From Eledone cirrhosa (lineage: Eukaryota), in assembly GCA_964016885.1 (NCBI GenBank), contig OZ024742.1:250666001-250730000 (forward strand): a stretch of 64,000 nucleotides of DNA. The letters run 5' to 3'. The notes beneath the pieces are model-generated. The model worked only from the letters and a program-made list of their open reading frames with translations, was not told the origin of the DNA and did no database searches. Made by a program: the position numbers and the translations under genes. Every line of letters starts with the position of its first letter. Within the stretch, counting starts at the first letter, position 1. Positions 1 to 64,000 of the stretch are shown piece by piece.

Positions 1-154
<154 letters not shown>

Positions 155-709
155 ATATACACGCGTACACCATTCATACACGTGTCAATGTGTATGAGGG
201 AAAACGATTAAATAAATCACTAAAATCGCATTTCAACTATCTTGTACCCATATCACGCCACCCTTTTATCTGCACCTTCCACATAACACCACAGGACCAA
301 CCTCTCCACACCTCACCACACTCATCAACCACCTTCCCTCCACACCCCATCCCAGCCCGGCCCTCCCTCCCTCCGCAACACAATGGTGTAAAACTGTCTC
401 AGACAGATGAAGTACTGACCGCAGCTGGAACCTTCCCCTTTCATTCACCCACTCTAACCTGTGATAAGGTGAGGGTAGGAGAGTATCAGGGATAGTCGGG
501 CTGTGAAGGGGATGATGGGCATCTGCAATAACAAGGATCAAAATGATGATGACGATTGTGGTGATGATGGTGGTGACGATGGTGTTGTTTGGCCCTAGGT
601 CAACCTTCATAGAACTGACGTATGATCAATGACATTTCAGCTATAACCATCCCGTCTAAGAATCATACTGCATCTATTAACGCATTATCCAATATTTCTT
701 CCCCGATTC

Positions 710-1180
710 ACGGGGATAGGTGGTCATCCAGTCTCAACGAGATCATTAAGCATAGTTTGGATGTTGCTGACGTCCTAGCGCAGTTTGAACCGATGGGATT
801 AGACCGAGGGGACGGCAAAGGCCAGTTTACATCACAATATTCCCATTCCACGGTGGTAAACCACTCATCTGAGAGCAACATGCAGCGATACGTTTTCCAA
901 CAGTAACCTGGTGAATAAAGCAACAGACCCAGATTTCGTTGCACAACAAGCTGAAAATCGCAAGCTGTTTTATTATTGGCCGCTTCTGATAGGTTTGTCG
1001 CTGGACCTATAGCGATAGGGACCTCTGGCGTTCTTGGTTCTTGATCCGCTTCCCTACCCACTGCTATAGAGATACAGTTGACCACCCGCGAGAGTGAGCC
1101 CCGCGAGTTGAAACGACTATTTCAACGCGTCTCACTCTCTATCCTCCAGGGAAAGGTTTTCTCTGTTCTGTCCGCTGGGA
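710..1180 (+). pseudogene. Decayed CRE-clade (restriction-like endonuclease) non-LTR retrotransposon, 3' coding fragment
   Basis: Manual translation across frameshifts and stops gives SSLNEIIKHSLDVADVLAQFEPMGLDRGDGK / ITIFPFHGGKPLI*..ATCSDTFSNSNL / AQQAENRK / FVAGPIAIGTSGVLG / SEPRELKRLFQRVSLSILQGKVFSVL. This follows the motif order of CRE-type RLE domains (LN.II..L....EP.GL.R.DGKRPDG..W..T..D...AE..K..F.P..ET.G..G...FQR.S..IQRGN). Confidence 0.8.
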
Positions 1181-1734
1181 ACATAAGTCAGCATGCACCT
1201 CGGATTCTGCACACCAGAGAGTGTTTGCCCACATTGTCCATGCATATATCATTGAGGTAGCAATAGCGGTAGTCTATGCACTATTTTTGCATTATTTGTA
1301 TAATTGTTATTGCCTTTGAATACAAATTGTAAAAAATAAAATGATACAATTTTAAGACACAATTTTTTTAACAACAGGTCTGTCATAGAAAAGTGGTTTG
1401 TAACCATTGACTTAGTGCAAGATGAGGAGGTCCAAGTTTGGCGACCTCCTCACGGTGGTCCCTTATGGATCAGCCGAACGACAAAAGCCTGAGACCAACT
1501 CATACGCAAGAAGTACAAGATCACACATTTTGGGACGATGGATTCACTTAAGCCCACTATTTGACTAATATCTTATTTCATCGACCCAAGTAAGATTTGA
1601 ACTTGGAACATAACGGAACAAGACAATATATTTTGTCTTCTACTTTACCAACTATGCCACTGACTGGTCTTCAAATGATATACATACCCAATACACATAG
1701 AGATGCACTAGGTTGTGCAATGAAAGTACACAAT

Positions 1735-2260
1735 TGCCACCACCACCACCACTACATCAGCACAACCACTACACGACATGTACTACAAACACTGCATGAC
1801 ATCACCACTACACATGTACTAGTACCACTATACCACATTACCACTACCCCAGCACTACCACCACTACTTCACATCACCACTACCCAACCGCCGCCACCAC
1901 CCGACATGCACTACCACCACCACCACCACCCGACATGCACTACCACCACCACCACCCGACATGTACCACCACCACCACCACCCGACATGTACCACCACCA
2001 CCCAACATGTACCACCACCACCACCCGACATGTATTACCACCACCACCACCACCACCACCCGACATGTACTACCACCACCACCCGACATGTACCAACACC
2101 ACCCGACATGTATTGCCACTACCACCACCACCACCCGACATGTACTACCATTACCACCACCACCCGACATGCACTACCACCACCACTACATGACCAAGCA
2201 TCACTACACTACCGCCACTACCATCATAGCTCCACATCCATCACACCAACAGTAGCCACT
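1735..2260. repeat. (CAC/CCA)n-derived minisatellite punctuated by CCCGACATG
   Basis: About 11 copies of cccgacatg(t/c)a separated by variable (cca)n between 1899 and 2190, with degenerate flanks. Confidence 0.9.
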
Positions 2261-3165
2261 GTCCAGACACCACCTGCCCATTGTCAGTTAAAGTATTTAG
2301 TATGTTGGTGGTGGTGGTGGCATGGTGGTGCGGTGGTGGTGTGATGTAGTCGTGTGGGAGTCGTGGTAGGGTGGCGGTGGAAGACCGCCTGTCTTCTTCC
2401 TCTTATTGTTAGATACAATAGTTCCTACAAGGAAGCTCTCTGCTGGTGGTGGTGGTGAGGGGGTATGTACATGGGGGTCGGGAGGAGGGAACAGTAGTGA
2501 GGCAGGGACATTTTATAGCAATGAAGTTATGAACTTTAAAGTGGGTGTGGTCGGTACAGCAGTAACGGGGAGAGGGATCTTTTAGTTGTCTTCCAGCAGG
2601 CTACGTTGATGAAGGAGGGACGGGTTACTATTAATGGAACAGCATCACACCACTACATCATCACATCACCACCAACGCCATTGTCAACAGCTTCACACCA
2701 CCATATCACCATACCACTACCACCCCATCATGACCACAACCGCTAGTACACCACCACAACATCACCACCATCCCAACCTACACCACCACCACACCCATTA
2801 CACCATCACTATACCACCTTAACTACACTACCACAACCACTCCCACTACACCAAAGTAAGGCGGGAGGGCTAGAGAAGGAGAGCCGTGTGGAGGGGTTGG
2901 GCAAGGGTAGAGCAACGTTGTTTGCTGAGATTTTTAGATAAAAAAGGAAAACGTTGAGCCTCCTCCTCGTCTGGTTACCACCTGACCTACCTACATATAA
3001 GGGGAGGAGGAGCGGGAGAGACCAGCTGCAGTCTGTGGTAGGTGGCAGAAGTGGAGATATCATGTACAGATATCTTCCATCTTGTAATATGCTGTTGTGG
3101 ACATCATCACCACATCACACTGTCTCAATCCACCTCACCCACCCTAATCTATTACCAACTCATCT

Positions 3166-4312
3166 CACCTCACTCTACCCCATCACACCATATCTCACGT
3201 CACCTCACTCAACCCCATCACACCATATCTCACTCAACCCCATCACACCATATCTCACGTCACCTCACTCAACCCCATCACACCATATCTCACGTCACCT
3301 CACTCAACCCCATCACACCATATCTCACGTCACTTCACTCAACCCCATCACACCATATCTCACGTCACTTCACTCTACCCCATCACACCATATCTCACGT
3401 CACTTCACTCTACCCCATCACACCATATCTCAAGTCACTTCACTCTACCCCATCACACCATATCTCACGTCACCTCACTCAACCCCATCACACCATATCT
3501 CACGTCACTTCACTCTACCCCATCACACCATATCTCAAGTCACTTCACTCTACCCCATCACACCATATCTCACGTCACCTCACTCAACCCCATCACACCA
3601 TATCTCACGTCACTTCACTCAACCCCATCACACCATATCTCACGTCACTTCACTCTACCCCATCACACCATATCTCACGTCACTTCACTCAACCCCATCA
3701 CACCATATCTCACGTCACTTCACTCTACCCCATCACACCATATCTCACGTCACCTCACTCTACCCCATCACACCATATCTCACGTCACCTCACTCAACCC
3801 CATCACACCATATCTCACGTCACCTCACTCTACCCCATCACACCATATCTCACTCTACCCCATCACACCATATCTCACGTCACCTCACTCAACCCCATCA
3901 CACCATATCTCACGTCACCTCACTCTACCCCATCACACCATATCTCAAGTCACTTCACTCTACCCCATCACACCATATCTCACGTCACCTCACTCTACCC
4001 CATCACACCATATCTCACTCTACCCCATCACACCATATCTCACGTCACTTCACTCTACCCCATCACACCATATCTCACGTCACCTCACTCAACCCCATCA
4101 CACCATATCTCACGTCACCTCACTCAACCCCATCACACCATATCTCACGTCACTTCACTCAACCCCATCACACCATATCTCACGTCACTTCACTCAACCC
4201 CATCACACCATATCTCACATCACCTCACTCAACCCCATCACACCATATCTCACATCACCTCACTCAACCCCATCACACTATATATCAAGTCACTTCACTC
4301 AACCTCATCACA
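3166..4312. repeat. 35-bp minisatellite CACGT-CACTT-CACTC-TACCC-CATCA-CACCA-TATCT, with 25-bp deletion variants
   Basis: About 33 near-identical tandem copies. The unit is seven pentamers, and degenerate pentamer repeats continue to about 4480. Confidence 0.97.
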
Positions 4313-4579
4313 CGTCACTTCACTCAACCTCACCTCAACTCACATCACTTCGCTCCATCACATATCACCTCAACGTGCTTTATTCCAATTCAGTCTCCCA
4401 CGCTTCACTGCACTTTACCTTATCCTACATCACTTAGCTCCATCACATCTAACTTCAATCAGCCGCACATCAGTCTATGACATTTCTCTTTAGCTCAACT
4501 CAGTCCTGTCTCACACCAGGAACTTCTTTGTTGACTGAGATGACTCCAGAGTATTGAATGTAATTAATATAATATATAA

Positions 4580-4724
4580 GACACTGAATTGGCAGCATCG
4601 TTAGAATGTCGGACAGAAAACTTTGAGGTATTTGTCTCCGCTCTCCAAGTTCAAGATGAACTTTCTTTTTCATCATTCTAAGGTTGATAAAATAGTACAA
4701 AATCAGTACTGGAGTCGATTCATT
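4580..4724 (+). mobile_element. Old, degenerate tRNA-derived SINE
   Basis: ttggcagcatcgttag head, then remnants of actttc.ttttcatc..aggttgataaaatagtac and agtactggagtcgatt. Collinear with the 63741 copy. Confidence 0.6.
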
Positions 4725-4750
4725 CTCTCTCACACTCTCTCTCTCTCTCT

Positions 4751-4943
4751 AGAAGAAGAAGAAGAAGAAGAAGAAGAAGAAGAAGAAGAAGAAGAAGAAG
4801 AAGAAGAAGAAGAAGAAGAAGAAGAAGAAGAAGAAGAAGAAGAAGAAGAAGAAGAAGAAGAAGAAGAAGAAGAAGAAGAAGAAGAAGAAGAAGAAAAACA
4901 ACAACAACAACAACAACAGCAGCAACAGCAACAACAACAACAA
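4751..4943. repeat. (GAA)n followed by (CAA/CAG)n trinucleotide repeats
   Basis: Direct observation. It accounts for the poly-E/poly-Q pseudo-ORF. Confidence 0.98.
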
Positions 4944-4960
4944 AAAGAAGAAATCAGTTA

Positions 4961-5381
4961 CATTCAGACCTGCAGGGACGATGGAATTCACCTGGTTTTA
5001 AAATGCCCGACGTATAACACAAAGGCGCCCCTAGGAATCCACCAGACTTTGAGGGCCCGTGGAATATGATATATAATAACATATTAGATTTCTAGACAGG
5101 GCAGCATGTTGTGTTCTCCATTTCATATTGCTTTTCTTGATAGGATTGGAGGGGAGGGAGGGGCACCTATCATTAAAATAACTGCGAACCCTCCTATGGG
5201 ATGCCTCCTTATAGGAAGCCAACTAAACCAACATCGGTGTAAGCAGTAAATTTCATTTGTCGTTTCATTAAAAAAGGATAAAGATCCCATAGCTCCTTGT
5301 GGAGTCGTAGAGGTACAGTCATACGGCGTGTCTAGGGCACTTTTAAACCTGGCGGAGCCCAATCCTCTCCAGGTCTGAACA
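4961..5381. mobile_element. MITE-like element with ~50-bp imperfect terminal inverted repeats and TA flanks (Tc1/mariner-like)
   Basis: Left end TA|CATTCAGACCTG..GGTTTTAAAATGCCC. Right end in reverse complement TA|TGTTCAGACCTG..GGTTTAAAAGTGCCC. CA versus TG fits CpG decay. A solo arm is at about 7670-7725. Confidence 0.6.
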
Positions 5382-5410
5382 TAGCCGATTTTTTTTTCTA
5401 TAGAGGAAGA

Positions 5411-5570
5411 ATCGACCCCAGTACTGGACTGGTACTTTATTTACTGACCTCGAAAGGATGAAAGGAAAAGTTGACTACGGCGGGATTTGAACTCAAAGCG
5501 CGCAATGAGGCGGGACGAATACCGTAAAGCATTATTTCCGACATCTTAACGACTCTGCCATTTCCCCGTC
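5411..5570 (-). mobile_element. Old tRNA-derived SINE
   Basis: Reverse complement carries tggcagagtcgttaag (A box-like), gagttcaaatcc (B box) and the ctttcatcctttcgaggtcagtaaataaagtaccag body. Confidence 0.8.
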
Positions 5571-5758
5571 ATAATTGTTTCTACTTTTGGCACAAGGCCA
5601 GCAATTATCCAGTACATTACTGGTACTTTATTTTATCGACCTCTGTATGGATGAAAGGCTAAGTTAACCTCGGCGGGATTTGAACTCAGATCGTAAAGGG
5701 ACGTAACTATGCTGGAAAGCATGTCCGACCCTATATCGATACTGCCAATTCACCGGTC
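5571..5758 (-). mobile_element. tRNA-derived SINE, young ~190-bp family
   Basis: Near full-length match to the 33262-33452 copy. Confidence 0.9.
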
Positions 5759-5766
5759 ATAATAAA

Positions 5767-5850
5767 GGCAATGGATTGGCAGTATCAGTAGAGCGTCGGA
5801 CAACATCTCCCCAAAATTGTTGGCCTAGTGCTTAAATCAGAAACCATTAT
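5767..5850 (+). mobile_element. Internally deleted SINE (head fused to tail)
   Basis: ggattggcagtatcagtagagcgtcggac head joined to an aattgttggcctagtgcttaaatcagaaaccattat tail. Confidence 0.65.
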
Positions 5851-6359
5851 ATAGTATAATATATATTGATACCTGCAGGTCTTCACAACATACAGTATGA
5901 CATACAATGAACAGGTTGTTAAAGTTAGACATTCACATTTACAAAACATAACTTCAATGAACGTACAACAGTTGACATGCACCGATGTTTGCACATAGGT
6001 AACTATAGGAGTAATCGCATGCACATACAGTTACATAACATTACTAACATTCACATGTCTACTACAGAAAGCACATTGCAGAAAGTTACATATTAATTGC
6101 ATACAGCTACTTCCTCATGCACAAACGTATTGCAGACATACAGAAAGAATTACATAACATACAACCGTAATTTCCACACACATATACACACACAGAAACG
6201 CACACGCGCAAATATCTGGATATCTTTGTTCATAAAAACAAATTAATTCCCAATCTAAATAAAGGACTGGATATGTTTATTTAGTTAGAATTTGCAAGAT
6301 TGTTTCAGTACTAATGACCTCATCAGAACCGAGGTTTAGTATATGGTAGCTTTCATTTC

Positions 6360-6361
<2 letters not shown>

Positions 6362-6391
<30 letters not shown>

Positions 6392-6453
6392 CATACATAC
6401 ATACGTACATATATATATATATATATATATACATATACACACACAGACACACA

Positions 6454-6497
<44 letters not shown>

Positions 6498-7170
6498 GCT
6501 ATATGTATATGCATATTTATATATATATATACACATACTATATGTATATTTATTTATATATATATATATATACACACACATACTATATGTATATTTATAT
6601 ATATATATATACACACACATACTATATGTATATTTATATACATATATACACACATACTATATGTATATTTATATATATATACACACATACTATGTGTATA
6701 TTTATATACATATATACACACATACTATATGTATGTTTATATATATATACACACATACTATATGTATATTTATATATATATACACACATACTATATGTAT
6801 ATTTATATATATATACACACATACTATATGTATATTTATATATATATACACACATACTATGTGTATATTTATATACATATATACACACATACTATATGTA
6901 TGTTTATATATATATATACACACATACTATATGTTTATATATATATATACACATACTATATTATGTTTACATATATATATATAGACACATACTATATGTA
7001 TGTTTATATATATATATACACACATTCTATATGTATATTTATATATATACACATTCTATATGTATATTTATATATATACACATTCTATATGTATATATAT
7101 ATATATATACACATTCTAAATGTATATTTATATATATATTCTTATTCTATATATATATATATATATATAT
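6362..7170. repeat. (CATA)n/(TA)n array with a ~30-bp higher-order unit acacacatactatatgtatattt(at)n
   Basis: About 20 variable-length copies. Confidence 0.92.
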
Positions 7171-7565
7171 TGTCATGCCATCTAACGAATGTTATTACTC
7201 TGAGACTCATCATCAAGTGCTTGGCAGCACATTCCTCGTTCCATCTCGTTGGCATGGCTACAGCCGAAGCTTCGATTTTACCAAACTTTCATTTATATAT
7301 ATTATATATATAGACAATATATCTGTGTGTAATATATATATATATATATATATATACGTGTGTGTGTGTGTGTGCGTGTTGGTGGGTGTGTTGCTATGTA
7401 TGTATAAAAATGATCACTATATTATGTGTGTGTATATATATATATACATATATATATATGATACATTAGATGTACGTATAAAAATGTATACTATATGTAA
7501 CTACAAACACACACACACATATATTTATGTCTGTGTGTGTGTATGTGCGTACGAGTGGATTGGTG

Positions 7566-7633
<68 letters not shown>

Positions 7634-8476
7634 CTCTCTCCGTGTGTGTGTGTGTTAACGAAATCGTCTGTGCTCAGGCCTAAAGAGAAATGGGCTCCGC
7701 CAGGTTTAAAATGCCCAATATACGCCACTATGATTATCAGGAATTAAGCGCCCTTTACTTTTTTTTATGCTTGTATGTATACATAAATATGCATAAACAA
7801 CCGACAAATAAAGCATATTCTATGTGAATAAACTAGCAGTTTAACAAAACTTTGAATGCTAAAAGACAATGAGAAGTACCTGATGCAACACTGATCCAGC
7901 GAGGAGTCACTCGGTAGCATTCTAGAAGAGATATTAAGATAGATCTTTACATATGTACCATAGTTTCACAATATCACAATTTTTTTAATAATGAGGGCTC
8001 ACTGGGAAAGCATTCTCGGGGAAATATTAAGACATATCTTTACATGTGTATCATAGTTTCATGGATAATGAGGATTTAATGGGAAAACACTCTCAAAGTT
8101 AATAGCTTCAACACACATTGTTTTTACTGAAGAATAGTCTCACATGTTGTGCATACAGACGGAAATAGTGGTCAGCACCTGCAGAACAGTCCAAATTTTA
8201 GAGTGATCAGAGTTGCCTAGGAGATTCGAACTCTCACCTGCCCTACATTTTAAAAATAGATTATTTACATACTGGCCGATTGATAAGGCTTTTAAATAAG
8301 GAAAAAGATTCGTCAGCTCAGGTGGCAAAGTCGTCCGGCAAGTGTGTGTTCCATGTCAATGAGCGTGGCTGGTCACTGTTTTCTGCCTCAAGTACATGCC
8401 CATTTTGTTAGACTATTTTTCTTAGTCCAAGTCTTGAGTTGAAACTGGTTATATATATATATATATATATATATAT

Positions 8477-8670
8477 AACGAAGGAGGTGTGGTAAGGAAC
8501 CAGAAGGACCATAACGCACCAGAGTACTCAATACTTAGGATAGTAGAGTGGGTAATAGGAAAAAGTTTAATCCCGACCACAGAGCTGAAGCCGTTTCGTT
8601 TCGACGGCTAATCCAGAAATAGCCGTCGAAACGGCTTGAGCTCTGCCGTCGGGGTGAAACTTTTTCCTAT
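8477..8670 (-). mobile_element. TA-embedded Penelope-like 3' terminal fragment with fold-back palindrome (family A)
   Basis: Flanked by (TA)n on both sides. Inverted repeat at 8555-8670. Homologous to 22933-23131, 29386-29531 and 10241-10306. Confidence 0.7.
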
Positions 8671-9263
8671 ATATATATATATATATATAGGTTTGAAGCG
8701 AAGAGTGTATATGCATTTTCATAAAATTGTAGGATTCTCAGCATGATGGGTAGCTGTAAATAGCTGATTACTATATGTATAGTAAAAATTCGGGTTATAA
8801 CCACATACTGAGCGGAGGAACGGAGAGAGTGAGAGAAAGGAAAAAAAAGAGTTTAAAGCATGAGATGAGAAATGAGAGGGGTATAGAGAGAGAGGGGAGA
8901 AGGGAAAAGCGGTAATGAGATCGATGGAGCAGAACTTTTGGAGAATTGCGAAAAAATAATGGAAAAAAGATGATGAAAATAAATTAACAAGAAAAATAGA
9001 ACTTTAGCGTCATGTAACCGCATGAGCTTCCTTCTAGACCACAAGGTTTCTCGCGGGAGAAAAAAAGAAGGATCATGTATATAAGGCTAGCCCGCGCAAC
9101 AGAACCTAATTCCTATTGGTCTGACGCTGGAATAGGGGAACAAGAGAGCAGTCAGGTACGTCTATAACGAGCCGTGGTCGACAGGATAAGAGGCTGTCTG
9201 TTATTCTGGCGGGAACAGCAGCAGCAGTAGGCGACAAGAGAGTGGAAGTATCAGCAGCAGCAG

Positions 9264-9385
9264 TTTCCGTCTACCATATTTCATTCACAAGGTATTGGTC
9301 AACCTATAAGTATAGTAGAAGACACTTGCCCAGAACCACGTGTTTGCGAAGCGAACTTTTTAACCACATAACCATGCCTGCGCCT
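9264..9385 (-). mobile_element. Second tRNA-derived SINE family, internally deleted
   Basis: Reverse complement aggcgcaggcatggttatgtggttaaaaagttcgc...tgggcaagtgtcttctactata...ccttgtgaatgaaatatggtagacggaaac resembles, from memory, an abundant octopus SINE. Confidence 0.65.
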
Positions 9386-9995
9386 ACAGACTTAAATTTA
9401 ATTTGTTTTGTTTTTCATTAATATATTCTATGTTGTTTTTTTCCCCATGCTCTTTTATTCTTTCTGTCTTTGGGATTTAGAACGAAAGTTAAAACCTGAG
9501 ACGTTGAGTATCTGAAACTCTGTACCGAGAGGTTTGTCTATAGTTACTGACATAGAAGAAATACGAAATGAATTGAATTTAATGGTATAAACATAACGCG
9601 TTGACTAACTTGGGGAGAAAAATGAAAGAGAAAACGAAAAAATAGAAAGACACATTTTTTACATTAACGCTGGCTTCTCTTACTTTACACGAAGAAAACC
9701 TGAACACCCAGCCAAAGAACTGTTTCTATTTGAAATAAAACAAATAATGACTGCCGCAATGGGAAAATATTCAAATAGCACGAGATGGTTGTGATATGTG
9801 AAACATAAGACACATTTTCATGTGTCTACGGGAGAATAAGATGGCTACATATGTCCTGCTACGTTGAAACCTGGACACTCAAAGATGCATGATATCAAAG
9901 GAAACAAGAAAAGGAGAAAACGGGAGTATCTCCATATCTAGATTTACAGTTTGGTGGAATATAGTAACGGCAACCTTAGACACTGAGACAATCAT

Positions 9996-10221
9996 TATAT
10001 AGAGGGGAAGGACACAGGAGAGTGTGTTTTTCATTACAGGAACTTCGAACCACCAGTGTGAGAATATATTCTTCTCACGCTGGTGGTTCAAAATTCCTGT
10101 AATGAAAAACACACTCTCCTGTGTCTTTCCCCTCTATATATTGCCCAGGAAAACTATTTCCTTTGAGCTCATTTAATTACAGGATTATACGCGAGTCCTC
10201 CTTTGCTCGGTTATTTTTACT
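9996..10221 (+). mobile_element. Fold-back element: ~70-bp-arm palindrome plus a unique 3' tail ending in (TA)n
   Basis: 9996-10065 is the reverse complement of 10071-10140 with few mismatches. The tail 10141-10221 runs into TA. Confidence 0.7.
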
Positions 10222-10240
10222 ATATATATATATATATATA

Positions 10241-10306
10241 TACCCTAGGTATTGAGTACTCTGGTGCGTTATGGTCCATCTGGTTCCTTACCACAACTCC
10301 TTCGTT
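10241..10306 (+). mobile_element. Family A 3'-most fragment in (TA)n
   Basis: Reverse complement of about 8477-8540. Confidence 0.85.
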
Positions 10307-10324
10307 ATATATATATATATATAT

Positions 10325-10465
10325 CGAATATAGTTCAAGAATAAACAAAAGAAACAGATGCAAAGCACAAAGTCTTAGGTTCACACAAGGGAATGAAGAT
10401 AAAGAACGAAGTAAATAAATGTCTCAATATATTGGACACAAGGCCTTCATCAGGACAAAGAAAGT

Positions 10466-10466
<1 letters not shown>
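10325..10466 (-). mobile_element. Penelope-like terminal fragment with decayed minimal hammerhead
   Basis: Reverse complement CTGATGA-a-ggcc-ttgt-gtcc-aata. Homologous to 27900-28006. Confidence 0.55.

Positions 10467-10554
<88 letters not shown>
10467..10554. repeat. (AG)n microsatellite
   Basis: Direct observation. Other (AG)n/(CT)n runs are at 7569-7629, 10980-11047, 27114-27202 and 29529-29598. Confidence 0.98.
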
Positions 10555-10555
<1 letters not shown>

Positions 10556-10967
10556 ATGAAGACATGCACAAAATCAATCAATACCAGCCGTACTCTAAGT
10601 CTACAAAACTCAACAATTTCAGAAAGATAAAACTCTTGTTTAACATTTATTACAGGCGAAAGATTTAAAGATAGACGAATTTACGAATGAAACAACTACT
10701 GCAGTAACAGCAAGAAACAGATAGAGAGGAAGGGGAAGAAACAACAACGTTAACTAAGCTATGGAAGTTGTCATTAAGGAAGAGAAGGAGATATCAAAAG
10801 ACCGTAAGTATAAAATAGGTGCAGAAGTTTGGAGCAGAGATTGTATAAACAGTGGGAATAATGGCGGGAGAGGTGTGCTAGAGGGAGAGGTGTGCTAGAG
10901 GGAGAAAGTGGAAAGAGACGGAAAAGGGCAAAGAAAGTGAGTGGTAGGAAGAGGAATGGAGACAGGG

Positions 10968-11051
<84 letters not shown>

Positions 11052-11145
11052 CAAACACCAGAAATACTCTGAGTAAATATACAGAAAGTTGGAAAATTTT
11101 AGTTACTGAAATTGCATTCCTGCTTTATGATATATGCACACGTGT

Positions 11146-11307
11146 GTATGTATGTATGTACGTACGTACGTATGTATGTACGTATGTATGTATGTATGTA
11201 CGTATGTATGTACGTATGTATGTATGTACGTATGTATGTATTTACGTACGTACGTATGTATATATATGTGCGTATGTATGTATGTGTGTGTGCGTGTGTG
11301 TTGTGTG

Positions 11308-11400
<93 letters not shown>
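11146..11400. repeat. (TATG/TACG)n followed by (GT)n
   Basis: Direct observation. Confidence 0.95.
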
Positions 11401-11404
<4 letters not shown>

Positions 11405-13534
11405 CATACGTATACAGCCATACAGATGTGTACTGCCACATACAGACACTTGCATGTATAGTGCATCCCCCCACACACAAATATATACTGACACACACAT
11501 TCATGCATATATATATTGTATACACACATAAATGCATGCATACCTCTACACACATACATACCACCACAGTCTCGTATACACTCACATCCACACACACACG
11601 TATATTTTCTCCCCTTCCTCCACATACACACACACACACGTGCAAGAATAGTGCAACACACACATACCCTACCCCCTCTCTACACATATATGATAAAAGA
11701 AATGGAGTCGGAGGGAGAGATGGTGAGAGAAGAGGAAAGAAGGGGGGGAAGGGTGAGAGGGAGAGTGGGAAGATGGGAAGAGAGGGAAGAGGAGAGAAAG
11801 GGAGAGTGAGATAGAGAGAGGGAGAGATAAAAGGGGGAACTGAGAGAGAGAGGGGGAGAGAGAAAGCAGCTGTATATATGCTACAGACACCATTAAGTGT
11901 GTTCACAGATAAAACCAGACAAATGTAGAAAAAAATCTTGCATCAACATTGTTATTTTTTTTTTACTTTTGTATTTAATTGATCCCCTAGTTTTTTTGGA
12001 AGGGGAAGTAGTGGGGTTAATTTTGTTTTATTTTTCATATTTAACATTTCTTTATCTTGTGGGGGCTGGGGGATAATTTTTTTTTTTTTGCATCCTTTAA
12101 AAGTTTGGACTATAATTTTCCCAGATGTAAATATAAGCCGCATAATTACAGTGGTGGTGGTGTGTATGTGTGGAGGGGGAGGAACAGTAGTTGATATGAA
12201 GCTTATTAGATAAACACATGAACACAGCAACAAACACTGGTCGACTTCCTGGAGTGCAGCTTTTAAACAAACACACAAACTAAACATTTATACTGAACAC
12301 TTCGTTTTCATTTGGTTATTTACATTGGCCTGCTTAAGTACACACCTATTTCGTTAGCAAGCTATGCATGGATGCAGTCTCATGTGAAATGACGACATGT
12401 AAACCTCTTTATTACATAGGGGAGAAGTGAACCCCAATAAAACATGGTCAATTAGCGTTAGTCTCCAGACTTTTTAGGGTCCTTGAACCACGCAGCCACA
12501 CAACCACCCGCTTCATACTAAATCTTTAAAGTCGTTAAAGAAGTGTGACTTGGAAAATTAATTAAACAGATGAGGGGAAATGTGGGAGGGCAGGATGCAT
12601 AAAATGTTGAAGAGACAGACAAAATATTGAGGGGACACACATAGATATATAATATTCAATAATGAATTAAGTGTTTTACATTTTTCTGTATTCAACAGTG
12701 ATTTGGGAGCCAGCACGGGGTGGCATTCCAATGGCTGGTTTCAGCCATTAAATTACACCCACACTGGGGCACAGAACTCATTTTAGTTGCTCATGTCGAC
12801 CCTACTATATATTGTTCTCAAATCTGGTGTTTATTTTATCGATCCCTTTATGTTCAGCCACCAGGCTCCGAGACATAAACAGAAACACAAGAAGTTATTC
12901 AGCCAACTCCTTAACCACACAGCAATACCTGTGCATATAGTGACAATTCTTAACCTGGAGGAACATATTTCCAGATACGGGGAGGAAATTTGGGGTTTCC
13001 AGAGGAACCTGTTTTAAGATTGAAAAGTGCTTTATCATTATTCAGTTTTCCTTAATACGTCGTTACCATATTTCTAATATAAGACACAGCCTCTGATTTT
13101 CAAACCATTTGAAAATAATTTGTAAAGATTTAGCAATATAACTCATTTTGTCATTAAGCACGAGTTTGGAATATAACCTAACAAAGGTTCTTATATAACG
13201 AACGTTTTCTTTTTAAAACTGATGCTTTGAATGTATCTTAACATTTTCTAGCATAAAATTATTATGGAAGGTTTAAATCTATATATATAAATACTTTAAA
13301 ACAAACGGCTTTACATCATAAAAGCAGGAACGGTTGCGGGTGGTTTGGTATCAAAAGAGTTAAAATTGATGTTGAGGACGCTAAAGTTGAATTAATATAA
13401 GGGTTTTAATGTTATGTAATAGTGTTCTGCGGTATTCAAGACTACTTCTGTTTCGTGTAGGAAGAGAGAAGAAACGGGTAAGAAACACTGGGAGAGATAA
13501 AAACATAAAAACTGGATAGACAGGCAGACAGACA

Positions 13535-13576
<42 letters not shown>

Positions 13577-14109
13577 GATGGAGTGATACATATATGTAGA
13601 TATATAGAGAGAGAGGAGAGGTAGATAAACAGCGAGAGGAACACTTATATAGACAGCTAGTTAGACGGATGGATGGGTGAACATAGAAACACAGATAGAC
13701 AAAGGTGATAGAGAAAGATGATAGAAGAGGAAAACACAGAGAGAAAGAGAGAGAGGGGGAGAGAGAGGGGAGAGGGAGAGAGAGAGAGACGCACACACAC
13801 TGATATAGGGGACACACGCAGAGAAACAGTCAGGTAGGCAGAAAATAATTTGATAAATTAGAAAAATATTTCATGTCGAAAGTTACAGTGAAATATTATA
13901 TTATATAATCAGTTTTATAGCTATTTGATAACTTTACACACATGGTAGATAACAAACTACTGTCTTTATTGGTGATTTAGACTTCGGTGACGGGAAAGTT
14001 AGTTGAACGGATGGGTGGATAGATGTTTACACACTTGGTAGATAACAAACTAGTCTTTATTGGTGATTTAAACATAGGCAAGAGCTATATATATATATAC
14101 TGACACACA

Positions 14110-14403
14110 CAAAAACAAGATGGCGTAGGACAGAACAAAGGAGGGGCACAAAAAACAAAGAAAATAATCCCCAGTCACTGAAGAGGTCACAGAATGTGTG
14201 ACGAAAGAACTTTGACAATATATAAACAATCATCTGGTTGTGGAACCAACCAACCAACCGGAAATTTATTATAATAAATTGAAGTGAATGCAACTGGTGC
14301 GTGTGTTTCTTATTGGCAACATGACCCTCCCAAAGTATAACAATATCGGTTTCAACACACGTTTTCAGATAAAGAATCTTGCTAAACAAATTCAGAAAGG
14401 AAA
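14110..14403 (+). mobile_element. Solo pseudo-LTR of the Penelope-like family at 28140-29081
   Basis: Collinear with 28785-29081 (caactggtgcgtgtgttt.ttattggca, aagaatcttgc.aaacaaat). Carries a hammerhead and runs into a 1.6-kb TA array. Confidence 0.75.
14174..14216 (+). ncRNA. Minimal type I hammerhead ribozyme motif
   Basis: gtca-CTGAAGA-g-gtcaca-gaatg-tgtgac-GAA-A-gaac-T-T-tgac. Helix I is gtca/tgac and helix II is 6 bp. The sister copy has the palindromic loop III gatc. Confidence 0.7.
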
Positions 14404-14471
14404 TATATATATACACATGTGTGTATATATATATATATACATGTGTATATATATATATACATATATATACA

Positions 14472-14507
<36 letters not shown>

Positions 14508-14516
14508 ATATATACA

Positions 14517-14550
<34 letters not shown>

Positions 14551-14562
14551 CATATATATACA

Positions 14563-14596
<34 letters not shown>

Positions 14597-14718
14597 CATA
14601 TATATACATGTGTATATATATATATACATACATATATATACATGTGTATATATATATATATACATACATATATATACATGTGTATATATATATATATACA
14701 TACATATATATATATATG

Positions 14719-14770
<52 letters not shown>

Positions 14771-14783
14771 CATATATATATAC

Positions 14784-14838
<55 letters not shown>

Positions 14839-14865
14839 CATATATATATACATATATATATATAC

Positions 14866-14898
<33 letters not shown>

Positions 14899-14907
14899 CA
14901 TATATAC

Positions 14908-14938
<31 letters not shown>

Positions 14939-15197
14939 CATATATATACATATATACATATACATACATATATACATATATACATATACATATATATACA
15001 TATATACATATACATATATATACATATATACATATACATATATATACATATACATATATATATATACATATATACATATATATATACCTATATATATACA
15101 TATATATATACATATATACATATATATATATACATACATATATATATATATACATATATACATATATACATACATATATATATATATACATATATAC

Positions 15198-15248
<51 letters not shown>

Positions 15249-15284
15249 TATATACATATATATATACATGTGTATATACATGTG

Positions 15285-15329
<45 letters not shown>

Positions 15330-15863
15330 GTATATATATATATACATATATATATATATACATGTGTATATATATATATACATATATATATATACGTGTG
15401 TATATATATATATATACACATATATACATGTGTGTACATATATATATATACATATATCTAATACATATATATATATATACATATATATAATACATATATA
15501 TAGATAGATATATATATATACATATATATAGATATATATACATACATATACATACATATATATAGATATATATATATATATACGTGTGTATATATATACA
15601 TACATATATACATGTGTGTATATATATATATACATATATATATATACATATATATAATACATATATATATATAATACATATATATAATACATATATATAT
15701 ACATATATATAATACATATATATATACATATATATAATACATATATATATATATAGATATATATATATATACATATATATATACATATATATAGATATAT
15801 ATACATACATATACATACATATATATAGATATATATACATACATATACATACATATATATACA

Positions 15864-15897
<34 letters not shown>

Positions 15898-16054
15898 CAC
15901 GTATATATATACATACATATACACACATATATATATACATACATATACACATATATATACATACATATACACATATATATACATACATAGACACATATAT
16001 ATACATACACATACACATATATATACAGACATATACACATATATATACATACAT
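14403..16054. repeat. (TA)n array with TACA/CATG variants
   Basis: Direct observation. Confidence 0.97.
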
Positions 16055-16223
16055 ATGGTGGCTGCCAACTCGTTTTCGAGTACGGCCACTACTTTATATC
16101 CATGTAGGAGAACCCCTTACCGATGCGCTGAACGAGTATGACTTTTAGTCCAGCCTGCGACATGAAAACTCTGGTACAAACACTACACTTGTGACAATTA
16201 TTGACACATAGTGCTGGGCCCAT
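16055..16223 (-). mobile_element. 5'-truncated copy of the RTE-derived non-autonomous family
   Basis: Matches about 30004-30170 and is flanked by CATA repeats. Confidence 0.85.
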
Positions 16224-16384
16224 ACATACATATACACATATATATACATACATATACACATATATATACATACATATACACATATATATACATACTTATA
16301 CATATATATATACATACATATACACATATATATATACATATATATATATACATACATATACATATATATATATATATACATACA

Positions 16385-16735
16385 TTAAAAAATTCCTCCC
16401 TTCTGTCTGTATGCCTGGCTGTCTGCATTACGTCACTTCCTACAATTCGCTCTGCGTCCAGAACGCGCCCGTATAATATCTGTCTGTATGTCTGGCTGTC
16501 TGCTGCCTCCGGTTATTCTGCTACCCTTGTTCAAGTCAAATCTCACACTCATTCCCCAAACAGTTGGTAAGTGAACACAACTTCTTGCTCACGTTTTAAG
16601 CCACAGTGTTGCTTACTTATGCACCACCAGACCCTTACTTCTTTGCCAGCCGTGGTTGTGGCAATACTAAGCTTAGCTAAAGCGGTTATATATTTTACAA
16701 TACCTTATCCCGTGCAACGTCGGGTACCACTGCTA

Positions 16736-16736
<1 letters not shown>
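16385..16736 (+). mobile_element. Non-autonomous Helitron
   Basis: 3' end cccgtgcaacgtcggg hairpin, then taccactg, then CTAG|T. (TGTC)-type repeats lie near the 5' end. Confidence 0.7.
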
Positions 16737-16772
<36 letters not shown>

Positions 16773-16956
16773 ACAAAATATTAATAAATGAAAAATATAT
16801 TCTCATAATCAAAATATATATTATATTATACATATTTCAAAGGTACAATGGTGTTTAAGTACGTTTTCATCAGTAATGTTTTTTTAAAATCATTTTTAAA
16901 GCATTTCGAAGACCTTACGCTATTGTTTTAGAGCAGTGACAGTCTCACTTACTTTA

Positions 16957-17341
16957 AATTAAGCATACAGTGTATTGCAAAATACACTATATATACATTC
17001 ATATATATATCGCTATTTCAGAGCACCAATTCAAATTTTCAATTTCTGCTTGACCGGCAACCGCTCTGTATAATCAGTTACTGATTATTACTAGAATTCT
17101 ATAAGAATCAAACATTCATGATTTTCAGCAAACAGGTGGAGTACTTAGCTTTGATAAGTACCAAAAAGTACGAAACAGAGCTCTGTCAGCTTTATCTCCC
17201 CTGTTTGCTGAAAATTTAAAGTAAGTGAGACTGTCACAATAGCGTAAGGTCTTCGAAATGCTTTTAATTAAGCATACAGTGTATTGCAAAATACACTATA
17301 TATACATTCATATATATATCGCTATTTCAGAGCACCAATTC
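16957..17341 (+). mobile_element. Retrozyme-like element 1: 309-nt monomer plus a 76-bp terminal direct repeat
   Basis: 16957-17032 is identical to 17266-17341. It contains the hammerhead at 17121-17215 and several perfect hairpins, and its 3' end joins (TA)n. Confidence 0.8.
17121..17215 (+). ncRNA. Extended type I hammerhead ribozyme, U3-A8 core variant, predicted cleavage after GUC at 17187
   Basis: agct-TTGATAA-gtac-caaaaa-gtac-GAA-A-cag-agct-ctg-T-C-agct. Helix I is extended by attttcagcaaacagg(t)ggag / ctcc-cctgtttgctgaaaat across a tactt/ttat internal loop. Confidence 0.88.
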
Positions 17342-17342
17342 T

Positions 17343-17882
<540 letters not shown>

Positions 17883-17883
17883 T

Positions 17884-18211
17884 TTTGGATTTAATGCTCT
17901 GAAATAGCGATATATATGTGAAGACAAACATAGAATATTCGAAAATATTCTGTATGTTTATAATAAACATTTTGAAGACCTAATCGCTATAGAATAGAAT
18001 ACGTCACGTATTACAATTTGAGATTCTCGATAAAAGCAAGGGAAGTAACCTACGCGTTTCATTCTTATTAGAAATCATCAGGATTACATATCCAATGCTT
18101 TTATCGAGAACGACACAGCTAGAGACTTATAGAATACTTAGCTGTGTACAGGAACTGGTTTGAAAGAGCGGTAGCCGGTCCGGCAGAAATTAGAATTTGG
18201 ATTTAATGCTC
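17884..18211 (-). mobile_element. Retrozyme-like element 2: 312-nt monomer plus a 16-bp terminal direct repeat
   Basis: tttggatttaatgctc at 17884-17899 and 18196-18211. The reverse complement is collinear with element 1 (aatttctgc..gaccggc.accgctct, attctataag, atagcg..aggtcttc.aaatg, atatatatcgctatttcagagca). Confidence 0.8.
18024..18110 (-). ncRNA. Type I hammerhead ribozyme, predicted cleavage after GUA (between 18051 and 18050)
   Basis: Reverse complement gtaatc-CTGATGA-tttc-taataa-gaat-GAA-A-cgcg-T-A-ggttac. Helix I is extended by a 15-bp ttctcgataaaagca/tgcttttatcgagaa duplex, and loop III is the palindrome cgcg. Confidence 0.82.
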
Positions 18212-22145
<3,934 letters not shown>

Positions 22146-22867
22146 GTGTACACATATACACGCTAATATTTATATGTGTATATATGTGTGTGTGTGTGTG
22201 TGTGTGCGCGAGTGTACATGTACACACATGTATTAAATTAAATTACAAAGAACTTGGCCTCAGTGTGTCTTATCAACCAGATCTAAAGATGAATTTATCA
22301 AAACGTACATTTCAACTAAACGGAATCTTTAAACATATCGAATCTTTTCATAATTTTACATATAGCCATGGTAGTGTATGTGCATACATTAACGTCTCTA
22401 TATATATACATACACACATGTAGATGGATGTATATGTGGACATACAAACATATATATTTTTTCTTGGATAATATTTTGAAATGTGCATAATATTTAACTA
22501 AATAAACACATGGTACAGATGTGCGTTGAATAGTGTGTGGTGTTTAAATGTGTACTTAAACATATATATGCGTCTGCATGTGTGTCCAGTTTGAAAAATA
22601 CCGGCCATTTCTTGAGTGAAAACGATTCCCAAGCTGGCCCTGAGAGTTCAACAAGTAATCACTACTGTTTTTCCTGAGTTCAGTTTTTTTCGTCGCTATG
22701 GCAATGCGGCCCGACTATCGGTCGCTGTATTTGATTTGCAAAGCTGTCTAAACGTAATGTTATAACTCTGGGGTAATATCCACCATTGAGTGCTTAGCTG
22801 CACACCGAATCTGCATTCGTTAGCTTGGCTGCTGCAAAATGCTTCGTTGATGCTGTACTAACATTTG

Positions 22868-22932
<65 letters not shown>

Positions 22933-22934
<2 letters not shown>

Positions 22935-23131
22935 CGAAGGAAGTGTGGTAAGGTACCAGATGGACCATGACGCACCAGAGTACTCAATACTTAGTGTAGT
23001 AGAGTGGGTAATAGGAAAACGTTCAAGACCCCGACGGCAGAGCTCAAGCCGTTTCGACGATTATTTCCGGACAAAAAATAGCCGTTGAAACGGCTTGAGC
23101 TCTGCCGTCGGGGTCTTGAACTTTTTCCTAT
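22933..23131 (-). mobile_element. Family A fragment with fold-back palindrome (23011-23131)
   Basis: Homologous to 8477-8670, with TA on both sides. Confidence 0.75.
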
Positions 23132-23689
23132 ATATATACATATATATATATATATATTCAAGATGTATACAAGGACATACATGATATGTTTATGTATAAT
23201 ACACAATACATAAGTCTCGCTATGAGTGTTTTAAGCTGTGACTACATCACAGCTATCTCAATAGCTGTGTGAGAACGTCAGACTCTAGTGTTTCGGGATT
23301 TTATATCCGTCATCAAAGACCCTACCCACTTGATACTGAGACAAAATAAGGTATAACCGATACACATTTTGTGCATAAATCGTTTGCTGGTGATGCTTAT
23401 TTGGATATAGTGTGAGCTTGACTGGCTTTGATTAATAGGCGTGTATATGAAATCATATACAATATGCTTATGTATAATAAACGTATATAACTCTTACTAT
23501 GGGCGTTTGAAGTTGTAATCCTACACTTAACCCATAAAGCTACGAGAATGAAAAGTTCCTCTCAATGAGTATCACAAGAGAATAAACACGACCATCGAAT
23601 CTACATCAAAGACAGCAGTCATGTGAGTTATAGATCTGTATATGACCATCACTCATGACACATATTGAGTATATACTACAATGTAATAT

Positions 23690-24140
23690 AGTTAAGATAA
23701 AACAAAGATACAAAATTAGATATGATTATCACAAGATACAACACAGATAAGACACAACATATAAGACACTGTTAAAATACATGTATAAAACACAACATAT
23801 ATAAGATAAATCAAAGTTAAGACAAAGCATAGATACATATACATAAGTAAGATACATCAGATAAAGCAACCTTTTCTAGATTGATCACTGTTACGATACA
23901 ACGTAGATAGGATGCATCGTTTATAAGACACAACATATATATAGATTACAGTTATTACAAAACTTAAACAAAATACATCATATATGACACAACACAAATA
24001 TGACCCAACATAGATAAGGACAACCACACTGACGACAACAGTTAAAACAGAACATTGATAGGACTACAACACAATAAGACAACACAAGATTATAGAAAAG
24101 TAATAAAATATGTGACTTAACAGAAGTGAAGCCAAGGTAA
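23690..24140. repeat. Degenerate pentamer-periodic A-rich repeat (taaga/cacaa/catag)
   Basis: Recurrent taagacacaacata motifs with 5-bp phasing. Confidence 0.6.
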
Positions 24141-25648
24141 AGTGTAGAAATATTTACCTGAAAAGAAAGAAAATATATATATATGAATATGAACAAATTG
24201 ATTTAAAAACAACATACACATGGAATATAACAAGAGAATAAGGGACTTAGACCGTTTAAAGATTCTGAAAGACAAAAATCGTTTTATGTAGCCATGGAAA
24301 ATAATATAACATACCAATAATTTAAAATTCTTTAGTTTAAAAAATGCGTTATGGTTTCTACAAGAATTAACAAATTCAGGTTTCTTTTATTAAAATAGCG
24401 ACATTTCTATATTTGAATATGACTTGTTTTCTCTTTGGTAAGGTTGTATGTAGTCGTTTAGGTAAATTACACTGTATTCTATATGAATACTCCAGAAAGT
24501 CAGGTCATAGCAGTTCTTCGACCATCTTGTTTCTTTTTTTTTTTTCTTTCTTTCTACTCCCTCCACTGGAGAATCATGCATCTGTTCAAGGGGAAAAGTA
24601 CCTTAGTCTCAAATTATAACCGCAACACAAGTATATATGGAAATATATGTTCAATGATAGATAAATCAATTTTGAAATCAGTGATGAGTGGGCCTTTTAA
24701 CTCCAGATGTATTTAGATAAGGATGTGTCATATCGTCTTTCAGGATTCTTATAAATATGAGGGTCGTAGGAATATTTAGATTTAAAAGAATTCTCAGTGA
24801 TATAGCTTTGAAAGGGTTATATGATCTGCAGGGGGGGGGGGGTATTTTAAAGTAATTCATTTGAAAGACATTTTCAATTTAGTGAACAGCTAAACTATTA
24901 ATTGGAACTAGTTATATAAGTAAGCTTTCACCAATTTATTATTGCTATAGATTTTGTGAAATTGGGAACATTACATTAACGTTATTTTATATTGATTCTA
25001 TTGACAATTTGTTATCTACGAGCAGAAAAAAGTGTCTGTACATTACCATTAAAACATTTCTAGAAATGTTAGTGCGGATATTTAAACTAAAAGGTGGATT
25101 ATATCACCTTTTTTTTCTTTTCTAACTTTTGTGTTAATTGGTTGGTTCCTGCTGTTACCGTTAGTCACTATATGCATGGATACAAACAGACAGACACAAA
25201 CAAACACGTGTATTACGTGTCACCAGAAATCTATTTTATTAGTTGTTAGATTCACTTACGTGCTAGAAGACGTCAATCAGATTTTGTGATTATCCGTCTG
25301 TAACAGTCTTACCGTTTTATTTGGCAATATTATTTGTCTCATATGATGAATTTTAGAAGGGGAACTTACCAGGTGTCTATTTTAATTACTTTGTTCTAAT
25401 TGGGACAGGAACTTTGTTTACGTTGATGACTTTGGTGATGGAGGGTATCTGTGGTAGTGGAAGACTGAGAGAATGTGGGGAAGAAAGAAAGTATGTAGAG
25501 AAATGTTGAAGGTCACGGGAGTAGAACTGAGAAAGAACCAAGGTGATTAGAGATTTATTGTACTGTACGTCGGGGGGTGGGGATGATGATAATGTTGGCG
25601 GTGGTAATAATGAAATATGGTGTAATGACAGGGTCAATGTCCTCTCGT

Positions 25649-25703
<55 letters not shown>

Positions 25704-25710
25704 CACACAC

Positions 25711-25748
<38 letters not shown>

Positions 25749-25950
25749 TAACACCTACACACACCCATATATATATGTATACACAAACACACAACCATAT
25801 ATATATATATATGCAGACACAGTGTAGTCTACCTGGAAGTGTGAGATAGTGACGCAAACAAAAGATAAGATTGATAGTGTAAAAATTACAGATGTCATAA
25901 CAATACCTTCTTTTATTAATACAGAGAATCATATATAAACACACACACAC

Positions 25951-26016
<66 letters not shown>

Positions 26017-26935
26017 AAAAAGCGTAGAATCATGGACGCCTTCGGCAGAAAGAAACGATAGTTATGTGCTGTAAAACACCCCAACAACCACAACACCACG
26101 CCATTATACAGAGTAATCCCCCCCCCCCACCAGTTCCTCAGGCATCACTACCACCTTAAATAGCACACCACAATCACTACTTATACCAGTGATAGCACCT
26201 CCACCGTCAACCCATTACCTTAGTAGAATGAAGATATAGCATTTGACCTGCTGACTTAACAGAGAAGATAGCAACACATAAAAGGGTGCTTTCCCTTATC
26301 TCTTGGTACAAAGTTAACATGAAGGGTTGTTTACCACTCAAAGATCTCTATATATCAAATAAAAGCCTTTGAATGACTGCTAAGTATAAGAATGTCTATA
26401 ACATACTTCGCTGAAGAGATCTAATAAGACAGGTACATGTCTGTTACATAACGATGAGAGCATCTCTAAAATCCATTCTCCTTATTGCACAAACATTTCG
26501 AAAAATTGAACTTATCTTAGTTATCAATATTACTTGTATTTGCATTTTAAACATCCTCAAAAGGAAGTTTTCTCTCTACTAATGGACAATCTCAGTTGAT
26601 CAAATTTGTTCAACTCTGTATATTACACGTGACCAACACACACACAGACGTTCACACAGACATGCACAAACACATATGCACACACATACATATGTACATC
26701 AGTCATACGTGTGTAGAAAGGGACCTCATTTCATTTATAGAAGGATGGGTGGGAGGGAGTATTGCCGCAGTGGGGGGAGGGGAGAGATCAGTTGCAGTAG
26801 GAGGAAATGGCTAGAGTGGGACAGTGCAGTGATAAAACAGAAACACAGGAAACAATTGGACTGAGACTGTGAACCACCCTAATAAAATTATCATTAATTA
26901 TATATACATTCATATATGCATACACACAAACACAT

Positions 26936-26986
<51 letters not shown>

Positions 26987-27098
26987 CATACATACATATA
27001 TACACACAGACATCTATAAACATACATATTACACACACATATATACATAAACATCTACATACATATACACATTGTGTGTGCGTGTATGTGTGTGTATT

Positions 27099-27203
<105 letters not shown>

Positions 27204-27835
27204 GCGTGTTAAGATACGTTTGTAGGGGTGTTGTGGGGGAGTTGTATTGGTGGAGTGGAGTTGTGGTAGTTGTTAATGGGACAGGATTGCTGTAGTGGTA
27301 GTGTGGTATTGTGAGGGTGAAAAGGTATTGTGGAGAGGGGGGAGTAGAATTGTTTCAAAGGGAATTGTGGTGGCGTTGTCTAGAGAAAGAGTGGATGAAT
27401 TATATCTTGAAACAATATGCATTAGAACAATTTATAGTTTATTTCCTACACACACATCTGTGCATGCACATAAGACCGGGTATATCCAAAAGGCGGAACG
27501 AAACCACCGGTTGGTAGAGACTATGAGAATTCTGGTAAAATTTATGTGTATTTTTTCTTCAAACTTATATTTTGTACCTAATTCCGTGTAGTTAACTATT
27601 TGTCTAGTCAATTTCTACAGGCTAGAAGAAATAATTAGATAAGTGTCACCTGGCTGTATATCGCGGAAAATAATCTGTATCATTTAAATAATCTGTATCA
27701 TTTGTCTATTATTTCTTCATAAGTACATTTTAAACTTATGGCCTCGCTTAAATGATTTTTTATGTGGTTTATTTATACTGATTGGGAGAGGAAATACTGT
27801 ATATATTTTATCTAATGATTCTTTGGACTTACATT

Positions 27836-27880
<45 letters not shown>

Positions 27881-27899
27881 ACATGCATCCAACGTCCTT

Positions 27900-28006
27900 T
27901 CCGAATTTTACTCTTTCCTAATGAAGGACTTATGTCCAATACGTCGAAACATTTATCATTTATTTATATATCTTCATCTGTGTTTGTCTTGTTTATTCTT
28001 AAATTA
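27900..28006 (+). mobile_element. Penelope-like terminal fragment with decayed hammerhead
   Basis: CTAATGA-a-ggac-ttat-gtcc-aata-cgtcg. The tail catctgt.t...ttgtttattctt is shared with 10325-10466. Confidence 0.55.
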
Positions 28007-28139
28007 TACATACATACATATTATTAAATTATACATACATATTCTTTGTGAGGGGAATGCTGCCAATGAAAACACACACACCAGTTAAATTTTACTTCGG
28101 TTTATTATTAGTTGGGTAACAGGGTGGTTGCTTGAACTT

Positions 28140-29081
28140 ACCCTTTCAAGAAAACCCTCTGACCTGATAGAAATTGTATATACAACGTGAGCCCACAGAA
28201 GTAAGACGAGAAATGTACTTTATAGATACACAGCGAGACAATGTAAAAATACGACTACATATATATAGAAGGGACGGCTCACAGTATAGGTGAAATGATG
28301 AAAGAAAACTGAAGAGAAAACTCATCGATACTCTACGAATATGTCAAACTAGAACATGGGGGTTCATAAGAAAACATTGAAATAAAAATCATATCTATAC
28401 ACTGAACAAATGTAATGCTCAGACAGATTAAGGAAGTGACACATATAACCGAATGTAAGCCTAAACTCAACAGAAAGCCTGACTGGAATAACAACAACCT
28501 CAGATCCTATTGACTGAGGACAATATAAGGACACACAAGAAAAATTCCAAAAAGGATACGATACACATACAGACACCCCTGCACACACATACATAGAATA
28601 CAAAAACTAGAATAACAACTACCTAGTGACGGGCGAGCGAGACAAGAGAGAAAGAAAATAAAACACACATATACGCATAAAAGCTTGGAGAAACAAAGTC
28701 ATACATACATGCACAGACACACATGCTCGAATAAGTAGCACCACACACGCGCGCGCGCGCGCGAACACAGCAGATACATTAAAAAAACGATGGAGTAAAC
28801 AGAACAAGATCAGAACAAAGAGGAGACACACAGGACCAAGAGTAGTCATTGAGAAGGGCAGATGTGAGACGAAAGATCTTTGACAATTAACAATTAAACA
28901 ACCAACTGGTTATTAAGCTAACCGATGAATGAATTAGTTAATCATCTCAAAATAAACTGGAGTGTAATTCAACTGGTGCGTGTGTTTTTATTGGCAGCAT
29001 TAACCTCCTAAAGTATAACTATATCTGTTTCAAGGTACGATTTCACATCAAGAATCTTGCAAAACAAATACAAAAACGAAG
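28140..29081 (+). mobile_element. Decayed Penelope-like element: GIY-YIG endonuclease remnant (~28140-28513) plus pseudo-LTR with decayed hammerhead (28845-28884)
   Basis: Frameshifted translation gives KTRNVLYRYTARQCKNTTTYI..TAHSIGE.MKE, then SILYEYVKLEHGG..IEIKIIS..VMLRQIKEVTHITECKPKLNRKPDW. This matches the GIY-YIG signature of Penelope-like elements. Confidence 0.78.
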
Positions 29082-29336
29082 TATATACACAGGCACATAC
29101 ATATGTTTTAGAATATGGTTATAGTCACACACCTTAAAAATACTTCAAGATTTATAGACATGTTTTGTCAAGACAGTTATATTCCATAATCAGATCTTGT
29201 ATCTATAAACGGTACTCCTTAATCAACAGTTATGATTCAAAATTGTTGAGAGTGAGAGAGCTGCATAAATATATAAATACACATGTATGTAAACACAATA
29301 TATGTCCATATATCTACACAAACACATATGTACCCC

Positions 29337-29644
<308 letters not shown>

Positions 29645-29769
29645 ACTCGACTTCTAGTAAAGCCATCGCTAGATACTTACGCATGAGCATGGCGGACGTG
29701 CCTCCATAGTCCTGCTAGGGACCTGCTAGTGGCCAGCAATTCCATGCATCGTAAAAAAATGTTACATAG

Positions 29770-29895
29770 CAAGCAATGCCTGTGCTTGAAGCTTTTTTAA
29801 GTGAAGAAAGGCTTTGCACAGGGCCAACCTCATTCTCTGAACATCGAAGGCATTAACCCAAAAGAACAGCTAGTCTAAATCATTGGATGCAAACG
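29770..29895 (-). mobile_element. Older relative of the RTE-derived family (fragment)
   Basis: aagcaatgcctgtgcttgaagctttt..aaaggc..tgcaca..atcattggat aligns with about 30213-30330. Confidence 0.6.
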
Positions 29896-29935
29896 AAATC
29901 CCAGATTTTATATCATACACACACATATATATATG

Positions 29936-29966
<31 letters not shown>

Positions 29967-30003
29967 GCATACATATATATATGCATACATACATACATGA
30001 ATA

Positions 30004-30594
30004 CATGGTGGCTGCCAACTCGTTTTCGAGTACGGCCACTACTTTATATCCATGTAGGAGAACCCCTGCCGAACCCCTACGAGTGTGACTTTTTAGTCCA
30101 GCCATTGACTTGAAAACTCTGGTACAAACACTACGCTTGTGACAATTATTGACACATAGTGCTGGGCCCATGGTACCATGTGATGACAAGTGCAGAGAGA
30201 TCTCCAGATATAAAGCAATGCCTATGCCGTGAAGCTTTTATAGTGAGCAAAGGCACTGCACAAAGCCAGTCCAACTCTCTTAACCAAGATGATATTTACC
30301 AAAAAGAAGAACAATTCAACATCATTGGATACCATCGGGGTTGCAGGTGTTATATCAGAGTTTTCCTTCTCCTAGAATTCAGCCTTGACAAAGGCTAAGG
30401 GGTCATCTCTCCCGGTGATTTTGGATAGCTCCTTTGCCCTTTGGCAGGTTTTGTTTTTAGTCCTGCAGGATGTCCAAAGTCACCCTCCTCACCAAGAAAC
30501 CTTGGTGGGATTGCCAGTTTAGTCGCCAACGACCCGACCATGGAACAGGCTGCACTGGGATACATGTTACCAGTAGGACCAACTGGTGACCTGC
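30004..30594 (-). mobile_element. Non-autonomous RTE-derived retroelement (~590 bp) with (ATGT)n tail
   Basis: Reverse complement has ctaggagaaggaaaactctga, which resembles an RTE 5'-region motif, and ends in a C2H2 remnant (SVCTRVFKSMAGLKSHTR). There is no RT, and (CATA)n flanks both ends. Confidence 0.7.
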
Positions 30595-30598
30595 ATAC

Positions 30599-30637
<39 letters not shown>

Positions 30638-31126
30638 CATACATATATACATACATATATATATATACATACATATATACATACATATATATATATACAT
30701 ATATATATACATACATATATATATATACATATATATATACATATATATATATATATACATATATATATACATATATATATACATACATATATATATACAT
30801 ACATATATACATACATATATATATACATACATATATATATACATACATATATATATACATACATATATATATACATACATATATATATACATACATATAT
30901 ATATACATACATATATATATACATACATATATATATACATATATAATATATATATATATATATATACGTACACACACATACATATTTATATATATATATA
31001 TGTTCGTATACACACACACATATATACTTCTCTATATATATATATACTTACATTCGTATACACACACATACATTATATATATATATATATACTTGTATTC
31101 GTATACACACACACATATATACACAC

Positions 31127-31196
<70 letters not shown>

Positions 31197-31816
31197 ACGG
31201 AAGATGTCTGTCTGTGTGTGTGTATGATTTTTATGCATCTCCACATTTCTCTACCGATTTTGATGATTTCTTTTCCAATGTGCTCCAAATTTGCCAACGA
31301 TGGTCAAGGCGTAGTAATCTTTGCCAAAAATGTCCTGCTTCTATGAAAAAAATCGATATAACTAAATACATGCTGTAACCCTCTCTCTTACACGTTTATT
31401 CACTCTCTCTTACACGTTTATTCACTCTCTCTACTACCCAACAGCGACAAAACTTCGTTCAGGAACGCGACATAAACTTTGAAAACTAAGCAACTCAATA
31501 TTTTATACAACATAGTCATAACGCTCTCTCCGTCGCTCTTCCCTCTCTCTATAATAGATCATTCCACCTCTCTATAATTTAACTGCTTTACTCTCTCTGT
31601 CGCTCTTTACTCTCTATATGACAACACTGTTTTACACACGTCCCTATAGTTTCTTAGCTTTACTCTTTCCATCGCTCTTCCGTCTCTCTATAATAGATTA
31701 TTCCCCCTCTCTATAATTTAACTGCTGGGGGAGTCATTGGAGTTCCGTATTGACATACGGCTTTTCTGGGGTATTTTAAATCGGCTTATTGCAAATAACA
31801 CTTCATATAACAGATT

Positions 31817-32004
31817 AATTGTTTCTACTTTAGGCACAAGGCCAGCAATTACCCAGTGCATTACTGGTACTTTATTTTATCGACCCCGTAAGGATGAAAG
31901 GCAAAGTCAACCTCGGCGGGATTTGAACTCAGATCATAAAGGGACGTAACTATGCTGGAAAGCATGGCGTCCGACCCTCTACCGATACTGCCAATCCACC
32001 GCCC
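31817..32004 (-). mobile_element. tRNA-derived SINE with 12-bp target-site duplication
   Basis: Full length. taacagattaat occurs at 31808-31819 and 32005-32016. Confidence 0.93.
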
Positions 32005-32138
32005 TAACAGATTAATGCTACAGACATATGAATCGGAATGTTTAAATTATTTATTTTTTACGACTTTCATTGGTTAAATATTAATATGACAACACCCATA
32101 GTGTTGTACTTCTGGCAATTCTGCCGAATACACTGCCA

Positions 32139-32399
32139 ATGATGAACCTTTTCCCCTCGGCGTCAGATATCCCGTTCGATTTCCGGCGATCCCAATTCCC
32201 GGTGAGACCATGTTTTGCCATGTCCATTAACAAGTCACAAGGGCAAACATTGTCGGTGGCGGGCATCCATTTGGGGGAGCCATGCTTCTCCCATGGCCAA
32301 CTTTATGTTGCTTGTTCCGGCGTAGGGAGCAGGAATGGACTTTTTGCTTACACTCCTCAAGGGATGACGCACAATATCGTCTACAAAGAGGTGCTATAG
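32139..32399 (+). pseudogene. Helitron Pif1-family (SF1) helicase C-terminal fragment
   Basis: DIPFDFRRSQFPVRPCFAMSINKSQGQTL..CFSHGQLYVACS..NIVYKEVL* covers the C-terminal helicase motifs and the typical RepHel terminus. Confidence 0.93.
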
Positions 32400-32709
32400 A
32401 TGTTGGAGCTATGCCGTCTGGAAAACTATTTCCTGGTAGGGTCACCCAAGGCGGACAGATCTGACACCCAGCGGCATCAGGGCCACCATCTTGCAACTAA
32501 GGTCTGCTAAATTCGCTATTGGAAGATTATTAACCCATCATTGATTGTCCAAAATGCTAATTGGTTCGTAACTTTTCAATTTTTAATAACCGGTTCAACT
32601 GCTTTATGCACTTAATTGATAAGCTTATTCGCTTTCAAGCCACGTTTACCTGTATATAACTTTTCATAGCAAATGAACAAACCGGAGCAACGCTGGGCTA
32701 AACTGCTAG

Positions 32710-33261
32710 TATATATATATAAATATTATATATATTATATATATTATATAAATATTATATAATTATATTTTATATATATAAATAATATATACACTATATA
32801 AATATTATATATACTATATAAATATTATATAATTCTATTTTATATATATAAATATTATATATACTATATAAATATTATATAATTCTATTTTAAATATATA
32901 AATATTATATATACAATATAAATAATATATAATTCTATTTTATATATATAAATATTATATATACTATATAAATATTACATAAATAGTATATAATTCTATT
33001 TTAAATATATATTATATATACAATATAAATATTATATAATTCTATTTTATATATATAAATATTATATATACTATATAAATATTATATAAATATTATATAA
33101 TTCTATTTTAAATATATAAATATTATATATACAATATAAATATTATATATACAATATAAATATTATATAATTCTATTTTATATATATATATATATTATAT
33201 ATACTATATAAATATAAATATTATATATATATATTTTATATATATTATATTATATTATATA
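32710..33261. repeat. AT-rich minisatellite (tataaatattatataattctatttt / atatactata)
   Basis: Direct observation. Confidence 0.9.
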
Positions 33262-33450
33262 AAGGGCGGTGGATTGGCAGTATCGGTAGAGAGTCGGACG
33301 CCATGCTTTCCAGCATAGTTACGTCCCTTTACGATCTGAGTTCAAATCCCGCCGAGGTTGACTTTGCCTTTCATCCTTACGGGGTCGATAAAATAAAGTA
33401 CCAGTAATGCACTGGGTAATTGCTGGCCTTGTGCCTAAAGTAGAAACAAT

Positions 33451-33452
<2 letters not shown>
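33262..33452 (+). mobile_element. Full-length tRNA-derived SINE (reference copy)
   Basis: A box TGGCAGTATCGG, B box GAGTTCAAATCC, central gactttgcctttcatccttacggggtcgataaaataaagtaccag domain, tail agaaacaattat. Confidence 0.93.
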
Positions 33453-33487
<35 letters not shown>

Positions 33488-34035
33488 TATATATATAATA
33501 GCCAGATAGACATACAAAGAGACAAAACACTCGGGCCTTCATGTTTCAGCATGCTTCTCCACCCTTATCACATATCCTCCACCCCGAAATTTGTTGGTGA
33601 GGGTAGAGAAAAACACTAGGATAACTGTAAATATACATCTGTGTTAATACATAGTGTGTGCATCTAGATTTATATGCGTCTATATATGTGTGTGTGTGTA
33701 TGTGTGTATTATGTGTATGTTACTGAACTGATATGAAATAGTAATTTTGAGGGGGAGGTGTAGATAATCTGTGGAAGATGGAGTTATAGATTTGAAGATG
33801 TTTCTCTGTGAAAGTCAACAGATGTGATTTAGGATAACATATTGTCATGGCAACAGCCTATCACCGCCACCGCCTATATAACCATCCCCACAACGACCAC
33901 CACCACGATGTGTTATGCTCTTGGGCAAGACTCTCCACTCAGTGGCAAAACAGCTATTCCTGTACTTCAAAGGGTTACCATTGTATCACACTGTGATTCT
34001 GAATCTCTAAGAACAATGTTATTAATACACCTAAT

Positions 34036-34225
34036 GGCGGTGGATTGGCAGTATCGATAGACGGTCGAACGCCATGTTTAGCGGCATAGAGTTGCCTCAC
34101 TTTAGACTCAGAGTTCAAATCTCGCCGAGTTTAACTTTGCCTTTCATTCTTACGGGGTCGATAAAATAAAGTACCAGTAATGCACTGGGATAATTGCTGG
34201 CCTTGTGCCAAATGTAGAAACAATT
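34036..34225 (+). mobile_element. tRNA-derived SINE with target-site duplication attaatacaccta
   Basis: Full length. The duplication is at 34021-34033 and 34223-34235. Confidence 0.92.
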
Positions 34226-34235
34226 AATACACCTA

Positions 34236-34760
34236 TCTGTGGAATACTAAGCCACTTAGACCATAATACAAAATGGGCCATGTGCTTTAATTCAATGGGC
34301 CAGTCTTGTCACATAATATGCCATGCTGAATATCTCCGTGAACTACGTTAAGGACATACGTGTTTGTGGAATACTCAACCACACCAGAATACAAGCTGGA
34401 CTGTGTATCTGTAAATCAAATGGCCAGCCTTATCGGCAACTGTCTACGTCCCGTTGAATCTACCCGAGAGCTACGTTAAGTGTACACGTATCTGAAGAAT
34501 AAAACAGACAGCTATTTTCACGTTAATCGAACAATTAGTGCAATCACCGTCTGAACCGACGGAGGTCCTACACACACATATTTATATTCAAAGGACCAAT
34601 CTTGACACATTCTGCCACATTGAATCTCTCTGAGAACTATGTTTAGGGTCCATGTGTCTACGGAATAGAACGCTCAGCACGTTAATCTCACGAGCCGGCA
34701 GTTCTGTTGCTCAAACAACTGGAACATTCATCGTCGACACCGACTGAGGTCCAACGCACA
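34236..34760 (+). repeat. Tandem truncated copies of a dispersed repeat tail (ctgaatctccc.gagaactacgttaagggtacacgtgtct)
   Basis: Three to four degenerate copies here and about three more at 54945-55135. Confidence 0.65.
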
Positions 34761-35657
34761 ATCCCCAAAACTGGTTTTTATTATAGTTTAGTTTTTCTCA
34801 GTTTTTTATATTACTATTATTTTGTTGTTGTAAATATTTGGTGGAAATTGAAACCAAATTTAGAAGCACTAAATAACTTCAACATGTGTATCAGACGCGA
34901 GAATCTACAGAAGTTCTGAATAAACAGATTTATTTGAACTAGAATTGAAGTTACGGCCAAGTTTGGTCGACACACACACGGTGACATTTGGAAACCAGTG
35001 TAGAAGAGGAAGACGGACGAGAGTGAAAAGGTTTAATTTAGTTTTTTGTTCAGAGGAGAATGGGTTGTATGTGTGTGCTGCTTCAGAAATGTGGATTAGT
35101 TGTGAAGTAATGATGTTGGAGAAAATGTCAAGTTGTGTTTTGTTGATGGAAGGTGGCAGACATATGCAAATGAGGCGAGAGACATGCAAAGTAAATCAGG
35201 CAGACGATGTTTCATGTCTGACATTTTCTCCCCAATAGCTGTGCACTCTCTTATATAAACTATTTCACTGAATTACGCTGGAAAACCAATATAAAAGAGA
35301 ACTCACTGAAATAAACGATAAAAAACAAAGAACTATAGTAAAATAAACGTCCATGTTAAAGTTCTGTAGAGATTTTTTGTGAAATTTTAGTAAATATTGT
35401 TTCCTCTTTGAAAAACAGATTCTTGGATTAGGTGAGAAGGAATGGTTACAGGACAGGAATGTATGTAGGATTCTAAAATATTTTTCTTTGCCTAGTTCCA
35501 GTCATTAGATTGCGGCCAAGCTGGAGCAACGCCTTGAAATGATTTAGTCGATCATATCGAATCCAGTATTTATTTTGTTTTCAAGTTTGACACTTATTTC
35601 CTCGAAACTTTACTTTACGGAACATAAACACCCTCTCTCTCTCTCCCTCTCTCTCTG

Positions 35658-35700
<43 letters not shown>

Positions 35701-35780
35701 TATATATATATATTATATATATATATATATTATATATATTATATATATATATTATATATATATATATATGTATATCATTA

Positions 35781-36221
35781 TCTATAAAAGGCAGAGTTCA
35801 AATCCCGCCGAGGTTAACTTTGCCTTTCATCCTTACGGGGTCGATAAAATAAAGTACCAGTAATACATTGGGTAATTGCTCGCCTTGTGCCTAACGTAGA
35901 AAAAATTATCTATAAAAGGCAGATTGTTGTTGTTGTGTGTGTGTGTGTGTGTGTGCATGTTCCATGTTTATACATTTGCACAATTTCAAACCGATTCGAC
36001 TCAAAGTCTGTAAGAATGTTGTAAATGGTCTAACTTTGGTCAACGACTATTTATTTCATTCAAACTCACCCACAATTACGGAAATAATCGATAAAACTAA
36101 ATAGATGACGCTTTATCCCTATAATACAATCAGATTTCTTCTCTCTACTCCCCTTAAAATTCGATAAAACTACATACATGCTGCAACTTTCTCTCATATA
36201 CGATTAAACTTACAAACTTTA

Positions 36222-36254
<33 letters not shown>

Positions 36255-36951
36255 GAGAGAGAGGGAACGTTTGTTTTTGAGTGTGGAACGGTCAAACATT
36301 TATTTACTTCAATGACAAAGAGAACTTATTACATTTCATACGAAACAACAATTATTCAAAAGCAACAGAAAAATTTATTCAAGAACAACAAAAATAGCGA
36401 TAAATCTTTTTTTAAATATCTATCAACGAACGTGGAAGAAAGAAGTATCAGTTTATTTACTATACACAATAATATCCTCTATGAGGTCACTAAACCTGCT
36501 AGAAACAGCAGCTAACTCTCCCCCATATCACACCACTCTCTACTGTCTTAAATTTAGAAAACATATCCTCTATGAGGTCACTAAACCTGCTAGAAACAGC
36601 AGCTAACTCTCCCCCATATCACACCCCTCCCTACTGTCTTAAATTTACAAAAAACACACAGAGAACCATGCAGAACAACTCCATCGCAGCTCTGTTGTTC
36701 GGCTGGCATCGTCTACGCGCGTGTTGCGCAAATACTGTGAAACAATAAATTTCAACACTTCTTTACACAAAGATAATATCCACAGGCGAAACTACAATTG
36801 TCACTGCTGGCGCAGATCCTTCTTCGGTAGGCCAGGTCTGCAATTCATTCACCCAGTGCCTGGCAGACAAAAAAGTGCTGCCAAAAAATGGGTGGTGCAA
36901 CCTAACTTTGGTAACTTACTGACACCAAGCAACGCCGGGCTTTAATGCTAG
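35781..36951 (+). mobile_element. Non-autonomous Helitron with a nested 5'-truncated SINE and a 91-bp internal tandem duplication
   Basis: 5' A|TCtataaaaggcag, then (TG)n and aaaccgattcgac. 3' ccaagcaacgccggg followed by CTAG|T. The duplication starts at 36472 and 36563. Confidence 0.7.
35795..35907 (+). mobile_element. 5'-truncated SINE with target-site duplication ttatctataaaaggcaga
   Basis: Starts at the B box. The duplicated flank is at about 35778-35795 and 35906-35923. Confidence 0.9.
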
Positions 36952-37175
36952 TATATTATATATATATATATATTATTATATATATATTATATATATATAT
37001 ATTATATATATTATATATATATATATATATATTATTATATATATATATATTATATATATATATATTATATATATTATATATATATATATTATATATATTA
37101 TATATATATATTATATATATATATATATTATATATATATATATTATATATATATATATTATATATATATATATTA

Positions 37176-37222
<47 letters not shown>

Positions 37223-37226
37223 ATAT

Positions 37227-37260
<34 letters not shown>

Positions 37261-37275
37261 ATTATATATATATAT

Positions 37276-37306
<31 letters not shown>

Positions 37307-37401
37307 ATATATATATATGTTATATATATATATATATTATATATATTATATATATATATTAGATATATATATATTATATATATATATTATATATATAATA
37401 T

Positions 37402-37433
<32 letters not shown>

Positions 37434-37452
37434 ATATATATATATATAATAT

Positions 37453-37483
<31 letters not shown>

Positions 37484-37611
37484 TAGATATATATATATAT
37501 TATATATTATATATATTATATATATATATTAGATATATATATATTATATATATATATTATATATATATATTATATATATATATAATATATATATATATTA
37601 TATATATATAT

Positions 37612-37643
<32 letters not shown>

Positions 37644-37704
37644 ATATTATTGCTTAAATATATATATATCTTTGCTTAAACTTTAATCTGTTATTTTAAT
37701 AAAT

Positions 37705-37748
<44 letters not shown>

Positions 37749-37886
37749 TATATATATATATAATATATATATATATTATATATATATATATAATATATAT
37801 ATATATAATATATATATATATAATATATATATATATAATATATATATATAATATATATATATATAATATATATATATATTATATAT
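36952..37886. repeat. (TA)n array with TT/AA phase shifts
   Basis: Direct observation. Confidence 0.97.
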
Positions 37887-38069
37887 AGTTTTAATATAGA
37901 TGAGATTCTACAGGACTAGAACTGTTTCATTCTTTAGAAATCATGATGATTTCTAAAGAATGAAACAGTTCTAGTCCTGTAGAATCTCATCTATATTAAA
38001 ACTTTTATACTCTGCAATGTATTGAGTACCTTATTTACTGTGGTTACCTCCGATTAAGCCGGAATAACG
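37887..38069 (+). mobile_element. Fold-back element: perfect 58-bp-arm palindrome centred in a hammerhead-like core, plus 3' tail
   Basis: 37887-37944 is the reverse complement of 37946-38003. The right arm reads TGATGA-tttc-taaa-gaat-GAAA-cag, and the tail contains tattgagtac. Confidence 0.75.
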
Positions 38070-38109
<40 letters not shown>

Positions 38110-38394
38110 TATATATATATTATATATAGTATATATATATATATACATATATTTATTATATATATATTATATAGAGTATATATATATATATTTAATACAT
38201 TAACAGAGAAAGCTTTAAGCAATACTCCGACCGGCTTCCGTCTCACTCAACAAACATTAGGATATACCTTAGTATAATCCCAATTATACGTTTGGGGTGC
38301 TAACTATACGTATTTTGCGGATAGCCAGTTGTATTATTTTATATGAGACATAATTAAAATACATCTCTCTTATATATATATTTATTATATATAG

Positions 38395-38425
<31 letters not shown>

Positions 38426-38481
38426 TATATATATATTATATATAGTATATATATATATATATATATATTTATTATGTATAG

Positions 38482-38515
<34 letters not shown>

Positions 38516-38695
38516 ATTATATATAGTATATATATATATTATATATAGTATATATATATATATATATTTATTATATATATATTATATATAGTATATATAT
38601 ATTTATTATATATATATTATATATAGTATATATATATTTATTATATATATATTATATGTAGTATATATATATATATATATATATTTTATATAGTA

Positions 38696-39681
38696 CTAGC
38701 AGTAAAGCCCGGCGTTGCTCGGGGTCGCTCGCTGTGTTAAAGTTACAATGTTAAGTTTCTTTTTTGGCTTAAAAACTGTAGTGTCTACTGTGCAGACTTG
38801 CATGTGGTGTTTTTGATTAATATTCCCTCAACCAACAATATGCCTTATGAAGTTAAGAAAACATAACGATAACCCGAATGTTATAACAAAAGAGGATGCT
38901 GGGGATAAAAACTGCACTGGTTATTTATTAACAAAGATCGAAAATGTAAACACTGCAACGCAGAGAAAAACATTAGCGTAACCAAATTATCAGTTATGTC
39001 TGTCTGCACGCCTATATCACCTCTCTGCACGACTATCTGTCTGCACGCCTATATCACCTCTCTGCACGACTGTCTGTCTGCACGCCTATATCACCTCTCT
39101 GCACGACTGTCTGTCTGCACGCCTATATCACCTCTCTGCACGACTGTCTGTCTGCACGCCTATATCACCTCTCTGCACGACTGTTTGTCTGCACGCCTAT
39201 ATCACCTCTCTGCACGACTGTCTGTCTGCACGACTGTCTGTCTGCACGCCTAACGACAAAATATTTGCTTGTTTTACGTAGTCTTTAAATAGACTTGTTT
39301 TCAAGTAAAAATATTGTTTTAAAATGCTTTTAAATGGAAATGAAGCAAAACGGAAGCTTAGTGTTCGAACTGATGAATTTTGCAGGTCAATATTTTGCTG
39401 GCTCGACAACTGTTAAAGCCAGCGTAATTTTTTACGTAAGACGCTCAATGTAAACAGAACAAAGGGAAATAACTGATCACTTACGCTCAAAAATCGATAC
39501 ATTATATTCGATTTCGTCACATAGGGTGGGTCAATTTGAAATTTTTTTTTTTTCCGATGTCTTCGCTAGAGCTCAATGTACAAGTATAGCAATTTCGGTG
39601 CAATTCCGTGAGAGATTCTAAGAGGAGATGTGTGCCAAAAATCGATAGACAGACAGACAACCACAGTTTTATATATATAGA
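38696..39681 (-). mobile_element. Complete non-autonomous Helitron (986 bp) containing a 37-bp minisatellite
   Basis: Minus strand A|TCtatatatataaaac..(tgtc)n ... cccgagcaacgccggg-ctttactg-CTAG|T. The unit ctgtctgtctgcacgcctatatcacctctctgcacga repeats about 6.5 times at 38998-39250. Confidence 0.88.
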
Positions 39682-40220
39682 TGTCTGTCTGCACGCCTAT
39701 ATCACCTCTCTGCACGACTGTCTGTCTGCACGCCTATATCACCTCTCTGCACGACTATCTGTCTGCACGCGTATATCACCTCTCTGCACGACTGTCTGTC
39801 TGCACGACTGTCTGTCTGCACGACTGTCTGTCTGCACGCCTAACGACGAAATATTTGCTTGTTTTACGTAGTCTTTAAATAGACTTGTTTTCAAGTAAAA
39901 ATATTGTTTTAAAATGCTTTTAAATGGAAATGAAGCAAAACGGAAGCTTAGTGTTCGAACTGATGAATTTTGCAGGTCAATATTTTGCTGGCTCGACAAC
40001 TGTTAAAGCCAGCGTAATTTTTTACGTAAGACGCTCAATGTAAACAGAACAAAGGGAAATAACTGATAACTTACGCTCAAAAATCGATACATTATATTCG
40101 ATTTCGTCACATAGGGTGGGTCAATTTGAAATTTTTTTTTCCGATGTCTTCGCTAGGGCTCAATGTACAAGTATAGCAATTTCGGTGCAATTCCGTGAGA
40201 GATTCTAAGAGATGTGTGCC
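39682..40220 (-). mobile_element. Partial tandem copy of the adjacent Helitron
   Basis: Near-identical to the region from the minisatellite to 39635 and lacks both termini. Confidence 0.88.
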
Positions 40221-40668
40221 TTATTATATATATATTATATATAGTATATATATATATATATATATATTTATTATATATATATTATATATAGTATATATAT
40301 ATATATATATATTTATTATATATATATTATATATAGTATATATATATATATATATTTATTATATATATATTATATATATAGTATATATATATATATATAT
40401 TTATTATATATATATTATATATATAGTATATATATATATATATATTTATTATATATATATTATATATAGTATATATATATATATATATTTATTATATATA
40501 TATTATATATAGTATATATATATATATATATTTATTATATATATATTATATATATAGTATATATATTTATTATATATATATTATATATAGTATATATATA
40601 TATATATATTTATTATATATATATTATATATAGTATATATATATATATAGTATATATATATATATATA

Positions 40669-40710
<42 letters not shown>

Positions 40711-40807
40711 TATATATATATTATATATAGTATATATATATATATATATTTATTATATTATATTGAATATATATTTATTATATATATATATGGCTTTCTA
40801 AACTACG

Positions 40808-40847
<40 letters not shown>

Positions 40848-40855
40848 TATATTGT

Positions 40856-40892
<37 letters not shown>

Positions 40893-41010
40893 TATATTAT
40901 ATTGTAATATATATATATATATATTTATTATATTATATTGTAATATATATATATATATATATTTATTATATTGTATTGAATATATATTTATTATATATAT
41001 ATTATCTATA

Positions 41011-41083
<73 letters not shown>

Positions 41084-41279
41084 TTAGTTAAGCAAAACAA
41101 GACCACAAATGAATATTTCCAGCTCTGCGCACCTAACCTCTGCATGAACCCAGCCACCTAGCTGCTTTCTACTGCATATTGCACATTGAGCACATGCATT
41201 TACGCTTTGGCTTCTAATTAACTCACCAATCTTTCCTCTACTATCTCAATTTCTCTCTTTAAGATTGGTTACTCTTGAA

Positions 41280-41320
<41 letters not shown>

Positions 41321-41325
<5 letters not shown>

Positions 41326-41922
41326 TTAAGTTGTTTGGAAGCCTCGACAATGCAAATGGGTAAATCTCCGGGTAACAAGGTCCGGTGGTGGAGAGAGAGA
41401 TGTAAGTGGTTGTACGTTGAGATGCGTGGTGTGTATAAGATGTGTGAGATGTGTAGAATGAAGGGAAGAGTATAAAGGATAAAAATAAAAATAACAACAC
41501 AAGAGAGAGTTATCTTGGGAGAGATTTAATAGTCCCTATATATTTCGATATACAAATCAACAAACAGCGAAAGACGCGTTCCGAGTTGTCCGACAGACAA
41601 CCTTTTCCCCCACCCCTGAAAAAAAACCCCATTTGATGGATGTGAATCCGAAATATATAGGGACTATTAAATCTCTCCCAAGGTAACTCTCTCTTGTGTT
41701 GTTATTTTTATTTTTATCCTTTATACTCTTCCCTTCATTCTACACATCTCACATATCTTATACACACCACGCATCTCAACGTACACCCACTTACATCTCT
41801 CTCTCCACCACCGGACCTTGTTACCCGGAGATTTACCCATTTGCATTGTCGAGCCTTCCAAACGACTTAAAGATATTTACTTATTGTTCCACAATGCTTC
41901 AAGCAAACTTCAATACTCTCTT
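41321..41922 (+). mobile_element. TA-embedded element with 227-bp inverted repeats and a hammerhead-like motif (family B)
   Basis: Arms at 41321-41547 and 41649-41875. ttgat-ggat-gtga-atcc-GAAA-tatat is at 41633-41658. The tail cacaatgcttcaagcaaactt is shared with 48691-48724 (reverse complement). Confidence 0.75.
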
Positions 41923-41937
41923 ATATATATATATTTA

Positions 41938-42023
<86 letters not shown>

Positions 42024-42245
42024 ATATATAGTATATATATATATATAGTATAGATATATATTTATTATATATATATATATTTATTATATATATATTATAT
42101 ATAGTACATATATATATATATAGTATATATATATATTTATTATATATATACATATATATTTATTATATATATATTATATATAGTATATATATATAGTATA
42201 TATATATATTTATTATATATATATATATATTTATTATATATATAT

Positions 42246-42846
42246 ATGTCAACTCTGGATGTCGGTGAGCATGTCCAGCCAACCTCAGTCTCCTCTGTGT
42301 CACTTTTGAGCTGACTTTTGGGATGCTCCCATACAGCTCTGAGTTTTTCATCCTCAGTGTATACTGATTAATGTTCAGAGCCATCCTCGGCATTCTCGTG
42401 TAGCACCCATCCACCATCTGAGTGAGTCTCTTGGTCAGTGTCCAAGTCTCAGACCCATACAGCAGCACAGACTCCACTACAGCAATGAAGAGGCGGATTT
42501 TCAGGTCTCTACGAAGGTCCGACTTCCACACCGATCTCAAGCTGTGACACGCCGCCCAGGCCTTGCTCTTCCTCTCAACATCATCTTCCGTATTCCCAAT
42601 CTTTGCTCCCAAATACAGGAAGTCCTCAACCAATCCAGAGTTGACATTGCACTCAGTGCTCCTTTGGGAGCCCCTACATGGACACACTAGAAGTGGAAGA
42701 CCAAGGTTAACATATGTTGATGCCCTAAGGACAGACACTGGTCTGTTGGAGATGCAGGATATGGCAGCGATAATGAGGGACAAAGACCGCTGGAGAGAAC
42801 TCGTCCATGGATCTCGGGAATTTTACCCGCCTTAGATAGATAGATA
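42246..42846. mobile_element. RTE-clade LINE 3' fragment with 5' inversion and (TAGA)n tail
   Basis: Minus 42632-42246 encodes VEDFLYLG..LLYGSETWTL..RRLRLAGHAHRHPELT. Plus 42633-42835 continues PELTLHSVLLWEP..GRPRLTYVD..DKDRWRELV. Confidence 0.92.
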
Positions 42847-42930
42847 TATATATATAGTATATATATATTATATATAGTATATATATATATATTTATTATA
42901 TATATATTATATATATATATATGTATTATA

Positions 42931-42962
<32 letters not shown>

Positions 42963-42970
42963 TTATTATA

Positions 42971-43002
<32 letters not shown>

Positions 43003-43755
43003 TTATTATATATATATTATATATATATATATATATATTTATTATATATATATTATATATTTATAATATATATATTATATATAGTATATATATATTTATA
43101 TATTTATTATATATATATTATATATAGTATATATATATATATATTTATATTTTATTATATATATATTATATATAGTATATATATATATATATATTTATAT
43201 ATTTATTATATATATATTATATATAGTATATATATATATATATATTTATATATTTATTATATATATATTATATATAGTATATATATATATATATTTATAT
43301 ATTTATTATATATATATTATATATAGTATATATATATATATATATTTATATATTTATTATATATATATTATATATAGTATATATATATATATTTATTATA
43401 TATATATATATAGTATATATATATATAGTATATATATATATATTTATTATATATATATTATATATAGTATATATATATATAGTATATATATATATATTTA
43501 TTATATATATATTATATATAGTATATATATATATAGTATATATATATATATATATTTATTATATATATTTATTATATATATATTATATATAGTATATATA
43601 TATATATATATATATTTATTATATATATATATATATATATATAGTATATATATATATAGTATATATATATATATATTTATTATATATATATTATATATAG
43701 TATATATATATATAGTATATATATATATATATTTATTATATATATATTATATATA

Positions 43756-43789
<34 letters not shown>

Positions 43790-43827
43790 TATATATATAT
43801 ATATTTATTATATATATATTATATATA

Positions 43828-43890
<63 letters not shown>

Positions 43891-43892
<2 letters not shown>

Positions 43893-44439
43893 GATAAATC
43901 TACCATAAATTTACGGTAGTGTCCAATCCGTATGAAGAACTCAATGTAATCCGGATATCATGAAAAGAGAAGATGCATTCAAAAACTATTTTCGGTGAAA
44001 ATTAACGAAAACAGAGTCAAGATAAATTAATAAAATAATGAATAAACAAAGAAACAGTTCCTTATATTAAAAAAAATTCATCATTTTACGATCGTTTCTA
44101 GGATATATATGTGTTAGAATTGGTATGCATATTCTATAGATCTATGTTTTTAATTTAGTTAACCTATAATTAATATTCTACTACTGATGAACCACATAAT
44201 TTTACTTTCCTTCTTACAACTATCATTTCCTAAAACTGATACCATTAAGTAAACATATATAATGCCTTAACTTCAGGTTATGACTATGTTCCTTGAAATC
44301 TCTATATATTTATTATTTCTCACTAATAAATTTAATTCCCCCCCCCCAATAATTATATGTATATGTAAGTATGTATGTGTGTGTATATATATGTGTATGT
44401 ATGTATATATATATATGTGTGTGTGTATATGTGTATGTG

Positions 44440-44482
<43 letters not shown>

Positions 44483-45365
44483 TTTATATTCTTTTAATTT
44501 CCCCTCATTTTTAACAGCACTATTCAACTGCATCTAACTCTTATTTATCATATCTATATGCATTAGTATAATTTTATCAATATAAATATACCCATCAATT
44601 AAATTAATTCATATTCTTTTCATAGATGTATTTTTTTCACTAACACTCTTATCATAAAATTTTAGTCTCCTTAGATATTTGCATTGGCATTACTGGTTTA
44701 TAACAGCAACTGCTCATATACTTTTTACTGACCTGACCTATTTTCACCCCTAAAATAACTTTCTCATTCTTCACACTCCATTCAAAACTGAAATCTGCCT
44801 TATTCTACCCCTAAAATAAGCTTCAATTACTACTATTTTACCATTTGGCCAATTATTAACTTTCTATTGGTTAATTCTAAACCTCTTACCAAACAGACAG
44901 AATATATTAGATCTTTGTTGGTTTTATTCAATGAACAAATATAATTATTTCTGAGGTCAGCATACGACCTATTTTCATCCCTAAAATAATCTTTCATTCC
45001 TAATATTCTTTTCCATCCAAAACTGAAATCTACCTTCCTCTACCCATAATTTAAGGTTCTTCTACTACTACATTACTATCTTGACCCTCACTATCGCTCT
45101 ATTGGTCAATTCCAAACCTGTTCCCAAACAGACCTATTGTATTGAATCTTTGTTTTTTTCAATAAACAAATATCATTATTTCTGAAGACAGCATATATAT
45201 GTGTAGGTATGTATATTCCCTCTGATAGTTTGTATAAATATTGTACATAGATCTATAGAATATGCATACCAATTCTAACACATATATATCCTAGAAACGA
45301 TCGTAAAATGATGAATTTTTTTAATATAAGGAACTGTTTCTTTGTTTATTCATTCTTTAATTAAT
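43891..45365. mobile_element. TA-embedded Penelope-like element with 110-bp inverted repeats, a ~230-bp tandem duplication and a hammerhead
   Basis: Arms at 44037-44147 and 45245-45354. The duplication covers about 44736-44966 and 44967-45194. Confidence 0.7.
45173..45314 (+). ncRNA. Type I hammerhead with an unusually long (~105-nt) helix II
   Basis: tcattattt-CTGAAGA-[cagcatatatatgtg..ggtatgtatattc ... gaatatgcatacc..cacatatatatccta]-GAA-A-c-gatc-g-T-A-aaatgatga. Helix I is 9 bp. Confidence 0.7.
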
Positions 45366-45413
45366 TTATATATATATATTATATATATTATATATATATA
45401 TATATATTTATTA

Positions 45414-45565
<152 letters not shown>

Positions 45566-45587
45566 ATATATATATATATATATATAT

Positions 45588-45632
<45 letters not shown>

Positions 45633-45838
45633 TATATTTTATATAGTATATATATATATTTATTATATATAGTATATATATATATATATTTATTATATAT
45701 AGTATATATATATATATATTTATTATATATATATTATATATAGTATATATATATATATATTTATTATATATATATATATATATATATATTTATTATATAT
45801 ATATATATATATTTATTATATATATATATATATATATT

Positions 45839-45878
<40 letters not shown>

Positions 45879-46089
45879 TATATATATATTATATATATAT
45901 ATATATATATATTTATTATATATATATTATATATAGTATATATATATATATTTATTATATATATATTATATATATATTTATTATATATATATTATATATA
46001 GTATATATATATATTTATTATATATATATTATATATAGTATATATATATAAAATTTCAGGTTATCAATAATGTAGTGATAATATACACG

Positions 46090-46123
<34 letters not shown>

Positions 46124-46269
46124 ATATATATAAAATTTCAGGTTATCAATAATGTAGTGATAATATACACGTATATATATTATATATATATATATATTAT
46201 ATATATATATATATTATATATATATATATATTATATATATATATATATTATATATATTATATATATATA

Positions 46270-46312
<43 letters not shown>

Positions 46313-46828
46313 ATTATATATATATTATATATATATATATTATATATATTATATATATATTATATATATATATATATATATACGCATGATGGTGAACTAG
46401 CCAGTTTAGAATTCCCTTTTTGGCTTATAATTCTGTGGTAGCCCTGGTTATCTGTTGAGCTCTGCTGACGATTGAAATCCAACCGTGACCATCTCCACTG
46501 AAAGTTTTCATGAAATAGTCTTTAAGACTATACAGAGCATTTGATGTTTTTCCAAATTGAAGGATAGGTATTTTAAACTATATTTTATCATGAGTTAAGG
46601 GTCTATTGATTTTTCCCTGGATTTCATTAAATTCTGTGTATGAATTTGTATCCTGATTCTCTTTTGAGATGAGTTTGAATTATTTTTCCTACATCTTACG
46701 TTAACTATTTTTTCCATCTTGACGACATAGTCGCATATATGTTATAGAATACTATTAGCTTCTCGCTAAAACAATTTCTATACCTTTCATTTATATTATA
46801 TATATATATTATATATATATATATATAT

Positions 46829-46860
<32 letters not shown>

Positions 46861-46921
46861 ATATAGTATATATATAATATATATATTATATATATATATA
46901 ATATATATATATTATATATAT

Positions 46922-47708
46922 AGTTAAAAGAATAGAGGTGTAACACACAAGTTATTATATATTGGTAAACGGAATAGAAAATGCTGACAAATTGTTCACA
47001 GTTGAAAATGGTTTAATTAGGAATAAAAGAGTATTAGTAATTGTATGGGTTAGTATTCAGTTGTGGTTTTAAGTTTTTAAGTTTTTACCGGTTGCGCATT
47101 TCTAAATGCTTTTCAAAAATAATTTTGAGATAGAGTGTCCGTGTTGTTTGCTCTGATCTGATTAGTTTTGGGAATTCTACCTCTTTTTATGTTAAAAAAG
47201 TGGCTCCAGCGCTAGTTTGGTGTTGCAAAAATTTTTGTGGTCAAAACAATTTTGATTGGTCGGTAGAGGTCATGTGAATGTAAAAAATTGATTTTGCGCC
47301 AAGACTGTTTTTATGTTAAAAAAGTGGCTCCAGCGCTACTTGGTGTTTGCAAAAATTCTTGTCGTCAAAACAATTTTGATTGGTCGGTAGAGGTCATGTG
47401 AATAAAAAATTGATTTTGCGCCAAGACTGAGAAATGACTCTTTCACAACAAATATGTGTGTGTGTGTGTGTGTGTAGTAGTAGTAGTAGTAGTAAGGTGT
47501 TCGATGTTGTGATAATGGTTAGCAGGGATGTGTGTCAAATGGCTATTAAGATAAGTGTGTGTGTGGGGGGGGGGCAGTATTTTTTTCCCCCTGGTAAAAT
47601 GGTGTACATTATTCGATTTTTTCAGTAAAATCGGTTTTCTTAATAGAACATCAAAAATCTTAATAAAAGGTGTGAAATGATATTCACTATATATATATAT
47701 GCATATAT

Positions 47709-47764
<56 letters not shown>

Positions 47765-48014
47765 TTTTTTTGTGTTGCACCATAGAGCATGTGTGTTTAC
47801 GTATGTCATTGTGTTTATATGTGGGTAGAGATGTGTTTTGACCACAAGAATTTTTGCAACACCAAACTAGCGCTGGAGCCACTTTTTTAACATAAAAAGA
47901 GGTAGAATTCCCAAAACTAATCAGATCAGAGCAAATAACACGGACACTCTATCTCAAAATTATTTTTGAAAAGCATTTAAAAATGCGCAACCGGTAAAAA
48001 GTTAAAACCACAAC
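46922..48014. mobile_element. TA-embedded element with ~185-bp inverted repeats, a ~123-bp tandem duplication and a variant hammerhead
   Basis: Arms at 47060-47248 and 47834-48014. TTGAAAA-gcatt-taaa-aatgc-GCA-A-ccgg-T-A is at 47966-47996. The duplication covers 47185-47429. Confidence 0.7.
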
Positions 48015-48063
48015 AATATATATATATTATATATATATATTATATATATATATATTATATATA

Positions 48064-48174
<111 letters not shown>

Positions 48175-48184
48175 AATATATATA

Positions 48185-48247
<63 letters not shown>

Positions 48248-48339
48248 ATATTATATATATATATATATATTATATATATATATATATATTATATATATAT
48301 ATATATATTATATATATATATATATATTATATATATATA

Positions 48340-48386
<47 letters not shown>

Positions 48387-48510
48387 ATATTATATATATA
48401 TATATATTATTATATATATATATATTATATATATATATTATATATATATATATATATATATTATATATTATATATATATATATATATTATATATATATAT
48501 ATTATATATA

Positions 48511-48637
<127 letters not shown>

Positions 48638-48639
48638 AT

Positions 48640-53821
<5,182 letters not shown>

Positions 53822-55402
53822 CAAAAATAATGAAGAATAAAAATACAAAATGCATCACTTTTATGCGAGAAGATAAATTCTATCACATGTTTTGAACGAA
53901 ATTAAGAAATTCTGAGTAAACAAAATTCTTGGTTTTCTGGTTTGGAGCATACACAAATAAGCTTTGTAAACCACCCACCCTGAAGTATTATGTTAGGTGA
54001 CAACGTCAGAAGAGCTTGCGGGCAGTAAGAACATTCTTCTTCTTGGCATCTTTTTTAAAAGCTAATATGTGGAGTAAATGAGAAATGAGTGAAAATTACA
54101 TGAATATCTTCACTGGGGAGATCTAAATCAATGACAAAGCTTACCTCATTTAAGTTGCCATTGTAAACGGAATGTTAGCATCATTGGAGCTCAGTATGTT
54201 ATTGTAATTATCACTTCATTTTGACAACACCAAATAGCTCTATGCCATTTTGTGCTAAAGTGCATTAGCGATGTAGATAGTATCACCTCACTTTGCTTAA
54301 CTGTCTATGACTGTTCTAAAATGACTTTATACAAGCTAACGCAATGTGGCTGAAGTTCAACTGATATTTTGTTCTTACGATATTGTGTTTTTATATCTTT
54401 TAATAGGATTCTAGACTCCCTTTGGAACACAAACGATCATTCATGAAAAATACGAACTTGCATGAAAATTTGCGTACATTTGTTTTGGAATTAAAAAGTG
54501 TGATTTTTCATGAGAGAGAGGGGGGGAGAAAATAGGAAAGAAAAAGAGGGTGGACAATGTTTTTGAAAACAATTGTAAGTATGCATTGTGGAACAGACAT
54601 ACAAATACACAGACTTTTGCAAATATTATATAGATAATAGATATATGTATGTGTGTATATATAGTATACACATATGTAGATAACAACTAGATATGTAGAT
54701 AAACATTCTACATTCTTTTGACATATGTAAGAAGGTCGTTAACCATGGGTATATATGAAGTCCCCTCCCTACTAATTTAGGCATATAGACACCCCGCCTA
54801 TAGGTTGTTATCGTCTCTTTTCCTTCACTGGGTCCCCATGTCCTTCCTATTACCCCGTTTCCTTCTAGCTACCACCACGACCAAGTGTTTAATGGGGGAT
54901 ACGTTGTGTGGTACGACAGGTGTGTCGATGTGTTGGTTTTCTGTCATATCTTTGTGCGAAATGTTCAGCCGTGTCTTGCTGAATGTACCTGAGAATTACA
55001 TTTAAGGGTACACATGTCTGTATGTGCAATATTCATCATTGTCAGCCAACGTGTCTTATTGAATATCCCTAAGAAGTATATTGAATCCCTAAGAAGTACA
55101 TTTAAGCGTACACATGGTAAATGTCCCCGAAAATTTACGAATATATATATATACACACACACAACTATATATACACACACACACACACATACACATACAT
55201 ATACACACACACATATACACACACATACATATACACACACACATATATATACACACACCCATATATATATACACACACACATACATACATATATATACAC
55301 ACACACATACATACACATATATACACACACACATACATACACATACATACACACACACACATACATACATACATATATACTCACACACACATACATACAC
55401 AT

Positions 55403-55585
55403 TATTGGCAGTATCAGTAGAGAGTCGGACGCCATGCTTTGACACATAGAGTTACGGCCCTTGCCATTCTGAGTTCAAATCCCGCCGAGGTTAACTTTGC
55501 CTTTCATCCTTACAGGGTCAATAAAATAAAGTACCAGTAATGCACTAGATAATTGCTGGCCTTGTGCCAGAAGTAGAAACAATTA
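55403..55585 (+). mobile_element. tRNA-derived SINE
   Basis: Near full-length match to the 33262 copy. Confidence 0.92.
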
Positions 55586-55665
55586 TATACATGCATGCAT
55601 GCATACATACATACATACATACATACATACATACATACATACATACATACATACATACATACATA

Positions 55666-56247
55666 CATGGTGGCTACCAACTCGTTTTCGAGTACGGCCA
55701 CTACTTTATATCCATGTAGGATAACCCCTCCCGATGCGCTGAACGAGTGTGACTTTTTAGTCCAGTCAGCGACTTGAAAACTCTGGCACAAACACTACAC
55801 TTGTGACAATTACTGACACATAGTGCTGGGCCGATGGTACCATGTGACGACAAGTGCAGAGAGATCTCCAGATATAAAGCAATGCCTGTGCCGTGAAGCT
55901 TTTATAGTGAGCAAAGGCACTGCACAAAGCCAGTCCCACTCTCTTAACCAAGATAATATTTACCAAAACGAAGAACAAGTCAACATCATTGGATACCATC
56001 AGGGTTGCAGGTGTTCTCCTAGAATTCTGCCTTGACAAAGGCTAAGGGGTCATCTCTCCCGGTGATTTTGGATGGCCATTGACTCTTAAGAGCTCCTTTG
56101 CCCTTTGAGAGGTTTTGTTTTTAGTCCTGCAGGATGTCCAAAGTCACCCTCCTCACCAAGAAAACTTGGTGGGGTTGCCAGTTTAGTCGCCAACGACCCG
56201 ACCATGAGACAGGTTGTACTGGGATACATGTTACCAGTAGCACCAAC
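55666..56247 (-). mobile_element. Non-autonomous RTE-derived retroelement in (CATA)n
   Basis: Collinear with 30004-30594. The reverse complement encodes an intact [23 protein letters not shown]2H2 motif. Confidence 0.75.
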
Positions 56248-57311
56248 ATACATACATACATACATACATACATACATACATACATACATACATACATACA
56301 TGTGTACACACAAATGTATAAATCAATATGTGTATATAACAGTTACTGGCAAATTGTGTAAATTAATCTTTAAAAATGTATAAGCAAGATCTCTTAGCTT
56401 ATTAGTAATTTTATTGGTAAAAAAAATGCAAAACATATCGAAAAACTCGATGAAAATTCAATAAAAAAAGAGAGAAAAAGACACGGTGAAATAGATCGAG
56501 AGAGAAAGCGAATTCAGACAATACTTTAATTATTACCAACGTATTCAGGATTTTGTGTAATTGCCGGTCAACAAACAAACAAACTTCGTTTTTATATAGT
56601 ACAAGATGATGGTGATGGTGATGATGGTTCCTTGATTAGTTTTGATGATGAGGATTCAGCTGTTCGATCAAATGTTGAATTAACGTTGAAAGTATCGAAG
56701 GCGGTGGAAAATATAATATGGTATTATGAACTGTCATATGATTTGGCGGGTATGAATTTAAACTGTGTAGTAGAAAATCTAGGTTTGGTGATTTTCTTAG
56801 TGTGGTTAGAGCAAGAAGTATACAAAACTAAATTCGTCAGCTTAACAAATTGTAAGCTAGAAATATTTTATTTCTGTGAATGGGGCGCACATTGTCTAGG
56901 CCGCTAAATACCCATGCACTCATTGTAGGGCTAGCTTAGTGCGATAAATACTCAGATGCACATTATAGAGCTAGCCTAGGTTGCTAAATACCCGAGAACT
57001 GACTTCGTTGATATTTGTTATTTAGGAGACACAACAACAATATATTTAGAGTCAGTCTTCCTCTGTGGTTCTACTTAGTATGAAATAAAGACATATTTGT
57101 TATGATTACGTTCACCATGGTGGGACTGCTCACATAACTAATGCATGAGATCATATATACTATATTTTATTGTGCCAAGGCCCTGAACTCGTGACAGGGA
57201 TGACGTTGTGATATACTGTGTTTTGGGCATTTTTAGAACTACCAATGCCTATCTTTCTCCAAACTTAAACACGGATCATTTCTTCTAAAGAAAGTAAAGG
57301 AGGGGTGGGTT

Positions 57312-57460
57312 GAGTCCAGAACTGGACTGGTACTTTACTTAAAGGCCTAGAAGGGATGAAAAACAAAGTTTATCTTGGCAGGATTTGAACTCAGAGCGCA
57401 GAGAGCCAAAACAAATACCACAAAACATTCTATCTAACGACTCAGCCAATTCACCACCTC
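57312..57460 (-). mobile_element. Old tRNA-derived SINE
   Basis: actggactggtacttta..ggatgaaa..ggatttgaactcag..ccaattcacc, related to the 5411 copy. Confidence 0.7.
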
Positions 57461-58214
57461 CCATGTTGTGTAGACAATGTAAATGTTATACAACAATGTA
57501 GTGTCAAAGTGATGACAATTTGTCGTCATTAAAGGGTTACAATTTCTTACATGAAAACACAGTCATGTGAGGGGAGAGAGAGGGAACGAGGGAGCCCCTA
57601 TGAAATATAGCAAGACTCAATGTTAATTATCATTACTTCAATACCCTCAGGAAGGTTTCTGTGTAAATCTTAATGGAAAATATTGCACCAAATAGGAAGG
57701 GACATAGACAAAAGATAAAAAAGATGTTTGACTTATGGAGTAGAAAGAGAAAGAGGGATGGAGGGAGATGAAGAGAGTGACAGAGAGAGCTGGGGGGTAG
57801 TTGCTTAGATAAGGATTAATGTGTAGGGTTCTGCTCCCCTGATTTGGAATGTTGCTGTTACAACAGAAGATATGCATTCAATGAAAGGTAATCAATCTTG
57901 TGGCTACGACATTTGCAATTTGTACCAAGGAGGGGGGAGACTTTGTTCCTCTTCCATGTGGAACAATTTCTCACTTAGACACAACAACAACATACAAGAC
58001 AACGAAACACACAATACACAACACAACAACACACACATATAACAACATAGAAAAGGAAGACATGAAGAACAGCAAAACAAAACAAAAGGTGACAGAAAAT
58101 AAATTAGAAACGGAGAGAGAGAAAGATATATATATACAGAGAGAGAGAAAAATATATATATATATATACAGAGAGAGAGAGAGAGAGAGAATGACAGAGA
58201 GACTAAATATATCT

Positions 58215-58962
58215 GAGGTGTTTTGTGGTTGTTGTTGGTGGTGACGGTATTGTTATTGTTGCTGGTGTTGTTCTTATTGTTGTTGTTGGTGGTGGTGGTG
58301 GTAGTGGTATTAGTGGTGTGGTGGTGGAGGTGTTGACAATGTTGTTGGTGGTGGTGGATGTGTTGGCAATGTCGTTGTTTCTGGTGGTGGTGTTGGTGGT
58401 GGTGGTGGTGGTGGTGGTGGTGGTGGTGGTGGTGGTAGTGGTGGTGGTGGTAATAGTGGTGTGGTGGTGGAGGTGTTGGCAATGTTGTTGTTTCTGGTGG
58501 TGGTGTTGGTGGTAGTGGTAGTAGTGGTGTGGTGGTGGTGGTGTTGGCAATGTTGTTGTTTCTGGTGGTGGTTTTGGTGGTGGTGGTGGTAGTGGTAGTG
58601 GTGTGGTGGTGGAGGTGTTGGCAATGTTGTTGTTTCTGGTGGTGGTGTTGGTGGTGGTGGTGGTGGTGGTGGTAGTAGTGGTGGAGGTGTTGGCAATGTT
58701 GTTGTTTCTGGTGGTGGTTTTGGTGGTGGTGGTGGTGGTGGTAGTGGTAGTGGTGTGGTGGTGGAGGTGTTGGCAATGTTGTTGTTTCTGGTGGTGGTGT
58801 TGGTGGTAGTAGTGGTGGTAGTAGTGGTGGTGGTGGTAGTGGTGGTGGTGGTGGTAGTGGTGGTGGTGGTGATGGTGGTGGTGGTAGTAGTAGTGGTGGT
58901 GGTGGTAGTGGTGGTGGTGGTGATGGTGGTGGTGGTAGTAGTAGTAGTGGTGGTGGTGGTTG
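58215..58962. repeat. (GGT)n-derived minisatellite with recurring ggtgttggcaatgttgttgtttctggtggt
   Basis: About 7 copies separated by variable (ggt/agt)n. Confidence 0.92.
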
Positions 58963-59079
58963 TGATAATCTACTTAAATTAAGGGGAGACAAATGAGGAA
59001 AGTAAAGAAATAAAAAAATGAAAGAAAAGAAAAAGAAAAACATGGAGAAAAAGAAGAAAAAAGAACTGAATGAATTATG

Positions 59080-59164
59080 TGAGAGAGAAAGTAAGAGAGA
59101 CTGTGTGTGAAAGAGAAAAAAAGAGAGAGAGACTGTGTGAAGGAGAGAGAGAGTGATTGTGTGA

Positions 59165-59200
<36 letters not shown>

Positions 59201-59445
59201 GTGAAGGAGAGAGAGAGAGACTGTGTGAAGGAGAGAGAGAGAGAGAGACTGTGAAGGAGAGAGAGAGAGAGAGAGAGAGACTGTGTGAAGGAGAGAGATA
59301 GAGAGAGAAAGTAAGAGAAACTGTGTGAAAGAGAAAGAGAGAGACTGTGTGAAGGAAAAAGAGAGAGAGAGAGCAAGGGACTGTGTGAGAGAGAAAGTGA
59401 GAAACAGAGAGAGAGTTACTGCCTGTATGAGAGAGAGAGAGAAAA
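59080..59445. repeat. (GA)n array punctuated by ctgtgtgaag
   Basis: About 10 copies. Confidence 0.9.
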
Positions 59446-59625
59446 AGAGAAAGGGAAGGCGTGTATGTGTGAGAGAGAGAATATGTGTGTGTATGTGTGT
59501 GTGTGTACGTGTGTGTGTGGAATGCTGTGTTTGGTGATAGTGGAGAATATAGAGGACAAGACATAATCAGATGAGACAGGGTAATGTGTATGATGGATTG
59601 TAGAACGGAATATACAAACATACAT

Positions 59626-59666
<41 letters not shown>

Positions 59667-59829
59667 GCCGAGAGGGGGGGAGAAAGAGAGAGGGAGAGAA
59701 GGGAGGGGGAAGAAAGAGAGAGGGAGTGAGAGATGCTGTTGGAATGTAAAAGGAGGGAGGGGGCATCAATGACGTACATATTTATGTACATGCATGTCTG
59801 TAGGTGTGTATGTATGTATATATGTGTGA

Positions 59830-60070
<241 letters not shown>

Positions 60071-61292
60071 CGCATGTAAATATAACTTAAGAAAATCTCA
60101 TATATTCTCGGAGATTGATGTAAAAGTTACGTTATAAATACAGTCAACATAAAGATGATGATGACGACGATAGTGACAGTGATGGTAGTGGTGGTGGCAA
60201 CAGCTGTAGTGGTGATGATGATGGTGATGATGATGGCAGTGGTAGTGGTGACGGTGGTGATGGTGATGATGTAATAATGACGATGATGATATCAATAGAA
60301 AATAGGTAGATTGAGGTGTCATGTAATTAACGTGACAGGCAAAAGACGCTGTTAAGTACAGCTTCACCTCAGATGAGATTTAACAACGCACTTAGAATAG
60401 GTTGAAGATGGACATCACACTTAGTGGTGGTTATATTACTCAGTGAGTGACCCATTAGTGGTGTGTTGGTCAGTCTTCGACCCACCCAGTGGTTGTGTGA
60501 TGATCGATCTGTGAATCAATACTCAATGTTGGTCACCAATCACACATCACATATGAAACAATCTTCACTCAATAAAATAACACTATATATAAAATAACAC
60601 TATATATAACACATAACACCAAACACAAAACAGACAAAACATGAAAATGACAGCAGGAACCATGCCAAAGCTGGTACATATGTAAGCAAGTTGTAGCCCT
60701 CGGCCTGTCTAAGAGGGCAGTATTTATGATTAAATACAAACCATGATGACCTATCCAAATTATGCCAGCGAAGAAAAACAGGCGTTAAATAATGATGTTG
60801 ATGGTGGTGGTAATAATGATGATGATGATGATGACTTCCAGAAATAATTCTCTTAACCCTGAATATTTGGTGTTTATGGTGCCAACTGCCAAAGCTACTC
60901 TTCCATTGCAGATTTCAATAACAAACCTCAACCAACAGACCACCAATGAATAAATCTCCATTTTTTTCAAAAGACACATGGCCACCAACACAATTGATGT
61001 TGTAAACACAGATTGCTAAACCTCCAGCAGATACATGGCTAATACTTACAACATTGAAAGAGTCAATTGAACAGCAATCACTGTGGAAATCTTCAATGAT
61101 ATACAGTAATGAAGCAATATAATCCACACCCCACCACACAACCTTAGTAAAATAATGCTATACATAAACACATACACACATACATACACGCCTTCTAGTA
61201 AAATAATGCAATACACATACAAGCCTTCCAGGAAAATAATACTACATACACACAGTAAAATAATGCACCACACACACAAGCCTTCTAGTAAA

Positions 61293-62262
61293 ATAATTGT
61301 TTCTACGTTAGGCACAAGGCCAGCAATTACCCAGTGCATTACTGGTACTTTATTTTATCAACCCCGTTAGGATGAAAGGCAAAGTTAACCTTTGCGGATT
61401 TGAACTCAGAATTGCAAGGGACGTAACTCTATACGTCAAAGCATGGCGTCCGACCCTCTACCAATACTGCCAATCCAGCCTTCAAGTAAAATAATGTTAC
61501 ACACACATACAGAGTAAAATAATTGTTTCTACTCTTGGTACAAGGCCAGCAATTAACCCAGTGCATTACTGGTACTTTATTTTATCCACCCCTTAAGGAT
61601 GAAAGGCAAAGTAAAATAATTGTTTCTACTTTAGGCACAAGGCCAACAATTACCCAGTACATTACTGGTACTTTATTTTATCGACCCCGTAAGGATGAAA
61701 GGCAAAGTTAACTTCGGCGGGATTTGAACTCAGAATGGCAAGGGCCATAACTCTATGCGTCAACGCATGACGTCCGACCCTCTACCGATACTGCCAATCC
61801 AACGCAAAGTAAAATAATGCCACACACACTCCTTCTAAAATAATTGTTTCTACTTTAGGCACAAGGCCAGCAATTATCCAGTTCATTACTGGTACTTTAT
61901 TTTATCGACCCTGTAAGGATGAAAGGCAAAGTCAACCTCGGCGGGATTTGAACTCAGATCGTAAAGGGACGTAACTATGCTGGAAAGCATGGCGTCCGAC
62001 CCTCTACCGATACTGCCAATCCACCGCCTTCTAAAATAATGCTTTCCACATACATATAAATGCATGGTTAAATAATTGTTTGTTTCAACTTTTGGTACAA
62101 GGCCAGCAATTATCCCAGTGCATTACTGGTACTTTATTTTATCAACACCGTAAGGATTAAAGGCAAAGTTAACCTCGGTGGGATTTGAACGCAGACCATA
62201 AAGGGCCGTAACTCTATGCTGCAAAGCATGGTGTCCGACCCTCTACCGATACTGCCAATCCA
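61293..62262 (-). mobile_element. Cluster of five co-oriented SINEs (61293-61480, 61519-61612 truncated, 61616-61800, 61840-62028, 62072-62262)
   Basis: Each matches the reverse complement of the 33262 copy, and each has its own flanking duplication ending in aaataat. Confidence 0.93.
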
Positions 62263-62640
62263 TGTGCATAGTAAAATAATGCACCATATATACACACATT
62301 TATAGTAAAAGAAAATGTACCACATAAACACACGTTATGCATCCTGAGGGTATGAAAAGCAAAGATGGCGTCAACGGGATTCAAACTCAGAATGTAATGA
62401 ACTGTAACTAAATACTGCCAGACATTTTGTATGACACTAACAATTCTGCCCGATCTACTCCAATGCCCTACATCAAAACAAAAACACCCAACACAAAATA
62501 ACCAACAGTATTCACAGAATTTAAATAAGTCAGCAGCAGTGAAACAATATGCTGCTACAAACACACAAACAGACACTCTTGAATTAAATAATACCCAACA
62601 CCACATATTCAGCAGTATTCCTGGATGAAAAGAACTTCGT

Positions 62641-63100
62641 TGCTTTGATCCTTAAACCTATCACCCTCACCCTGCCCCTTTGATCTTTAAATTTATCTCT
62701 ATTACCCTATTCCTCTCGTCCTTAAAGTTACCTCCCTTTCCCTGTCCCTCTGATCCTTAAACTTATCTCATTTCCCTGTCACTTTAATCCTCAGAATTAT
62801 CTTCTTTTCCCCATCCCCTTTATCCTTACACTTATTTCCCTATCCCTTCGATCCTTAAACTTATCTCCCTTTCTCATTCCTTAAACTTTTCTCCATTTTC
62901 CCTGCCCCTTTAATCCTTCAACTTCCCTCCTTTTCTTCTTGTTCCTTTGATCCTTCAAATTCCCTCCCTTTCCTTGTTGCTTTGATCCCTAAATTTATCT
63001 CCCGTTCCCTGTTGCTTGGATCCTTTAAATTATCTCCCTTTCCCCGTTGCTTTGATCCTTAAACTTATCTCCCTTTCCCCAGCTCCTTTGATTCTTAACA
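62641..63100. repeat. Degenerate ~34-bp minisatellite ctttgatccttaaacttatctccctttccctgttg
   Basis: About 13 diverged copies. Confidence 0.85.
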
Positions 63101-63740
63101 CAAATAAAATTAAGATTTTTCATCTGGAGTTGTGCAAACATCTGTACTAAACAAATGCACAGTCTTGCTAGCAGCTAAAACTATTGTTAGAGACTGCCAC
63201 CTCCATCACCGCCACCAATGACAACATCACCGCAACCACCACTACTGCCACCACACCACCATGTTTTTCTTTGTCTATTATTTTCTATTCTAATATTATC
63301 TGCCAATATAAATAAGTAGTTTGATGTTACCAGATCCTGAAAGAATAACCTTGCCTTACCTCATGCATACATACATGTATATGTGTGTGCGTGTATATGT
63401 GTGTGCGTGTGTGTGTGTAGAGAGAGAGAGAATCAACTAAGGAACAGAACATAGAGGAGATTCAATTGAGAAAAGAAATGAGTTGAAATGTTAGTGTATA
63501 TATAAATATATATAAACATGCACACAAATTTATAGACACACGCACACATATTCAGAAATAGATGGCAGTGACTTTGAAGTTTCAGTGTTACCACTTCATC
63601 TCACTTTCATCCAAACAGCTCACTCCAAATCTAATATGCATCTGTTCAGGCTTTGAGGTGACTCTAGGCTCTGTGTTTATAGGTACCCTGCAGCAAGGTG
63701 AATTAAAATCAATTGTTGCATTACTTATAAGTAATTTTCA

Positions 63741-63903
63741 AGGGCAGCGAATTGGCAGAGTCATTAAAACGTTGGATAGAATGCTTTGCAGTGATCATTC
63801 TAGTTCTCTCTGTTCTCTGAGTTCAAATCCTGCTGAAGCCAACTTTGCCTTTCAACATTTTGAAGTCGATAAAAAAAATACGAGTCAAGTACGGGGTTCG
63901 ATT
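63741..63903 (+). mobile_element. Old tRNA-derived SINE
   Basis: ttggcagagtc head, gagttcaaatcc B box and aactttgcctttca..gtcgataaaa body. Confidence 0.8.
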
Positions 63904-64000
63904 CTGCTTCTATATCTTTCTCATTTCCTCTCTCTTCTTCTCTGGAAGAAATTGGTTGTGTTCAGACCTAATGAGGGTGTAGATTCTTGCAAGTTTAAAG

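Follow-up and report, generated by a model that had tools for sequence, protein, structure and literature searches.

A 64,000-nucleotide stretch of the Eledone cirrhosa genome (contig OZ024742.1, positions 250,666,001 to 250,730,000; hereafter the window) carries an extended type I hammerhead in which the core pair between positions 3 and 8 is U-A in place of C-G. We conclude that this motif is most probably the processing ribozyme of a non-autonomous, ~320-nt non-LTR retrozyme, of which the window would hold one recent insertion, and that the element is probably mobilised in the manner of Penelope-like elements and processed through a double hammerhead. We file it as a non-LTR retrozyme in which an already described core variant is present at unusual scale; neither the chemistry nor the variant nor the class of element is new.

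The window motif and the repeat copy that carries it

Judged from its letters and predicted structure, the window motif is a hammerhead, and its self-cleavage is a prediction. Three helices surround the conserved core boxes, helix I is open-ended as in the type I topology, GUC provides an NUH cleavage triplet, and positions 3 and 8 form a Watson-Crick pair (Table 1), a pair that belongs to the active hammerhead fold according to the accessible text of PMC3884650. The predicted fold of the whole motif has a stability z-score of -7.9, with 0 of 200 shuffled sequences equally stable, and a strict descriptor finds one site in the window versus a mean of 0.0 in 100 shuffled windows. Re-reading of the letters bears out the sequence, numbering, core, helices II and III and GUC site reported in the first-pass annotation. 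Its description of helices I to III as perfect needs a correction: next to the core, helix I has four Watson-Crick pairs, followed by U.U oppositions. Helix I of the canonical animal motif is given as 6 bp in the part of PMC4209133 available.

Table 1. Coordinates of the hammerhead, the retrozyme copy and the adjoining features in the window.
Feature	Position	Strand	Comment
Copy of the ~320-nt, apparently non-coding repeat	16898-17345		contains the hammerhead
5' inverted, truncated segment of the repeat (Penelope-type 5' inversion)	16898-16960	-	joined to the direct segment via a few shared bases; locus L005
Direct segment of the copy	16952-17345	+	one 309-nt monomer plus 85 nt of a second unit; single hammerhead
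Extended type I hammerhead	17121-17215	+	includes the distal 16-bp stem
Distal 16-bp stem	17121-17136 with 17200-17215	+
4-bp stem beyond helix I	17138-17141 with 17196-17199	+
GUAC strand of the helix I internal loop	17141-17144	+	may make a tertiary contact with loop II; replaced by GUAG in sister subfamilies
Helix I, AGCU/AGCU	17147-17150 with 17188-17191	+	5' strand pairs with the helix III loop in the alternative fold
Core box UUGAUAA	17151-17157	+	U3 is 17151, A8 is 17156
Helix II, GUAC/GUAC, 4 bp, with 6-nt loop II CAAAAA	17158-17171	+
G12-A13-A14 (GAA)	17172-17174	+
Helix III, 4 bp plus tetraloop	17175-17186	+	perfect palindrome over all 12 nt, through which two units can pair
GUC cleavage triplet	ends at 17187		C17 is 17187; predicted cut after 17187
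Optional 3' tail	17320-17345	+	family copies stop at the internal (TA)n (~17319) or ~26-29 nt beyond
(TA)n-rich target tract	17346-17880	.	common to two facing elements
Second, distant member of the same repeat superfamily	17883-18203 (ends approximate)	-	faces the first element tail-to-tail, at 64% identity; core of the canonical C3-G8 type, from 18081

The motif had been expected to escape searches restricted to CUGANGA cores, and it does; the gathering scores of Rfam miss it as well. An Rfam search of the window gives no match at the gathering score, and the best match to the motif within clan CL00010 is HH9 (RF02275), at 24.5 bits against a cut-off of 52. Members of a C3-G8 family in the same genome likewise fall below the Rfam cut-off, at 36.5-38.9 bits. 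A search of the genome with HH9 returned one sub-threshold match, which led to the U3-A8 subfamily that we call family C.

The tertiary-contact motifs proposed by analogy with Schistosoma are matched in part. The Schistosoma hammerhead is described with a loop II of CAAAUA and an internal loop of UCCA:GUAC (PMC2632901, available in part). Loop II of the window motif matches CAAAUA at five of six positions with the 3' A kept, and GUAC precedes the core by six bases. The strand opposite GUAC, however, is not UCCA, and two large sister groups carry GUAG; a partial resemblance is thus what the sequences suggest. The Sm-alpha and HH9 motifs share with the window motif the type I topology, the 4-bp helix II, the position of GUAC and a 6-nt loop II with C first and A last, and this loop is identical to the HH9 consensus loop. 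Both differ from the window motif in having a C3-G8 core, a 6-bp helix I and another 3' strand in the internal loop. In A-clade loci the GUAC strand ends in C or in G, and this difference between subfamilies goes along with the type of helix II and loop II, which possibly reflects tertiary covariation or else a single event.

The repeat copy consists of the inverted segment and ~1.3 units, and its 3' end lies on a (TA)n tract. Its monomer has an 11-nt deletion near 17236 relative to the 320-nt family unit. Non-LTR retrozymes are characterised by the lack of coding capacity and of LTR, PBS and PPT; in the window, no stop-free frame of 120 amino acids crosses the hammerhead unit, and such frames occur only in microsatellites alongside; the surrounding genome, of 3.0 Gb, is microsatellite-rich. 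With one hammerhead and this deletion, the copy is probably passive, and no unit-length RNA could be obtained from it alone. The first-pass annotation spoke of a selected ribozyme, and selection is indeed seen for the lineage, but not for the window locus: this is one young copy of a repeat family, and the perfection of its motif is therefore inherited.

The second element, facing the first, places a U3-A8 and a C3-G8 copy ~900 bp apart. Its triplet is GUA, its helix II closes with a U.U pair, and its helix III is a palindrome of 6 nt; one further partial copy is found in L101.

Compensatory change at the 3-8 pair

A descriptor modelled on the window motif (Y3, R8, a 6-nt CAANAA loop and a G-C pair closing helix II) gives 2,924 matches in the genome and 0 with the reversed-pattern control. 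These comprise 2,876 U3-A8, 18 C3-A8, 15 U3-G8 and, by subtraction, 15 C3-G8 cores; C3-G8 families with other loops fall outside the descriptor, and the 98% of U3-A8 is a share of its matches rather than of all genomic hammerheads. When a 35-mer was searched with positions 3 and 8 left free, 161 exact genomic matches were found, and the 100 listed include 98 U3-A8, one U3-G8 and one A3-A8. The 33 copies with a single change had formally been foreseen as grounds for rejecting a compensatory swap. They are scattered over several subfamilies at 0.6% and 0.5% of descriptor matches, and the mean per-site deviation among best-matching copies is 1.8%; by this comparison they look like post-insertion decay at background level, which does not refute the swap.

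Evidence from related lineages points the same way. Nine representatives, chosen by hand with one or two per lineage from lineages 58-98% identical, were compared for covariation: 96% of cells are paired and 20 of 29 base pairs show double changes, versus 37-45% paired in slid controls. Position 3-8 is U-A in six of the nine related representatives, C-G in three and mismatched in none. Core positions 4-6, 9 and 12-16.1 are invariant in all nine, while the helices vary. Family B (L062-L091), ~70% identical, has C3-G8 in 28 of its 29 clustered motifs. One B-type copy, at L087:2029 (+), has U3-A8, and requires a second change or a chimera if it is not the product of decay.

The U3-A8 subfamilies form a clade with support 98/99, with the C3-G8 lineages B and J outside, and the split between this clade and family B has support 100/100, in a tree whose root depends on long branches. 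Since the nine representatives are related, the 3-8 change may be a single event. On these comparisons the swap is compensatory, as first claimed, though at the level of the lineage, and it is most simply a tolerated change that was fixed once on the stem of a large repeat clade. We propose that the route from C-G to U-A may have run via a U.G wobble, under mutation biased towards AT.

Public contigs (four runs from one study, probably of the same organism and hence not independent) contain no variant at or above 10% at 17151-17157, 17172-17175 or 17186-17187, and paired changes in helix II, at 17159 and 17170, are listed. Among the eight contigs listed for one run, two end at 17187, and ends of this sort cannot show RNA ends.

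Insertion anatomy and the resident Penelope-like elements

The ~320-nt unit is found both dispersed and in tandem, with a period of 317-321 nt in the window subfamily and ~316 nt in family C. All 40 full-length matches that were scored, of 2,198 candidates and with the window included, are 99-100% identical. Low-GC tandem units within 150-450 bp, each with a type I hammerhead, are among the defining features of a non-LTR retrozyme, and the family has them; the window copy is a representative with one hammerhead. Among segment 3' ends, 60 of 82 lie inside a 40-nt zone, at the internal (TA)n or ~27 nt farther at the end of the tail. By our reading an adjacent inverted segment is present in 22 of 29 distinct loci, one of 30 being a duplicate.

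The accessible text of PMC8557442 ascribes to Penelope-like elements partial tandems, inversion at the 5' end, a tail that may be present or absent, and insertion into (TA)n. The retrozyme shows each of these features, namely a partial tandem, a 5' inversion, an optional tail and a microsatellite target. Its tail is 26-29 nt, and that of Penelope-like elements is given as 30-40 nt (PMC8557442, PMC11167929, both available in part). Such tails have been traced to two internal start sites of reverse transcription in the portion of PMC11167929 available.

We also considered whether the repeat might multiply at the DNA level, as a satellite or as a piece of a Penelope terminal repeat, its ribozyme being a relic. 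The long tandem arrays of family C would suit such an origin, as would the derivation of retrozymes from Penelope termini, followed by local amplification, set out in the available text of a 2026 preprint (10.64898/2026.07.22.740005). Against it, the copies lie dispersed on many contigs, truncated or inverted at the 5' end and fixed at the 3' end, compensatory changes conserve the structure across the diverged lineages, and no homology to the Penelope termini tested was found. This makes spread at the DNA level very unlikely, and mobilisation of a processed RNA the preferred reading.

Further hammerhead repeats were seen as well. Family C (L104, L125) forms long, nearly identical 316-nt arrays, and its helix III departs from a perfect palindrome. 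U3-A8, a 4-bp helix II and an 8-nt palindromic helix III characterise two hammerhead repeat families that are more distant (L118, L119, L120), and a C3-G8 family has 466-470-nt tandem units (L121-L123). A 97% match to the latter, at L182:4438-4657, lies ~0.9 kb downstream of a Penelope-like ORF and is either its terminus or an insertion.

Insertions do not have their 5' ends concentrated at the cut site: one of 81 lies within -5 to +10, where ~4 are expected, in a sample mostly picked for an intact hammerhead (a search for an unbiased sample gave only 14 places). This result would fit a fold that is retained for a purpose other than cleavage, for instance as a structure that a Penelope protein binds or uses for priming, or one that cleaves only with that protein. 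An anole Penelope-like element is a precedent: as far as the available text of PMC11167929 goes, its hammerhead showed no cleavage without protein, its catalytic mutants still inserted, and insertion in vitro did not need hammerhead cleavage. We nevertheless consider a role of this kind quite unlikely, given the core positions that are invariant in all nine representatives while the helices change, and given the joint change of positions 3 and 8, which pair with each other when the fold is catalytically active.

At least 150 GIY-YIG matches were counted in the genome; the CxxC linker of the Neptune and Nematis clades is present in many of them, and Penelope-like domain calls rest on such matches and on sequence motifs. 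A U3-A8 minimal hammerhead lies downstream in 12 of 30 GIY-YIG loci versus 0.05 per 30 shuffled loci. One Penelope-like family with such hammerheads ends on (TA)n with an optional tail, as the retrozyme does. An apparently intact element (L172:652-5631, -) has a 938-aa ORF with reverse transcriptase, CxxC linker and C-terminal GIY-YIG motifs, situated between two identical U3-A8 minimal hammerheads 4,979 bp apart; related copies occur in L173 and L181. On the strength of these likenesses, a resident Penelope-like element is a possible helper of the retrozyme. No sequence in common was detected between the retrozyme and the 3' regions of eight Penelope-like loci, nor with 12 loci that have long ORFs, these eight and 12 being a small part of the at least 150 matches. 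The minimal hammerheads of Penelope-like elements (L032:2211, L172:652 and similar) combine U3 with A17, whereas the U3-A8 retrozyme clusters all have C17; U3 and A17 could pair as the inhibitory C3-G17 does in canonical cores.

U3-A8 is the fixed core not only of the retrozyme clade, with its thousands of copies, but also of two autonomous Penelope-like families and of two hammerhead repeat families that are more distant. It is conceivable, if unlikely, that the pair is favoured in this genome and not just tolerated: a Penelope protein or host factor could read or chaperone the core, with retrozymes converging on the core of their helper, and in the studied subfamily U3-U4-G5 and the palindromic helix III could form a switch that is off in the monomer and on in the dimer. 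If so, whole retrozyme radiations of this kind would be absent from CUGANGA-based censuses.

Folding of single and tandem units and comparison with known retrozymes

For 17121-17215, the lowest-energy fold predicted differs from the hammerhead: helix III is paired with U3-U4-G5 and the 5' strand of helix I, and this alternative fold lies 2.9 kcal/mol below the hammerhead in the 95-mer, by energies not calibrated against a known-active hammerhead. Within the 95-mer, helices I and III are predicted to pair with a probability of 0.01, and a circular monomer is predicted to prefer the inactive pairing by 2.9 kcal/mol as well. For a natural tandem pair of the window subfamily folded without constraints, the double hammerhead is found at -130.2 kcal/mol versus -113.4 kcal/mol for two separate hammerheads.

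Forty adjacent pairs (80 units) were folded, with one heterologous pair of the window subfamily set aside. The double hammerhead is the lowest fold in four of eight homologous pairs of the window subfamily and in four of six pairs of a C3-G8 family, and in none of six pairs of other near subfamilies or of 19 pairs of family C. A single hammerhead is the lowest fold in two of the 80 units. Perfect palindromes, of four different sequences, are present in 51 of 84 motifs with a 12-nt helix III.

These predictions bear on whether the window copy cleaves efficiently as a single hammerhead stabilised by tertiary contacts, and perhaps cuts host transcripts that run through it. Helix III, with four Watson-Crick pairs and a tetraloop, is longer than in most animal motifs described in the accessible text of PMC4209133, loop II and GUAC resemble the Schistosoma contact, and invertebrate retrozyme hammerheads mostly cleave well according to the part of PMC7229834 available. 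Nearest-neighbour energies also ignore tertiary contacts, which could cover the gap of 2.9 kcal/mol. Efficient single cleavage is possible on these grounds, yet we judge it the less probable outcome, since the hammerhead is so seldom the lowest fold of a single unit, helices I and III are hardly predicted to pair in the 95-mer, and the strand opposite GUAC does not fit the Schistosoma contact and the C of GUAC varies to G. The activity expected of the motif from the start is thus plausible, by folding, for tandem transcripts, and doubtful for the isolated 95-mer.

An explanation of the U3 change itself was sought in this misfold, on the supposition that U3 had been selected to escape it. The window subfamily fits, with a gap of 2.9 kcal/mol versus 5.6 kcal/mol with C3-G8. 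The effect is reversed in two sister families (7.0 with U3-A8 versus 4.1 with C3-G8, and 5.7 versus 4.5), and escape was therefore rejected as a general cause.

Processing through a double hammerhead, the preferred reading, would proceed as follows. Tandem arrays would be transcribed as multimers, in which neighbouring hammerheads are predicted to pair through their palindromic helix III, and the resulting double hammerhead would cut after C17, with U3-A8 in place of C3-G8 holding nucleotide 8 for catalysis, as established knowledge of the fold and the covariation indicate. Unit-length RNA would probably be closed into circles by a ligase of the host, as the analogy with coral, mussel and axolotl retrozymes suggests; for retrozymes of other animals, the accessible text of PMC7229834 reports dimer cleavage, circularisation by tRNA ligase and abundant circles. 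Alternative pairing in the monomer or circle is predicted to damp re-cutting. A Penelope-like reverse transcriptase with its GIY-YIG endonuclease would then copy the RNA into (TA)n tracts, and copying from one of two internal start points would give the 5' truncations, inversions and optional tail that the insertions display. The folding results thereby yield a testable prediction of how tandem precursors are cut while circles survive.

Metazoan non-LTR retrozymes, as portrayed in the available text of Cervera and de la Pena 2020 (PMC7229834) and of the 2026 preprint by Li et al. (10.64898/2026.07.22.740005), resemble the Eledone repeat in several respects. Both have a short, AT-rich, apparently non-coding unit of 150-450 bp, tandem and dispersed, with one type I hammerhead per unit, in genomes that also have Penelope-like elements; a U.U pair that closes helix II in a sister family has been described for an axolotl motif as well. 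Differences from the retrozymes covered there are the U3-A8 core of the dominant clade, the 12-nt palindrome of helix III, and (TA)n-aimed insertions with Penelope-type inversions and tails, accompanied by no homology found to a Penelope terminus. Those retrozymes produce abundant linear and circular unit-length RNA, and the Eledone repeat may do so too. The dependence of retrozymes on Penelope-like elements is argued in the same preprint, as far as its accessible part goes, and the insertion anatomy described here adds support to Penelope enzymes as movers of retrozymes.

The core variant likewise has precedents. Natural C3-G8 to U3-A8 covariation was reported in several hammerheads in 2011, and such pairs were noted to be active in vitro (Perreault et al., PMC3088659); U3-A8 figures there as a rare variant, whereas in Eledone most copies across an entire repeat clade carry it. 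About 1,300 U3-A8 minimal motifs associated with Cercyon Penelope-like elements of Schistosoma mansoni were described in 2014 (PMC4209133). They have the same core covariation and a Penelope context, but in the portion of PMC4209133 available they are minimal, heterogeneous and mostly single, whereas the Eledone motif is a full three-helix hammerhead in a homogeneous, recently amplified repeat. A search of openly accessible main texts turned up no retrozyme clade in which a full-length U3-A8 hammerhead is fixed, and such a case may already be in print.

The rarer 3-8 pair can evidently support recent amplification to thousands of copies. Homologous mobile elements with U3-A8 and with C3-G8 hammerheads occur together in this genome, in one instance at a distance of 900 bp, and form a natural paired comparison. 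Censuses that fix the core as CUGANGA, as does one string descriptor in the accessible text of PMC8557442, can miss the form that a motif most often takes in a genome.

Two degenerate hammerhead-like motifs were also seen in the window, at 37943 (+) and 23316 (-), with A3-G8 and U3-G8 cores, respectively; the former resembles the C3-G8 repeat family of L112, L181 and L183. A 219-aa stop-free frame at 42163-42822 (-) has, by eye, the look of what we take to be the C-terminal part of a LINE-type reverse transcriptase.
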